NCBI GenBank assembly: GCA_965215015.1
Contig: OZ244042.1
Coordinates: forward strand, 2,752,001 to 2,816,000
Reading direction: 5' to 3'
From: Candidatus Poribacteria bacterium
GTDB lineage: Bacteria; Poribacteria; WGA-4E; PCPOR2b
DNA length: 64,000 bases
A program made the translations under genes and the position numbers. Below, one piece after another: positions 1 through 64,000 of this stretch. The first letter of the stretch is position 1; every line of letters starts with the position of its first letter. The notes beneath the pieces were generated by a model that made no database searches, was not told where the DNA came from, and saw only the letters and a program-made list of their open reading frames with translations.

Positions 1-85
1 CGAACACGTTGAACCCGAATATGGGGCCTCCATTTTTGAGGATATTTTTGGCGGGATTGACAATCAGTGGTCCTTCAGATCGCAT
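1..85 (-). CDS. 5' part of a gene running off the window, possibly HpcH/HpaI aldolase family
   Basis: ATG at 85 reads MRSEGPLIVNPAKNILKNGGPIFGFNVF and stays open to the window edge; NPxKxxLxxGxPxFG resembles HpcH/HpaI N-termini; follows the amidohydrolase on the same strand. Confidence 0.45.
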   Translation of the reverse strand, partial: MRSEGPLIVNPAKNILKNGGPIFGFNVF

Positions 86-127
86 GTTGCCACTTTCTGT
101 AAAAGTCAAAGATGATGGTAATGGTTA

Positions 128-1534
128 TCAATTCGCGAGTTGCCACTCGGAACCCAACTCGATACCAAGTCGCTTCGCCCGCGCAATAACCGAATCAGAA
201 ACAGTTTTGCAGACCTCAAGTTCATCCACTCGCGTTGAACCCCCTCCGCTGAAAACGACCTCGCCGTTGACTAGGACCGTATCCACGCTGCCGGCTCTCA
301 TCCTTAACGCCAGCGCATGAACAGGATTGTTGTCAGGATAGGCTTCAGAGGCCCCTGTGGATCTCACAACGATGTCCGCACGTTTACCGGGCTCCACGCT
401 GCCCAACTCTGCGTCTAGTCCGGCTGCCGCTGCTGCATTGAGGGTCTGCATTTCTATTAACGCGCCGGGGGAGAGGGGGTCAGCATAGGTCTGTGAAGCG
501 TAGTGTGCTGCGAGCATAGTCTCACCCGGTGTGCAGTCGAAGGCACCGTCGGTGCCAAGCGAAACGCAGACGCCGCGACGATATCGCTCCGACATCTTAA
601 ATTTTGTACTGAACGTGATGCCGAGAGAGAAAAACGCCGTCGGACACCATACAATTTGGCAACCCGTTTGGTGAACTACGGTTTCCTCCTTCGCATCCAG
701 TGCGTTAGCATGAACAATAACGGTGTGTTCGTCGAGGAGCCCCAGTTCCTGCAAGTGTACAAGATGGCGTCTCCCGATCCCAGCGTGATAATGCTCGGCA
801 CTTCGGGGAACATAGCCTGCATGTAGATGCAGCGGTACGTTATTGTCGCGCGCGCAGGCGTGTGCCGCCTTCAACAGCTCCGGCGAGGCAGTTCCTTCCC
901 CATAAACGAAGATATACCCGCGGACCAAGGCTTCGGAGTTATTGTTACGGTAAAGTTCTGCCTCCAATTGTCTAATACATCGGTTGTAGTCAATGGGCGC
1001 ACGCGCCATGAGGCTTGGACTTGCAAGCGCAGGAATCGCATCGAAGGGTTCGCGTCGATCCCAAAGATAAAGTGGAGAGAAAAGGGACCTTAAGCCCACA
1101 CGCTCAACGGCTTCTGCTCCTGCTTCAGTGGAGAACAACGATCCCGGCTCGATGAACATCGTGAAACCGTTGCGAAGCATCTCAATCGCCGCCAAGGCGG
1201 TCGCTGCGGTCTCGTCCGCGTCGGTAACGCTTGCTTTCCACTCCGCAAAATTGATGGGCAAGGGGCCTGCATCGTGAATGTTGCCGAAAATTCCACGACA
1301 GCTGGTATGCACAATATGGTTGTGTGCATCAATGAAACCGGGGTGCACGATAGCACCTGAAGCGTCGATCTTCTTTCGTGCATCAAAGCTTTGTTGTAGC
1401 TCAGCATCAGTCCCGACTTCCACGATGCGCGAACCGGCGATCGCCACCGCGCCCGGACGATAGATCCTACGATCCGGATCCATGGTAAGAATCTGGCCAT
1501 TATGAATGAGAATGTCACATGTTCTTTTGTTCAT
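128..1534 (-). CDS. Amidohydrolase family protein (MTA/SAH deaminase- or AtzA-like)
   Basis: 468 aa ORF with PGFIDAHNH (HxH), HLH, SLGTDG and GSVEPGKRADIVV motifs. Confidence 0.9.
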   Translation of the reverse strand: MNKRTCDILIHNGQILTMDPDRRIYRPGAVAIAGSRIVEVGTDAELQQSFDARKKIDASGAIVHPGFIDAHNHIVHTSCRGIFGNIHDAGPLPINFAEWKASVTDADETAATALAAIEMLRNGFTMFIEPGSLFSTEAGAEAVERVGLRSLFSPLYLWDRREPFDAIPALASPSLMARAPIDYNRCIRQLEAELYRNNNSEALVRGYIFVYGEGTASPELLKAAHACARDNNVPLHLHAGYVPRSAEHYHAGIGRRHLVHLQELGLLDEHTVIVHANALDAKEETVVHQTGCQIVWCPTAFFSLGITFSTKFKMSERYRRGVCVSLGTDGAFDCTPGETMLAAHYASQTYADPLSPGALIEMQTLNAAAAAGLDAELGSVEPGKRADIVVRSTGASEAYPDNNPVHALALRMRAGSVDTVLVNGEVVFSGGGSTRVDELEVCKTVSDSVIARAKRLGIELGSEWQLAN

Positions 1535-1689
1535 TGGTTAATTGGTACGGGCGGGCTAGGAAGCCCAATCTATGGATGGGGCGGTTAGAAAAAGAAAGTA
1601 CAAAGAGCAACCGAGTTTTTGGCAAGCGCGGGCAGGGGGCACCCACGGTCCCTGTCGTACGATTTCTTAACATGAGCCAAAACTGTATA

Positions 1690-2790
1690 TTACCAATCCT
1701 GCACCGACCCATCCTCCCGCCGCAGATGGATGGGATCCTTTGACGAATGCGGATATTTCGCTGCGGCTTCCTCATTCAGGTCAATCCCTAAGCCCGGCGC
1801 ATCTGTTGGTAAGAGATAACCGTCTTCTGTCCGCATATCATTTGGGATGACTTCGTTCATCCAATCAGTGTGCGGTCCATATTCCTGTACCGCGCAGTTT
1901 GGTATCGACATATTCAGATGCAGCATCGCCGCCGTGCTGACCGGACTTCCTGTGTAATGGCAGGCCAGCTCCTGGTAATGCACCTCTCCCATCGCTGCGA
2001 TTTTCTTTCCTTCGGTGATTCCACCGCTATGGCAGATGTCCACCCGGAGGTAGTCGATCAGCTCTTCTTCGATCAATTCACGGAACAGCCATTTTGTCGG
2101 CAGCTGCTCACCGGTGCCAATTGGCACATTTGTATGCGCCCGGAGCATCGCAAACGAGGCTGGATTCTCTGAACGGATGGGGTCCTCAACGAAGAATGGA
2201 TGGTACTCTTCAATTCCATTGCACAACTGAACAGCGTGAGGCGGTGTCAAGCGTGTATGTACCTCAAAGATGATTTCGACCTCATCGCCGACCACCTGCC
2301 GTGCCGCTTTCATATACTCAATCCCACGCCGGGTCGCCTCCTTTTGATTAAAGCCACCATCACACCGAATTGGCGAGATGCGTAGCACCTTCCAACCCTC
2401 ATCTATCATCTGCTTGGCACCTTCGATGCCGGCATGACGATAGACCAGAACCTTGTCCCGGGTTGCCCCGCCAAGCAGCCGATAGGTCGGCACGCCGAGT
2501 GCCTTTCCTGCCAAGTCCCACAGCGCGATGTCTATCCCTGCGAGCGCGGATTGCAGCACGGGCCCGCCCCGCCAGAATGTTCCTCGAAAAATGTCCTGCC
2601 ATATATGTTCGATTCGGGTGGCGTCTTGACCCATCAGGAGCGGTTTGAGATGATGTTCCAACGCCCCAACAACAGCCAACGATCTGCCGCTGAGCGAGGC
2701 CTCTCCAACTCCGTATATTCCCTCGTCGGTCACGATTTTGACATATACAAACTGATTCACAACAAATACTTTGAGATCTGTGATTTTCAT
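1690..2790 (-). CDS. Mandelate racemase/muconate lactonizing family acid-sugar dehydratase (galactonate dehydratase-like)
   Basis: Start MKITDLKVF at 2790 after GAGGA; GIDIALWDLAGKALGVP, EVHTR, EDP, GEQL motifs and DGSVQDW C-terminus. Confidence 0.9.
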   Translation of the reverse strand: MKITDLKVFVVNQFVYVKIVTDEGIYGVGEASLSGRSLAVVGALEHHLKPLLMGQDATRIEHIWQDIFRGTFWRGGPVLQSALAGIDIALWDLAGKALGVPTYRLLGGATRDKVLVYRHAGIEGAKQMIDEGWKVLRISPIRCDGGFNQKEATRRGIEYMKAARQVVGDEVEIIFEVHTRLTPPHAVQLCNGIEEYHPFFVEDPIRSENPASFAMLRAHTNVPIGTGEQLPTKWLFRELIEEELIDYLRVDICHSGGITEGKKIAAMGEVHYQELACHYTGSPVSTAAMLHLNMSIPNCAVQEYGPHTDWMNEVIPNDMRTEDGYLLPTDAPGLGIDLNEEAAAKYPHSSKDPIHLRREDGSVQDW

Positions 2791-2866
2791 AGTGTTTTCC
2801 TCGTTACCCTGATGGGCTTTGCGTTTGGCAATAGGTGAAATGTGGTTTGTAAGGCATTGGGGGCAA

Positions 2867-3637
2867 CTACCCCAAGCCCAACTCAACCCACTTGGCGGTC
2901 AATCGCCGGATACGTGGACGGGCACTGTGAAGAAATGCGTCAGAAAACACCCGTCCCGGTCGACTATACTGCAATCGTTGAATCAAATTCAAGACACCTT
3001 GATGGTTCTCCTTCAACAGGGTTGTATCCGCTGCGGTGATGGGTTTAGGCACGAAATTGACCGCTAGATGCCGACGCCCCGTTCCCCCGCCGAAGGACGC
3101 ATGCCACGTATTCATATCGGAGAAGAAGACATCTCCGGGCTGCGATTCAAGCGGAAAACAGGGGATATCAGCACCGGGGAGACCGAACTGTGAGCAGGGT
3201 TTGAGGGTCTCGTGCAGGGGGGTGCGATGGGAACCGGGGATTACCCGCAGACAACCGGTCTCTTTTGTCAACGGATCGAGATACAACGATACCTTCATCG
3301 GCCGATACGCCAGTCGTGTGCCATCTGGATGCCAATCGGTATCGCCCACGTAAAGGTTTCCCTCGGAGCAGAGCCATATAAATCCTTCTCCTAGTAGGGA
3401 TTCGACTGTCTTGTAGATGCGGTCATCCTCCACCAAATCGGTCAGCAATGGGGTGTTTTCGGCAATACCGTAGAGCGACTGACGGCTCTCCCCCGGAAAC
3501 GGCTGTCCGCCCCGCTCCTTGTCAAGCAGCTCATCGAATTTTTGGCAAATCGCGTTCATCTCATCGGGTTGGAAGGCCTGTCTCAGCACCAAAAACCCAA
3601 ATGTTTGAAAGTAAGCAATCTGTTCTTCTGTTATCAC
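2867..3637 (-). CDS. Phytanoyl-CoA dioxygenase (PhyH) family Fe(II)/2-oxoglutarate dioxygenase
   Basis: GTG start after AGGAGGAG; FQTFGFLV, WHPD (HxD), GCLRVIPGSH and WHAS motifs. Confidence 0.9.
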   Translation of the reverse strand: MITEEQIAYFQTFGFLVLRQAFQPDEMNAICQKFDELLDKERGGQPFPGESRQSLYGIAENTPLLTDLVEDDRIYKTVESLLGEGFIWLCSEGNLYVGDTDWHPDGTRLAYRPMKVSLYLDPLTKETGCLRVIPGSHRTPLHETLKPCSQFGLPGADIPCFPLESQPGDVFFSDMNTWHASFGGGTGRRHLAVNFVPKPITAADTTLLKENHQGVLNLIQRLQYSRPGRVFSDAFLHSARPRIRRLTAKWVELGLG

Positions 3638-3745
3638 AACTCTCCTCCTACTGACCCAACCTGTCATGCTAAAATGCTATACACATATCGCTCTGCTGGA
3701 GCTATATTGGTTCATTAATTCATTAAACCGATTAGTAATCTTAGT

Positions 3746-4117
3746 TGTCGAGATGTAAATCTCGACCGACAGGTTGAGGGGAACACTAGCAGGTCGGGCG
3801 TCTCGCCCGACTTTGTGCCTGCACATCGGTTGGGCGAGGAAACTCAACCTACGAATTTTAACATTTATTTGTAATTCAGCGATTCATCGTACAACCACAG
3901 CTCATGCGACAGGAGTCGGCACATTCCGCGTATCCTCCCTCCGCCTGCAAATTCTCCACCGCTTGTGGGGGGCTAGGGGGGTCAGCGGGAGGAAGGGTAG
4001 TTACGGCATACCCCCTATGCCGACTCCCTTAAAGACGTGGGTTGAATTGCGCGACTACAAACTCAAGTGCGTAACTCCTATTCTAATTGACGACAGCAAA
4101 ATGTCAACACGCCCTAG
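3746..4117. repeat. Cluster of REP-like hairpins and MITE-like remnants
   Basis: GTCGAGATGTAAATCTCGAC, GTCGGGCGTCTCGCCCGAC and GGTTGGG..CTCAACCTAC hairpins; GGAGTCGGCA (3912) / TGCCGACTCC (4017-4026) inverted ends; 4041-4085 is similar to 21777-21820. Confidence 0.7.
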
Positions 4118-4131
4118 CAACTTGGGTTATC

Positions 4132-6069
4132 TCATTGAAACGGCACCGGTATCTTGTCCCCATGCCAAGGAAAGGCATAACTCGGTGAGTTCGCAAAGCG
4201 GCGCATCCCAACCTCCAACCGAATCGTTCTCGAAGGCGGAAGTTGAACGGCAAAAAACTTCGCATCAACCGGAACAACCCGCTCCTCCGATGAACCCTCT
4301 GCGTCCACTTCCTGAAACTGTACTTTGGTAAACTGGTGCTCCCCGAAAGCCCCCGCTTGGATGATAAGATTTCGGGTTTCGGTCCTGTTGAGATTCACAA
4401 GTTGAACCCCTACCACGTCCGATCCCAGCTTGTCGACAAGGGCGGCAACATCCTCCGGGACGCCGGGTCGTGCGCGGTCCGGATCGAAGTAACGTACGGT
4501 CGCTCGCAGAAGTCCACCGGTGTAAACAGTCTGTGGGGCACCCAACATCACCTGTGTCAATCCCTTAGTAAGGACAAAGTGCGGAGGCTGCTGGTTATCT
4601 GCGATTATTGTTGGGACATCGCGGGTATCGTTACGCGCCGCCTCAAACGCTGCCAAAGCCCCTTCATATTCGGCATCCAGTATTTTTTGGGGCCAATCGG
4701 GATTCTTCCCATCGTAGTATTGAAATCGTCCATACTCTGTGTCCCCGTTATTCTTTTCTGCCTCAAACATAACGTGGTTCCAATCGCGCTCGACGTCCCC
4801 GGTTCGCACCCTCGTAATCAACTCGTAATCCTGAGGGGCCATTGAGGCGTGATACAAATGCGCCAAATCTTTCATCCGCATCGGCTTATATGCCTCCCAG
4901 CCGTCGGGACCGTATCGAGTCGGAACAAGGAGCTGGCCATCATCGCGTGTAACCGCGTTGTCCAGCAGAAGTTTGACCTGTGAACGCAGGAGTTCGAGAT
5001 AACCGAAGTCCCCGGTGAGCAGGAGCGCGCATTCAGCACCAACAATGAGTGAATTAAACGTAATATCGCCCGCCCAATAACTGTTCCAACCGTAAAGACC
5101 ACCCCACCACTGCCCCTGACGATGCTCACCAATCTTCCCTGTGGGTCCGACGTTGTCCGGGATAATCCCGTTGTTCGCTTCGATTCGATCCATCCACGCT
5201 TCCGTGTATTCGAGGACCCATCGCCTGTACTTTTCATTTCCTGTATACAGATACGCATTGGTCACCAGTGCGGTGGCACCCAGACTATGTGGTACATCGC
5301 CCTTAAGGATGATCCGCTCAACTAGCTTCTCGATTTCCGCTCTTCGTTGTGGCTGCTCATACCAATTCGCCTCCAACTCCTTGACGACCGGATAGAGGGT
5401 TGACCGCATGCCCATCGCCTTACTGGGATCCGCTCCGATTCTTCCCGCAAGCCAATCTTTTAAGTGTTGGAGATCGACCTTGAAACAGGGCCCCCGGCTG
5501 GTTTGGACGGGAGATCGAAAGATTTTATACTTGGGGTCGTAATTCGGGGCTTGTGGGTCTTCACCGATGTACATCGCTGCGAACTGTTTCGCACGTCGGA
5601 CGTTCTCCGAAATAGTAGGGCTAGCAACACCAAAATCATAGAAGGCCATGTTACCTTCGCCCAAATGATGCCATTCCGCCGCACCGGGCTGCGCTAAATT
5701 GTAGTATTCCCTATAGACCTGCTGCGAGAAGCGCGGATGCGTCCGATGCACAATCTCATCGCTACAGATACGGGTTGACGCGTTCCAGCACAGTAGTGCC
5801 AATTCCAGTAGACGCTCATCCGCCCCGAGGGCGTAGAAAAGCCCCCAGTTATAAATTCGTTCATAGAGGTCATCCAAATCGTCCGCGAAGTATAACGCGC
5901 CTCCCGGTTCGGCATACTTCTTGAGCAACATCGGTGCTGCTTCTTCCATGAGGCTTATCAGGTTGCGCTCCTTCAGTGCCCACGCCGGTGGGGCTGAGAG
6001 TTCCGTTGCCTTGAGGCTAACCATCCCGGGAATGGAAACCACATTCCCTGAAAGCGTATCTATTTTCAT
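4132..6069 (-). CDS. Hypothetical protein, 645 aa, probable helical-barrel enzyme
   Basis: Long ORF with GGAG RBS; Trp/Tyr/Asp-rich motifs (DDLYE, EWHHLGEG, WWGGLYGW); family not recognised with certainty. Confidence 0.8.
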   Translation of the reverse strand: MKIDTLSGNVVSIPGMVSLKATELSAPPAWALKERNLISLMEEAAPMLLKKYAEPGGALYFADDLDDLYERIYNWGLFYALGADERLLELALLCWNASTRICSDEIVHRTHPRFSQQVYREYYNLAQPGAAEWHHLGEGNMAFYDFGVASPTISENVRRAKQFAAMYIGEDPQAPNYDPKYKIFRSPVQTSRGPCFKVDLQHLKDWLAGRIGADPSKAMGMRSTLYPVVKELEANWYEQPQRRAEIEKLVERIILKGDVPHSLGATALVTNAYLYTGNEKYRRWVLEYTEAWMDRIEANNGIIPDNVGPTGKIGEHRQGQWWGGLYGWNSYWAGDITFNSLIVGAECALLLTGDFGYLELLRSQVKLLLDNAVTRDDGQLLVPTRYGPDGWEAYKPMRMKDLAHLYHASMAPQDYELITRVRTGDVERDWNHVMFEAEKNNGDTEYGRFQYYDGKNPDWPQKILDAEYEGALAAFEAARNDTRDVPTIIADNQQPPHFVLTKGLTQVMLGAPQTVYTGGLLRATVRYFDPDRARPGVPEDVAALVDKLGSDVVGVQLVNLNRTETRNLIIQAGAFGEHQFTKVQFQEVDAEGSSEERVVPVDAKFFAVQLPPSRTIRLEVGMRRFANSPSYAFPWHGDKIPVPFQ

Positions 6070-6111
6070 TGTTTATCTCCCAGTAACTACCTTACTTAAA
6101 TTTTGGACGCT

Positions 6112-6261
6112 TCATACTACAATAACGCGGGGAGTTTCCGAATATCTGCGCGGAAAATTGATGGGGCTGTGGGCACCAGAGACCTGCCACATCCCGTTGA
6201 GTATCCGACAGATGCGTAAATCTGGGGTGAACGCGCTGGTGTTGGCTTTCGGAAGCTTCAT
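6112..6261 (-). pseudogene. Truncated aldo/keto reductase N-terminus (49 aa)
   Basis: AAGGA RBS then MKLPKANTSAFTPDLRICRILNGMWQVSGAH..., matching the AKR N-terminal RIxNGMWQ pattern; stops after 49 codons. Confidence 0.7.
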
Positions 6262-6286
6262 AAGCGTTTCCTTGTTGAAATAGCTT

Positions 6287-8845
6287 CTAGCGACGTGAAC
6301 CCGAATGTTTTATATTGGATTCAGACAGCAACTGGTATATGTATCTTGCAGGGATAGCAAACGCGTTCATGTGCCTATCGCTCCGTGCGATAATCCCAAG
6401 CAGGATGCCCTGTCTGTTCAGCACCGGTCCCCCACTGTTGCCCCCAAAGATATCGGACTGGAGGTGCAGTGCCCTTCCGGAGTCCTTTTGGAATTGTCCC
6501 AGCTTCCAATGCCACAGGTCGCGGCCTCCCGGATTGCCGAGGATGTAAACCAACTCACCTGTATTTATCCGGGGTGTGGTGCGGCCCCAGTCAATTTGGC
6601 GAGCAGTCTCCGGGAGGCCCTCAAGCCGGATAATCACGAGGTCTGCCTCCACATTTTTGGCTACCACATGGCCTTTGGTATAATAACCGAGTCGCTTTAA
6701 CACGCTACGACTTTTTAGGTAGAACTCCCGCTCTTTAATCAGTTTTCCGTTCTCATCGGGCGCGGGGAAATATACATCTACAGACAGACTTGTGTCTGTT
6801 ACGTGTGCGTTGGTGACGGCGAGCTTAAATTGCTTGTCAAGCAGCACCCCACTCCCTTCACCTATACCCGGGTTCACTATCCACATCACCGCGCGAATCG
6901 CGTTGTCATAGACTCGGTCCGCGTCTGTTTTGGGCGGTGTCGAGGCATCAGGGGCCGCCGGAGGAGTTACCACGGATGGCGGACTGAAATCAAGTGCTGG
7001 GCGCGAGGGAGATATTTTCCACAGGAGCACTGTGCTGTCGTTACTCCCACTTGCCAATGTCCCCCCATCCGGACTGAAGGCTACGCTATTGACCATATCC
7101 GTATGCCCGATAAGTGCCCTCTTCTGTTCACCTGTCACGGCGTCCCACAATCGAACTGTTTTGTCTCTACTCCCACTTGCTAGCGTCCCCCCATCCGGAC
7201 TGAAGGCTACGCTATCGACCGGCCCCCTATGCCCGATAAGCCTCCCCTTCTGTTCACCTGTCACGGCGTCCCACAAACGCACTGTGCTGTCGTTACTCCC
7301 ACTTGCCAATGGCCCCCCATCGGGACTAAATGATACGCTCTGGACCCTATCCGTATGCCCGATAAGCCTCCCCTTCTGTTCACCTGTCACGGCATCCCAC
7401 AACCGAACTGTATCGTCCCAACTCCCACTTGCCAATGTCCCCCCATCTGGACTGAAGGCTACGCTATTGACCATATCTGTATGCCCGATAAGTGCCCTCT
7501 TCTGTTCACCTGTCACGGCGTCCCACAACCGAACTGTATCGTCCCCACCCCCACTTGCCAATGTCCCCCCATCGGGACTAAATGATACGCTCGTGACCCT
7601 ACCCGTATGCCCGATAAATGCCCTCTTCTGTTCACCTGTCACGGCATCCCACAACCGAACTGTATCGTCCCCACCCCCACTTGCCAATGTCCTCCCATCG
7701 GGACTGAAGGCTACACTCCAGACGAAACTCGTACTCCGCCCGATAAATGCCCTCTTCTGTTCACCTGTCACGGCATCCCACAACCGAACTGTCTTGTCCC
7801 AACCCCCACTTGCCAATGTCCCCCCATCGGGACTAAATGATACGCTCGTGACCCTATCCGTATGCCCGATAAGTGCCCTCTTCTGTTCACCTGTCACGGC
7901 ATCCCACAACCGAACTGTATCGTCCCCACTTGCCAATGTCCTCCCATCGGGACTAAATGATACGCTCGTGACCCTACCCGTATGCCCGATAAATGCCCTC
8001 TTCTGTTCACCTGTCACGGCGTCCCACAAACGAACTGTCTTGTCCCAACCCCCACTTGCTAATGTCCGTCCGTCCGGACTGAACGATACGCTATAGACCC
8101 AACCCGTATGCCCGATAAGTGTTCCCTTCTGTTTACCCGACGCGGTGTTCCACAAACGAACCGTCTTGCCCCCACTCCCACTTGCCAACGTCCCCCCATC
8201 CGGACTGAAGGCTATGCTCATGACCAAATCCGTATGCCCGATAAGTATCCCCGTCTGCTCACCCGTAACGGCGTCCCACAAACGAACCGTCTTGTCCCCA
8301 CTCCCACTTGCCAGCGTCCCCCCATCCGGACTGAAGGCTACGCTATAGACCGTATACGTATGCCCGATAAGCCTCCCCTTCTGTTTACCCGTAACGGCGT
8401 CCCACAAACGAACCGTCTTGTCCGCACCCCCACTTGCCAGCGTCCCCCCATCCGGACTGAAGGCTACGCTATAGACCTCATCCGTATGCCCGATAAGTGT
8501 CCCCTTCTGTTTACCCGTAACGGCGTCCCACAAACGAACCGTCTTGTCCCTACTCCCACTTGCCAGCGTCCCTCCATCCGGACTGAACGATGCGCTACTG
8601 ACCGAATCCGTATGCGCGGTGGACAGGGCAACCTCTTGATAGGTTTGTGCATCATAAAGCCAGATACCGATGGAACTCGCAACAGCCAGACGAGCCCCGT
8701 CGGGGGAAAACTGTATTTCATGTATCCGGCCTTTACCGAGGCGCGCTGTGGCACCTTCGGGCAAACCCCATTGCGTATAGTCCTGGGCAAGGACGTTTGA
8801 TGAAAATAAAATAAAAAGAATAAGTAATGTTACGGTTGCTTTCAT
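6287..8845 (-). CDS. Secreted WD40-repeat protein (14 repeats) with C-terminal trypsin-like serine protease
   Basis: Signal peptide ending VLA-Q; 14 FSPD-containing repeats; Pro-rich linker; catalytic motifs TNAHV, DLVII and GNSGGP. Confidence 0.93.
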   Translation of the reverse strand: MKATVTLLILFILFSSNVLAQDYTQWGLPEGATARLGKGRIHEIQFSPDGARLAVASSIGIWLYDAQTYQEVALSTAHTDSVSSASFSPDGGTLASGSRDKTVRLWDAVTGKQKGTLIGHTDEVYSVAFSPDGGTLASGGADKTVRLWDAVTGKQKGRLIGHTYTVYSVAFSPDGGTLASGSGDKTVRLWDAVTGEQTGILIGHTDLVMSIAFSPDGGTLASGSGGKTVRLWNTASGKQKGTLIGHTGWVYSVSFSPDGRTLASGGWDKTVRLWDAVTGEQKRAFIGHTGRVTSVSFSPDGRTLASGDDTVRLWDAVTGEQKRALIGHTDRVTSVSFSPDGGTLASGGWDKTVRLWDAVTGEQKRAFIGRSTSFVWSVAFSPDGRTLASGGGDDTVRLWDAVTGEQKRAFIGHTGRVTSVSFSPDGGTLASGGGDDTVRLWDAVTGEQKRALIGHTDMVNSVAFSPDGGTLASGSWDDTVRLWDAVTGEQKGRLIGHTDRVQSVSFSPDGGPLASGSNDSTVRLWDAVTGEQKGRLIGHRGPVDSVAFSPDGGTLASGSRDKTVRLWDAVTGEQKRALIGHTDMVNSVAFSPDGGTLASGSNDSTVLLWKISPSRPALDFSPPSVVTPPAAPDASTPPKTDADRVYDNAIRAVMWIVNPGIGEGSGVLLDKQFKLAVTNAHVTDTSLSVDVYFPAPDENGKLIKEREFYLKSRSVLKRLGYYTKGHVVAKNVEADLVIIRLEGLPETARQIDWGRTTPRINTGELVYILGNPGGRDLWHWKLGQFQKDSGRALHLQSDIFGGNSGGPVLNRQGILLGIIARSDRHMNAFAIPARYIYQLLSESNIKHSGSRR

Positions 8846-8861
8846 GTAAATTTCTACCCTT

Positions 8862-9068
8862 TCACCTGTATTTATCGGGGGCGTGGTGAAACCCTAGTCA
8901 ATCTGGCGAGCAGTTTCCGGTAGGCCATCAAGCCGGATAATCACGAGGTCTTTCCCCACATTTTTGGCTACCACATGCCCTTTGGTATAATAACCGAGTC
9001 GCTTTAACACGCTACGCCTCTCTAGTATAGAACTTCCGTTTTTTAATCAGTTTTCCGTTCTCATCGGG
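8862..9068 (-). pseudogene. Duplicated internal fragment of the trypsin domain (frameshifted, internal stop)
   Basis: Near-copy of 6555-6760 (PDENGKLI...INTGE). Confidence 0.85.
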
Positions 9069-9076
9069 ACTGGACG

Positions 9077-10936
9077 CTAGGGAGATATTTTCCACAGGAG
9101 CACTGTGCCATCCCTACTCCCACTTGCCAATGTCCCCCCATCGGGACTGAACGATACGCTCATGACCTTATCCGTATGCCCGATAAGTGCCCTCTTCTGT
9201 TCACCTGTCACGGCGTCCCACAACCGAACTGTACCGTCCCAACCCGCACTTGCCAATGTCCTCCCGTCTGGACTGAAGGCTATGCTCGTGACCGAATCCG
9301 TATGCCCGATAAGCATCCCCTTCGGTTTACCCGTCACAGCGTCCCACAACCGAACTGTACCGTCCCAACCCGCACTTGCCAGCATCCCTCCATCAGAACT
9401 GAATACCATGCTCGTGACCACACCCATATACCCGATAAGCCTCCGCTGCTGTTTCTGTTTACCCGTCACAGCGTCCCACAACCGAATCGTCTCGTCATAA
9501 CTCGCACTTGCCAGCATCCCTTCATCGGGACTGAACGATACGCTATAGACCCAACTCGTATGCCCGATAAGTGCCCTCTTTTGTTCACCCGTCACAGTGT
9601 CCCACAATCGCACTGTTTTGTCCCCACCCCCACTTGCCAATGTCCTTCCATCTGGACTGAAGGCTATGCTCGTGACCTTACCCGTATACCCGATAGGTGT
9701 CCCCTTCTGTTTACCCGACACCGCTTCCCACAAACGAATATCGCCCAGCATACCCACACTTGCCAGCGTCCGTCCATCCGGACTGAACGATACGCTCTCG
9801 ACCAAACCATAGACCTCACCCGTATGCCCGATAAGCCTCCCCTTCTGTTTACCCGTCACAGCGTCCCACAAACGAACTGTCTTGTCCCCACCCCCACTTG
9901 CCAGCGTCCCTCCATCTGGACTGAACGATACGCTCTCGACCAAATCCGTATGCCCGATAAACCTCCCCTTCTGTTCACCCGTCACCGCGTCCCACAACCG
10001 AATCGTCTTGTCATAACTCGCACTTGCCAGCATCCCTCCATCGGGACTGAAGGCTATGCTCGTGACCTCACTCGTATGCCCGATAAACCTCCCCTTCTGT
10101 TTACCCGACACCGCATCCCACAATCGCACCGTCTTGTCCCGACTCCCACTTGCCAATGTCCCTCCATCGGGACTGAAGGCTACGCTATAGACCAAACCCG
10201 TATGCCCGATAAGTGTTCCCTTCTGTTCACCCGACACCGCGTCCCACAAACGCACTGTATTGTCCCGACTCCCACTTGCCAATGTCCCTCCATCGGGACT
10301 GAAGGCTACGCTATGGCCCCAACCCGTATGCCCGATAAGTGTTCCCTTCTGTTTACCCGACACAGCGTCCCACAAACGAACCGTCTTGTCCCAACCCACA
10401 CTTGCCAGCGTCCCTCCATCTGGACTGAACGATACGCTCTCAACCGAATCCGTATGCCCGATAAATGTCCCCTTCGGTTCACCCGACATGGCGTCCCACA
10501 ACTGCACTGTACCGTCCCCCTCCCCACTTGCCAATGTCCCTCCATCCGGACTGAAGGCTACGCTACTGCAACCCGTATGCCCGATAAGTGTTCCCTTCTG
10601 TTTACCCGACACGGCGTCCCACAACCGAACCGTCCCGTCCCGACTCCCACTTGCCAGCGTCCCTCCATCCGGACTGAACGATGCACTACTGACCGAATCC
10701 GTATGCCCGGTGAACAGGGCAACCTCTTGATAGGTTTGTGCATCATAAATCCAGATACCGATGGAACTCGCAACAGCGAGACGAGTCCCGTCGGGGGAAA
10801 ACTGTATTTCACGTATTAAGCCTTTACCGAGGCGCGCTGTGGCACCTTCGGGTAAACCCCATTGCGTATAGTCCTGGGCAAGGACGTTTGATGAAAATAG
10901 AATAAAAAGAACAAGTAATATTACGGTTGTTTTCAT
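9077..10936 (-). CDS. Secreted WD40-repeat protein (14 repeats)
   Basis: True start MKTTVILL at 10936 (paralogous signal peptide); 14 repeats; ends LLWKISP*. Confidence 0.92.
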   Translation of the reverse strand: MKTTVILLVLFILFSSNVLAQDYTQWGLPEGATARLGKGLIREIQFSPDGTRLAVASSIGIWIYDAQTYQEVALFTGHTDSVSSASFSPDGGTLASGSRDGTVRLWDAVSGKQKGTLIGHTGCSSVAFSPDGGTLASGEGDGTVQLWDAMSGEPKGTFIGHTDSVESVSFSPDGGTLASVGWDKTVRLWDAVSGKQKGTLIGHTGWGHSVAFSPDGGTLASGSRDNTVRLWDAVSGEQKGTLIGHTGLVYSVAFSPDGGTLASGSRDKTVRLWDAVSGKQKGRFIGHTSEVTSIAFSPDGGMLASASYDKTIRLWDAVTGEQKGRFIGHTDLVESVSFSPDGGTLASGGGDKTVRLWDAVTGKQKGRLIGHTGEVYGLVESVSFSPDGRTLASVGMLGDIRLWEAVSGKQKGTPIGYTGKVTSIAFSPDGRTLASGGGDKTVRLWDTVTGEQKRALIGHTSWVYSVSFSPDEGMLASASYDETIRLWDAVTGKQKQQRRLIGYMGVVTSMVFSSDGGMLASAGWDGTVRLWDAVTGKPKGMLIGHTDSVTSIAFSPDGRTLASAGWDGTVRLWDAVTGEQKRALIGHTDKVMSVSFSPDGGTLASGSRDGTVLLWKISP

Positions 10937-10952
10937 GTAAATTTTTACCCTC

Positions 10953-11158
10953 TCACCTGTATTTATCGGGGGTGTGGTGAAGCCCCAGTCAATCTGGCGA
11001 GCGGTCTCCGGTAGCCCATCAAGCCGGATAATCACGAGGTCTGTCTCCACATTTTTGGCTACCACATGGCCCTTGGTATAATAACCGAGTCGCTTTAACA
11101 CGCTACGATTCTCTAGATAGAACTCCCGCTCTCTAATCAGTTTTCCGTTCTCATCGGG
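10953..11158 (-). pseudogene. Second duplicated internal fragment of the trypsin domain (still open, in frame with the downstream WD40 gene)
   Basis: Near-copy of 6555-6760; appears as the N-terminal extension of ORF 9077..11185. Confidence 0.85.
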
Positions 11159-11166
11159 GCTGCACG

Positions 11167-12753
11167 CTAGGGAGATACTTTCCACAGGAGCACTGTACCG
11201 TCCTCACTCCCACTTGCCAATGCCCCTCCATCTGGACTGAACAATAGGTTCGTAACCTCATCTGTATGTCCGATAAGCCTCCCCTTCTGTTCACCTGTAA
11301 CGGCGTCCCACAAACGAACTGTACCGTCTCCACTCGCACTTGCCAATGTCCCTCCATCCGGACTGAAGGCTACGCTCGTGACCCTACCCGTATGCACGAT
11401 AAGCCTCCCCTTCTGTTCACACGTTACGGTATCCCACAAACGAACTGAACGGTCCGTACTCCAACTTGCCAGTGTCCCCCCATCTGGACTGAAGGTTACG
11501 CCCTTGACCCAACTCGTATGCTCGATAAGCCTCCCCTTCTGTTCACACGTTACGGTATCCCACAAACGCACTGTACCGTCATAACTTGTCAATGTCCCTC
11601 CATCTGGACTGAAGGCTACGGTCATGACAGAACCCGTATGCCCGATAAGTGTCCCCTTCTGTTCACCCGTTACGGCGTCCCACAAACGCACTGTACCGTC
11701 ATAACTTGTCAATGTCCCTCCATCTGGACTGAAGGCTACGGTCATGACAGAACCCGTATGCACGATAAGTGTCCCCTTCTGTTCACCTGTAACGGCATCC
11801 CACAACCGAACCGTCTCATCCGTACTCCCACCTGCCAATGTCCTTCCATCTGGACTGAAGGCTACACGCCAGACCCCATACCTATGCCTGATAAGTGTCC
11901 CCTTCTGTTCACCCGTTACGGCGTCCCACAAACGCACTGTACCGTCCCCACTCCCACCTACCAATGTCCCACCATCTGGACTGAAGGCTACGCTCATGAC
12001 CGAACCCGTATGCCCGATAAGCCTCCCCTTCTGTTCACCTGTAACGGCGTCCCACAAACGAACCGTCTTATCCCTACTCCCACTTGCCAATGTCCTTCCA
12101 TCTGGACTGAAGGCTACACGCCAGACCCCATACCTATGCCTGATAAGTGTCCCCTTCTGTTTACCCGTCACAGCGTCCCACAATCGCACTGTAGTGTCCA
12201 CACTCCCACTTGCTAATGTCCCTCCATCTGGACTGAAGGCTACGCTCATGACCGAACCCGTATGCCCGATAAGCCTCCACTTCTGTTTACCTGTAACGGC
12301 ATCCCACAACCGAACCGTCTTATCCTCCCAACTCCCACTTGCCAATGTCCCTCCATCTGGACTGAAGGCTACGCTCATGACCGAACCCGTATGCCCGATA
12401 AGTGCTCCCTTGTGTTCACCCGTTACGGCGTCCCACAACCGCACTGTATCGTCATAATAACCCCCACTTGCCAATGTCCCTCCATCTGGACTGAAGGCTA
12501 TGCTATGATCCCAATCCGCACCGGTGAACAGGGCAACCTCTTGATAGGTTTGTGCATCATAAAGCCAGAGACCGATGGAACTCGCAACAGCAAGACGAGT
12601 CCCGTCGGGGGAAAACTGGATTTCACCAGATAGCGACCCTTTACCAAGGCGCGCGGTGGCACCTTCGGGTAAACCCCATCGCGTATAGTCTTGGGGAGGG
12701 ACGTTTGATGAAAAAAGAATAAAAAGAATAGGTAATGTTACGGTTGCTTCCAT
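11167..12753 (-). CDS. WD40-repeat protein (12 repeats) with degenerate signal peptide
   Basis: AAGGAG RBS; MEATVTLPILFILFSSNVPPQD; 12 repeats; ends LLWKVSP*. Confidence 0.92.
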   Translation of the reverse strand: MEATVTLPILFILFSSNVPPQDYTRWGLPEGATARLGKGSLSGEIQFSPDGTRLAVASSIGLWLYDAQTYQEVALFTGADWDHSIAFSPDGGTLASGGYYDDTVRLWDAVTGEHKGALIGHTGSVMSVAFSPDGGTLASGSWEDKTVRLWDAVTGKQKWRLIGHTGSVMSVAFSPDGGTLASGSVDTTVRLWDAVTGKQKGTLIRHRYGVWRVAFSPDGRTLASGSRDKTVRLWDAVTGEQKGRLIGHTGSVMSVAFSPDGGTLVGGSGDGTVRLWDAVTGEQKGTLIRHRYGVWRVAFSPDGRTLAGGSTDETVRLWDAVTGEQKGTLIVHTGSVMTVAFSPDGGTLTSYDGTVRLWDAVTGEQKGTLIGHTGSVMTVAFSPDGGTLTSYDGTVRLWDTVTCEQKGRLIEHTSWVKGVTFSPDGGTLASWSTDRSVRLWDTVTCEQKGRLIVHTGRVTSVAFSPDGGTLASASGDGTVRLWDAVTGEQKGRLIGHTDEVTNLLFSPDGGALASGSEDGTVLLWKVSP

Positions 12754-12945
12754 TTAAATTTCTACTCCTTAGCGGTTAATTGCCATTTTGTAGGCGGCAC
12801 CTCGGCGGGCACACTCTCTACCACAAAATTTACAGGGACCTGCTTGCCTTCTCCTATTTGGGCCATTTCCATAGAATAACCATCACAACCAATGTTAGGG
12901 ACATACGCCTAAGCATAAATGCTTGGCTTGTCAGAAATTACTTTC

Positions 12946-12954
12946 ATTATAGCA
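12946..12954 (-). promoter_or_regulatory. Extended -10 promoter candidate for the WD40 cluster
   Basis: TGcTATAAT on the minus strand about 190 nt upstream of the first WD40 gene. Confidence 0.55.
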
Positions 12955-13134
12955 CATCTGCCTGTAAGGAAAAAGAAAAAATCAGGAGGCGGACTTGCAG
13001 ACTTTTACCTGAGTGTCTATCAACTCTGCCAGTAAGTGCTCGACATCAACACGAGCAGCTGTCCGGTCTGTGATGAGATCCTCGCCAAATTGGGAAGTTT
13101 CTCCAACTCACAAAATAGGCATCCCCCGTACTGA

Positions 13135-13227
13135 CTGTGTATCGCAGCTTGGACACTGCCATCTCCTGTCACGCAGATTCAACGCTTCATTCACAAAACC
13201 ACAAGCCGAACAGGTCTGACTAGAGGG
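13135..13227 (-). pseudogene. tnpB: TnpB (IS200/IS605 OrfB) zinc-ribbon fragment
   Basis: Minus strand reads PSSQTCSACGFVNEALNLRDRRWQCPSCDTQ, the typical TnpB PSSxxCxxCG...RxWxCPxC region; the downstream DRDxNAA motif is missing. Confidence 0.8.
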
Positions 13228-13377
13228 CTACCACTTGTCCCGGATTGTCCCCTACTTATGCTCTCCCCACCGCTAAGAACCCAAGCACCCCCTCAGTCCC
13301 CCTGCAAGCAGGAGGAAGGACAAATTCCCCCTTGCTTGCGGGGGGGTTAGGGGGGGTAAAAAAATACGACTTTTTCG

Positions 13378-13406
13378 TTGCAGAATTGGACAGTCCCTGC
13401 TATGAT
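13378..13406 (+). promoter_or_regulatory. Sigma70-type promoter, copy 1
   Basis: TTGCAG-N17-TATGAT with extended -10 TG. Confidence 0.55.
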
Positions 13407-13683
13407 AATCTAAGTCGCTAGATAGCCCATAGTCAAGCTTCGATTTGTCCCGGATCGTCCCCTACTTGCGTCCTCCCCATTGCTAAGAACCCAAGCATCC
13501 CCTCAGTCCCCCTGCAAGCAGGAGGAAAAGAGCCCCCGCAAGCGGTGGGGGCTCCCGCTTGCGTCCCACCGCTGCAAATTTCCCCCGAAAGAACCCCCTC
13601 GGTCCCCCCGCCGGCGGGAGGAAGGACAAATTCCCCCTTGCTTGCGGGGGGGTTAGGGGGGGTAAAAAAATACGATTTTTTCG

Positions 13684-13712
13684 TTGCAGAATTGGACAGT
13701 CTCTGCTATGAT
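13684..13712 (+). promoter_or_regulatory. Sigma70-type promoter, copy 2, upstream of the TPP enzyme
   Basis: TTGCAG-N17-TATGAT with extended -10 TG. Confidence 0.6.
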
Positions 13713-13825
13713 AATTTAAGTCGCTAGATAGCCCATAGTCAAGCTTCGATACTCGACACCTAAGACAAGCTATCAAACAGTCAAGTCAAATCATAAATCC
13801 ATTTTTAGACATACCGGAGGACTCA

Positions 13826-15559
13826 ATGCGAAAAACGATTAGCGGTACAGGCGGGATGATTCTGGTCAAGATGCTCAAGGAGTGCGGGGTCGAATATCTC
13901 TTTACCAACCCCGGCTCAGCAGAAACGGGTCTATTCGCAGCTGTCGCCGAAGATGGTGATTTGCGGATTGCCATGGCGAAACATGAGGGGCTAGTCTCCG
14001 CCATGGCAGATGGATACCACCGCACTAGCGGCAGGGTGGGGGTAGCGATTGCCCATGTGACCGGAGGCTCACTTCAGATGGCGGGGCAGCTCTACAACGC
14101 CCAGATGGCAGGCTCGGCGGTGGTTGTTATTGCCGGGGATTGGACGAAGGAGGTCCAGGATTTCCGAGGCTTAACCCCCTTTCCCGGCCTAAGTCAAGCA
14201 GAGCTGATGCGCGGCATGACCAAAGAGGCGCGTTGTGCGTATCAAGTGAGTTATCAGCCGGAGGCACTTACGTTGGCGACAGCGAGAGCGATGCGTGAAG
14301 CGACGAACCCACCCACGGGCCCTGTTTTTATCTCGGTGAGTGCGGATCTGCTCAATCGTGAAGGCCTTGAGGCAGAGATTGGAGAAGGCGCAGGCTATCA
14401 TATTGAAGGGCCGGGAGCGGCGCGGCCCCAAACCACCGAAGCAATTGCTCGAAAGCTCGGTGAGTGTGGCTGTCCTGCCCTGATGTTCGGCGATGACGTC
14501 TGGAACCAAAACGCACAAGATGAAGCTGTAGAACTAGCGGAGTTACTTGGCGCACCGGTTGTCAGCAGCCGACAGACCAGTGCCAACTTCCCGACGCACC
14601 ACCCGTTGTACTGTGGCGGTTATCCGATGGCAAAAGAATTTTCCGAGATGACGGGTCTGCAACCGGATCTCCTGTTCATGGTCGGCTGTCGAGGGCTTCA
14701 TGGGGATGCGGCGGAACCGACCGTGATGCAGATTGGTCCCAATCCAACACTGATGGGCAGGCACTATCCGCTCGACCTAGCTGCCCAGTGTAACTTAAAG
14801 GAGACCCTACCCGCCCTATGTGAGACCATATCCAGTCTGTACGGGACTGATGCCATCGAGTTGTGGCGAACCCAACGCGCCAAGGTCTCAACCTACGCCA
14901 AACGCCTGCTTGAACGTGAGGAGGCAGTTGTGCGGGAACATGCGGACGACGATGTGATTCATCCCAGTCTGTTAGAGGCACAGATGGCAACGTTCCTGCC
15001 GAAAAACTCGATAATCATTGGAGAGAATCCAACCGCCCGAACAACACTGCTGCCGTTTGGATATCAACAGATGTGGCGGTTCGGTGGGGGCGGGGGTTCG
15101 CTCGGATGGGCGGTCGGCGGTGCGGTTGGCGCGAAGATTGGGATTGGAGACGAGAGGCCCGTCGTTTTGAGCATCGGCGATGGCTCGCTTACCTACAGCG
15201 CAGCGGGGTTCTGGTCAATGGCTCGCTATAAGACCCCTGTGTTGACGATTGTTTCTAACAACGAAAGCTATCAGGTGGTGCGTATCAACTGGGCGCGGGA
15301 AATGCCGGACAGTCAGATGGTGCAGGAGGGCAAATATCCCGGACTCTTCCTTGGGGGACCGTCCATTGATTACGCTGCGCTTGCTCGGGCTCAGGGGGTA
15401 GATGGCGAACGTGTCGCCGATCCGTCAGAGTTAGAGGCAGCACTAAAGCGGGGAATTGACTGTATCACCAAAGAAAATCGACCGTATTTGCTTGATGTCG
15501 TCGTAGCGCGGGAGGGGACCGGTCATGAGTCCGAATGGCATCAGGGTTGGCAGCTATAG
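13826..15559 (+). CDS. Thiamine pyrophosphate-dependent enzyme (benzoylformate decarboxylase/acetolactate synthase family)
   Basis: GGAGG RBS; FTNPGSAE, HEG..MADGY and the GDGS...NN TPP-binding motif. Confidence 0.92.
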   Translation: MRKTISGTGGMILVKMLKECGVEYLFTNPGSAETGLFAAVAEDGDLRIAMAKHEGLVSAMADGYHRTSGRVGVAIAHVTGGSLQMAGQLYNAQMAGSAVVVIAGDWTKEVQDFRGLTPFPGLSQAELMRGMTKEARCAYQVSYQPEALTLATARAMREATNPPTGPVFISVSADLLNREGLEAEIGEGAGYHIEGPGAARPQTTEAIARKLGECGCPALMFGDDVWNQNAQDEAVELAELLGAPVVSSRQTSANFPTHHPLYCGGYPMAKEFSEMTGLQPDLLFMVGCRGLHGDAAEPTVMQIGPNPTLMGRHYPLDLAAQCNLKETLPALCETISSLYGTDAIELWRTQRAKVSTYAKRLLEREEAVVREHADDDVIHPSLLEAQMATFLPKNSIIIGENPTARTTLLPFGYQQMWRFGGGGGSLGWAVGGAVGAKIGIGDERPVVLSIGDGSLTYSAAGFWSMARYKTPVLTIVSNNESYQVVRINWAREMPDSQMVQEGKYPGLFLGGPSIDYAALARAQGVDGERVADPSELEAALKRGIDCITKENRPYLLDVVVAREGTGHESEWHQGWQL

Positions 15560-15593
15560 GACAAATTTCCGCGTTCTGTTTCGGAGGAAAAAT

Positions 15594-15752
15594 ATGCGTT
15601 TTGGGGTGCAGTTATGTGCCTTGGCTTTCTCGGCGATGTTATCCATCACAGTTGTTGCTGATGAGAAAGACGCAGATATTATTATGCTGGAAGATATCAC
15701 GGTCACCGCCCAAAAGCGCGACCATGGGTCAGGCTCCATATCGCGGTTGTAA
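15594..15752 (+). pseudogene. Stub of a TonB-dependent receptor (signal peptide + TonB box), 52 aa
   Basis: GGAGG RBS; hydrophobic signal followed by LEDITVTAQKR, then a stop. Confidence 0.7.
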
Positions 15753-15755
15753 GAG

Positions 15756-17819
15756 ATGTTCAACAAATCTTTTTTGCCAAAAGCACTTTTTGAATTCGTC
15801 ATCATCTCCGATTCCCACTATATGCTCGATCCGGGCACGGTATCTCTCGAATTTGAGAATCGTCGGCAGCAATCTACTCGGCGGGGGATAGCCCTGCACA
15901 TGGCGGCAGCACTTGCGCCTAAATTCATTGTGCACAACGGGGATATGGTTCAGGAATATCCCGACAATTTAGAGCAATTTTACAAATCAATGGGCGAATC
16001 GCTTGAACAGCTACAAGTGTGCGGCATTGAACCTTACTATGTTGCGGGAAATCATGACATCGGCGATAAACCCGATCCCACCGCGCCCGCTTCCCACGTC
16101 AGTCGGGAGGTGTTGGATTGGTATCATCGGACATTCGGGGAATCATGGTATAGTTTCAATCAGGGGGATTGCCATTTTACGGTTCTCAACTCGCAGATTA
16201 TGAATGGTACGCTCCCTGATGCCGCTGAACAAGCGGCATGGGTAGAAAAGGATTTGGCTGAACATGCGAAGAAGCGTCTTTTCATCCTTCTGCACATGCC
16301 GCCCTATCTGTTCGATGAAACCGAACCCTCGATGGGACATTACGACAATCTAGCAAATCCCGCAAGGGCTTGGCTGCTTGATTTGGTGCGGCGTTACAAG
16401 GTCGAGCTGCTCATTGCCGGCCATGTCCACTTCGCCTTCTTTGATCACTTAGCGGAAACACGATACACGGTATTAGCCTCCCCTGTATTCACCCGCCCCG
16501 GGTTTTCCTGCCTGTTTGCCGGTCCGCCCCCGCCCCAACGAGGGCGCGATGACGCCCCTAAATTTGGATTTTATCTCATGCGGGTAAGAGCGGACAAAAC
16601 GGATATTCATTTTATTCGGACATCTGGGGTTGACAGGCTTCCACCAAATACAGAAGAGCGGCTCATCACACGGGTCAGTGGTACACTCCCCCAATCTCCG
16701 CTGGGCATCACGCTAAGTCAACCGTTGGCGACGGTTGCCGAAATTCCACGCGCCTGGCCCGCTGTAATACGGGAGAAGGTGAGAAATGACTATCCCCTGC
16801 TTGCTTGCATGGAGATGGGGATTGGATATGTCCGGGCACCACTTACAGATTTTCAAGACACCTTCCAGCGGAGGCGTTTGGAAATCTTGCGTAAAGAGGG
16901 GGTGAAGCTCAGTGCCATTGTCATTTTCTCCGAAGAATTTAATATCTTGGAGGCAATGTCCCAAATCTACCCAAGTATCGATGGGCTGGAAATTCAGATA
17001 GCTGGGATGCTTTATCCGTCGGGAAAATGTATTGAGGTTATCAAAGTTCTTCGGGAACGATTGGGTGTATCCGTTACATTGTTACCGATTGTTTGTAGAG
17101 AGGTAGTTTCAGAAAAACAGTTTCCTCGTTTTCGTCTCGGATACACTCCTCAAGAAATCCCAGCCCTTAACCAATTTTTAGAGGGAAATGGAGTAGCCAT
17201 TGATAGGATTATTTGCAAGTTGAATAACGATCAATCGCTGTGGGATCAGATTCAGGAAATCGCAGAAATCACGCCCTTCAGCCATATCTCCAACGTAGAT
17301 TTCAGTCTTGAGCTCTCAATGACGAATGACCAAACTAACGCAAATCTGGCCGCGGAGGGACTATTTTCGATGGCAACGATGCCGGGGTCCCGCATCTATT
17401 TTGAGCCCTTCATCGATCTTGACAGGACGATGGATGTAACGCATGGGCTTCTGGATACCCTTTGCAATCCACGCCTCGCAAGTTACACCCTGCAGTCCCT
17501 CAACACGATTATGCATAGCCGGTCGTTGGAGGTTTCAAGAGACTCACTTCGTCTGAAGCAGGTGAACGATTTGAAGGCTTTACAACTTTCGACCAATACC
17601 TCGACCTATACGCTGTTGTTGCACAGCAGGACAGAATCCATAACAAGCGAAGCAGTCAACATAGAAGCACTTTTGGAGGTGAGAAAGGGAGAACGGTTGA
17701 AGATTTACCAACTATCCAAGATAACGCTCCAAAGTGTAAATTTTCATGAAGCGAAAAACGGCATTTCGCTAACACCTGCTCAAACCCCTGTCCTCATTGA
17801 AAGTCCACCGATTTATTAG
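15756..17819 (+). CDS. Calcineurin-like metallophosphoesterase with a large C-terminal region of unknown function
   Basis: SDSH, NGD, GNHD, LHMP and GHVH motifs in the first ~240 aa. Confidence 0.88.
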   Translation: MFNKSFLPKALFEFVIISDSHYMLDPGTVSLEFENRRQQSTRRGIALHMAAALAPKFIVHNGDMVQEYPDNLEQFYKSMGESLEQLQVCGIEPYYVAGNHDIGDKPDPTAPASHVSREVLDWYHRTFGESWYSFNQGDCHFTVLNSQIMNGTLPDAAEQAAWVEKDLAEHAKKRLFILLHMPPYLFDETEPSMGHYDNLANPARAWLLDLVRRYKVELLIAGHVHFAFFDHLAETRYTVLASPVFTRPGFSCLFAGPPPPQRGRDDAPKFGFYLMRVRADKTDIHFIRTSGVDRLPPNTEERLITRVSGTLPQSPLGITLSQPLATVAEIPRAWPAVIREKVRNDYPLLACMEMGIGYVRAPLTDFQDTFQRRRLEILRKEGVKLSAIVIFSEEFNILEAMSQIYPSIDGLEIQIAGMLYPSGKCIEVIKVLRERLGVSVTLLPIVCREVVSEKQFPRFRLGYTPQEIPALNQFLEGNGVAIDRIICKLNNDQSLWDQIQEIAEITPFSHISNVDFSLELSMTNDQTNANLAAEGLFSMATMPGSRIYFEPFIDLDRTMDVTHGLLDTLCNPRLASYTLQSLNTIMHSRSLEVSRDSLRLKQVNDLKALQLSTNTSTYTLLLHSRTESITSEAVNIEALLEVRKGERLKIYQLSKITLQSVNFHEAKNGISLTPAQTPVLIESPPIY

Positions 17820-17874
17820 CACAGAAACCTATCGAAAAAATGTTAGCGGCGTTGAACAACAGAGGTGAAATTTC

Positions 17875-18879
17875 ATGAACACCTTATTACCTCCATTTCA
17901 TTACACTCATTCGCCAACCTTACCCAAACTGCTCTGGCAATTGGGGTGCACCCTGGTGTTTAGCACCTACCAGGCGGGTAAGGTTATCTTTATCCGTGCC
18001 ACAAGCCCAGAAAAGATTGAGCAGCGCACCTTGGACTTCCCTAGACCTATGGGATTGGCGGTTTCTGATCAGCGGATTGCAGTGGCTACGCGGGATGAGG
18101 TAGTGGTGCTTACTAACACTTCAGTGGAGGAGTCGATTGAGCCCGGGCATGTTGACTCCGGGGGCTTGATTGGAGGGGAAGAGGGCGCGGCGTATGTGCT
18201 GGAAAAGACTTACTTCACCGGAGAGATTGACACCCATGATCTCGCTTGGGGGAAGGACGGCCTGTGGGCAATCAATACCCTCCTTTCATCCATGGCTTTG
18301 GCAGATGATCGCCCAACCTTCGATCTCCAATGGCGCCCCCCATTCGTCAGCGACGTAGCCCCAGAAGATCGTTGTCATTTGAACAGCATAGCGATGGTAG
18401 ATGGTGGACCTGAGTACGTAACAGCGTTTGGGGAGGTGGATACCCTTGAGGGGTGGCGCGAGAATAAACTATCGGGTGGCATTTTGATGAATGTCCCCAG
18501 TGGGGAGATTGTGCTAGAAGGGTTACCAATGCCGCACTCCCCGCGGGTCTATGACGGGAAACTTTATCTGCTGCTCTCAGCGACTGGAGAGTTAGTGTGT
18601 GCCGAACCAGAAACGGGGGGATACGAGGTGGTTACGCAGTTGCCCGGCTTCGTGCGTGGAATGGCTCGTTGTGATGACTATCTATTCGTGGGATTGTCAA
18701 AGCTGCGAAAGACCAGTTCGACCTTTGCAGCACTGCCAATCTCCGAACAGGCGGTGTTCAGCGGCATTGTCGCCGTGTCTCTATCCGAGGGGCGTATTGT
18801 AGAATATCTCAGGTATGAGACAAGTTGCGAGGAGATTTATGATGTGCAAATCTTACCGGAGAGGGATGACGCGCAATGA
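17875..18879 (+). CDS. TIGR03032/DUF4915 family beta-propeller protein
   Basis: STYQAGK, RPMGL, WRPPF..PEDRCHLN, MPHSPR, PGFVRG and EIYDV motifs. Confidence 0.88.
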   Translation: MNTLLPPFHYTHSPTLPKLLWQLGCTLVFSTYQAGKVIFIRATSPEKIEQRTLDFPRPMGLAVSDQRIAVATRDEVVVLTNTSVEESIEPGHVDSGGLIGGEEGAAYVLEKTYFTGEIDTHDLAWGKDGLWAINTLLSSMALADDRPTFDLQWRPPFVSDVAPEDRCHLNSIAMVDGGPEYVTAFGEVDTLEGWRENKLSGGILMNVPSGEIVLEGLPMPHSPRVYDGKLYLLLSATGELVCAEPETGGYEVVTQLPGFVRGMARCDDYLFVGLSKLRKTSSTFAALPISEQAVFSGIVAVSLSEGRIVEYLRYETSCEEIYDVQILPERDDAQ

Positions 18880-19430
18880 ATTGCGCTACTACAAACCGCA
18901 GCCCTTGATACACCACAACCGTCGTAATAAGATAACGCAAAATAAATTACGTTGCTATGAACCGCAGCCGTTGAGAGCTCACAAACATCTTAACAAGATA
19001 ACGCAAAATAAATTACGTTGCTACGAACCGCAGCCATTGAGAACTCACAAACATCTTAAGATAACGCCCAATGAATTGCGCTACTACGTATGAACCGCAG
19101 CCGTTGAGAACTCACAACCGTCGCAATAAGATAACGCGCAATGAATTGCGCTACTACGAACCGCAACACCACAAACACCTTAACAAGATAACGCAAAATG
19201 AATCGCGCTACTACGTATGAACCGCAGCCGTTGAGAACTCACAACCGTCGCAATAAGATAACGCACAATGAATAGCGTTGCTACGAACCGCAGCCGTTGA
19301 TACACCACTACCGTCGTAATAAGATAACGCACAATGAATCGCGCTACTACGTATGAACCGCAGCCATTGAGAACTCACAACCGTCGAAAAGATAACGCGC
19401 AATGAATCGCGCTACTACGAACCTCAGCCC
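18865..19430. repeat. Tandem array of 9 REP-like units (57-70 bp)
   Basis: Units start at 18865, 18931, 18997, 19060, 19130, 19187, 19257, 19323 and 19391; core GATAACGCGCAATGAATTGCGCTACTAC (minus strand GTAG + hairpin). Confidence 0.92.
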
Positions 19431-19448
19431 CACAACTATCGTAACTCA

Positions 19449-20174
19449 CTACAGACGTTCTATGGGTTGTGAGTGGCCAAAAACAGGTTGTGGTCCATCA
19501 ACCGGTGCAGCCCAACCCGCCGCATTAGCGATAACGCGCAGAACGTCCGGATGGTGGTAGATTGGATAGGTCTCATGTCCAGGACGAAAATAGAAGATTT
19601 TACCCCTGCCACGGAAGTAGCAACAGCCGCTACGGAATACCTCACCACCGGGGAACCAACTGATGAAAATCAGTGTGTCCGGCTCAGGAATATCGAAAGG
19701 CTCACCATACATCTCGGCGTGCTCAATCTCAAAATACTCCCCGATTCCTTCCACAATCGGGTGTCCATGCTCTATGACCCAGAGCCGCTCCTTCTCGCCG
19801 GATTCACGCCATTTGAGGCTGCATGATGTCCCCATCAGCTTGGTGAAAATCTTGGAGTAGTGCGACGAATGTAAACAGATTAAGCCCATGCCATCAAGAA
19901 TACGGACGTGCATTCTATCGACAACTTCGTCCGCAACCTCTCCATGCGCCCCATGTCCCCACCAGATTAGCACATCCGTATCAGCGAGGACCGCTTCTGT
20001 GAGCCCGTGGTCCGGCTCATCCAGTGTTGCGGTGTGCACCTCAAACCCCGGTTGTGCCTTCAGGTAATTTCCAATTGCGTTGTGCATACCATCGGGATAG
20101 ATCCGTGCAATCTGCTCATTGGTCTTCTCGTGGCGATATTCATTCCAAACAGTTACTCGAATTTTTTTGCTCAT
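19449..20174 (-). CDS. thuA: ThuA-like (trehalose utilisation) protein
   Basis: [36 protein letters not shown] and FRPGHETYP motifs; AAGGAGG RBS. Confidence 0.9.
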
Positions 20175-20222
20175 ATAGCCTCCTTAGATAATATAAACCC
20201 TCACAAGGTTTGATACCTTCTC

Positions 20223-21008
20223 TTACGCATCATCTTGAATCGCGCTGATCTCATCCTTAGAGATCTTGTGGACGCTTTTGGGGTTAAATGTCTGTGTTGT
20301 CCCAGATCGCAGTGCAACCTCAATTCTTCCACCCGTCAACACGAAAAACTGAATTAGAAATCCACCGCCCTGCATTGATTCAACTTGATACTGATCCGCC
20401 TCCAATCCATCAACCCATGTCGGAAGTGAATCAGCGAAATCGGGATGATCTATCACCGCCTGCGGCAATGCAATAATCAGTGTTCCGGGTTCGTCCCCTA
20501 TAGCATTCGCAATCACCGTTCGGGTGCTGACCATAAAACGCACAACTGTGCCTGCGTAATCGAAATCACTTTCACTGCTGCGTTCTGGTGGAACAATCCC
20601 CCATGTCAAATGATGGATAAACGGATTGCCGTACCCCTGACTCAGCATGTGATCCAAAGCTTGATTGTCAACAGGATGAACAACTGCAACATAATCGAAC
20701 CAACCGCTGCTTCGTTCTAGACTGTCCTCTGGCAACCTTGCCGAAACGTTGATGTAGTCGCACTCATCTACCGGTGAGGGATAGCAACGGGCATCCCAAC
20801 CGGAGATATAACCGAGTTGTTTTAATGGGCCTGCAACAATATACGGTGGGTCACAAAAGATTGCAGCGTGATCCAGATTAGGATATAATTGAACCCCCGC
20901 CGCGGTGACTTTTTGGGCGACTTCTGATGCCTCTTGAAACCGCTGTGGCGCATTTTCGACAGTGAGGTAATCTCCGAAATCATCAGGTAGAACCACTAAA
21001 TTTCCCAT
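20223..21008 (-). CDS. Hypothetical protein, possible VOC/HPPD-like metalloenzyme
   Basis: GGAGGT RBS before ATG 21008; LDHAA, IHHLTW, LIQFF and RIEVALR motifs. Confidence 0.75.
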   Translation of the reverse strand: MGNLVVLPDDFGDYLTVENAPQRFQEASEVAQKVTAAGVQLYPNLDHAAIFCDPPYIVAGPLKQLGYISGWDARCYPSPVDECDYINVSARLPEDSLERSSGWFDYVAVVHPVDNQALDHMLSQGYGNPFIHHLTWGIVPPERSSESDFDYAGTVVRFMVSTRTVIANAIGDEPGTLIIALPQAVIDHPDFADSLPTWVDGLEADQYQVESMQGGGFLIQFFVLTGGRIEVALRSGTTQTFNPKSVHKISKDEISAIQDDA

Positions 21009-21055
21009 GATACACCTCCGAGGTAAGTTATTAATTGATAGTTGCAATTTTCAGC

Positions 21056-21084
21056 ATGATACCACAAAACCAGAACCTTTTCAA
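21056..21084 (-). promoter_or_regulatory. Sigma70 promoter for the hypothetical-thuA pair
   Basis: TTGAAA-N17-TATCAT with extended -10 TG. Confidence 0.65.
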
Positions 21085-21123
21085 GGGAATAGAAAATGTG
21101 CTATAGGGGAATTGCAGCTGTTA

Positions 21124-21360
21124 TAGGAATTAGGCCGTTGACCAATGAACCTTGGAGGAACACCCGTCGCAGCGCAAGTTTGCTACGGATTGCTCCCCTA
21201 CTTGCGGCTACACCCCGCAGGCGGGGAGAAGAAACCTGGGGGCGATCACAGGTTGGCAAACCTGGGGCTACGAGTCAATTTCTATTTTATATGCCAAAGT
21301 CATAGTCATACGCCGTTAGAAGTAGGAGATGATTTTTGCAATCGAAGTGCGTAAGTCCTA
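21124..21360. mobile_element. MITE-like element with TA-bounded imperfect inverted ends
   Basis: TAGGAATTAGGC ... GCGTAAGTCCTA; the same end motif occurs at 4068, 21804 and 56795. Confidence 0.5.
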
Positions 21361-21883
21361 CACAATATTTACATGCGATTGCCCCCCTAAAATGTGCCTT
21401 CACGATTGTTTTCTCATCGTATTTGTGTTATAGTATAATTTGACCTAGCAAAGTATTTATTTCTAACTAAAGTTGGGACAATTTAGGTGAAAAGAGGTAG
21501 AAAAGGGGTTATTCTTTCATTCTTTAGAACTCACTCAGTTGAACCCTCGAAACCTTGTCGGTCAAGATTCATATCAAGACTCATATATCGACACCAAAAC
21601 GTCAATTTTGGAAAATTGACAGACAGAGGGCCTATGTGGGTACATTTGGCAGTTTAGGCAACCCCGATTTCAGCGAGGGAAGGCTCAGTGCCACGATTAC
21701 AGATTTGGTGAACATGCCTCTCAACGCCCGATGAACCGGGGCGACAGTTAACGATTTATTGTCTATCGTGCCGCGAGTTGAATTGTCTGACTACACACTC
21801 AAGTGCCTAACTCCTAATTCTTTTCAGGATTTGACTACACTTTTGCGCGCTAATCACAAATTAGGGGAAGCGAGGAAAACCAC

Positions 21884-22168
21884 ATGGAAGATTTCCTGAG
21901 ATTCAAGAAGATGGTTACGCCTATTATCATCCAAATACTATTTTGGATCGGAGTCGTGACCTGTGTCATTGCAGGCATTGTTGGAATCGTTGTCGGAATC
22001 ACTTCTCGCTCTGGTGGAACCACTGTTCTTAAGGGAATTGGTTGGCTCGTTTTGGGACCGATTGGTGTACGTATCTACTGTGAGATCCTCATCGTCATAT
22101 TCTCGATTAACAACACCCTCACAGATCTCAAGAATTTGCTGAGACATCAGCAAAAACAGGATGGATAA
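21884..22168 (+). CDS. Small membrane protein, DUF4282-like
   Basis: FLRFKKMVTPIIIQILFW...RIYCEILIVIFSIN pattern; two TM segments. Confidence 0.82.
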   Translation: MEDFLRFKKMVTPIIIQILFWIGVVTCVIAGIVGIVVGITSRSGGTTVLKGIGWLVLGPIGVRIYCEILIVIFSINNTLTDLKNLLRHQQKQDG

Positions 22169-22241
22169 ATTTGTTTGTAGATAGAAACGCTAGAGTAGCT
22201 GTCGCCATCAATATTATCAATACCTTTCGGAGCCCCTCCCA

Positions 22242-24011
22242 ATGAATGGCAATGAAGGCAAAACCTTAAAAAGCCAGATTGTTATTATGTTTCTTCTAAT
22301 CGGGCTATCTCCGCTGTTTTCCGCCTCGATCCTTGCTTTCTATTCGAGCCAAAAAACGTTGAATCAGGTTGTCGGCACTATAGAACGAGATTTGGCTATT
22401 GAGGCCATGGATAAAATTGACCGCGAAATGGAGAACACACGCCTTTTGGTCAAGAATTGGACCAGTTTTGAAAATCGAAAGGTTTTGGTAAACATGGCAG
22501 CTGAAGGTCAGCAGAAGAGCTACGAGCAATTATTCGAGGAGTGGAGCCGTGACGGATTAACTTCAACACCCGGGGCGAAGTTTCTCGAAAGACTCCGGCA
22601 GACAAATCCGAATCGATTCAAGGAAATCTTTCTGACCGATCTGCGTGGATATGTCGTCGCTGCCACGGGCAAAACAAGTGATTTCGATCAAGGGCCGGAA
22701 GATGATCCGCCATTTGGTGAAACGTGGTGGGCTGCGGCGAGAGAGAAGGGGGAACACATCGGAGAAGTTGACTTTGATGAAAGTGCGGGGGTTTATTCCG
22801 TCGATATCAACATGAGTATCCAGGCGGATGATGAACAAACCGTGGGTATTATAAAGGTGGTCTACAGTGTGGAGAACATCCGCGATCTCATCCAAGGTGC
22901 CAGCCAAGCAGATTGGCGGCATTATGAACTGATTAATCGATACGGTTACATCGTTGCAGCGGCTGAGATAGAGCCAGAACGGATTCTCAAAGACACCTCT
23001 CGCGTTGTACTGCCCGATAACAAGGAGGTTTGGAAGAACCGGGCGAGTAAGAACGGGTTTGCTATCGGGGTTAAGGACGGGGAAAAAATCCTTGTCGGCT
23101 GGTCCCGCGGTGGGGCGTGGACCGTATTAACCTACAGCCCTCTCGACGCAGCCCATGCGCCCTTGCAGCAACAGGCACGGTGGCTCATGGGGGTATCAGC
23201 GGTTGCTACGGTTATCATACTTCTCGTTGCGTTGGCCGTGGGGAATCGTGTGGTCTCTGAAATGCTCGGTAAGGAACTCATGGCCCAAGAGATTCAAACT
23301 GCTCAGAGTATGCAGATGGGGTTGTTACCCGAACCACTTGAGATCAGCGGACTCGATTTGGCAGGACGTTGCCTCGCAGCAAACCGTGTCGGTGGCGATT
23401 ATTACAATTACCTGTGGATGGATGCCGATCAGAGGAAACTCGCAATCGTCATCGCCGATGTTGCTGGACATGATATGTCGGCAGCAATCCCTGCTGTGAT
23501 GTTCTCCGGGATGCTTGAGTTTGCTGTCAAAGAAGGGGCACCGAGCGCGATGCTTTCTGCACTAAATCTTCCGCTCTGTCAGCAACCGAAACGCACCCCT
23601 TTTATTACCTGCTGCGTTGCAATCATTGATTTGACAGAAAAGCAGATGCAGTGGTCAAAGGCGGGTCATCCCGAAATTTATCATTATCAGAGGGGCACAG
23701 ATACTGTCAATGAGCTGGCTGCGGAAAGCTACCCGCTCGGTGTATCCCTGAAGGCGAAGTATACAGATGAAACAGTGACTTTGTCTGAAGGAGATCTCCT
23801 CATTTTTTACACCGATGGACTTCCGGAGGCAATTAACCCCAGCGGGAGAGTTTACAGTTATAACCGACTTGAAAGGAGCATTCACCGCGCCGCGCAAAGG
23901 GACCTTTCATCGATGGAAAGCATTGACCAAATGATAGACGACGTTCGTGGGTTTATTGAAAACAGTGAGCCGGAAGATGATATAACGATTGTTGTAGCTA
24001 AGGTGACGTAA
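22242..24011 (+). CDS. Membrane sensor with Cache-like extracytoplasmic domain and SpoIIE/PP2C phosphatase
   Basis: Two TM helices; VGGDYY, IADVAGH, YTDGLPE and EDDIT motifs. Confidence 0.9.
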   Translation: MNGNEGKTLKSQIVIMFLLIGLSPLFSASILAFYSSQKTLNQVVGTIERDLAIEAMDKIDREMENTRLLVKNWTSFENRKVLVNMAAEGQQKSYEQLFEEWSRDGLTSTPGAKFLERLRQTNPNRFKEIFLTDLRGYVVAATGKTSDFDQGPEDDPPFGETWWAAAREKGEHIGEVDFDESAGVYSVDINMSIQADDEQTVGIIKVVYSVENIRDLIQGASQADWRHYELINRYGYIVAAAEIEPERILKDTSRVVLPDNKEVWKNRASKNGFAIGVKDGEKILVGWSRGGAWTVLTYSPLDAAHAPLQQQARWLMGVSAVATVIILLVALAVGNRVVSEMLGKELMAQEIQTAQSMQMGLLPEPLEISGLDLAGRCLAANRVGGDYYNYLWMDADQRKLAIVIADVAGHDMSAAIPAVMFSGMLEFAVKEGAPSAMLSALNLPLCQQPKRTPFITCCVAIIDLTEKQMQWSKAGHPEIYHYQRGTDTVNELAAESYPLGVSLKAKYTDETVTLSEGDLLIFYTDGLPEAINPSGRVYSYNRLERSIHRAAQRDLSSMESIDQMIDDVRGFIENSEPEDDITIVVAKVT

Positions 24012-24028
24012 TCCCGATAAGGCGCACC

Positions 24029-25348
24029 ATGAGAAATAAGGATACAACAGAACAACTGTCTCTTTTCTCCATAGATGGAGTGGTGAAGGCCTCTAACGAT
24101 GATGAGACCGATAAGCGGATTCAATTGATTTCCTTTCGGGAGTTAGTTCCCGAAATTAAGGATACGGGGTATTTAACGCACGCAATCTTTTACTATCCGG
24201 CTAAATTTATACCCCATGTTGTAAGATACGCGCTGAAGTCGTTTACAAAAGAAGGGGATTGGGTTGTTGATCCGTTCGCAGGTTCAGGAACCGTGGGTGT
24301 TGAATCTTATGTATGCAAGCGAAACGCATTTCTACTAGACCTAAATCCGCTCTTGAATTATATGATTCCGCTCAAGGTACGGACTGAAAAAGAGCAACTG
24401 CGCGAAGATCGTTTGGGTCATATGTTAGATGGTTTAGAAAAAAGTAGGTATCACTTCACCCCAGCGTGGTCAAATATAGCGTACTGGTATCCGCCCGAAA
24501 TGTTGGAAGTGCTAAGCCGGTACTGGGGATTTATCAAAAGCAGGGAATGTAACACATACACCGCAATCATAGAATCGGCTCTGTTGAAAATGAGCAAACA
24601 CTTCTCTTATGCGGAACATCGAACTCCTAAACTATTCAGGTCTAAAGGTAAGCGCGAATATGTCGAAGAGCTGCTGCAGACGGATTGGGAAGAAAAATTA
24701 AAAAGGATGATTAGGGGGCATTCATTAGAGACCTTACGGAATCTGAATGACTTTGCAACACTTACGAGTCATCACAATAGCTGTGTTGAGTTTGAGAGTG
24801 GGGTGGATTCGTCATACTATCTGTTTCAGCGGGAGTTTGATGCCTTAATCACATCGCCACCTTATCTACAAGCCCAAGAATATATGCGGACGGTCAAAAT
24901 GGAGTTATTTTGGTTGGGGTATAACGATGAAGAGATAAGAGGGTTATCCAGACTTGAAATCCCGTATCGGAAGGCGGATAGGGTCATTCAAACCCCAACA
25001 CTAGAGAAAATAAGGGCCGAACTTACGCGGAATGACCTCGTTAAATTATTAGATTCATATTTTTGCCATACCATCAACGCGCTTGAGAATGCAATGAATC
25101 AGTTAAAAGCGGATGCAACCGCCTGCATTTTCATCGGAAACCCTCTGATTGATGGGATAAAGGTTGAAATCTGGCGGATATTGATGGAATACTTTACGGA
25201 CAACGGGTATTTCTTTGAGAATCTGTATGAAGATCGGATAAAGAATAGACAGTTATTTGGCACAAGAAAAAATAAAAATCCAGATGGGATGAAATCTGAG
25301 TTTTTGTTGATTTTGAGAAAAGGGGAATCGGTAACGAGAACCGTGTGA
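24029..25348 (+). CDS. Amino-group DNA methyltransferase (probably N4-cytosine, alpha motif order)
   Basis: TH..YYPAKFIP; motif I DPFAGSGT precedes motif IV TSPPY. Confidence 0.88.
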   Translation: MRNKDTTEQLSLFSIDGVVKASNDDETDKRIQLISFRELVPEIKDTGYLTHAIFYYPAKFIPHVVRYALKSFTKEGDWVVDPFAGSGTVGVESYVCKRNAFLLDLNPLLNYMIPLKVRTEKEQLREDRLGHMLDGLEKSRYHFTPAWSNIAYWYPPEMLEVLSRYWGFIKSRECNTYTAIIESALLKMSKHFSYAEHRTPKLFRSKGKREYVEELLQTDWEEKLKRMIRGHSLETLRNLNDFATLTSHHNSCVEFESGVDSSYYLFQREFDALITSPPYLQAQEYMRTVKMELFWLGYNDEEIRGLSRLEIPYRKADRVIQTPTLEKIRAELTRNDLVKLLDSYFCHTINALENAMNQLKADATACIFIGNPLIDGIKVEIWRILMEYFTDNGYFFENLYEDRIKNRQLFGTRKNKNPDGMKSEFLLILRKGESVTRTV

Positions 25349-25373
25349 GAAAACTGCCTGTTAGAAAGTTGGT

Positions 25374-26126
25374 ATGAGTAACAGTTTACGCGAATCTGAA
25401 GCCAGAGCGGTGCTTAAATCTTTGGAATCATCTTACTGTCCAGAGCCGATAAAACAGGCGCGGGAACGACAAGATGAAATACTGATTCAAAGATTCCGGG
25501 GGCACCCCTACACAATTGCAGATATCGGTTGCGGCACGGGCTACCACGGCTCAATCTTTGCCCCCACGTGTCGGCTCTATCACGGCTTCGAGATATCGAC
25601 TCATATTGCGAAAGTTGCTCAAGAGAGATGGCGTAAGGAAGGGTTAAACAACACCGAGTTATTTCTGGGCGATGCCACCCAAGCCAAACTGTCGGACAAT
25701 TTCTATGACCTCGTTTTCTGTTTATACTTTACCCCTGGCAATTTTCGAGAACCGTCCACAGATTTGAGTGTTTATACGGATGCTTACCTCGATCAGAATC
25801 CAACTTTTATCGCTATATTCTCGAACTTTTATCGTTCACTGAAACCGAGTGGATTGATGTTCTTAACAATCTATAAGGATGTACCGGTGGCAGAGGCAGC
25901 CCAGATTGATTTTTATGAGCATACCGATCAGCATGTAGTTACACCCAGAGGCGGGCGATTCGTGGCGACTGCGGAAAATTTCTGGTCTGCCAGATGGACC
26001 CAAGAGAGCCTCTTATCCAATCTTAAAGCGTGTGGAATTGCCGAGGGGGTTGTTAGGTTTCATGACCTCAATCAAATCGCATGGCTTGTTGAGATCAGGA
26101 AACAATTACAGAAAAATGAAGCGTGA
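25374..26126 (+). CDS. Class I SAM-dependent methyltransferase
   Basis: IADIGCGTG, GFEIS, GDA, YDLV and LKPSG motifs. Confidence 0.88.
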   Translation: MSNSLRESEARAVLKSLESSYCPEPIKQARERQDEILIQRFRGHPYTIADIGCGTGYHGSIFAPTCRLYHGFEISTHIAKVAQERWRKEGLNNTELFLGDATQAKLSDNFYDLVFCLYFTPGNFREPSTDLSVYTDAYLDQNPTFIAIFSNFYRSLKPSGLMFLTIYKDVPVAEAAQIDFYEHTDQHVVTPRGGRFVATAENFWSARWTQESLLSNLKACGIAEGVVRFHDLNQIAWLVEIRKQLQKNEA

Positions 26127-26280
26127 AACATAAAACGTGTAAAAGGCAGAAAGTGGAAAAACAGGACAACGTATCCGCCAATCTTCGCCAATCTTTTTTA
26201 GAATAGCATCGATTCGTGGATGTCTTCTTGTTTTCTAGGCCGCTCGTTTTCAGGGCTTTCACACCTAAAGGAGTTTTTTG

Positions 26281-27081
26281 ATGATAGGTCCCAGACTTCC
26301 CTACCGTTATGACCACTATACTTGGCCAGAAATCAGAGAGTTGGTCAAAAAACAACCCGTCATTGTCCTGCCTGTCGGATCTACCGAGGACCATGGTCAT
26401 CACCTTCCCTTGGATGTGGACACCTTCGTGGTCAGCAGCATCTGTGATGCTGCTGCACAGCAGATTCCTGACGAAGTGCTGCTTTTACCGGAACTCGCTT
26501 ACGGCTTTGAGGACCACCACATGGATTTCCCCGGCACCATTACTATCCGTGATGATCATCTGCTCAACTTTGTCGTCGATATCACCAAGAGCGTCGCCCA
26601 CCACGGTTTTCTTAAGATCCTTATCGTTAACGGTCACGGTTCCAATGTTCCGATCTTGGAGCTAGCCGCGCGCCGGACTGTGATTGAGACCGAGGCACAC
26701 TGCGGTATGCTGAACGCGGGAGCGAGTGTTTCAGTCGATGAAATTGCCGAGTCAGATGTGCTGTCCCACGCAGACGAGATTGAAACATCGGTCTACCGCT
26801 ATCTCAATGATGCAGCGGTACAGATGGACAAAGCCACCCACGAAGTGAAGGTTCCAGTTTCCCGCTACTATTGGCGCGGCACGGTACGCGGGGCGGGCAG
26901 CGCGCCCCTGCGCATGATGGATCAGTGGTCGCGTATCTCTGAGACGGGGGTCATCGGCGATGCTACTCTCGGTACGGTGGAAAAAGGTGAACGGTTTTTC
27001 ACCGCTGCCGCCACAGAACTCGCTGCGCTCATCCGTGAATTCCGCACGCTGCCCATCGAGCCACGCGTAGATCACCATTGA
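26281..27081 (+). CDS. Creatininase family amidohydrolase
   Basis: GSTEDHGHHLPLDVD, DFPGT, NGHGSN and HADEIETS motifs; AAGGAG RBS. Confidence 0.92.
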   Translation: MIGPRLPYRYDHYTWPEIRELVKKQPVIVLPVGSTEDHGHHLPLDVDTFVVSSICDAAAQQIPDEVLLLPELAYGFEDHHMDFPGTITIRDDHLLNFVVDITKSVAHHGFLKILIVNGHGSNVPILELAARRTVIETEAHCGMLNAGASVSVDEIAESDVLSHADEIETSVYRYLNDAAVQMDKATHEVKVPVSRYYWRGTVRGAGSAPLRMMDQWSRISETGVIGDATLGTVEKGERFFTAAATELAALIREFRTLPIEPRVDHH

Positions 27082-27253
27082 ACCCGTCGAACCGGATAGG
27101 GGCTGTTGACAGGTGTGTGAATTAGGTTGAATGAGAACTCCCCGCATTAGAATAACGCTTACCAGACCGTCCCATGAAACCCAACACCATTTGTCAACAA
27201 TTCGGTTTCTGTTGCACGATTTCTTAACATGAGCCAACGTAACAAGATTTCTT

Positions 27254-27630
27254 TTGACTCTTTATAATACACCCACAGACACCAAGGATGGCTATGTCAA
27301 ATTTTACATCTTCAATCCGACCCGGTGGAAAGGCTACGCGATGAACAAAGGGACGCAGGAAACCCCAGATCTCCAGTTGAGGGCAGATGATCAATTAGCC
27401 GCCGGTGCTAATAACGGTGTTCGTTCTGACGTGGATAACATCTGGATTTACACTGAAACCATCGAAAGCGCGGTTCGTGGCTTTACTGGGGCAACCGGTT
27501 CGCAACTCTTGGATTTAATCAAGAAGAAAAAAAGTCAGACGATTGGACACGAAATTGGACACGGTATCAACCTGAGCGACCATCATCTGATCTCTACGGG
27601 GAGGTGTATCATGGAATCCACTCCATTTTT
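27254..27630 (+). pseudogene. Orphan C-terminal fragment of a zinc metallopeptidase-like protein
   Basis: TIGHEIGHGINLSDH...CIM (HExxHxxxxxxH plus Met-turn-like CIM); no convincing start; begins just after a dispersed repeat end at 27236. Confidence 0.6.
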
Positions 27631-27640
27631 GAGGTATATC

Positions 27641-28810
27641 ATGACACGCCGACACGGGTTGAATTTAGTTCTTTGTATAGGTTGTGCCCTATTGATTATT
27701 ACCTGTAACCAGGAGCAACCCTCTGATAAAAATACGGATGGGCAGAAACAGGTAGGCGAGGCGGGTGCACCCCTCTCCCTCCCACAAGCGGATGGTCAGG
27801 AGGAGACACCGATACAGGAAGAAGAAGCCAAAGGAACAACAACCCAAGCCCCACACGGAAGCGACGAGCCGCCGGAGGTAGATCCCGTCCTTAAATCCTT
27901 CGGATTTACGTACGTGAAGCGCTTGAGGAGAGACGGGAGTTTTAGTTGGGTCCTCGTCGCGCCGGTAGATCAAGACAAAAATGAGAGGACAAGGGCACTT
28001 AATGCGAGTCTGACGGAGGCAGACTGGGAAGGAGTTGACCGTAATCGGTCCCATCCAAAAGTTGTTGAGATTCTGGTCGAAGGGATGGACGCTTTCACTG
28101 CCGCAAAATATCTTAAGGCACGGAGCGGGTATAGGAAGTATGTCATTGAATATGTGGATAGGGCAATTGCAGAGAATCCTGGCAATTTTGAGATGCTGCT
28201 GTTTCGGGCGCAAAATATTGATTACGAAGACAAGGAAGGCATAGAAGCGGCATATCGTCAACTATATCAGATGAAACCCGATTCAATTGAAGTGTTAGCT
28301 GGATTGGGACAAGTGCTAACATCTCAGGAGAAGCCTGATGAAGCGATTATATATCTCCACAAGGTGGTGACTCAAGATCCATCCCACAGTGAGGCTTACA
28401 TGAATCTCGGCATGAATTACCGTAGTCTGAGGCGGTGGGAGGAAGCGGTGGCTGCCTACGAGAAGGCTGGGAAACTTGACCCTGGGATAAAGTGGATTAC
28501 TGATGCAAGTATTAAAAGAACATATCAAATGAGAAAAGAGACAGAGTTACGAGAACCTGTGGACACAGAGATAGAAGATACCTTTCCTTCCGCGCCTCCT
28601 TCTTTGGAGGGAGCTCACTTCACCCCTGATACGCCGGCTGTTTTAGGGCGTGAAAGTGAGCCTACCGATAAGCCGCTTGACTTTACGCTGCCCGGTAAAA
28701 ATTCAGAGATAAGTGCCGCCGAAGAAGACGATAAAGAGGTTCGACGGGAATCGGAGGCTTTTCAGAATGGACGTGAACGTTCGCGGAAACGTGAATATGA
28801 TGAAGACTGA
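27641..28810 (+). CDS. TPR-repeat lipoprotein-like protein
   Basis: GAGGT RBS; MTRRHG-hydrophobic-LIITC N-terminus; TPR motifs (LAGLGQVL, AYMNLGMNY..A...YEKA). Confidence 0.8.
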   Translation: MTRRHGLNLVLCIGCALLIITCNQEQPSDKNTDGQKQVGEAGAPLSLPQADGQEETPIQEEEAKGTTTQAPHGSDEPPEVDPVLKSFGFTYVKRLRRDGSFSWVLVAPVDQDKNERTRALNASLTEADWEGVDRNRSHPKVVEILVEGMDAFTAAKYLKARSGYRKYVIEYVDRAIAENPGNFEMLLFRAQNIDYEDKEGIEAAYRQLYQMKPDSIEVLAGLGQVLTSQEKPDEAIIYLHKVVTQDPSHSEAYMNLGMNYRSLRRWEEAVAAYEKAGKLDPGIKWITDASIKRTYQMRKETELREPVDTEIEDTFPSAPPSLEGAHFTPDTPAVLGRESEPTDKPLDFTLPGKNSEISAAEEDDKEVRRESEAFQNGRERSRKREYDED

Positions 28811-29239
28811 TCCGCCCATCAGACACCGAATCACATCTTAAGCGCACTTCGGCTTCGGTATGCCCGCAGTTGTTCGATTTCACCTTGCTCGTGCGGCCTC
28901 ACGAAAGTCTCGCTCCCATCAAATCGGAATAGAGGTCAAGCGGTCGCATGGGGCTTCTCGATTGAAGAAATCATAGGGAATACCAACGGGTATTCCCTAC
29001 TTGCAACGGACGGGGTGATCCCGCCCCTACGGTTTCTCTTTGGGCTTTCTTTTTATATGAGCTACTTTTCTAATCTCGATCATATTAAAAAATAATGCAA
29101 AGGAACCGTAGAAACCAACCAACTAATGAACCAATGAACAAATTATCTTCACCTTTCACGTTCTTATCGCTGTGCACCTTCTTTTTTTCACATAAGCCCT
29201 CTACCCAAGCCCATCTATGGAGGACTACAAGGATATAGC

Positions 29240-29953
29240 ATGTCCCAAAATCAACTCATCGTCGCTTTAGATGTCGAAAACTTAGCAGCAGCAAAACAAC
29301 TGGTCACCACCCTTTCCGATGAGGCCAAATGGTTCAAAATCGGCAAACAACTCTTTACTGTCGTCGGTCCCGCTTCCATCAACCTACTACGTGAAGCGAA
29401 AAAAGATATCTTTCTGGATCTTAAATTCTACGACATTCCCAACACGGTCGCCGGCGCAGTGGCATCTGGGACAAAGGTTGGTGCCAATATGATCAATATG
29501 CACGCTTCGGGCGGATTTGAGATGATGCGTGCCGCAAGGGAGGCCGCCGAGAAACAAGCATTTGAACTCGACATTTCAAAACCAACACTTTTAGGGGTGA
29601 CCATCCTCACAAGCGTCGATGAAGTGAGTTTTCAGCGTGATTTTGGGACACAGTGCCAGCTAAACGATCAGGTCGCTTATCTCGCAGAACTATCCCAGAA
29701 GGCGGGGTTGGATGGCGTGGTCGCCTCGCCATTGGAGATTGAGTTGATTCGGAAGGTTTGCGGCAACGATTTTGTGATTGTTACACCGGGCGTCCGTCCG
29801 ATGTGGGCGGCATCGAACGATCAGCAGCGGGTCATGACACCCGCCGAAGCAATTGAGGCCGGTGCAGATTACATCGTCGTTGGCAGGCCCATCACGGCAT
29901 CGGATAATCCACGCGAGTCGGCGAGGGCAATACTTCAAGAAATCAATAAGTGA
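29240..29953 (+). CDS. pyrF: Orotidine-5'-phosphate decarboxylase
   Basis: IVALD, FKIG, DLKFYDIPNTV, VTPGVRP, DQQRV and VVGRPIT motifs. Confidence 0.97.
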   Translation: MSQNQLIVALDVENLAAAKQLVTTLSDEAKWFKIGKQLFTVVGPASINLLREAKKDIFLDLKFYDIPNTVAGAVASGTKVGANMINMHASGGFEMMRAAREAAEKQAFELDISKPTLLGVTILTSVDEVSFQRDFGTQCQLNDQVAYLAELSQKAGLDGVVASPLEIELIRKVCGNDFVIVTPGVRPMWAASNDQQRVMTPAEAIEAGADYIVVGRPITASDNPRESARAILQEINK

Positions 29954-30064
29954 AACGTGATGCACCAATTTAAGAGTTGATGATGGATTCAACGAGATCC
30001 CGCTTCCAGTCGTCAAAGATACAGATCGCATTTTGAACATGAGGATTATAAGTCTCGACAGTCA

Positions 30065-31867
30065 ATGAATAACCAACAAAAGATACGCAACTACTGCATT
30101 TTAGGACATATAGATCACGGCAAGAGCACACTCAGTGATCGCCTTTTGGAGTATACCGGCACGTTGACACCCCGCGAGATGCGCGAGCAGGTCTTGGACC
30201 TGATGGATCTTGAGCGTGAACGTGGCATTACCATTAAAGCAACCGTTGTGAAGCTCAATTATCGCGCAACCGATGGGGAGGTCTACGAACTGAACCTGAT
30301 TGACACCCCTGGGCATGTTGATTTCACCTACGAAGTCTCGCGGAGCCTTGCAGCGTGTGAGGGTGCCATTTTGATCGTTGATGCCGCCCAAGGTGTAGAG
30401 GCGCAGACGTTAGCAAACGCTTATCTCGCAATTGATCACGATCTGGAGATTATTCCTGTCATCAATAAAATCGATCTCCCGACCGCGCGTCCTGAGGAGG
30501 TCAGAAGACAAATTGAAGAAGTTGTTGGCATCCCCTCAGACGAAGCGATTTTGGTGAGTGCAAAGGAAAATATCGGTACACAGGAGATATTGGAAACAAT
30601 TGTTAATCGGATCCCTCCACCGAAAGGGAATACCGATGATTCTCTGAAGGCACTAGTCATCGACTCGGTATACGACAGCTATCGGGGTGTCGTCATGTAT
30701 GTGCGTGTTTTTGATGGGAGCGTGAAGGTGGGCGACAAGATCCGTTTGATGGCAGCGAAGAGTGCTTATGAAGTCGAGGAGGTCGGGGTTTTCCTGCCAC
30801 ACATGAAACCTACCGATGTACTATCAACAGGTTCAGTTGGTTATGTGATTGCTGGAGTTCGAGAAATAGCGGACGCAAAAATCGGTGAAACAATTACCGA
30901 CCACACCAGACCGACATCAGCACCGCTGCCCGGCTACCGTGAAATGAAGCCACTTGTATTTTGTGGACTATATCCAGCGGACACCAGCGAGGTGGGGGCA
31001 CTGAGAGAAGCACTCGAAAGGCTTAAACTCAACGATGATTCTTTCAGATTTGAGTCTGAAATCTCTGGCGCGCTTGGATTTGGCTTTCGGTGTGGTTTCC
31101 TCGGATTACTGCACATGGAAATCATCCAAGAACGCCTTGAACGCGAATTTGATCTCTCCCTTGTTCGCACCTCACCGAGTGTTAAGTACCGTGTCATCCA
31201 ACGAGATGGTGAGTGCGTTGAAGTCGATAATCCCGCGAAGATGCCTGCCGTTGATCAGATCGATTTTATTGCAGAGCCTCACATCACCGCTGACATCATC
31301 GTGCCGAGAGATTACATCGGAAATGTGATGGATTTGTGTCAAAAGAGACGCGGCATTTTCATTCGTATGGATCAGCTGGATGCAACCCGTGTACAGATTA
31401 GCTACGATCTGCCCTTGGGAGAAATTCTCATTGATTTTTACGACAAACTCAAATCATTGACACGCGGCTACGGTTCACTTGAGTACGAAATTGGTGAGTA
31501 TAAACCCGCAGCCCTCGTGAAGTTGGATATTTTGCTCAACGAAAAACCAGTTGATGCGCTCTCAACGATTGTTCACCGCGACATGGCTTACGGCCGGGGG
31601 AAAGCGTTGGTAGAAAAATTGAGAGAAGTGATTCCGCAGCAGATGTTTACCGTGCCCATTCAAGCGGCGATCGGGCATAAAGTGATTTCGCGTGAAACTA
31701 TTCGTGCTTTACGGAAGAACGTGACATCAAAGCTGTACGGCGGTGATGTTACCCGCAAGCGGAAGCTGATCGAAAAGCAAAAGGAGGGGAAAAAACGGAT
31801 GAAACAGATTGGAAGTGTTGAGATACCACAGGAAGCATTTATGGCAATTCTGTCGATTGATGAGTAA
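30065..31867 (+). CDS. lepA: Elongation factor 4
   Basis: [40 protein letters not shown] and [11 protein letters not shown] motifs. Confidence 0.98.
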
Positions 31868-31898
31868 AATATGTATTACATTTGGAGGTTACACACTT

Positions 31899-32699
31899 AT
31901 GAATGAAATGTCGGTAGAGACGCAGGAAGAAGCCCCTTCACGGTGGCAGAGATTCCAACGAACTGTGGTATGGGAATATCTTCAAGTTATCGTGGTTGCT
32001 TTCGTACTCGTCTTTGGATTTATTCGTCCCTTTGTCGTTGAAGCGTTCAAAATTCCATCCGGTTCAATGGAAGAGACCTTGCTTATTGGAGATCGTATCC
32101 TCGTCTGCAAATTTATCTATGGTATCAACATCCCGGGAACGAAAGTTAAACTGTTTGACTTCCATAAACCTGCAAGAGGCGATGTTTTTGTATTTGTTCC
32201 CCCTCACGAGCGAACCAAGAACTTTATCAAACGGATTGTTGCAGTCGGAGGCGACACGATTGAGACGAAAGGGGATACACTCTACGTCAACGGGGTAGTC
32301 ATTGAAGATGCTGCCTATACAAAACATGTCCCTCATGTCATTGGTCATCGGTACGATTTCCCGCCCTTCCGCAAGCCCTATCATTTGCCCAGTGACAACG
32401 CCTTTTCGCCTTATAAACTCTCACCGAATCAGTTCCGCATGAGGTTTCCAGATGGTAGACCGTTTGAAGTGCCAGAAGGGTATGTTTTTGCAATGGGGGA
32501 TAATCGGGATCAGAGTAGCGACAGCCGCACATGGGGACCTGTATCAGTGAACGATATTAAGGGACAAGCCTTTATGGTCTATTGGTCTTACGACGCATTC
32601 AATCGGAAAAAACCCTGGGAGATTTGGAAAGTTATCAATGGCATTCGGTTTTCCCGAATTGGGAGCTTGATTCGATCCGAGTTTGATGGTAAGCATTGA
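31899..32699 (+). CDS. lepB: Signal peptidase I
   Basis: IPSGSM, FIKRIV, GDNRDQSSDSR; follows lepA; GGAGG RBS. Confidence 0.96.
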   Translation: MNEMSVETQEEAPSRWQRFQRTVVWEYLQVIVVAFVLVFGFIRPFVVEAFKIPSGSMEETLLIGDRILVCKFIYGINIPGTKVKLFDFHKPARGDVFVFVPPHERTKNFIKRIVAVGGDTIETKGDTLYVNGVVIEDAAYTKHVPHVIGHRYDFPPFRKPYHLPSDNAFSPYKLSPNQFRMRFPDGRPFEVPEGYVFAMGDNRDQSSDSRTWGPVSVNDIKGQAFMVYWSYDAFNRKKPWEIWKVINGIRFSRIGSLIRSEFDGKH

Positions 32700-32745
32700 G
32701 AAAACCGTTAGTTTGTGGCATCAACAAAGAGGAGGAAGCTGACTA

Positions 32746-33861
32746 TTGTCCGTCGAAGTCCGTTTAAACCATATCGTAAAAGCCTTTGATACTACGATCG
32801 CTGTGAATGATGTCAACCTTGAGATTAAAGAGGGAGAGCTGTTTTTTCTCCTCGGTCCATCGGGGTGTGGAAAGACCACCTGCCTACGCATCCTCGCGGG
32901 ATTTTACGAACCGGATAGCGGGAAATTAATGTTTGGCGATCGGGAGATGAGTAGAATCCCACCGCATAAGCGGAATACCGGGATGGTGTTCCAGAATTAC
33001 GCGCTTTGGCCCCATATGACTGTCTTTGAGAATGTCGAATACGGTTTGTCGCTTCGCAAGATTGATAAGGCTATCCGAAAAGAGAAGGTCCACGAAGTCT
33101 TGGAGGTCGTGCAGATGCCAGAGTACGCCGATCGCCCTGTCAATAAGTTATCCGGCGGGCAGCAGCAGCGCATCGCTTTGGCACGTGCCCTCGTCGTAGA
33201 ACCGGATGTGCTACTCCTCGACGAACCGTTAAGCAACCTTGACGCGAAGCTACGGCTTGAAATGCGGCAGGAAATTAAGCGCATTCACTCACAAGCCGGT
33301 GCCACCGCCGTTTATGTCACGCACGATCAGCAAGAGGCGATTCATCTCGCAGACCGAATGGCGGTCATGAAAGAAGGCTCAATCATCCAAGTGGGCACCC
33401 CGCGTGAAATTTATCGGTTCCCTACCAATCCGTTTGTTGCTAGTTTTATCGGCGAAACCAATTTTATCAGCGGTAAGATCCAATCTCTATCTAACGGAAC
33501 GGCTGAGATTGAAACGGAAATCGGGATGTTGCGCTCAACGACAATCTATCACGATTTCACAAACGGTGAAGTGGTGACTTGCTGCATCCGTCCGGAGTCA
33601 ATACATCTCAAAGAAGCGATTGCTGAAGGGGAGCCAAACCAACTGAGTGCAAAGGTTCTCAACGCGACCTATCTGGGACGTATTGAGGAATATCACCTAG
33701 CACTCGCCGAAAAATTGACAGCGAAAGCGGTGCTATACAATCCAAGAACCCACGGCAGAAATGTCGGTGATACGCTTTCCATATCCGTTAGCACAGAAGA
33801 TGTAATCCCTTTACCAGCGGAAACACCTTACAGCGATGAGGAAGAGCGCGAGGTATCGTGA
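32746..33861 (+). CDS. ABC transporter ATP-binding protein (PotA/FbpC-like, C-terminal TOBE domain)
   Basis: GPSGCGKTT, FQNYALWPH, LSGGQQQR, LLLDEP and YVTHDQ motifs. Confidence 0.95.
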   Translation: MSVEVRLNHIVKAFDTTIAVNDVNLEIKEGELFFLLGPSGCGKTTCLRILAGFYEPDSGKLMFGDREMSRIPPHKRNTGMVFQNYALWPHMTVFENVEYGLSLRKIDKAIRKEKVHEVLEVVQMPEYADRPVNKLSGGQQQRIALARALVVEPDVLLLDEPLSNLDAKLRLEMRQEIKRIHSQAGATAVYVTHDQQEAIHLADRMAVMKEGSIIQVGTPREIYRFPTNPFVASFIGETNFISGKIQSLSNGTAEIETEIGMLRSTTIYHDFTNGEVVTCCIRPESIHLKEAIAEGEPNQLSAKVLNATYLGRIEEYHLALAEKLTAKAVLYNPRTHGRNVGDTLSISVSTEDVIPLPAETPYSDEEEREVS

Positions 33862-34580
33862 ATCCACTGAAAATCATGAAAGTTAAAATATTACTCCTCG
33901 CCGCAGCTGTCTTCCTACTCCTGTTTTTCGCTATCCCTCCTTTTCACGATTGGCTCGTGAGTATCTTTGAACTCTTCAGGGACCCACAGGCGATGCGGGA
34001 ATACATCGCCGCTTATGGTCCGCTCGCCCCGGTAATCTCTGCACTCCTGATGGTACTTCAGAGTGTTGCCGCCCCGTTGCCTGCTTTCCTCATAACTTTC
34101 GCCAACGGGCTGCTGTTCGGTGTATGGTGGGGTGCTGCATTGTCATGGAGCAGTGCTATGTTGGGTGCCGCACTCTGTTTTTTCATCGCCCGGTACTTTG
34201 GGCGCCCTGTTGTCGTCAAGCTGGTGAGTGAGTCAGCCGTTGCCTCTTCCGATCGGTTTTTTGACCGCTACGGCAAATATGCGGTGCTCATTGCGCGTTT
34301 AGTCCCTGTTGTTTCATTCGATGTAATTAGCTACGGATCGGGGTTGACCGGTATGAGGTTTATCGGGTTCTGGGCCGCCACCGGAATCGGGCAACTGCCC
34401 GCAACGATTTTATACTCCTATCTTGGAGATGAAGCAACTGGTACAATCAAAATTCTGTTCTGGGCTTTCGGGATTGTCATTGCAATCTCCATTGGGACTG
34501 TCTTGATTAAGCGTCGATCGGGTGGTATCACGCCATCATTTGGAAAAGGGAACGCACCAAGGGAAACGCCCTTTCTTTAA
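33858..34580 (+). CDS. TVP38/TMEM64 (DedA superfamily) membrane protein
   Basis: APLPAFLITFANGLLFG, ARLVPVVSFD and GQLPAT motifs. Confidence 0.9.
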   Translation: MNPLKIMKVKILLLAAAVFLLLFFAIPPFHDWLVSIFELFRDPQAMREYIAAYGPLAPVISALLMVLQSVAAPLPAFLITFANGLLFGVWWGAALSWSSAMLGAALCFFIARYFGRPVVVKLVSESAVASSDRFFDRYGKYAVLIARLVPVVSFDVISYGSGLTGMRFIGFWAATGIGQLPATILYSYLGDEATGTIKILFWAFGIVIAISIGTVLIKRRSGGITPSFGKGNAPRETPFL

Positions 34581-34702
34581 CGGATACTTCGGATGTTCAG
34601 CCCTGTGATGCGTTGGTTGCGAGTTGATTAAATCAGTAGACAAAATGAAACGACCTTTTTTGGTGGATCGAATATAGTGATAACGATTGTTTGGAGGAAT
34701 CC

Positions 34703-35923
34703 ATGGAAATTCGTGGCATCCGTGAATCAGAATTGGCGGAAATGATTGACTTGCAATGCCGGGTTTTTCGACCGGATGGGCATGAACGGTACTGGCAATA
34801 CGTTCGCACCGATCCAAGCTATCGGTACGACCAATCTCGTGTCGTGGTAGTGAACGGGCGAATTGTTTCGACCCTCCGTGTCTGGGAACGCGAAATGCGG
34901 ATTGGCTCTGTCGCTGTGCCGATGGGAGGAATTGGAGGGGTAGGCACACACCCGGACCATCAAGGTGCTGGTTATGCCACAGCGTTGATGAAAAACACGG
35001 TTTCCTACATGCGGACAGGGGGCTATGACGTTGGGGTGCTTTTTTCGGCTATCCCATGTGCCTTTTATAGGAAGTTGGGGTGGGCGAGTGTACCGTTGGC
35101 AGGTTTTCGAGTGACCCGAAGGCAAAGAATCGGGGTTGAAGAAACAGAATGGAGTGTTGAGCCTTTCGATGAAGAGCGTGATCTGGAGCCGTCCATCGCG
35201 CTTTACGATGAGTACAACGCCGAGCAGAGCGGATCGCTTGTGCGCACACGATCCTATTGGGGTAGCGGTCCCGCACGGCTACGGGATATTTTGCCGACAG
35301 TGGTCGCTCGACATGGGGACAGGCTTGGAGGCTATCTCAACTTTCAGGTTGATAGCAAAAGTGCAAACATCCTCGAAGTTGCACATGACCGAACACAACC
35401 GCAAGCCTTAACGGCGTTGGTGGGTCATCTGCTGCAAATCTGTGACCGAGAAGGAGTAGAGGAACTTCACAGCGATATTCCGCATCGACATCCAATGGTC
35501 GATCTGCTTGCTGAAGGGACAGCGGGAGATACCTTCTTAACCGGTAACTCCGCTATGATGCTATATCCTGTAAATCTCCCCGCCTTGCTCCGGCGACTCC
35601 TGCCTGAACTACAAGTGCGGCTCGATGCAGCGAATCAAAAATTCGCCGCCCTCTCGATCTGCTTTGCCGTGAGCGGCCAAGAGGCAGGGCTGCGCCTACA
35701 CGACGATGGAACGCTTCAAACCACCGACTCGGATGAGGGGGCGATTCATCTGGCGTTGCCGGGACATCTCTTTTGGCGGGCACTGCTCGGCGAATCTAGT
35801 TGGAGCCAGCTGGAGCCGACCTTGCATCAAAGAGGGATTTCGGTGGAAATGGAGATCGCAGCCCTGTTGTCAATCCTGTTTCCACAACGGGAGGTTATCT
35901 TCTGGGGACCAGACCATTATTGA
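34703..35923 (+). CDS. Eis-like GNAT acetyltransferase
   Basis: GIGGVGTHPDHQGAGYATALM and FYRKLGW motifs; ~400 aa Eis-like length. Confidence 0.88.
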   Translation: MEIRGIRESELAEMIDLQCRVFRPDGHERYWQYVRTDPSYRYDQSRVVVVNGRIVSTLRVWEREMRIGSVAVPMGGIGGVGTHPDHQGAGYATALMKNTVSYMRTGGYDVGVLFSAIPCAFYRKLGWASVPLAGFRVTRRQRIGVEETEWSVEPFDEERDLEPSIALYDEYNAEQSGSLVRTRSYWGSGPARLRDILPTVVARHGDRLGGYLNFQVDSKSANILEVAHDRTQPQALTALVGHLLQICDREGVEELHSDIPHRHPMVDLLAEGTAGDTFLTGNSAMMLYPVNLPALLRRLLPELQVRLDAANQKFAALSICFAVSGQEAGLRLHDDGTLQTTDSDEGAIHLALPGHLFWRALLGESSWSQLEPTLHQRGISVEMEIAALLSILFPQREVIFWGPDHY

Positions 35924-35972
35924 GTCGTAGGGAAAACCGATCGGTGTTCCTTACTACAAACTGGAGGCAAAC

Positions 35973-36764
35973 ATGAAAATCGGTGTCACACAAATCATTC
36001 TTGGAACAATGTCGCTGGACGACACGCTTAACCTCTGTCACGATGCGGGTTATGAAGCAGTTGAGTTGACATTCCGAGACGGAAAAGATCTGAATGCGGA
36101 CATGAGCACATCAGAAATTGAGAACGTCGGTGAAAAGTGCAGAGAGGCAGGGGTTGAAATTGGTAGTGTCATTGCTAGCTATGCAGATCGTGGAAATCTG
36201 CTCAGTCCAGACGCGGGAGAGCGGGAGAGCGGCGTCAAATCCCTCGTCCGCAACCTTGAAATCGCAGGTATACTCGGTGTGGACGGAATCCTCCTGCACC
36301 CCGGACAGCTCACCGTTTCTGAGACCTACCAATCGGTTTGGGATAACCTGATCGGTATTCTGAAAGAGGTTGCTCCGATCGCCGCACGAAACAGCGCCGC
36401 GGTTGGGATTGAAAATGTTTGGAACAAATTCCTGCTGAGTCCGAAAGAGATGCGCGAATTTATTGATGAGGTTGAGAGCGAATGGGTGGGAGTCTACCTC
36501 GACACCGCCAATATGATGGCTTACGGCTATCCTGAACACTGGATTCGTGAATTAGGGACTCGGATTCGGCGCGTTCATTTTAAGGACTTTGATCGACAAG
36601 CGCATCAATTCGTCAATTTGCTCGATGGGGACACCGATTGGCGCACGGTGGTTCATGAACTCCGCGCCATTGGATACGATGGTCCTGTCATCCACGAGGT
36701 TGGCGGCGACCATGCCGCTCAGGTTGACCTCGCTGAACGGATGCGGAAGATTGTTTCAATGTAA
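35973..36764 (+). CDS. Sugar phosphate isomerase/epimerase (xylose isomerase-like TIM barrel)
   Basis: ENVWNKFL, YLDTAN, VHFKD and GYDG motifs. Confidence 0.92.
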   Translation: MKIGVTQIILGTMSLDDTLNLCHDAGYEAVELTFRDGKDLNADMSTSEIENVGEKCREAGVEIGSVIASYADRGNLLSPDAGERESGVKSLVRNLEIAGILGVDGILLHPGQLTVSETYQSVWDNLIGILKEVAPIAARNSAAVGIENVWNKFLLSPKEMREFIDEVESEWVGVYLDTANMMAYGYPEHWIRELGTRIRRVHFKDFDRQAHQFVNLLDGDTDWRTVVHELRAIGYDGPVIHEVGGDHAAQVDLAERMRKIVSM

Positions 36765-36787
36765 TCCAATTCCGTTCATTGGATAGT

Positions 36788-37687
36788 TCAATCTTCCAGG
36801 TTCACTGGGCAGACACGGAACTCTGCTTCAAAGGCACGCCAGATTTCGGGCGGGACGTTTGCGGTTGCCGCTTCGTATGCTTCCTCAACCTGTGTTGTAT
36901 TAGCGGGGCCCACCATCACTATACCGTCTATGGGCGCAGCCAAGCAGAATTGAAGCGCGAGGTGGCGGATGTTTACCCCGTGTTTTTGGCACCACTGCCA
37001 CATCATGTGCGCCCTCGGCTTGGCACCGGGGTGGCGATGCTGCTCAGTCTCCACGTCCGGCTCCACACCGGTCAGTGATCCCATACCCAAAGGGCTTGCG
37101 AGAATAATGCCCACATCATATTCACGGGCTAACGGCAGCGTTGTTTGGGCAACTGATTGGTCGAGCAGATTGTAGTCCAGAAATGTCAGAACAACCTCGA
37201 TGTTGCCGGTTTCAATCGCGACTCGATGGAACTCGTGCGAGCGTACGCCGAGTCCGATATGTAGAACAAGCCCCTCCTCCTTCATTTTTAGTAACTCGTC
37301 CAGCGCACGACCTGGTCCCAAGGGATCTTCAATCGTAATCGGATCGTGAATAAGGACTGAATCTAAGTAATCGGTCCTGAGTTGCTTGAGACTGTTCTCT
37401 ACGCTCCGACGTGTGGTATTGTCGGAGAAGTCTTTATTTGGACCTGGAGGACTGACCTTGGCTTGCAGATAGATTTTTTCCCGCAGACCACCGGCAAGTG
37501 CCTTACCCCAACGCTCCTCTGCATGACCGGGATAAGTGTCCAGATAATTGATACCTAATTCAATCGCGCGATGGATAGCATCAATCGTTTCAGTTTCGGA
37601 TCCTTGCGCCAACCAAGCAGCACCCAAGCCGAGTGACTTTGGTCGCATCTCAGTGCGTCCCATCCGTCGGGTTTCCAGTTCTGCCAT
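36788..37687 (-). CDS. Aldo/keto reductase
   Basis: GINYLDTY, SLKQLRTDYLD..LIH and YNLL motifs. Confidence 0.92.
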   Translation of the reverse strand: MAELETRRMGRTEMRPKSLGLGAAWLAQGSETETIDAIHRAIELGINYLDTYPGHAEERWGKALAGGLREKIYLQAKVSPPGPNKDFSDNTTRRSVENSLKQLRTDYLDSVLIHDPITIEDPLGPGRALDELLKMKEEGLVLHIGLGVRSHEFHRVAIETGNIEVVLTFLDYNLLDQSVAQTTLPLAREYDVGIILASPLGMGSLTGVEPDVETEQHRHPGAKPRAHMMWQWCQKHGVNIRHLALQFCLAAPIDGIVMVGPANTTQVEEAYEAATANVPPEIWRAFEAEFRVCPVNLED

Positions 37688-37972
37688 TATCTCTCCTTAT
37701 ATCTTTGAGGGTTGCTCATAATAAAGGCTGCCAACTTCTGAGAAATGTGCCCCCTCCGCTGGCACGATTTTACGAAGCTGAAATCTTGGAGCCGTTCAAA
37801 CGAAAACGTGATATAATAGTCACTGTCAGGATAGCACATGTGAGAATCCTTCCTTTCTTAGAGGTTTGATAAGATTATAACCGTTATCCTGACTCAAGTC
37901 TACCTATAAGTACCCCTCAACTAATGAACCCCAATGGTTCTCACGTTTCACATTTCACGCTGTGTAATCTTA

Positions 37973-39094
37973 ATGCATATCAAATCAACCCAGATCCTTT
38001 TTCCAATCCTCATCACCTTTTTAGCACTCCTCATCAACGCCCTGATTATGCTCGCGTGCGGGTACCAACCGATCAAGGCATTTGTCGCTATGTATCAAGG
38101 CGCATTGGGAGGAATGCGGGAGGTGACCGAGACGTTTGTAAAAACCTGCCCGCTACTACTAACTGGATTGGCTGTAGCGTTTGCATTTCGGTGTGGTGTC
38201 TGGAACATCGGTGCCGAAGGGCAATACCTCATCGGCACGCTGGTCATCACATGGATTGGCACATCAATTACCACCCTGCCTCCATTTCTGTTTATCCCTC
38301 TGATTCTTGGATTTGGATTTGCCGCCGGCGGCCTCTGGGGGATAATCGCCGGACTTCTCAAAGCCTATCGCGGTGTGCAGGAGGTAATCAGCACAATCAT
38401 GCTCAACTTCATCGCGCTTGAGCTGGTTCGTTACTCTATAGACGGTGGGCCGTTACAAGAGGCAACGAAGGCATATCAGCAGAGCGAAAGAATTGTAGCA
38501 AACGCCGTCCTGCCCCGTTTACTTCCGAAGGAGTGGATTCCATACAACCGATTCCACTTGGGGATTATCCTTGCACTTATGCTTGCGGCCCTCTTATATT
38601 GGATCCTGTTTCGCACGGTTCTCGGTTATCAAATCCGCGCGGTTGGACAAAACCAAGTTGCCGCAAGGGTCGCAGGAATTAACGTTTCTCGAAATATCAT
38701 CGTCGCTATGTTAATCAGCGGGGGGTTAGCGGGATTAGCAGGCACAATTGAATTAATAGGGTTGAGTCCCCATCGACTCTATCAGAATACCCCCGGATAC
38801 GGCTATACAGCTATTGCTGTGGCCCTGCTTGGGCGGCTTCATCCAATTGGCGTTATCTTTTCGGCGTTGCTCTTTGGTATGCTACAAGCTGGATCCGAGC
38901 AGATGCAGATAGAGGCCCAAGTGCCCTCAAAATTAACGTGGGTGACGCAAGCCACTGTTCTCCTCCTTGTCTTAGGTTTTAGCATGTATGAGACAGCACA
39001 GACTAACAAGCAAGCAATCCGAGATAGCTCGTTTTATACAAGAGTCAAATCTGTGCTTTCTAACGTCTTAAAAATGAACTTAAAAATGAAGTAG
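37973..39094 (+). CDS. ABC transporter permease (nucleoside/simple sugar family)
   Basis: WNIGAEGQ, EVISTIMLN, SGGLAGLAG and GYTAIAVALLG motifs. Confidence 0.92.
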   Translation: MHIKSTQILFPILITFLALLINALIMLACGYQPIKAFVAMYQGALGGMREVTETFVKTCPLLLTGLAVAFAFRCGVWNIGAEGQYLIGTLVITWIGTSITTLPPFLFIPLILGFGFAAGGLWGIIAGLLKAYRGVQEVISTIMLNFIALELVRYSIDGGPLQEATKAYQQSERIVANAVLPRLLPKEWIPYNRFHLGIILALMLAALLYWILFRTVLGYQIRAVGQNQVAARVAGINVSRNIIVAMLISGGLAGLAGTIELIGLSPHRLYQNTPGYGYTAIAVALLGRLHPIGVIFSALLFGMLQAGSEQMQIEAQVPSKLTWVTQATVLLLVLGFSMYETAQTNKQAIRDSSFYTRVKSVLSNVLKMNLKMK

Positions 39095-39106
39095 AGTAGG
39101 TATAAA

Positions 39107-39160
39107 AACGGAATTTTTGTCAAAAACTCCGTTCCTCTTCGCGCTCTGATCTTTCTTTTA
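39107..39160 (+). terminator. Possible hairpin terminator or REP-like palindrome
   Basis: AACGGAATTTTTG-T-CAAAAACTCCGTT imperfect inverted repeat followed by T-rich sequence. Confidence 0.35.
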
Positions 39161-39246
39161 ATATAAGCCTTTTTTCATCTTGATCCAGCGTCCGTTTTCC
39201 ACTACGCTATCCCTCAAATTCGATACCACAATTCAAGGAGAAAACG

Positions 39247-41181
39247 ATGACCCAACCACAGGTGGCCCCCTATGGCTCATGGGAATCGCCAATCAGCGCA
39301 GATCTGATTTCAACCGAAGGACGTAGAATAATAGAAGCCGTAGCCGATGGAGAAGATATCTATTGGATTCAGATGCGTCCGGCTGAGAGCGGGCGGTATG
39401 TCATTGTTCGACGCACCCCGGACGGACAAACGACCGATGTAACACCAGCCCCTTTCAACGCGCGTACACGCGTCCATGAGTACGGCGGCGCGGCGTTCAG
39501 CGTCAATGACGGTACCGTCTACTTTTCAAACTTTGAGGATCAGCGTCTCTACCGTCAAGCCGCTGGATCAGATCCACAGCCGATTACACCCGAAGCGGGG
39601 CTGCGTTATGCGGATGGGGCTGTTGATGCCAAACGAAACCGTCTCATCTGTGTTTGCGAAGACCATACCGATGCCGAGCGCGAAGCTGTCAACGCATTGG
39701 TGGGTATCAGGCTAAATGGAACAGAGGAGAGACAGGTGCTTGTCAGCGGCAACGATTTCTATTCTTCACCTCGCCTGAGTCCCTCTGGCACGCATTTGGC
39801 GTGGATGACTTGGAACCACCCGAATATGCCCTGGGATGGTGCTGAACTTTGGGTCGGTGAGATCGACACAGATGAATCGATTAATCATACCGAGTACGTG
39901 GCAGGGGGTGCAGATGAATCAATCTTTCAGCCCGAATGGTCGCCTGATGGTACGTTATATTTCGTCTCCGATCGAACGAATTGGTGGAATCTCTATCGCT
40001 ATCAGGCTGGAACCGTCGAACCGGTATGTGAAATGGAGGCGGAGTTGGGGAGACCGCAGTGGATATTTGGTATGTCTACCTATCAATTTGTCTCTCCCAA
40101 TCAGATTATCTGCACTTACACACAAGATGGTGTCTGGCATCTAGCAAGTTTAGACACCGTAACACGAAAACTCGATCGGATTGAGACTCCTTACACATCA
40201 ATTGCCAATCTACAGACTATTCCCGGAGGAGTCCTTTTCAATGCCGGTTCATCGACGGAATCGGCGTCAATTGTTCGCCTTGACCTCGCCACAAAACAAT
40301 TTGAGGTTGTGTACCGTTCAAGCGAGATAGAGATTGATGCCGGATATTTCTCAACCCCACAAGCAATTGAATTTCCAACCACAAACAATCTGAGTGCCCA
40401 CGCCTTCTTCTATCCGCCACAAAACCGCGACTACACCCCACCTGTCGATGATTTACCTCCACTGATTGTCATTAGCCATGGAGGTCCAACTTCAGCGACT
40501 TCCACTGCGCTCAACCTAGAGATTCAATACTGGACAAGCCGCGGCATTGCTGTCCTCGATGTGAACTATGGAGGCAGCAGCGGCTATGGTCGCGCCTATC
40601 GACAAAGACTCAATGGTCAGTGGGGTGTTGTTGACGTTGATGATTGTGTGAACGGGGCGCGATACCTCGCCGAGCAGGGCTATGTGGACGCCAATCGGTT
40701 GGCGATTCGGGGTGGCAGTGCGGGCGGCTACACGACCCTTTCGGCACTGACCTTTCGTGATGTCTTCAAAGCGGGTGCCAGTTACTACGGGATCAGCGAC
40801 CTTGAAGCGATGACAAGGGATACCCACAAATTTGAATCCCGCTATCTGGACAGCCTGATTGGCCCCTATCCTGAAAGACGTAATCTCTACCGGGCACGCT
40901 CGCCGATCCATTTTACAGATCGCCTTTCATGCCCATTGATTCTCTTTCAGGGGCTCGAAGATAAAGTTGTTCCCCCCAATCAAGCTGAGATGATGGTTGA
41001 AGCATTGCGGGCGAAAGGGTTACCTGTCGCTTATGTCCCGTTTGAAGGCGAACAGCACGGATTTCGACGCAGTGAGAATATCCGGCACTCACTTGAAGCG
41101 GAACTCTATTTTTATGCACAGGTCTTTAATTTTGTGCCTGCGGATATTGTGGAGCCAGTGATGATCGAGAATCTTTCATAG
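39247..41181 (+). CDS. S9 family peptidase (acylaminoacyl/dipeptidyl peptidase-like)
   Basis: APYGSW, HGGPT, GGSAGG, DKVVPP and EQHGF motifs. Confidence 0.95.
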   Translation: MTQPQVAPYGSWESPISADLISTEGRRIIEAVADGEDIYWIQMRPAESGRYVIVRRTPDGQTTDVTPAPFNARTRVHEYGGAAFSVNDGTVYFSNFEDQRLYRQAAGSDPQPITPEAGLRYADGAVDAKRNRLICVCEDHTDAEREAVNALVGIRLNGTEERQVLVSGNDFYSSPRLSPSGTHLAWMTWNHPNMPWDGAELWVGEIDTDESINHTEYVAGGADESIFQPEWSPDGTLYFVSDRTNWWNLYRYQAGTVEPVCEMEAELGRPQWIFGMSTYQFVSPNQIICTYTQDGVWHLASLDTVTRKLDRIETPYTSIANLQTIPGGVLFNAGSSTESASIVRLDLATKQFEVVYRSSEIEIDAGYFSTPQAIEFPTTNNLSAHAFFYPPQNRDYTPPVDDLPPLIVISHGGPTSATSTALNLEIQYWTSRGIAVLDVNYGGSSGYGRAYRQRLNGQWGVVDVDDCVNGARYLAEQGYVDANRLAIRGGSAGGYTTLSALTFRDVFKAGASYYGISDLEAMTRDTHKFESRYLDSLIGPYPERRNLYRARSPIHFTDRLSCPLILFQGLEDKVVPPNQAEMMVEALRAKGLPVAYVPFEGEQHGFRRSENIRHSLEAELYFYAQVFNFVPADIVEPVMIENLS

Positions 41182-41223
41182 CGGCACAGACAATTCAATA
41201 TTAAAACAATTGTTGGTTTTCAC

Positions 41224-41253
41224 TTGCCTTTGTGTGGGTGTATATGCTAAAAT
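41224..41253 (+). promoter_or_regulatory. Sigma70 promoter of the thrC-like leader
   Basis: TTGCCT-N18-TAAAAT with extended -10 TG. Confidence 0.6.
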
Positions 41254-41298
41254 TAAATGATTTTGTAATTAAACAACATAGGTAAGCCAATTAGAAAG

Positions 41299-41436
41299 AT
41301 GCGGCAATCTCACTTCAATTTTTCTCCAATTCGCCACTTTGTCCCCTTCGCAAATACGACCATGTACATGCCTAGCATGGGCATTGCTGTTGCGGTGTCC
41401 ATGCGTGCGGAGCAAAGTGAAAATAGGCAACTTTAG
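41299..41436 (+). CDS. Candidate leader peptide (45 aa, TTMYMPSMGI core)
   Basis: ATG 41299 to TAG 41436; its 3' end overlaps a segment complementary to the downstream terminator; weak RBS. Confidence 0.5.
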   Translation: MRQSHFNFSPIRHFVPFANTTMYMPSMGIAVAVSMRAEQSENRQL

Positions 41437-41479
41437 GTATGAATCGGGATTGTTTTTAATATATATGCTCTACAGAATT

Positions 41480-41513
41480 GCCTATTATCACGGCCGTGAT
41501 AATAGGCTTTTTT
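41480..41513 (+). terminator. Intrinsic terminator inside the thrC-like 5' leader (attenuator)
   Basis: Perfect palindrome GCCTATTATCACGGCCGTGATAATAGGC followed by TTTTTT. Confidence 0.85.
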
Positions 41514-41620
41514 ATTGTCCACATCTTTTTTAACGAAACGGTCAGTCAATATGGTCTGGAAAAATTGACAGACTATTTGCTAACAGAGTTTTCTTATATT
41601 TTGATCCAACGGAGACGAAT

Positions 41621-42853
41621 ATGACAGAAAAAGTACTGGGATTGAAATGTCGTGAATGTGGGAGGCAGTATCCTAAGGAACCTCTCCATGTGTGTGAATT
41701 TTGTTTTGGCCCACTTGAGGTAGATTACAACTACGAAGTCATCCAGAAATCAATTTCACGAGAATCCATTGAACGAGGCCCCGAAAGCCTCTGGCGCTAT
41801 GCCGACCTACTGCCAATCGATGGTGAGCCGACCGATGGATTTAATTCAGGGTTTACCCCTTTAATCCGCGCCAAAAATCTGGAAGCGGTGCTCGGTGTGG
41901 AGGCACTTTATATCAAAGATGATTCGGTGTGTCACCCGACCCTCTCTTTCAAAGATCGTGTTGTGGCGGTTGCGCTGAGTAAGGCAAAGGAGTTTGGGTT
42001 TGATACCGTTTCGTGTGCTTCAACCGGCAACTTAGCCAATTCGGTCGCAGCAAATGCAGCCATTGCGAATCTCAACTGCTTCATCTTTATTCCTGCCGAT
42101 TTAGAGATGGGGAAAGTGGTGGCTTCGCTCGTTTACGCCCCGACGGTGGTCGGAATCGCAGGCAATTACGACGATGTCAACCGATTATGCAGCGAGATTG
42201 CCGGTGTTTACCCTTGGGCGTTTGCCAACATCAATATCCGGCCGTTTTACGCAGAAGGCTCCAAAACCTTCACCTATGAGATTATCGAACAACTCGGTTG
42301 GGAAGCACCAGATCATATTGTTGTGCCTGCAGCGGGCGGTTCGCTTATCACAAAAGTGGGCAAGGCGTTGAAAGAGTTCCATACATTGGGACTGATTGAC
42401 AAGCCACAAACACACATCCATGTTGCACAGGCTGAAGGTTGTGGGCCAATTGCCACAACAGTCAAGGAGGGCAGCGATTTTGTCAAGCCCGTTAAACCGG
42501 ACACCATTGCTAAATCCCTTGCAATCGGCAACCCTGCCGACGGAATCTATGCCGCTGCAACGGTGCGGGATTCAGGGGGGTACGGGGAACATGCAAACGA
42601 TGAGGAAATTGTCGAAGCAATCAAACTCCTTGCCGCGACAGAAGGCATCTTCACTGAAACGGCAGGAGGTGTCACGCTTGCCGCAGCGAGAAAGCTAATC
42701 GAAAGCGGACGCATCAACCGAGATGAGCGAATTGTTGTCAGCATCACCGGCAACGGACTGAAGACCATCGAAGCACTTGAAGGACGAGTGCCCGAACCCC
42801 ATGTGATTCAACCACAACTGAACGCATTCCGAAAATTGATGACGATGCTTTAG
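41621..42853 (+). CDS. thrC: Threonine synthase family PLP enzyme with N-terminal zinc ribbon
   Basis: CRECG..CEFC, PTLSFKDR, CASTGN, EGSKT and ITGNGLK motifs. Confidence 0.9.
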   Translation: MTEKVLGLKCRECGRQYPKEPLHVCEFCFGPLEVDYNYEVIQKSISRESIERGPESLWRYADLLPIDGEPTDGFNSGFTPLIRAKNLEAVLGVEALYIKDDSVCHPTLSFKDRVVAVALSKAKEFGFDTVSCASTGNLANSVAANAAIANLNCFIFIPADLEMGKVVASLVYAPTVVGIAGNYDDVNRLCSEIAGVYPWAFANINIRPFYAEGSKTFTYEIIEQLGWEAPDHIVVPAAGGSLITKVGKALKEFHTLGLIDKPQTHIHVAQAEGCGPIATTVKEGSDFVKPVKPDTIAKSLAIGNPADGIYAAATVRDSGGYGEHANDEEIVEAIKLLAATEGIFTETAGGVTLAAARKLIESGRINRDERIVVSITGNGLKTIEALEGRVPEPHVIQPQLNAFRKLMTML

Positions 42854-42925
42854 GGAACGCCATTCCTAAGTGTCCACCTGTTTACCATTTCGGTTAAAAC
42901 TATGAAAACTGAGGAGCATAAAGCC

Positions 42926-44105
42926 ATGAATTTTTTCGACACAATAGAAATGGCCCCCCCCCGACCCCATCTTGGGACTTAACGCGGCCTTCAAGGCGGA
43001 TCCGCGGCCCAACAAAGTGAACCTGAGCATTGGTGCTTACAAAACCGATGACCTCCAGCCACTTGTGCTTGCAGCGGTCAGGAAAGCAGAGCAGCAAATC
43101 ATCACAGAGGGTATGGATAAGGAGTACCTCTCTCAAGATGGGGACCCAGAATACGTGAAGCATTCCATCAGACTGGTATTCGACACAGAGCAAGATAATA
43201 TCTTTGGGGCACAGGCACCCGGGGGGACAGCCGGTATAAGACTCGCCGGGGAGTTTCTCGCTCAAATTGGAAGTCAAGTCATCTACCTCCCGGACCCGAC
43301 GTGGGCAAACCACAACCAAGTGTTTACAAGAGCAGGATTGCAGGTTGAATCATATCCGTACTATGATGCGGAGCGCAGGGAATTTACCAAGTCGCGTATG
43401 GTAGAAGCGATTAAGTCCATCCCTAGTGGAAGCCCAATTCTGCTTCACGCCTGCTGTCACAACCCAACCGGGCTCGACCCCACACCAACAGATTGGAAAG
43501 AACTTTCAACAGCCATCAAGACACGGGGGCTGCTGCCGGTGTTTGACTTTGCCTACCAAGGTTTTGGGCAAGGTATTGATGAAGATGCAATGGCAGTCCG
43601 TTATTTCCTGGCTGAGGGCCATCAGATGCTTGTTGCAAATTCCTATTCCAAAAACTTTGGACTTTACGGAGAGCGGACGGGCGGATTCTATGTTGTTACA
43701 GCCGATGCGGACTCTGCTGAAAGGGTCAAATCTCAAATTATGCGAATTATCCGTGCCAACTACTCGAACCCACCTCTGCACGGTTCACGTATCATTGCAA
43801 CGGTGCTCGCTTCCGACACACTCAGGCAGGAATGGGAAACCGAACTGGCGGCCATGCGGGAGCGAATCTCCGGGATGCGCCAGGCGTTGGCTGAAGGCTT
43901 AAAGGCTGGCGGTAATTCAGTTGATTTTAGCTTTATGTACAAGCAGAACGGGATGTTCTCTTATTCCGGGCTCTCCAAAGCCGCCGTGGATCGACTGAAG
44001 GAAGAATATGCTATCTACATGCCGACAAACGGTCGCCTGAATGTGGCAGGATTGTCGCCTAAGAACTTGAATTACGTTGTAGAAGCAATCTTGGCGGTGC
44101 TGTAA
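42926..44105 (+). CDS. aspC: Aspartate/aromatic amino acid aminotransferase, frameshifted at the C9 tract 42954-42962
   Basis: GAGGAG RBS; MNFFDTIEMAPP/DPILGL is joined if one C is removed; HACCHNPTG, DFAYQGF and SYSKNFGLYGER motifs. Confidence 0.9.
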
Positions 44106-44121
44106 GCGAAAGGATTTTATT

Positions 44122-45474
44122 ATGACCAAACAAGTTGAAATACGCTATGAAGTCATTGAACATCAATTGGCGAACGGCTTGAAGGTATTGACGAAAGAAG
44201 TTCACGCCGCCCCGGTCGCCAGCAGTTATATTTGGTACAAGGTCGGTTCACGCAATGAACGCCCCGGACTCACTGGTGTTTCCCATTGGGTCGAACACAT
44301 GCTTTTCAAAGGCACGCCCAAATTCTCCAAAGAGGAGCTAGGACGCTTTATCGAAGGCAACGGCGGCAGATGGAATGCGTTCACGAGCAACGATTATACC
44401 GCATATTACGAAACCCTGCCCGCGGACAAAATTTCGGTCGCACTCGCCTTGGAGTCAGATCGGATGCAGAACAGTGTTTTTGATCCGGAGGAGGTCGAAG
44501 CAGAACGCACGGTAATCCTTTCGGAGCGCGAAGGGTATGAGAATACACCCCAATTCGTATTGAGGGAGGAGGTACAGGCGACCGCGTACAAAGCCCACCC
44601 GTATCAATGGGGTATCATCGGCTGGCCCTCAGACCTCAAAACAATGACCCGCGATGACCTCTACAACTACTACCGTCAACGTTACGTTCCGAACAATGCA
44701 ACCCTCGTCCTCGTTGGGGACTTCGATACCCCTGAGCTAATGAAACAGGTTGAGACCCACTTTGGGCCGCTTGCTAGCGGAGAATCGATCGTAGGTCCAT
44801 CGACGGTTGAACCCGAACAGCGCGGCGAAAGACGGGTTACAGTTCGTAAAGAGGGAACGCTCGCTTATGCTGCCATCGTCTATCATATCCCCGCGGCTGG
44901 GCATCCAGATTTCTATCCACTAGAAGTGATTAGTACCGTGCTTAGTATGGGCAAAACTTCACGGTTCTACCGTGCCTTGGTTGATAAACAGTTGGCAACC
45001 TCCGCCTATTTTTATCCCGATTTTTCCAAAGACGCCGGACTTGCTTGGATATTCGCAGAGGCACAAGTGGGTGTTGATCCAGCCACGCTTGAAAAGGCAC
45101 TATTAGAACAGATAGACCGTATCCAGAATGAAGTGCTCACAGAGGCCGAACTAGAAAAGGCAATCAACCAAACGGAGGCACATTTCATCTTCGCCCTCGA
45201 TAGCGTCTCAAATCAAGCGGCGCAAATCGGCTACTACGAAACCGTTTACGATTACAAATACCTCGATACCTATCTCGACAACATTCGGTCAGTCACCCGC
45301 GAGCAAACTCGCGAAGCTGCTCAGAAGTACCTCACCGAAGATAACCGCACGGTTGGATATTTTCAACCAATGTCACCGGGGAATGGCGGCACATCTGGCG
45401 AACCTGCTGCACCCGCTCTGCATCACATGAGACAACCCACCTTATTTCAAATTCAGGGAGGGATTGAAAGATGA
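44122..45474 (+). CDS. M16 family zinc peptidase, catalytic subunit
   Basis: HWVEHMLFKGT (HxxEH), NAFT and YVPNNA motifs. Confidence 0.95.
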   Translation: MTKQVEIRYEVIEHQLANGLKVLTKEVHAAPVASSYIWYKVGSRNERPGLTGVSHWVEHMLFKGTPKFSKEELGRFIEGNGGRWNAFTSNDYTAYYETLPADKISVALALESDRMQNSVFDPEEVEAERTVILSEREGYENTPQFVLREEVQATAYKAHPYQWGIIGWPSDLKTMTRDDLYNYYRQRYVPNNATLVLVGDFDTPELMKQVETHFGPLASGESIVGPSTVEPEQRGERRVTVRKEGTLAYAAIVYHIPAAGHPDFYPLEVISTVLSMGKTSRFYRALVDKQLATSAYFYPDFSKDAGLAWIFAEAQVGVDPATLEKALLEQIDRIQNEVLTEAELEKAINQTEAHFIFALDSVSNQAAQIGYYETVYDYKYLDTYLDNIRSVTREQTREAAQKYLTEDNRTVGYFQPMSPGNGGTSGEPAAPALHHMRQPTLFQIQGGIER

Positions 45475-46745
45475 GTAACCATCAAGCACCATCTACGCGC
45501 CACGTCTTTGACAACGGTCTGACACTGCTCATCCAAGAGAACCGTTTCAATCAAACCGTTGCAATCAGTGGACGGTTGAAGGCAGGCAGCATGTATGATT
45601 ATGAAGGTTTCTACGGGCTCTCGGATAGCGTTGCCAACATGCTGACGAGGGGCACCGAGGACCGGACATGGGAAGAAATCGCCGAGACGACCGAATCTGT
45701 CGGCGCAAATATAAGCGTTGGGGGGAATACCGAGACGGTCGGCGTTGAGGGACGCCTGCTGTCGAAGGATTTCGATCGTGTGCTTGACGTGCTCAACGAC
45801 ATCCTACGGGCACCCAACTTTCCACAAGAAGAGATTGAAAAACACCGGCATCAGGTTTATAGTTGGCTGAAGGCGTGGGAGGATGAAACGGATGATGTCG
45901 CGGATCGTCTGCTGCGAGAATCTGTTTACTCCAGTGAACACCCTTACTATTGGCGTGTGCAGGGGACGGCAGAATCGGTCAAACGGATACAGAGGGACGC
46001 ATTGGTTGATTTTCATGCGGCTTATTATCGACCCGATTCACTCATTCTGGCGATTGTCGGCGATGTGGAAACACAGGTGATTATTGAAAAAATTGACGCT
46101 GCAATGGGCGATTGGACGGCAAATGGTGAACAACCCTCTTTCACTATACCGGCGGTGGAATATGGTAAAAAGCAGGTTGTGGTCCGGTCCATGATGGACA
46201 AATCACAAGTGAATATTGAGTTGGGGCATAAAGGGATTGCACGGACAAACCCAGATTTTTACACTGTCAATCTCATGAATGCTGTCTTGGGTGGAAGTGC
46301 AGGAATTGCGCGATTGTTCGGGCGTGTGCGTGATGTGCAAGGACTCGCATACAGCGTCTGGAGTTCATTCACTCCATCAATCGGCGAAGGACTTTTCCAT
46401 GCAAGCGCGGGGGTCAACCCAACCAACGTGGACAAAGCTATTCACAGTATCCTCCACGAAATCGAATTGATGAAATCCGATGGTATCACAGAAGAAGAAT
46501 TGTCGGATGTGCAGAACCTAATTGTCGGAAATTTCGCGCTAGCCCTCGAAACGAACAGGGGCCTCGCCGCAGTGCTGCTAACTGCGGAGTTGTACGGTTT
46601 GGGACTCGACTATCTTGAGCGGCATGAATCAATTTACCGGGGTATCACCCGTGCACAGGTGAACGCGGCTGCCCGGAAATACCTACATCCAGATTTGTGT
46701 AGTATCGCAATTGCGGGACCGTATCAAGGCGAAACGATTGCATAG
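45471..46745 (+). CDS. M16 family peptidase, non-catalytic partner subunit
   Basis: Lacks HxxEH; RLFGRVRDVQGLAY motif; overlaps the upstream stop (ATGA). Confidence 0.92.
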   Translation: MSNHQAPSTRHVFDNGLTLLIQENRFNQTVAISGRLKAGSMYDYEGFYGLSDSVANMLTRGTEDRTWEEIAETTESVGANISVGGNTETVGVEGRLLSKDFDRVLDVLNDILRAPNFPQEEIEKHRHQVYSWLKAWEDETDDVADRLLRESVYSSEHPYYWRVQGTAESVKRIQRDALVDFHAAYYRPDSLILAIVGDVETQVIIEKIDAAMGDWTANGEQPSFTIPAVEYGKKQVVVRSMMDKSQVNIELGHKGIARTNPDFYTVNLMNAVLGGSAGIARLFGRVRDVQGLAYSVWSSFTPSIGEGLFHASAGVNPTNVDKAIHSILHEIELMKSDGITEEELSDVQNLIVGNFALALETNRGLAAVLLTAELYGLGLDYLERHESIYRGITRAQVNAAARKYLHPDLCSIAIAGPYQGETIA

Positions 46746-46782
46746 AAAATGCTTATCCAATAAAATAGGGATTAGTAAGGCA

Positions 46783-47073
46783 ATGCAAGAAGAAATAAAT
46801 AGCTGGACAGATGAAAATGAAAAGCAGTGGAAACAGCAGATTCGTCAGCTCTTCGATGCTAAGCTTGAGCAAGTTCTTCAAACCTATGGTTCTCCACCTG
46901 AGGTTGGCAATCAATTGGGGGACGTGCTTCGCGAATTAGAGGTGGAAGCCGCGAAACTTGTTGTGCCTCGGTCAGTTCGGAAGCATGTATCATCAGAGAA
47001 CCTGTTGAGGTGGGAAGATTTGTTGAGGGATGAGGAGATGTTGCTTGACCTACATTCTACTAGGAGAAAATAG
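46783..47073 (+). CDS. Small helical hypothetical protein (96 aa)
   Basis: TAAGG RBS; ends 4 nt before the HNH gene. Confidence 0.6.
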   Translation: MQEEINSWTDENEKQWKQQIRQLFDAKLEQVLQTYGSPPEVGNQLGDVLRELEVEAAKLVVPRSVRKHVSSENLLRWEDLLRDEEMLLDLHSTRRK

Positions 47074-47077
47074 TTTG

Positions 47078-48181
47078 ATGAATCGAAAACCAACTTCCAA
47101 CAATCGTGCTAAGTTTGTATGCTATCCAATGGTTGGCAGTATTGAACAACAAGCGTTTAATTTGCTAAAGACGCTAAAATGGATTCATAATTCGCGGCCC
47201 TCTAAGGGAAGTGAAGTTTGGAAATGGCTACGGACAGCGTTTCGTTCCCGTAAGCCTTTGGTTGATAAATATGCCCAAAACATCTACTCTGTTCTTCTGA
47301 GCGGGCCGGGTTTAGTAGAAGTCGAAAACGGCAAGTGTCGGCTTACCCGTGACGGTTACATCGTACTCCATTCATCCTCGTATGATTGCCTATTGGAGGT
47401 TTTTGCGAAAAACTTTGTTGGATTGATAGAGATAATGGAAATTTTACAGAACCGAGCTGAACTGCCAACGGAGGTTTTGCTGTTAGAATGGTTTGCAACC
47501 ACAAGTAGTCGTTTTCATCGAATGCGTTGCTGGGGAGAACGCCACATCTCCAATCAATTTCGTATCCGTGTGGACTGGCTACGTGCATTCGGCGTTATTG
47601 AGGTTGAAAACGGCAAATTTCGGCTTACCGCTGAAGGGCAACAATTTATAGACGAACACCCACCTGAATCTCTACTCTTGAGCTCAGACGAAATTCAGGC
47701 GGAGGAAAAAATCATTCGCGCACAAATTGACACTCCTTTCACGGTCTTCGATAAGACGGTTGCACAGACAAAGTCGTCGCGTCAAGCCTACGTCCGCAGT
47801 CGCGTATTCCGCAATATTGTTGTCAAACAGTATAACTATGCCTGTGCAGTTTGTAACTTTCGTCTTAGTACACCTGATAACGTGTATGAGATTCAAGCTG
47901 CACATATCATCCCACGCAGTAAGCGAGGAGCTGACGATCCGCGGAATGGGATTGGACTGTGTGGTATCCATCATTGGATGTTTGATAAAGGTGTAATTTC
48001 AGTTCTCCCCTCCGATTTAACAATCCGAGTTGCAGCTTATATCAAGGCACACAGCGCAGATCCATCAGGGGCTCAGGTAGCTCAGTATGCTGAACAACCT
48101 ATTCGTTCCACCGTTAATCCAGAGTATGCACCGGCAACACTAGCCTTAGAGTGGCATAACGAGAATGTCTTTATTGGTTGA
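47078..48181 (+). CDS. HNH endonuclease with N-terminal winged-helix-like domains (putative restriction enzyme)
   Basis: CAVC...AAHIIP...DDPRNGIGLCGIHHWMFDKG; two EVENGKxRLTxxG wing motifs. Confidence 0.88.
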   Translation: MNRKPTSNNRAKFVCYPMVGSIEQQAFNLLKTLKWIHNSRPSKGSEVWKWLRTAFRSRKPLVDKYAQNIYSVLLSGPGLVEVENGKCRLTRDGYIVLHSSSYDCLLEVFAKNFVGLIEIMEILQNRAELPTEVLLLEWFATTSSRFHRMRCWGERHISNQFRIRVDWLRAFGVIEVENGKFRLTAEGQQFIDEHPPESLLLSSDEIQAEEKIIRAQIDTPFTVFDKTVAQTKSSRQAYVRSRVFRNIVVKQYNYACAVCNFRLSTPDNVYEIQAAHIIPRSKRGADDPRNGIGLCGIHHWMFDKGVISVLPSDLTIRVAAYIKAHSADPSGAQVAQYAEQPIRSTVNPEYAPATLALEWHNENVFIG

Positions 48182-48389
48182 GAATAAATGAAGTGAACCA
48201 TGACGGGCAGCAAATTATTGAAAAAACTGCAGCAGAAAGTAGAAACGATCTGGAGGGTTGTCAGGAACAACACTTAACTTTGCCGCTGTCTATCTGGGAC
48301 AACGCTCCCGCTTCAGTTCTACTTGGACTGCTATTGGCAGAAGATGCACTCGTTCAAATTCAAGGTATACAAAGTAGGCGATTGAGCAA

Positions 48390-49076
48390 CTAGGGGCACC
48401 TACGCCCAGCTGCGATTAATAGATCTGGACGATTCGAGCCAATGGCGTCAACCCCCAGATCGATGGCACGCTGTATATCTTGAACCGTGTCGGGGTTCCA
48501 TGCACGAATTTTGAGGCCGTGTGTGTGTGCTTCCCGGACAAGCTGAGGATCAATATTCTGATGTTGGATATGTATTGCTTCCGCTTCCATATTGATTGCC
48601 TGTTCACACGCATCATCCGGCGGATCCGCCCACAACGCGCCTAGCCGCAAGTTCGGATTAAGCTGACGTGCTTCGCGCAGCCGTTCATGGACAAACGAGG
48701 TCAGAAGCACCTCGCTTTCCATCCTATTTCGCTCAACCGCACGGACAACCGGCTCAGCGGTGTCTGGCCCTTTCAGTTCAATCTGGAGAATTACCTGCCC
48801 GCGCACCAGATCCATCACTTCCTGTAGTGTTGGAATGCGCTCTCCTTTGCCGGCGTCCAACCGCCTCACTTCGACTAACGTGAAGTCGGCAATTGCGCCC
48901 TGTCCGTCGGTTGTCCGATCTACAGTGGTATCGTGGATAACTACCAGATGCTGATCGCGCGTCAGATGCACATCAATCTCAACCTGATCAACGCCGAGAT
49001 CTATCGCTTTTTGAATGGATAGCAACGTATTTTCTGGTTCAAGTTTTGCCGCGCCCCGGTGTCCTGTAAAAATCAT
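48390..49076 (-). CDS. Glycerophosphodiester phosphodiesterase
   Basis: GHRGA..PENTL, EIDV, HD..VDRTT and IELK motifs. Confidence 0.95.
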   Translation of the reverse strand: MIFTGHRGAAKLEPENTLLSIQKAIDLGVDQVEIDVHLTRDQHLVVIHDTTVDRTTDGQGAIADFTLVEVRRLDAGKGERIPTLQEVMDLVRGQVILQIELKGPDTAEPVVRAVERNRMESEVLLTSFVHERLREARQLNPNLRLGALWADPPDDACEQAINMEAEAIHIQHQNIDPQLVREAHTHGLKIRAWNPDTVQDIQRAIDLGVDAIGSNRPDLLIAAGRRCP

Positions 49077-49089
49077 TTGGTTCCTCTCT

Positions 49090-49587
49090 TTAGTTGTTGG
49101 TATCTTGAAGCCCTTTCAAGGCTGTGATGATATTCTCATGTTTAGCGAGATCCAACTGGTGTGAGCCAATATACATGAACCGGATAATTAAATCCTTATC
49201 AATCACAAATGTCGCAGGACGAGCGATGTTATACGCATCAAGCCCCAGCCAATGGTACACGCCATAGCTTTTAATCACCTGTCGATCCTTATCCGTGAGC
49301 AACGGAAAGGTGATAGCGTGTCTTTCGGCGTATCGACGCACTTCACGGGGCCATTGACCAACGATGCTAAGTACCGTAGCACCCAAGTCTGCGTATTCGT
49401 TGCTGACGCGCTGGAGATCTCCTAACTGGCGACGGCTATTCGGTCACCATGTCCCCCGAAAGAAGACTAGGATGACAGATTGTTGGCCGAGATAGGATTC
49501 AAGGCTCACGGTTTGACGCTGAACAGAGGTCAATGTGAATAACGGTGCCTTATCACCGATGTTAAGAATCCTGTTTTTTCGTGGCAT
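49090..49587 (-). CDS. AhpC/TSA peroxiredoxin-like protein with in-frame TGA (putative selenocysteine, UxxS)
   Basis: ATG 49587; IGDKAPLFTL...LVFFRGTW-TGA(49444-49446)-PNSRRQL continues in frame into FPLLTD...YGV...PATFVID. Confidence 0.85.
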
Positions 49588-49659
49588 AATTCATCGTGAT
49601 TTTAAGGACTATCCTGTTAATCCTTTGGTGCGAGTTGGTGAGGCTATCGTTTCCACGTT

Positions 49660-50862
49660 TCAATCTTGTTCCAATTCTTGACGAATTCTTTCGGCGAGCG
49701 TTTCGGTGTTGCTGTCGTTCAAGTGAAGTGGATTAATCAGCAGTTTTCCTTCTCGAAGACCGCCGTGGCTGACATAAATCGGAGGGACCCCCCTCCGGAG
49801 ACTTTGGCAAATTTCCATCGCCCCTCGACCAATGGCTTCTTCATCGATCGCAATTTGCAACAGTGGAAGACTTTGACCGTCCCCTTTATCACGAATGCTG
49901 CATTGTATGGGAGAGCCGTTCAGTTTTCCCACTATCCGACTGAGGCGTGCGTGTGCTTTGGGGACCGCTTCATCATAGGCACCGGAGGTGAAAAGCTGCA
50001 ATGCCACAAGTAGAGCGATAATCTCTTCCTTGGAGACCTTAAAACCGCGCCCGATTCCGTGGCGTGGAATGCCACGGAATTTTGTCTTATCGATGAGTGA
50101 TGCCGGTGGATTCCAAAGTTCCAAGTAGTCATCCATATCCAACAATTGCGCGACGGCAGGTCCTATAAGGTCTCGACGACCACAGAGAATCCCTGTTGAT
50201 TGGGGACCTCGAATGGATTTGCCACCGCTGAACGCTACCAAATCGGCACCCGTTGCCGCAATGGATTCGAGGTTGCTACGCGGCGGAAGTTCACCCGCTG
50301 CATCTACTAATACAGGAAGTTGATGCCGATGTGCAACAGCAACTACCTCTTCAAGTGGAGGTCGGGAGGTCGGGCTGTATACATAAAACACGCCCGCAGT
50401 ATTCGGTCCAAAGGCAGCTTCGTACTCCCACGCTTCAGTTCGCCGTACTCCCGCATTTGCAACGATTTCGTTGAAACCGACCTCCATAAGCCGGGCCCCT
50501 GCGGCTCTTACGGCGTGATCGTAACCACTTCGCTGCTCTCGGGCGACGACGAGTTCGTTGGGAAATCCGTCGCAATGCGGCAACCGCTCCATCAATCCCA
50601 AGTCGTAGCCTGTCAAGATTGCAGCGGCTCCTAAGGTTAGAGCGGATGCAGCACCAGCGGAAATCAAACCCGCTTCCGTTGCGGTAGCATCCGCAATAAC
50701 TTTGGAGGCGGCTGCCTGAAGTTGTTCGAGCGGCACCGATGCGCGAGCAGCTTCATTAAACGCATCCAGTACCGCATCGGGCATTGGTGCCCCCCCGAGA
50801 CGGGTCACCGATCCGGAGGCGTTGATAATCGGTGTAACTCCAAATTGTTCGTAAATTCCCAT
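49660..50862 (-). CDS. SelA-like/DgaE family PLP-dependent enzyme
   Basis: INASGSVTRLGG, LVDAAGE, FSGGK..GPQSTG and RGFKVSKEE motifs. Confidence 0.88.
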   Translation of the reverse strand: MGIYEQFGVTPIINASGSVTRLGGAPMPDAVLDAFNEAARASVPLEQLQAAASKVIADATATEAGLISAGAASALTLGAAAILTGYDLGLMERLPHCDGFPNELVVAREQRSGYDHAVRAAGARLMEVGFNEIVANAGVRRTEAWEYEAAFGPNTAGVFYVYSPTSRPPLEEVVAVAHRHQLPVLVDAAGELPPRSNLESIAATGADLVAFSGGKSIRGPQSTGILCGRRDLIGPAVAQLLDMDDYLELWNPPASLIDKTKFRGIPRHGIGRGFKVSKEEIIALLVALQLFTSGAYDEAVPKAHARLSRIVGKLNGSPIQCSIRDKGDGQSLPLLQIAIDEEAIGRGAMEICQSLRRGVPPIYVSHGGLREGKLLINPLHLNDSNTETLAERIRQELEQD

Positions 50863-50965
50863 AGATATTTCCAATCTCATCAGTTACTATGGCTCATGTT
50901 AAAAAATCGTGCAACAGAACCCCGCCAGGGACTACTTGAGGGGTAACAACTGAACTGAGGTTATT

Positions 50966-51715
50966 ATGGCTAATATGACAACACTACACACACGCGAAAC
51001 ACTCACACATGACCTGAAAAACTTGGGCGTTGAGCGAGGGGATACGCTCTTTATTCACTCCTCCTTTAAGAGCCTCGGCCCCGTTGAAGGTGGGGCAGGA
51101 ACGGTGGTCAGCGCACTGGAGGACGCCGCTGGACGAGAGGGACTCATCTTGATGCCCTCGTTCAACCTCGTAGAAGGAAGAGAGATGCGGGTGAAAACAT
51201 GGAACCTCGAAACCACACCATCCACAGTCGGATGGCTCACCGAGTTCTTCCGCCAAATGCCTGGTACTTACCGATCCGACCACTATTCCCATTCGGTCGC
51301 TGCACGGGGCAAGGGGGCAAAGAAGTTTGTAGATACCCATCTCAGTCGCGAGGGGTATAAATCACCGTGGGACCGTGAGCCGTGGGGTAACACTTACGGC
51401 ACACACTCCCCAATGCAGAAGGTTTATCAGACCGATGGAAAGCTTCTCATGCTTGGCGTGGACTACAACACTTCGACGTATATCCATTTTGTGGAAGTCC
51501 TCTATTGGCATGAGTTGCGTGAACAGAACCCGGAAGCACCGTATCCCGCGCTGGATAGACCGATGCTTGGGGCGTTCTGGGACGAAGTCGGGAGCTTGAA
51601 CCGGGGATTGCTCGGAAATTCTAGCTGTCGCCTCTTTCGTATTCAGCCATATATCCATACCCTCTTACGTGAGGTCAAGCACAATCCCACCCCCTATCTG
51701 AGGATACGCGCCTAA
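50966..51715 (+). CDS. AAC(3)/YokD family N-acetyltransferase
   Basis: HSSFKSLG.VEGG, RSDHYSHSVAARG, LMLGV and TYIHFVE motifs. Confidence 0.9.
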   Translation: MANMTTLHTRETLTHDLKNLGVERGDTLFIHSSFKSLGPVEGGAGTVVSALEDAAGREGLILMPSFNLVEGREMRVKTWNLETTPSTVGWLTEFFRQMPGTYRSDHYSHSVAARGKGAKKFVDTHLSREGYKSPWDREPWGNTYGTHSPMQKVYQTDGKLLMLGVDYNTSTYIHFVEVLYWHELREQNPEAPYPALDRPMLGAFWDEVGSLNRGLLGNSSCRLFRIQPYIHTLLREVKHNPTPYLRIRA

Positions 51716-51729
51716 ATGCCTTGAACTGA

Positions 51730-52551
51730 TTAATCTCTTAGTGGGGGTTTAATCTCTTTATTGAGAGCCCAGTTGGGATAGTAGTTATACACTTCGGCGC
51801 CGGGATATGGGTTGCCAAGCGGCTGCGGCGGTGCATAAAACGGTCCGGGCATTCCTATCATGACCGACATAATGAATTGCATTCCCACCGATCGGAGCGT
51901 GCGAGCAGAGCGTATATTCCAAGGTGCGGTTGAAGCAAAGATGAACCGGTTGTTTTCCAATATCCAACGCCCCGCTGCGCTCACGACAGCACGCCCCAGT
52001 CCACGTCCTTTGGCTTCCGGTGCAGTATCAATGCCTATTTCCCAAACGTGGTCATCTTCAGAGCGAACTGCTGCAAGGGACGCTAATTTGCCATCCTCAA
52101 AGATGCCGAAGCCGGTCATCGCTTCATCTTCAAAGCAATGCCAGAAAATACGATAGTCAACGGCTTCAGCTAATTCCGCCGCGGACAGCTGCACAGGACA
52201 GTGATCCCCTACCTCGCGAAAACTATCCTCGTCACCGATATAGAACCAGCTTGGTCCCCACACTCCATAGCCATCAGGCAGCAATACACGCGCAAGCTCA
52301 TACCCACCAAATGTGGAGAACAGTTCTTCCAGGGTCAGATTTTGAACGATCGGTTTAAGTTGTTCTAACCACTGCTTTTGCGTTGTGACAAGGCCACGTT
52401 CACCAATCCTCGCTGCAAATAGCGCGCTTGAAGATTGCTCTTCAGTTTCGTATACCGGTATCGGATCCAAACCTAATAGATCCAGCCGCGCTCCAATCTT
52501 TGCCTCCAACCATGGACGAAGAGTCTCAATAAGGTTTGATGCGTTCATCAC
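51730..52551 (-). CDS. GNAT family acetyltransferase
   Basis: EIGIDTAPEAKGRGLGRAVV and NIRSARTLRSVG motifs. Confidence 0.85.
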   Translation of the reverse strand: MMNASNLIETLRPWLEAKIGARLDLLGLDPIPVYETEEQSSSALFAARIGERGLVTTQKQWLEQLKPIVQNLTLEELFSTFGGYELARVLLPDGYGVWGPSWFYIGDEDSFREVGDHCPVQLSAAELAEAVDYRIFWHCFEDEAMTGFGIFEDGKLASLAAVRSEDDHVWEIGIDTAPEAKGRGLGRAVVSAAGRWILENNRFIFASTAPWNIRSARTLRSVGMQFIMSVMIGMPGPFYAPPQPLGNPYPGAEVYNYYPNWALNKEIKPPLRD

Positions 52552-52709
52552 TATTACCCTCCCTTCGGAGCATTTCCAGATTTTGTTTCGGTGCCTGTGT
52601 GCAGTATGCCTAAGCGTTACCGATTCCTATTCCGTTAGACACATTTGATCTTTAAATCTTCAGGGATGATAGGTGATTGTGAGGAAATAATCAAGGAGAA
52701 AATACGGGT

Positions 52710-54043
52710 CACTTACCCCCATTTTTTTTGCTGTGTAATGTTGGTTGTTTTAGCGCGGTCTAGATGTGAGCAAGGGTTGTCATATATGGTAAAATACCTC
52801 CCTGTATAAAATAACCATTGTTTTAAACAAGGAGGTATTATGAAAGGCACCCACCGCCATAAGGGGGTGAATCCCAGTTCTATGATAACCACTCTGACCG
52901 AGATTTTCAACCCCGTATTGAAAAAACCGGCGTTAAAAAACCGGATACTCACGATCCTAGCCATTGTGTTGGCCCAGAAGTTTCGGATAAACGAAATTGC
53001 TTCCCGCTTGCCAATAGCCGTCAAACATCAAAAGACGAAACAGAAACGCCTGCTGCGATTCTTAGCTCGTCGCTTTCCTATTGACGCGGTGATGGGGTGC
53101 TGGTTGGGCTTTGTGCTCCGCCGGGTCTGTGAACCTCACGCCGGACGCCGGTTGATTTTAGTGGATGAAACCCAGGTGTTTGGCCATTTCAAAGCGATTG
53201 TTGCCGCGGTGCCGTTCCGCCGCCGGGCGGTTCCTATCTACTGGCACCTCTACACCGATGCTGAGATTCAACAGTTGACCTATACCAGCCATAATGAGAT
53301 TATCCAACGCTTTTGTCTCACACTGTATCAAAAGACAGAAGCGATTTTACCGCCCCCGTGTGAAGCCACGTTGATATTCGATAGAGGCTTCGCTCGTGCT
53401 AAATATGTGATAAAGTTTCTCAAGACACAACGGATTCCGTTTATCATCCGCGTGTGTCGTAACGCGCGCATGACCGTCTGGGGCACTGTTAAAAAGGCAG
53501 AACAGTTGCAGGAAACGGGGTTCTATCCACAGATTCTCTATCACTTAACCGAGCAGATTCGCCTCAACCTGTATGTCGTCAGACAGGCGCGGTTGGCTGA
53601 ACCGATGTATCTGATTTCAAGTCATCTGACGGGGCGTCACATATACCACTATTATAAGCGAAGAATGCAGATTGAACACGGATTTCGGGACATCAAGACC
53701 GGTTTTGGCTTTGGCAGCTTGAGACTCAAAAAACCGTCAAAAGCCCGCATCAACCTGTTATGGCTCTTAGCTTGTATCAGTTATGGCTTACTGTTTATCA
53801 CCTATCAAAAGTCAGGCGATCGATGGGCAAAAACATTCAACACACGGACTAAAATATACTCACTCATTACCGTGATAAAGCGAGTGGTGGCTGAGGCGTG
53901 GAGCGGGTGGTGTCTCAATCCATGGTTCACACTCCCACTGTGCAGGGGAGATACATGCAAACACCCTTAATGACAGGTATTCTCACTATCCTAAATCATA
54001 AAAATATCTCAAATCTATAACCAAAAAAAAATGGGGGTAAATG
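52710..54043 (+). mobile_element. IS4-family insertion sequence (~1.33 kb)
   Basis: Terminal inverted repeats CACTTACCCCCATTTTTTTTG / CAAAAAAAAATGGGGGTAAATG flank a single transposase. Confidence 0.92.
52840..53970 (+). CDS. IS4-family DDE transposase
   Basis: AAGGAGGT RBS; LVDET, FDRGF and YKRRMQIEHGFRDIK (YREK signature). Confidence 0.92.
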   Translation: MKGTHRHKGVNPSSMITTLTEIFNPVLKKPALKNRILTILAIVLAQKFRINEIASRLPIAVKHQKTKQKRLLRFLARRFPIDAVMGCWLGFVLRRVCEPHAGRRLILVDETQVFGHFKAIVAAVPFRRRAVPIYWHLYTDAEIQQLTYTSHNEIIQRFCLTLYQKTEAILPPPCEATLIFDRGFARAKYVIKFLKTQRIPFIIRVCRNARMTVWGTVKKAEQLQETGFYPQILYHLTEQIRLNLYVVRQARLAEPMYLISSHLTGRHIYHYYKRRMQIEHGFRDIKTGFGFGSLRLKKPSKARINLLWLLACISYGLLFITYQKSGDRWAKTFNTRTKIYSLITVIKRVVAEAWSGWCLNPWFTLPLCRGDTCKHP

Positions 54044-54330
54044 AAGTATTTACCGCTTTCCACATTCGGGTCATTTAATTCTCCTGTAGGTTAAAGAGTC
54101 GCGGAACGGAGAGGGATTTCCGAATCCTGACACACATCGCCGTAGAGAGGAGCTCCAAATCCCGACCTCCTACTCAGGCAGGAAGAAAACCGAAAACTAA
54201 ATAGCCCTAATGTCCGGCATATTGCAATTGATTATTTTTGCCATAGTATGATATACTGAATTTTGCCCTATTCTTATCTTTTCCTCCCTTATCTTTTCCT
54301 CCGTTGATAGGGGGACACAGAGGAGTCAAC

Positions 54331-54873
54331 TTGGTGAATAGAAAATTATGTTTCGCGATTGGGCTTGCAATGCTGATCTGTTTAACGTTCTCGGCGTATT
54401 TGGCGTACTCTCACGATGCGTTTTACCCGCATCACCGCGAGGATCTCCGCAAAGAGGAAGGACGACTGACTGTGGTGTTCATTACAGCTGGGTTTGTCGT
54501 TCTGTTGGGTGCGGTTTTCTATATGGTGTTACGCAACGAAAAACGAGAGGGTGAGCGGACGCGTGAATCGGAGCAGGACCGCTTAGCGGGTGCAGTAAAC
54601 GAAGCCGCGCATGTTGGGCGCACTACCCTTTTTGAGGGGGAAACTGCTGAAGCGACAATCCATGCCACTTTGGCAGCTTACGCCAAACGCTTAAAGGTTG
54701 CATGGAATCCAACTTCTGTACTGGTGGTTGGGAACGCCATCCGATGTCAGATCGGAGGGGATGTAATCGTTGTTAGAATCTTTCATCAGGCGGATCAATA
54801 TAAAATTGAGGTCAAAGCCTCTCGAGATGAGGTGAGCGCAGGATCTGTGCTGGAAGTGGTGCGTGACGATTGA
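54331..54873 (+). CDS. Hypothetical membrane protein
   Basis: AGGAG RBS; signal peptide (AYS-HD) and a second TM segment; upstream TGaTATACT -10. Confidence 0.7.
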   Translation: MVNRKLCFAIGLAMLICLTFSAYLAYSHDAFYPHHREDLRKEEGRLTVVFITAGFVVLLGAVFYMVLRNEKREGERTRESEQDRLAGAVNEAAHVGRTTLFEGETAEATIHATLAAYAKRLKVAWNPTSVLVVGNAIRCQIGGDVIVVRIFHQADQYKIEVKASRDEVSAGSVLEVVRDD

Positions 54874-54904
54874 TGCGTCGTCCTTCACGGAAACGTTTCG
54901 CTCC

Positions 54905-54964
54905 CTGTGGATTGACAAATCCACAGTCCATCATTGCGAGCCCACTTGGATTGGGCAATCCAAG
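54905..54964. promoter_or_regulatory. Pair of related palindromes TGGATT-N4-AATCCA (operator candidates)
   Basis: CTGTGGATTGACAAATCCACAG (54905-54926) and CTTGGATTGGGCAATCCAAG (54945-54964). Confidence 0.45.
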
Positions 54965-55026
54965 CAGAGCTGTAATAGAAACGCTTCGACCGTCCCCGGC
55001 ATCTGCATCTATCGACGAGGTAAGCC

Positions 55027-56592
55027 ATGAACATAGGTAAATTACTGACAAAGTCTGCTCGAACTTTTCCCGAAAACCTCGCAATTGCATACGGTTCTAA
55101 GAAATTGACGTATGCCGAATTTAACACGCGAGCCAACTGCCTGGCATACGGGCTTAACAGACTTGGTGTCCGGCAGGGGGATAACGTGGCGGTATTGATG
55201 TATAACTGTCCTGAGATGTTGGAGTCAATGTTTGCTTGCTTCAAGGCGGGGTGCGGCGTCATACCCATTAATTTCCGGCTACACCCCAAAGAGTTTGCCT
55301 TTATCATCAGCCATTCTGAAGCCAAAGTGGTGATTATCTCGTCTGAATTCAACGAGGCAATTGTCGACATCTGCGCCGACATTCCACAAGTCAGTTATAT
55401 TATCAGCGTATCTAGGGCGCAAGAGCCATTTCTGGATTACGAAACCGTGCTATCCACCGAGTCGAATCAGTTTGAAGATGTAGATGTCGCTCCTGATGAC
55501 GTGGCGTGGCTCTTTTATACCTCCGGGACAACAGGTCAGCCCAAGGGCGCGATGTTGACGCACCGTAACTTACTCGGCATGACGATGAACTTCTACGCGG
55601 ACATGTGCCCGGGATTTGGCCCCAACGATGTCGCGCTCCACGCCGCCCCTTTATCACATGGAAGCGGGTGCTATGCACTGCCCAACGTTGGCAAGGCAGC
55701 AGCTAACGTTATTCTGGAAGCAAAATCCTTTGACCCGGAACAGGTGTTAAAAACGATTGAAGCGTACCGCGTGACAAATATGTTTGCTGCACCGACCATG
55801 ATCAAACTGTTGATAGATTGCCCGGCGATAGCCCAATACGACCACAGTTCATTGAGGGTGTTAAACTACGGCGGCGCACCGATGTTGGTCGAGGACCTGA
55901 TGCAAGCGATGGCAAAACTGGGGCCCTGCCTTGTCCAACTTTACGGGCAGGCGGAATCTCCCATGACCATTACCTATCTCTCCCATGATGACCATATCCT
56001 CGACGGAGCTCCGGATCAGATGAAGCGACTCGCATCAGCAGGCATCCCGCGCACCGATGTAGAAGTAAAAATTGTCGATTCCGATGATAATGAACTCCCT
56101 CCCGGGGAGATGGGAGAGATTGTTACACGCTCAGATCTGGTGATGAAGGGGTACTGGCGAGATCCGGCAGCCACTGCTGAAACCTTGCGGAATGGGTGGC
56201 TGCATACCGGAGATATCGGCTACATTGATGAATACGGCTACCTTTTTTTGATGGATCGGTCAAAGGATCTGATTATCAGCGGGGGAGAAAACATCTATCC
56301 CCGAGAAATCGAGGAGGTAATTGTCCAACATCCCGCGGTTCGAGAGGTCGCTGTGATCGGGATTCCGGACCTAACATGGGGTGAGTCGATCAAAGCGGTC
56401 GTCTCGCTTTTACCTGAGAGAGATGTCACAGAGACAGAACTGATTAATTTTTGCACAGACCATATAGCCCGCTACAAACGGCCCAAATCGATCGATTTTG
56501 TCGAAGAACTGCCCAAGAATAACTACGGAAAAATTCTCAAGCGGGAGTTGAGAGCAAAGTATTGGGAAGGAAAAGCCAGTCAAGTAATATAG
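55027..56592 (+). CDS. Acyl-CoA synthetase / AMP-dependent ligase
   Basis: YTSGTTGQPKG, YGQAE, GWLHTGD, IISGGENIYPREIE and LPKNNYGKI motifs. Confidence 0.95.
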   Translation: MNIGKLLTKSARTFPENLAIAYGSKKLTYAEFNTRANCLAYGLNRLGVRQGDNVAVLMYNCPEMLESMFACFKAGCGVIPINFRLHPKEFAFIISHSEAKVVIISSEFNEAIVDICADIPQVSYIISVSRAQEPFLDYETVLSTESNQFEDVDVAPDDVAWLFYTSGTTGQPKGAMLTHRNLLGMTMNFYADMCPGFGPNDVALHAAPLSHGSGCYALPNVGKAAANVILEAKSFDPEQVLKTIEAYRVTNMFAAPTMIKLLIDCPAIAQYDHSSLRVLNYGGAPMLVEDLMQAMAKLGPCLVQLYGQAESPMTITYLSHDDHILDGAPDQMKRLASAGIPRTDVEVKIVDSDDNELPPGEMGEIVTRSDLVMKGYWRDPAATAETLRNGWLHTGDIGYIDEYGYLFLMDRSKDLIISGGENIYPREIEEVIVQHPAVREVAVIGIPDLTWGESIKAVVSLLPERDVTETELINFCTDHIARYKRPKSIDFVEELPKNNYGKILKRELRAKYWEGKASQVI

Positions 56593-56828
56593 TTGCTAGT
56601 AGTAGGCATACGCCGTATCCCGTACCCCTCGCTTGCGGGGGATTCGAGGGGGGGACAGCACGGCGGATCGTACCTACTACTGCCGGATTAACTGTAGCCG
56701 CCCGATTCATCGAGGCATCTTCACAGGCGATTTATCACCAAGGATACCATGACTATTGCGTGCCCTTTGCTGGTGTTGGCACCGAAGGTTCAACTGCGTA
56801 AGTCCTATAATGTAAAAAGGAGATTGAC

Positions 56829-58094
56829 ATGAATAAGCAGCGAAAGTTGGGACGCGGCGTCGCGATGGTCGGCGCGGGGATGTCAGGGTTCAATATGTTC
56901 AAGGATCGGGACTCAAAGGATTTGTTTACCGAAGCCTTCGTTGAAATGAGCGCATCCGTGGATAAGGGGCTCGATCCGGCTGACATTGACGCGCTGTACA
57001 TTGGCAATTTCACAAACGACTTTTTTGCCCATCAGTCGCATTGGGGCGCAATTCTTTCGGATTCCCTTGGACTCGTTCCCAAACCGGCGACACGGATTGA
57101 AGGTGCTTGCGCTTCAAGCGCGCTCGCTTTTCGGGAGGGAGTTTTTGCCATCGCATCCGGTTTCTACGATGTGGTCTTGGTCGGTGGCGTCGAGGATATG
57201 TCGAAAGAGAGCACCGAAACGATCGCCGAGGGCTTGGCTCTGGCGGCAATCCCTTATGAACGGAAGGCAGGCTTTACGTTCCCCGGGGTTTTCGGGGCGA
57301 TTGCGACCGCATATTTTGAGAAATATGGTGCTTCCCGCGAACACCTAATGGATATTACCATCAAGAGCCACGACAACGCGCCGTTGAACCCGAAAGCGCA
57401 GTATAAAGCTACGATTCGCGATATTATGCTGTCGAAAATCAAACGGTCGAAAGAAAAAGGGGGCGCAGTACCAGATTGGAACGATGAGAAGGATTTTCTG
57501 CGTGACCCAATCGTCAATCCCGCAATTGCTTGGCCCATGCACCTTTTTGATTGCTGTCCAATCAGCGACGGTGCGGCGTGCATTCTCTTGGTTGGGGCGG
57601 AGATTGCCAAACACTTTACCGATGACCCACTATATCTCGCTGGCATTGGTCAAGCAAGTGGGCGGGGGCTCAACGCCGCCGATGATCTGACATACTTTGA
57701 AGCAACGCGGCACGCCGCTAACGAGGCTTACGAAATGTCCGGGTTGACGCCCGCAGATATTCAGTTTGCAGAGGTGCACGACTGCTTCTCGATTGCAGAA
57801 CTCCTGCATATTGAAGACCTCGGATTTTTTAAGCCGGGCGAGGGTTACAAAGCGGTGGCAGATGGTTTAACAAAATTAGATGGCGAGAAGCCGATTAACA
57901 CGTCCGGAGGGCTCAAGTGTAAGGGACATCCGGTCGGGGCAACGGGTGCAGCGCAGTTAATAGAAGTATGGGAGCAGTTGAGGAACCAGGCGGGGGATAG
58001 AAACGTACCAATTGAAGACCTGCGCATCGGTGCCGCGCACAATTTGGGTGGGACCGGCGGCACCTGCACGTTTACCATTCTAGAAAGGAGATAA
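56829..58094 (+). CDS. SCP-x/archaeal-type thiolase
   Basis: EGACASS, EVHDCF, NTSGGL..GHPVGATG and HNLGG motifs. Confidence 0.93.
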   Translation: MNKQRKLGRGVAMVGAGMSGFNMFKDRDSKDLFTEAFVEMSASVDKGLDPADIDALYIGNFTNDFFAHQSHWGAILSDSLGLVPKPATRIEGACASSALAFREGVFAIASGFYDVVLVGGVEDMSKESTETIAEGLALAAIPYERKAGFTFPGVFGAIATAYFEKYGASREHLMDITIKSHDNAPLNPKAQYKATIRDIMLSKIKRSKEKGGAVPDWNDEKDFLRDPIVNPAIAWPMHLFDCCPISDGAACILLVGAEIAKHFTDDPLYLAGIGQASGRGLNAADDLTYFEATRHAANEAYEMSGLTPADIQFAEVHDCFSIAELLHIEDLGFFKPGEGYKAVADGLTKLDGEKPINTSGGLKCKGHPVGATGAAQLIEVWEQLRNQAGDRNVPIEDLRIGAAHNLGGTGGTCTFTILERR

Positions 58095-58096
58095 CT

Positions 58097-58522
58097 GTGG
58101 CGGATAGACCGATAAGTGATTACCAGTTTGAACGGTTTCTGGAGGAAGGGAAACTAATGGGTGCTCAGTGCGTCGGATGCGGTGCCCTTTTTGTGCCGCC
58201 ACGTGCTATCTGTATCAAATGCCACGGCTCGGAGATGGAATGGGTGGAAACAAGAGGAGAGGGGCACTTAGTCGCCTTTACCTGTATCTCGATTGGACCC
58301 CCTGCGATGATTGCGGAGGGGTATGACAGGAACAACCCGTACTGTTCAGGAGCGGTCGAGTTGGTGGAGGGCCCGCGGGTGGTCGCACGGATTGAAGGCG
58401 TTGACACGCTTCATCCTGAAACGATAAAGGTTGGAACGCCGATGAAAGCGGCGTTTCTGCGTCGAGGGGCAGATGAGGACCGGAAAACCGTCTTGGGGTT
58501 CACACCGGTTGACGAAAATTAA
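58097..58522 (+). CDS. DUF35 zinc-ribbon/OB-fold protein
   Basis: CVGCG..PPRAICIKC and VELVEGPRV motifs; directly after the thiolase. Confidence 0.92.
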   Translation: MADRPISDYQFERFLEEGKLMGAQCVGCGALFVPPRAICIKCHGSEMEWVETRGEGHLVAFTCISIGPPAMIAEGYDRNNPYCSGAVELVEGPRVVARIEGVDTLHPETIKVGTPMKAAFLRRGADEDRKTVLGFTPVDEN

Positions 58523-58595
58523 AACGCAATGCGTTTCGTTATGCCTTTTTCGTATCGTTGGCACTTTCAGCAGAAGCAGTTTAGTTAATCGTTTA

Positions 58596-58880
58596 GCAGG
58601 TCAAGATTGATATCTCGACAAAACGCCCGGACTATAGTGCAATAATCCGGGCGGATTGAGCCTAGATTATTGCACAATGTTCGATGTATTTTCGATTTTA
58701 GAAAATTGACCTACTAGAGCTGACGCAGGTTGTGGGTAGGCCAGGCATCCTACCTCTTTCCGTAATCCAACATCGGTTTTGTGGGTAGGCAGGGGCAGGA
58801 GGCCATTAACCGTGGGGCGGTTTAGTAGGTCGAGATTCATATCTCGACGCCCAAATGTCGATTTTAGAAAATCGACCTAC
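58596..58880. repeat. Two REP doublets (REPIN-like), the first interrupted by a small inverted-repeat element
   Basis: GTAGGTCGAGATTCATATCTCGAC-8nt-GTCGATTTTAGAAAATCGACCTAC at 58825-58880; degenerate copy at 58596-58714; relatives near 21557, 41540 and 62617. Confidence 0.8.
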
Positions 58881-58897
58881 TAGAAAGGTAGGTCGTT

Positions 58898-60713
58898 GTG
58901 AGTTCATTTCGCCGAATTTCCTTTGCGTTTCACATTTTGCTCTTTCTATTTCTGTCCCCGCTCGCAATTGGCAATTCAGATCAACACGCTCTCCCCTCCT
59001 CCGATAACGCCGAAAAGCCTTACCTGATTCGTCAGATTATCTTTGAAGGGGTTGAACACCTGAACCAGAAGCAGCTGTCTAAGCTGGTCGATATTGATCC
59101 AGGACAGCCTTACCTGCCAGCAGAGATGGTTGTCGGACTCAATCGGGTGCTGGAAAAGTACCGTGAAAGCGGATTTGTATTTGCCTCAATCGAACCCGAA
59201 GTGACAACCCTCCCCCCCGATCAGGTGCAGGTCCGCCTCCACATCCACGAGGGGCCGCGGGTTCGTACAGGCGAGATTACGATTGAAGGGAATCATCTGT
59301 TTTCGACCGGCGACATCCGTCGTGAGCTCGGTTTGCAGAAAGGGACGCCTTTCAGTCAGACCGCCTTTGAACAAGGGATCGACAAGCTCTTAGCCCTCTA
59401 CAGCGAGCGCGGCTATCCCAAGGCGGAAATTGAACCGACGGACTTCCATCTGTCAGAGGAAGGGGGAAAGGTTGACTTGCACCTCCAAATTCGTGAGGGA
59501 AGTCAGGTTCGGATCGAAGCGGTGAAGCTGACCGGTCTACAGAAAACGAAGCCTGAAGTGGTCCTCCGCGAGTTACCGATTCAAACGGGCGATGTTTTTG
59601 ATCAGCGCAAAATCGATCAGAGTTTCCACCGCCTGGTAAACCTAGGCTACTTTTACGAGGTCAGTCCATCCCTGCTTCAGGAGGGTGGGACACCGGAGGA
59701 GATTATCTTTAACGCGAAGGTAACGGAAGCGCGGACTGGTGCGGTCAGCGGTGTCATTGGCTATGCTCCGCCAACTACGGAGTTTGAGGGCGCGCCACAA
59801 TTGACAGGCGTGATTGAAGCGACGGAGACGAATCTTTTGGGGACAGGACGGGGGGCAAATTTTCTTTGGAAATCTGGCTTACTTCGGATGTTAAAAATTG
59901 GTTACACCGAACCGTGGGCGTTTGGAAAGCCGCTTAAAATCGGTGTCGAGTATTCGCAGGTGAGACAGAGAAACCAGTTCACCGATGCTGAGTCAAATGA
60001 GCGTGCTGCATCCGTGACTATTGGGGCCCGCTTCCGACGATTATTTGAGGGTTTGCTGGGGGTTTCCTATAAACGGATTGGGCTTCTCACCGACGCCCCC
60101 CCCCCTCGCTACTACCTCCCCGTCCCGCCACTCGTCAATTACAGATGTGACAGATTCAGCAGCGCAAAGCGGTGTGAAGTACGGTGTGACCTTGGGACTG
60201 ACCCGCGATAGTAGAGATTACTTTCTGAACCCAACCCGCGGCCGCCTTGACCACGTGGCGTGTGAGTTTTCAACAGGGGATTTCAAGCTGCGCAAACTGT
60301 GGGTAGATCTGCGGGGTTACTTCCCGACATGGCGAAGGCAGGTGATCGCCATCGGTTTACACGGTGCGGCGGCGTGGGGAGACAACATTCCACCGACGGA
60401 GCTCTTTTATCTGGGTGGGGCAAACACTTTGCGCGGTTACGACGAAGATTGGTTTTTTGGAGCCCGCCGCGTCTATGCGAACCTCGAATATCGGTTGTTG
60501 GTCGGACGCACATCGCAGTTCTTTGTATTCACCGATTTGGGGACAGTTACCCAAGTAAATCAGCCCACCGTCTTTGACCCGCTCCGTGTCGGTTACGGGT
60601 TCGGTATGCGGCTTGAATCAAAGGGCGGGTTGCTGCGGATGGATTACGGTCTTGCCGAAGGACGCTCTGCTTTGGAGGGAAAAATTCATGTCAATCTCGG
60701 AACAGCGTTCTAA
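58898..60713 (+). CDS. BamA/TamA (Omp85) family outer membrane protein, frameshifted at the C10 tract 60096-60105
   Basis: Signal peptide, POTRA repeats, NLLGTG; the second frame carries FYLGGANTLRGY and a C-terminal Phe; frames join if one C is removed. Confidence 0.9.
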
Positions 60714-61689
60714 ACAATCTAGCAGGAAATTCGACCTCGATCAGATCCGGCGCATCTTGATCCTCCGCATGGGCCCCCTCGGCGAGACACTCTTAACGAC
60801 CCCTGTAATCCGAGCACTGCGGTGCCGTTTTCCAGAGGCATACATCGCTTACATGATTGCCCCGGGACGCGAAGATCTCGTTTCCGAAAACCCGAATCTG
60901 GACGAGGTGATTACTTACAGCGTGTCGATTCCCAAGCTAATTTATCAGATGGCGAAAAGGTCATTCCATATGGTAGTAATCCTTCAACCGACGTTTCGCC
61001 TTGTGTTCCACACATTTCTCGCACGTATCCCATTTCGAATTGGTTTTGAGACCAACTCTGGCCAGGAACGCTTGCTTCATGTCGCCGTTCCCAATAACAT
61101 TGACCAGCACGAGGCTGCTAGATATCTTGACGTTGTGCGTGGTATTGGGATTGAGCCGGATAACGAGGAGCCTGAGATGTTTGTGAACGCAGCGGCACAG
61201 GGGTGGGCGGACAATTTCCTCGCTGGTGCTAGCGTCCGCTTGGATCGCCCCCTAATCGGGTTGAATCCTGGGTCGGGATCTGAATCCCGTCGCTGGTCAA
61301 AGGCAGGATTTGCACAAGTAGGAGACCGGCTATATCAGAAGTGGGATGCCCAGATTTTTATCACCGCCGGCGATGCGGAAGGGTCGCTGCCTCACGAAGT
61401 GGCGGATCTGATGTCCTGCTCGCCAATTATCCTCACAGGAATAACTCCGATGCAGCTCGGGGCGATGCTCCAAAAATGTCGGCTCTATATCAGCAACGAT
61501 ACAGGTCCCATGCACATGAGCACAGCGATCAAAACTCCAACGATTGCGTTATTTGGTGCATCGAATCCGCGGCAGTGGGGCCCCCATTGGCATCCACACA
61601 CGGTGATTGCCCGTGAAAGCATGGAAGATATTACCGTCGAAGATGTATTGGGGGCGGCAGATCTGTCGCTATCCGGCTCCTATCTATAA
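60688..61689 (+). CDS. Glycosyltransferase family 9 (heptosyltransferase-like)
   Basis: LGETLLTTPVI, NPGS...RW, SNDTGPMH and ALFGAS motifs. Confidence 0.92.
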   Translation: MSISEQRSKQSSRKFDLDQIRRILILRMGPLGETLLTTPVIRALRCRFPEAYIAYMIAPGREDLVSENPNLDEVITYSVSIPKLIYQMAKRSFHMVVILQPTFRLVFHTFLARIPFRIGFETNSGQERLLHVAVPNNIDQHEAARYLDVVRGIGIEPDNEEPEMFVNAAAQGWADNFLAGASVRLDRPLIGLNPGSGSESRRWSKAGFAQVGDRLYQKWDAQIFITAGDAEGSLPHEVADLMSCSPIILTGITPMQLGAMLQKCRLYISNDTGPMHMSTAIKTPTIALFGASNPRQWGPHWHPHTVIARESMEDITVEDVLGAADLSLSGSYL

Positions 61690-61753
61690 GGAGCAGTAAG
61701 GGTAGAGATTCACAAACGGTTGGATTCAGGGACTCAAAAATTCATCGCACACC

Positions 61754-62587
61754 ATGCTTTACGTATTACGCATTACGTATTATGCATCACGTTACACGCT
61801 CATCGGGCTATTCCTCGCTGCGGCCCCTGCCTACCCCGCAGCGTTTCCATTTGAGGAACCGCGTCCGCTCTACGTTGGAGCGCGAGCTTTGGGTATGGGC
61901 AATGCGTTTACTGCCGTCGCTGATGACGCCACGGCAGGATTCTGGAATCCCGCTGGGTTGATTCAGTGGCAGGGCGTAAAGCTTTTTGGCGTTAATAAGT
62001 TCCACAATCGATCGGACTACGGTTTCGATCCGAAAGGGATCGGATATGTCTATCGTGGATATGGTCTATTCTGGGGAAACAAGATTGCACTCGGTGCTGA
62101 GTCCGGGACACCGGATTTCAACTACTATTCCCTCGCACGCCAGATTCGTCCGCATATTGCAATTGGCGCGAGTCTGAAATTCAAACGGAAACACCCCAGC
62201 GATTATTACCAGTTTTTCGGTCATTCTCCATCCTACGATCTTGCCTTGCTCGTCAAACCGGGTACCAATCTCAAATTCGGACTACTTGCGGGGCATCTGC
62301 CGCGCGAGCGTGGGATTCGCTGGCTGACGCTCGGCACTGCATATCAGTGGAAAAATCTGTTGTTTGCGATCGATCTCGTGGTGCCACGGGGCTCCCTTAA
62401 TGAAACCGGGCTTTACTACGGTATTGAGTGGAAGGCGCAGCACTTTATTTGTGTGCGAGGTGGACGGTCAGATCAGTGGTGGACGTTAGGGGTGGGATTC
62501 GATTGGCGGTGGCTGCGAATGGACTATGCCCGCATCTATGAGCGCGATTTCGCGTCGGATTTTATCTCGGCGGAATTACGATTTTGA
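61754..62587 (+). CDS. Outer membrane beta-barrel protein (PorV/FadL-like N-terminus)
   Basis: GARALGMGNAFTAVADDATAGFWNPAGL; C-terminal Phe. Confidence 0.82.
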   Translation: MLYVLRITYYASRYTLIGLFLAAAPAYPAAFPFEEPRPLYVGARALGMGNAFTAVADDATAGFWNPAGLIQWQGVKLFGVNKFHNRSDYGFDPKGIGYVYRGYGLFWGNKIALGAESGTPDFNYYSLARQIRPHIAIGASLKFKRKHPSDYYQFFGHSPSYDLALLVKPGTNLKFGLLAGHLPRERGIRWLTLGTAYQWKNLLFAIDLVVPRGSLNETGLYYGIEWKAQHFICVRGGRSDQWWTLGVGFDWRWLRMDYARIYERDFASDFISAELRF

Positions 62588-62689
62588 AGGGAGATTTCCT
62601 AAAGGATTACCGACATTGTAGGTCAATTTTCCAAAATCGACCGACTAGAATCATTTGCAGATTTCCAAGGTCATTCCACGGAGTTCACC

Positions 62690-63823
62690 ATGAAAAAGTT
62701 AAAAATAGCTGTAGTCGGCACGGGGGGGCGAGCAGGAGCGCACCTGAGCACCATCCCCAAGCTAGAATCGGTTTATCAATTGGCTGGTGTGTGTGACCTC
62801 GACAAAGAACGCGCCACGGAGGTAGCTCAACGGATGTCAGTTTCTGGCTATACAGACGTTGAATCGTTGATCGAGGGGGAGTCGCCAGATCTAATCCTAA
62901 TCACGGTGCCTCCCGACGGACACCACGTCATCACAGAGGTTGCGGCGTCACACGGCGTCCATGTCATCACAGAGACGCCGATTTCAACAACCCTTCCCTG
63001 TGCAGATCGAATGATTGATGCCGCCGCACAATATGGCGTCAAGTTAGAGGTCGCTGAAAATCTCTGGCACTGGCCCCATGAACGGCTCAAACGGAAGATT
63101 GTCAATGCAGGACTGATTGGCGAGATTACCCACGCACATCTCTGGTATACCTCCGGATCGTATCACGGCATGAATGCCATTCGGACGCTTGTGGGTAGTG
63201 AAGCTGTGCGCGTCGTTGGGCACGCCAAAGAGATTGGCGGTAGCTCATGGGAGGTTGGCATTGTCGAATTTGAGAACGGAGTCTCCCTCGTCTATGAACT
63301 GCCAACACGACGCCGTGGCAACTATTGGGAGATTGATGGCACCAAGGGATCAATCGTCGGTAACGAATTGCAGCTCTACCGAGAGACGGGGACAGAGACC
63401 TATCCGATTCGGACCGTTACGACGGAGGTGGACGGTGTAGCGGTGGTCGATCATGCTCGCGTTGACACCGATCCGCCGGTGATCTGGGAAAATCCGCTCA
63501 AAGCGTTTGGACTGGCGGATGCAGACGATGTTGCACGGGGGGCGGAACTATACAGTATTTATCAAGCAGTTGTCGAAGGAGTTGAACCGGAGTATGGGGC
63601 GGTCAATGGACGCGCCGACCAAGAAATTCTTATTGCGATCCGCGAATCTGCGCTGAACGGTGGAGAACCGATTGGCCTGCCGCTGACCGAAATCACAGGA
63701 CACGAAGAAAATCTGCACCGAGAATACCGCGAAAGATACGGCGTGCACCCGTTTGACGCCATTGAGAGACAGAAAAGTATCCTGTTCCCACAGCGCGGCG
63801 TTGTGTGGGCAGCAAGACGATAG
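62690..63823 (+). CDS. Gfo/Idh/MocA family oxidoreductase
   Basis: VVGTGG, VPPDGH, HVITETP and IDGTKG motifs. Confidence 0.92.
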   Translation: MKKLKIAVVGTGGRAGAHLSTIPKLESVYQLAGVCDLDKERATEVAQRMSVSGYTDVESLIEGESPDLILITVPPDGHHVITEVAASHGVHVITETPISTTLPCADRMIDAAAQYGVKLEVAENLWHWPHERLKRKIVNAGLIGEITHAHLWYTSGSYHGMNAIRTLVGSEAVRVVGHAKEIGGSSWEVGIVEFENGVSLVYELPTRRRGNYWEIDGTKGSIVGNELQLYRETGTETYPIRTVTTEVDGVAVVDHARVDTDPPVIWENPLKAFGLADADDVARGAELYSIYQAVVEGVEPEYGAVNGRADQEILIAIRESALNGGEPIGLPLTEITGHEENLHREYRERYGVHPFDAIERQKSILFPQRGVVWAARR

Positions 63824-63968
63824 AGAAGATACTGAGTTCATTAGTTCATTAATGAGTCTGTGCACCAATGAACCAATAAACAAGCTACGGTCTTTGGCCA
63901 TCGTTCAACCCAACCTACTGAACCATATTCTCAAAGAATTATCGCCATCCGATGTCAAGGAGATTATT

Positions 63969-64000
63969 ATGAGTTGGCAAGTTGTAGACCGTATAACAAT
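63969..64000 (+). CDS. Start of a gene running off the window
   Basis: AAGGAG RBS then MSWQVVDRIT. Confidence 0.5.
   Translation, partial: MSWQVVDRIT

Follow-up and report, generated by a model that had tools for sequence, protein, structure and literature searches.

Do the tandem WD40 genes of this Candidatus Poribacteria genome form a diversifying recognition system in which one member couples binding to proteolysis, as a preliminary description of the window (the whole 64,000-nucleotide stretch analysed, contig OZ244042.1, positions 2,752,001 to 2,816,000) had proposed? The underlying observation is confirmed here, save for corrections to the DNA identity between repeats and to the list of variable codons, and its interpretation is partly supported.

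Architecture of the cluster and of its protease

Three co-oriented paralogs, g3, g2 and g1, lie on the minus strand and hold 12, 14 and 14 blades, in agreement with the earlier count, giving a total of 40 (14/14/12 for g1/g2/g3) with the degenerate N-terminal blade included. According to its translation, Pfam matches and AF2 model, g1 (6287-8845, minus strand) is full-length and encodes 852 residues. It starts with a typical Sec-type signal peptide, judged by eye (aa 1-21, 8783-8845), followed by 14 WD40 blades (aa ~25-612, 7010-8773), namely 13 canonical ~42-aa repeats and a degenerate first blade, then by a Pro/Ser-rich linker (aa 613-650, 6896-7009) and by an HtrA-like serine protease domain without a PDZ domain (aa 651-852, 6290-6895). 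The other two genes, on the same strand, are WD40-only. The g2 gene (9077-10936) encodes 619 aa from its true ATG, with 14 blades and an intact signal peptide, and stops at a TAG directly after LLWKISP, whereas g3 (11167-12753) encodes 528 aa with 12 blades and has its TAG after LLWKVSP.

The assignment to the WD40 family rests on tandem ~40-aa units, the GH...WD signature and PF00400 scores above the Pfam cut-off (E of 4.7e-167, 1.7e-163 and 4.7e-122 for g1, g2 and g3, over 13, 13 and 11 stretches, respectively), and TRF reports arrays of period 126 with 12.5, 12.6 and 10.5 copies in the cluster genes. The 14 blades of g1 are confidently modelled as two 7-bladed propellers, as anticipated from the repeat number: the full-length AF2 model shows four strands per repeat and a pLDDT that exceeds 90 over the bulk of aa 40-610 and drops at residues 318-328, where the model has a break. 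The best Foldseek match of the array was 2ymu_A, a 'highly repetitive propeller' (47% identity, E 3.7e-59), and the 7-bladed PkwA (5yzv_B) was matched with a TMt of 0.98 and an rmsd of 1.1 over 290 columns. The protease part of the same model has a pLDDT below 50 (pTM 0.45), so that the mutual placing of propellers and protease is not fixed by it.

The C-terminal domain of g1 is predicted to be a protease of the HtrA-like chymotrypsin fold, with the His-Asp-Ser triad intact, as had been claimed. Trypsin_2 (PF13365) matches it with an E of 5.7e-16, and it aligns with HhoA at TNAHV, DL..I/V and GNSGGP; the predicted triad consists of His681 (6803-6805), Asp735 (6641-6643) and Ser804 (6434-6436), which are invariant across 42 sequences. 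An AF2 model of this domain alone (pLDDT 72.5, pTM 0.78) matches HTRA1, DegQ, Deg1, DegS, DegP and HhoA with TM values of 0.63-0.75 and an E of about 1e-11. HtrA/DegP (Do) proteases carry one or two C-terminal PDZ domains. In g1 the protein ends about 48 residues past the catalytic Ser, and no PDZ family appears among the Pfam matches of its C-terminal 252 aa. It falls outside the Do family proper (TIGR02037 gives 40.6 bits against a cut-off of 416.2); NCBIfam Do-family scores are 34-41 bits, and all other HtrA-type NCBIfam models are also far under their cut-offs. It thus resembles HtrA, DegP, DegQ and DegS (S1C) in its predicted extracytoplasmic location, chymotrypsin fold and TNAHV, DL and GNSGGP motifs, and differs from HtrA in lacking PDZ and in having an N-terminal WD40 array as its accessory domain.

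Four hypervariable codons per blade

Variation between blades was measured in 37 repeats, with the blade-0 unit at the N-terminus of each of the three genes set aside. Four codons per blade are hypervariable, with columns 19 and 25 flanking a conserved Val and columns 42 and 44 flanking a conserved Asp. Column 19 shows 12 residue types (3.21 bits), column 25 shows 11 (3.10 bits), column 42 shows 10 (2.91 bits) and column 44 shows 8 (2.32 bits), compared with mostly less than 1.3 bits in scaffold columns; columns 39 and 40 are modest, at about 1.1 bits. The residue strings first listed for the protease gene were reproduced, and the list of variable codons held for hypervariability as such and for the codon just before D, but the other codons between LAS and D vary only modestly and column 44 had been missed. 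The four residues form 36 distinct combinations in the 37 repeats, and the same columns vary most among the homologues too, as 273 of their canonical 42-aa repeats show. On the AF2 propeller they map to the D-A loop or start of strand A and to the B-C turn, which places them on the propeller top as previously proposed, and 7 of the 8 repeats of deviant length have an indel in the D-A loop or B-C turn, the clustering that had been noted.

The repeats had also been called nearly identical in DNA outside the variable codons, which does not hold. TRF matches between repeats are 79-85% and scaffold codons carry many synonymous differences (pS 0.45-0.7). The mean pairwise nucleotide identity is 0.81, 0.79 and 0.70 in g1, g2 and g3, the last value being too low because one repeat is mis-registered. 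Selection was estimated with our own parsimony counting procedure, applied to trees built with FastTree from the recombining 126-nt repeats, and not with a likelihood site model. At the four sites omega is 2.9-4.3 (binomial P 3e-4 to 3e-6, with S 7-10 and N 117-132), in the rest of the repeat it is 0.41-0.42, and dN(four sites)/dS(rest) is 2.7-3.0. The excess is also found in each gene alone (omega 2.1-3.5) and with the codon set originally listed (S=5, N=123, omega 6.9, binomial P=1e-8; rest 0.38). These four residues of each blade, with a dN/dS above 1, evolve about 7-10 times as fast as the scaffold. In WD40 proteins in general the top-face positions are the most variable. Blade-to-blade variation is needed for any asymmetric binding site, and alone is no proof of an arms race.

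The arrays renew their blades as whole repeats are duplicated, deleted and exchanged. The nearest neighbour lies inside the same gene for 28 of the 37 repeats; internal repeats are most alike within a gene, while at the two ends of the array each repeat has its orthologue in the other genes. Among the closest repeat pairs (scaffold nucleotide identity at least 95%) the residue differs in 13/33 hypervariable codons versus 10/255 scaffold codons. Repeat number differs between close relatives and between orthologues, and P0005 and P0016 are one 42-aa repeat apart with arrays otherwise near-identical. The whole genome, 98% complete, gave 0 matches to the reverse transcriptase family RVT_1 (PF00078), which as a control was found in 3 of 14 genomes; diversification is therefore attributed to germline repeat turnover and selection. 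Since, in addition, the 10 neighbouring ORFs match metabolic families or none, the cluster does not qualify as the target of a diversity-generating retroelement. With three genes, no dedicated diversifier and no RVT_1 match in the genome, the term 'antibody-like repertoire' overstates the case.

Loss of the protease in the cluster and across the genus

Each WD40-only gene is followed on its 3' side by a protease remnant of about 220 bp that corresponds to g1 aa 695-768. Remnant 1, in the g3/g2 interval (10940-11161, minus strand), is 86% identical and stop-free, and remnant 2, in the g2/g1 interval (8849-9067, minus strand), is about 70% identical and broken by a TGA, a TAG and a frameshift. 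Because remnant 1 and the g2 start share a reading frame, a 702-aa ORF opens at GTG 11185; this longer version of g2 is spurious. The N-terminal regions of g1 and g2 are 91% identical, and that of g3 is 80% identical to g1 and 79% to g2, compared with at most 79% for other species. As judged by these comparisons, the cluster was born by tandem whole-gene duplication within this lineage, and the two upstream copies, g2 and g3, afterwards shed the protease domain of their parent gene by way of a stop past the last blade and deletions. The idea of g2 and g3 as designed partners of g1 was rejected, as they are tandem duplicates that left protease remnants behind.

Such an arrangement could arise from a collapsed or expanded repeat, since repeats of 126 bp that share about 80% identity pose a problem for assembly, and short-read contigs of public runs break inside the arrays, no listed piece covering the whole stretch. 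We regard an artefact of this kind, whether in the tandem order or in the repeat counts, as very improbable. The genome was assembled as a single 5.94-Mb contig, the repeats are uniquely placeable by their largely distinct top-face combinations (36/37), and the junction pieces that fix the order g3-remnant-g2-remnant-g1 are exact: 8779-9008 (remnant 2) and 10870-11102 (remnant 1) both recur, with 0 differences, in contigs from the X1 and X5 runs. Pieces overlapping the remnant junctions also occur in X6 and X7, making four studies, of which the best holder is possibly the source sample.

A more serious alternative, which we consider possible although doubtful, is that g2 and g3 are on their way to becoming pseudogenes. 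They would be by-products of unequal recombination in a repeat-rich gene, their frames kept open only through recency or gene conversion from g1, and the cluster would have one functional member. Both genes end at a premature TAG with dead protease fragments behind them. The signal peptide of g3 looks damaged, with Lys2 of the n-region changed to Glu, Pro in the hydrophobic core and VPP for VLA before the cleavage site; export as first suggested is plausible for g1 and g2, whose signal peptides appear typical of the Sec type by eye, but less so for g3. Deviations from the conserved scaffold number 2/228 in g1, 11/228 in g2 and 16/190 in g3, that is, 5-9 times more in g2 and g3 than in g1, and such a rise from g1 to g2 to g3 is the pattern expected of decaying copies. 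In addition, the top-face residues 'GS.M' are common to 5/11 g3 repeats, a sign of recent internal duplication and not of diversity. Against this, two stops have already accumulated in the ~220-bp remnant beside g2, yet the g2 and g3 frames remain open over 1.6-1.9 kb, and the scaffold omega of these two genes (0.41-0.50) is about that of g1 (0.40-0.44).

Eight further genomes of the genus, compared at the syntenic locus, provide more evidence on this point. A 645-aa ORF lies downstream at 8/8 loci and PhyH and MR_MLE at 7/8, with neighbours 88-94% identical. The protease is kept at 2/8 loci (G006 and G017) and gone at 6/8, where the signal-peptide-WD40 frame stays open. In G018 and G012 it is interrupted by stops, and in G009, G011, G005 and G013 it was deleted after a TAG at the same junction, leaving remnants that are frameshifted in two of these four. 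The WD40-only frames there encode 616-633 aa, signal peptide intact, and also speak against the pseudogene explanation. Protease loss with retention of the open frame evidently recurs across the genus. That WD40-only frames last in six other species argues that the binder-only form has some use; frequent protease loss could also mean that the whole gene is dispensable.

The same loci bear on whether g1 is a housekeeping enzyme. On that view it would be an HtrA-type protease for periplasmic quality control, with propellers that capture unfolded substrates; the differences between blades would be no more than a young repeat array requires to build a single fixed surface, and diversification would not be ongoing. 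The protease is HtrA-like by sequence and fold, the 10 adjoining ORFs give metabolic Pfam families or no match, with no defence or secretion family among them by Pfam, and hotspot variability is described as a general trait of highly repetitive WD40s (PMC5587647). This explanation nevertheless seems unlikely to us. Between g1 and its positional orthologues in G006 and G017 the protease is 87-89% identical, like the neighbours (88-94%), whereas the WD40 region is only 58-63% and the linker 62-68% identical. Blade number varies between orthologues and between near-identical relatives, each of the three genes has an omega above 1 at the four sites, and the protease was lost at 6/8 other loci, unlike a housekeeping enzyme; the genome also has other HtrA-like genes, weaker matches of about 31-32% identity.

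Relation to known systems and possible function

The literature already describes both highly repetitive WD40 proteins with variable hotspots and the abundance of exported WD40 proteins in Poribacteria. Highly repetitive (HR) prokaryotic WD40s combine a conserved scaffold with diverse predicted hotspots (Hu et al. 2017, PMC5587647), and the g1-g3 repeats show this combination; g1 also shares with HR proteins a high internal blade identity and many blades that form more than one propeller. Their mean pairwise amino acid identities over 42-aa repeats (g1 0.747, g2 0.686, g3 0.594, the last lowered by the mis-registered repeat) compare only approximately with the HR cut-off of 0.7, as they are all-pair means and the cut-off is an eight-contiguous-repeat rule. 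Unlike HR WD40s, g1 has its array between a signal peptide and an HtrA-like protease; the main text of that paper contains 'protease' and 'signal peptide' 0 times. Poribacterial genomes are very rich in WD40 proteins, and many of these have a signal peptide or end in a sorting domain of the Por type (Kamke et al. 2014, PMC3909097). With its eukaryote-type repeat domain and signal peptide, g1 is a candidate for this class of eukaryote-like proteins of sponge symbionts. The main text of that paper mentions 'protease' 0 times and describes neither a protease fusion nor site-wise variability, though its supplementary tables S8 and S9 may include genes of this kind. The other WD40 paralogues of the present genome carry Dockerin_1 and FlgD_ig/Por_Secre_tail.

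The similarity to fungal HET-E/NWD receptors pointed out previously is well founded. These have four positively selected codons, in two pairs, on the propeller top (Paoletti et al. 2007, PMC1805685), and the four codons found here are their positional equivalents, a D-A loop pair and a B-C turn pair. Both systems share diversifying selection on these codons, concerted evolution with repeat exchange, a distinct combination in almost every repeat (55 among 69 in fungal NWD, 36 among 37 here) and loss-of-function copies at related loci (PMC1805685). They differ in that g1 lacks the NACHT NTPase and the HET effector, has a C-terminal protease as effector and is predicted to be exported by its signal peptide, whereas fungal NWD proteins are cytoplasmic; repeat DNA identity is also lower here (about 80%), with much synonymous divergence and without RIP. 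Propeller families account for all of the best 25 of 57 Pfam matches of g1, with no NTPase among them, and there is no room for one because the blades start at about aa 25, right after the signal peptide. With neither a NACHT/NB-ARC NTPase nor an N-terminal effector, g1 is not an NLR of the NWD/HET-E type. Conflict systems described in a preprint (bioRxiv 10.1101/2023.09.22.558884) include an S8 peptidase with C-terminal WD40 beside DGR-diversified STAND sensors, likewise joining protease and propeller in a context of variable recognition. Those proteins are cytoplasmic and tied to STAND NTPases, adaptor domains and reverse transcriptase, in contrast to the signal peptide, metabolic neighbours and 0 RVT_1 matches found here.

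Searches with the linker-protease part of g1 returned 158 proteins at E<=0.001. Among the 120 of these matches listed, 116 combine WD40-type Pfam families with PF13365 and 4 have protease families only, and 6/6 source names giving an organism are Candidatus Poribacteria. In P0067, P0098, P0104 and P0113 the protease module (68-71% identity) follows a signal peptide and a ~240-aa non-WD40 N-terminal region. On balance, we consider it reasonably probable that exported WD40 arrays guide the HtrA-like protease to a fast-changing target and that the WD40-only copies still bind. Under this reading g1 would belong to a Poribacteria-wide family composed of a Sec-exported WD40 array, a Pro/Ser-rich linker and a PDZ-less HtrA-like protease, in which the propeller top faces may act as the target-recognition module, taking the role of the HtrA PDZ domains, and either bring a protein target outside the cytoplasm to the protease or control its cleavage. 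Such a target would change quickly, as might a host, competitor or phage surface protein, and the WD40-only derivatives would retain binding but not cleavage, with decay possibly under way in g3 at least.

Gene structure and setting of the cluster

Three minus-strand open reading frames fill positions 6287-12753 of the window, bearing out the preliminary description of three co-oriented WD40 paralogues with 12, 14 and 14 repeats. The g1 gene (6287-8845), which starts with MKATVTLLILFILFSSNVLAQ, encodes 852 aa arranged as 14 WD40 blades, a Pro/Ser-rich linker and a C-terminal domain. The g2 gene (9077-10936), whose true start is the ATG at 10936 (MKTTVILLVLFILFSSNVLAQ), encodes 619 aa with 14 blades, and g3 (11167-12753) encodes 528 aa with 12 blades. 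Pfam WD40 matches for the three genes have E values from 1e-122 to 1e-167, and each blade is one repeat of about 42 aa. At the DNA level the repeats form 126-bp tandem arrays with 79-85% matches (TRF) and many scaffold codons have pS values of 0.45-0.7, so that the earlier statement that they are nearly identical outside the variable codons was wrong. Using a promoter/terminator scan of the cluster we found no terminator between the genes, and the promoter-like matches correspond to copies within repeats and protease remnants, which makes them uninformative. The remnant behind g3 reads in frame into the g2 start (10937-11185); as a result, ORF callers extend g2 to a spurious 702-aa frame that begins at the GTG at 11185 and shares 19 bases with the end of g3, an annotation trap.

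The neighbors of the cluster are metabolic genes (amidohydrolase, MR_MLE, PhyH, TPP enzyme and metallophosphoesterase). Directly downstream of g1 lies a 645-aa ORF (4132-6069, minus strand) with no Pfam or PADLOC match, which recurs in each of the eight other loci read, where it is 88-91% identical and lies 1.5-4.6 kb downstream of the WD40 gene. A non-coding array at 18865-19429, in the interval from a DUF4915 gene to a ThuA gene, holds 8.6 copies of units of about 66 bp (76% matches), each with a short palindrome (..GCGCAATGAATTGCGC..).

The genome is a single 5.94-Mb contig. The gene junctions, taken as the pieces 8779-9008 and 10870-11102, showed no differences in two public sequencing runs (X1 and X5), and overlapping pieces were present in two others (X6 and X7); these four runs represent one study each, and the best-matching run may be the source sample. 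None of the public runs listed for this locus was an RNA run. Public short-read (Logan) contigs fragment within the arrays and give no check on blade counts. Their joints in the arrays have sides of 21-24 letters (30 advised) and loose ends that may be paralogues or other strains, hence no case for polymorphism or mis-assembly was built on them.

Variation and selection on the propeller top face

The AlphaFold2 (AF2) model of g1 has pLDDT values above 90 over most of residues 40-310 and 330-610, a dip at 318-328 and four strands per repeat, a pattern that fits two 7-bladed propellers and is consistent with the proposed reading of the 14 blades. The best Foldseek match in the PDB is 2ymu_A, annotated as a 'highly repetitive propeller structure' (47% identity), and the 7-bladed PkwA domain (5yzv_B) superposes on the model with a TMt of 0.98.

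To locate the variable codons, repeats were excised, aligned as proteins and threaded back to codons; 37 were analysed after exclusion of three degenerate first blades. Variation concentrates in four alignment columns: column 19, the second residue after GHT (12 residue types), column 25, between V and S (11), and columns 42 and 44, preceding and following a conserved D (10 and 8). The codons named in the preliminary description hold for columns 19, 25 and 42, and not for column 18, with only 4 residue types, nor for columns 39-40, which are modestly variable. Thirty-six distinct four-residue combinations occur among the 37 repeats, and in 273 canonical repeats of homologues variability again peaks at these four positions. 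Given the strand limits of g1 repeat 2 in the AF2 model (113-118, 124-129, 135-140 and 144-149), the D-A loop takes in residues 122-123 and the B-C turn residues 141 and 143, with residue 125 placed at the beginning of strand A.

We estimated selection with a home-made parsimony (SLAC-like) count on FastTree trees of the repeats, which recombine and whose sites are near saturation; with this reserve, the four sites gave S of 7-10, N of 117-132 and an omega of 2.9-4.3 (binomial P 3e-4 to 3e-6), against 0.41-0.42 in the remainder of the repeat. Their nonsynonymous rate is 2.7-3.0 times the scaffold synonymous rate, and omega at the four sites is 2.1-3.5 when g1, g2 and g3 are taken singly. The codon set of the preliminary description, fixed beforehand, gave an omega of 6.9-8.8 (P ≤1e-8). 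Among repeat pairs with at least 95% scaffold DNA identity, residues differ at 13 of 33 hypervariable versus 10 of 255 scaffold codons, and at 90-95% identity at 182 of 256 versus 207 of 1903. The hypervariability of the four top-face codons is real and statistically solid.

For 28 of the 37 repeats the nearest neighbor in scaffold DNA lies within the same gene, and first and last repeats pair across g1, g2 and g3, a pattern typical of internal repeat turnover. In the database, the arrays of relatives P0005 and P0016 are near-identical, one being longer by exactly one 42-aa repeat. Diversification by a DGR or other targeted mutagenesis was rejected: the 98%-complete genome has no match to the reverse transcriptase family RVT_1, which excludes a retroelement diversifier, and no reverse transcriptase gene is found among the 10 neighbors of the cluster.

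The pattern resembles that of the fungal HET-E/NWD proteins. In these, Paoletti et al. (2007, PMC1805685) describe selected codons that come in two pairs, with a conserved residue in the middle of each; one pair occupies the d-a loop and the other the b-c turn, both at the propeller top. The analogy is exact in positions and evolutionary mode; the proteins described here fall outside that family, since they are exported (signal peptide) and have no NTPase. Likewise, the portion of Hu et al. (2017, PMC5587647) on Highly-Repetitive WD40s describes most sites as conserved and the predicted hotspot sites as diverse.

The protease domain and its relatives

The last 252 aa of g1 match the Pfam families Trypsin_2 (E 5.7e-16) and Trypsin, and align with the PDB sequences of HhoA, HTRA1, Deg8 and DegQ at TNAHV, the Asp in (A)DL(V)I and GNSGGP. 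The predicted triad, His681, Asp735 and Ser804, is invariant across 42 aligned family members, so the His-Asp-Ser residues expected from the first inspection are in place. In the full-length AF2 model the protease part has a pLDDT below 50 and is left unplaced relative to the propeller top faces. Modelled alone (AF2, 61 sequences) it reaches a pLDDT of 72.5 and a pTM of 0.78, and this predicted fold matches the protease domains of HTRA1, DegQ, Deg1, DegS, DegP and HhoA with TM scores of 0.63-0.75 (E ~1e-11). Because g1 has no PDZ domain and reaches only 41 bits with the curated Do-family model, whose cut-off is 416, we describe the C-terminal domain as an HtrA-like protease with a predicted catalytic triad and do not file it in the HtrA family. 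An ESM Atlas search with the protease part returned generic Trypsin_2 clusters labelled viral (score 0.90), uninformative on relatives. PADLOC related the protease to RT-Protease_XI (E 7e-12) and LmuA (3e-4) and the WD40 part to a 'HEAT-ARM_XIII' model; an anti-phage defence system was rejected, as these domain-level matches were not counted as membership.

The linker-protease part of g1 retrieves 158 proteins at E ≤0.001. WD40-type families and PF13365 occur together in 116 of the 120 matches listed, mostly 500-650 aa long, and all six listed matches that name a source organism come from Candidatus Poribacteria. Blade counts taken for these 120 by regular expression were left out of account, being inflated by hits within the protease domain. 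In four relatives (P0067, P0098, P0104 and P0113) the same linker plus protease, at 68-71% identity, is preceded by a signal peptide and some 240 aa of unrelated N-terminal sequence to which no Pfam family is assigned. In these four the protease behaves as a module, which suggests a cassette used with different N-terminal domains.

Other WD40 paralogues are present in the source genome. Two exported tandem paralogues of 867 and 915 aa (C1:2246000-2258999) and an exported one of 794 aa (C1:225000-232999) carry Dockerin_1 and a FlgD_ig/Por_Secre_tail-like C-terminus, without the protease, in agreement with Kamke et al. (2014, PMC3909097), who report that WD40 genes bearing a Por-type sorting domain are abundant in Poribacteria. 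A further paralogue (C1:2483868-2484785), 56% identical to the g1 blades, has an internal TAA and a 378-aa ORF with about 4 blades, and is probably another broken copy.

Protease-less copies in the genus and their interpretation

Both g2 and g3 end with a TAG directly past LLWK(I/V)SP (9074-9076 and 11164-11166), where g1 has TCG, and both are followed by about 220 bp that match the g1 protease over residues 695-768. Of these fragments, the one behind g3 (10940-11161) is 86% identical and stop-free, and that behind g2 (8849-9067) is about 70% identical with a TGA, a TAG and a frameshift. Over the N-terminal 107 aa, g1 and g2 share 91% identity, g3 is 79-80% identical to either of them, and identity to other species reaches at most 79%. 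The remnants and these identities indicate that a protease-bearing gene gave rise to all three by tandem duplication within this lineage; the three also have about 15-18 bp in common upstream of their ATGs. Deviations at 19 conserved scaffold columns number 2/228 in g1, 11/228 in g2 and 16/190 in g3, whose signal peptide no longer has the Lys and has acquired prolines, and scaffold omega is about 0.4-0.5 in all three genes alike.

We searched 18 same-genus genomes with the linker-protease query and read eight loci, at which the downstream neighbors are 88-94% identical (645-aa ORF in 8/8, PhyH and MR_MLE in 7/8). A single intact WD40-protease gene is present in G006 and in G017, encoding 773 aa from the signal-peptide ATG and 804 aa, respectively; relative to these, g1 is 87-89% identical in the protease, 58-63% in the WD40 region and 62-68% in the linker. 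Two others (G018 and G012) show a second recurrent break: a stop stands in place of the Arg codon of ..KTDADRVYDN.., at the protease start, with more stops downstream. In the remaining four (G009, G011, G005 and G013) the signal peptide is intact and the frame, WD40-only and 616-633 aa long, is ended by TAG at the same codon as in g2 and g3, and G010 has a remnant of the same kind at a contig edge; nine other genomes gave distant trypsin-like matches only. The TAG after LLWK(I/V)(S/F)P thus terminates six genes at a codon that is TAC in G006. The four WD40-only orthologues share one deletion junction in their remnants (..PPKQ|L.H.QSD..), frameshifted in two of the four, and the deletion in g2 and g3 differs from it. 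The common stop may go back to one old allele that recombination has spread, or may reflect recurrent mutation.

The protease is kept in 3 of the 11 gene copies read and lost in 8, all of which retain an open signal-peptide-WD40 frame (336-633 aa). Since stops and frameshifts are already present in the short remnants, we infer that the WD40 frame of these copies is maintained by selection or conversion. The idea of a repertoire with decoys fared unevenly: the extra copies in the cluster are truncated duplicates, one of which looks impaired, and protease-less forms do recur and persist in the genus.

Highly repetitive WD40s with variable hotspots and exported WD40 proteins in Poribacteria are already published; within the titles and abstract openings searched, we found no account of an exported WD40-HtrA-like fusion with recurrent protease loss. 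As to function and target, the fusion is a candidate for recognition plus cleavage. An exported, germline recognition-and-cleavage system in Poribacteria is a reading that we consider rather unlikely. Under it, repeat exchange would continually re-sort the propeller top faces, selection would favor those binding fast-changing external proteins of a host, competitor or phage, the fused HtrA-like protease would cleave the proteins so bound, and the recurrent protease-less derivatives, with the same TAG in six genes, would be non-cleaving binders or competitors. The whole would be an exported counterpart of cytoplasmic NLR-type WD40 sensors.

Repetitive WD40 arrays with variable top faces have so far been seen mainly as cytoplasmic sensors (fungal NLRs and bacterial STAND-type proteins) or as structural curiosities, and the same evolutionary mode is now found in an exported protein wired to a protease. 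The phylum features in the sponge-symbiosis literature and is rich in 'eukaryote-like' repeat proteins of unassigned role. If the top faces do not bind host or phage proteins, the cluster is a documented case of repeat turnover, site-specific selection and annotation traps (the 702-aa ORF and the protease remnants). If they do, it would offer a testable handle on how such symbionts handle their surroundings, with the protease-bearing and protease-less alleles as a natural comparison series.
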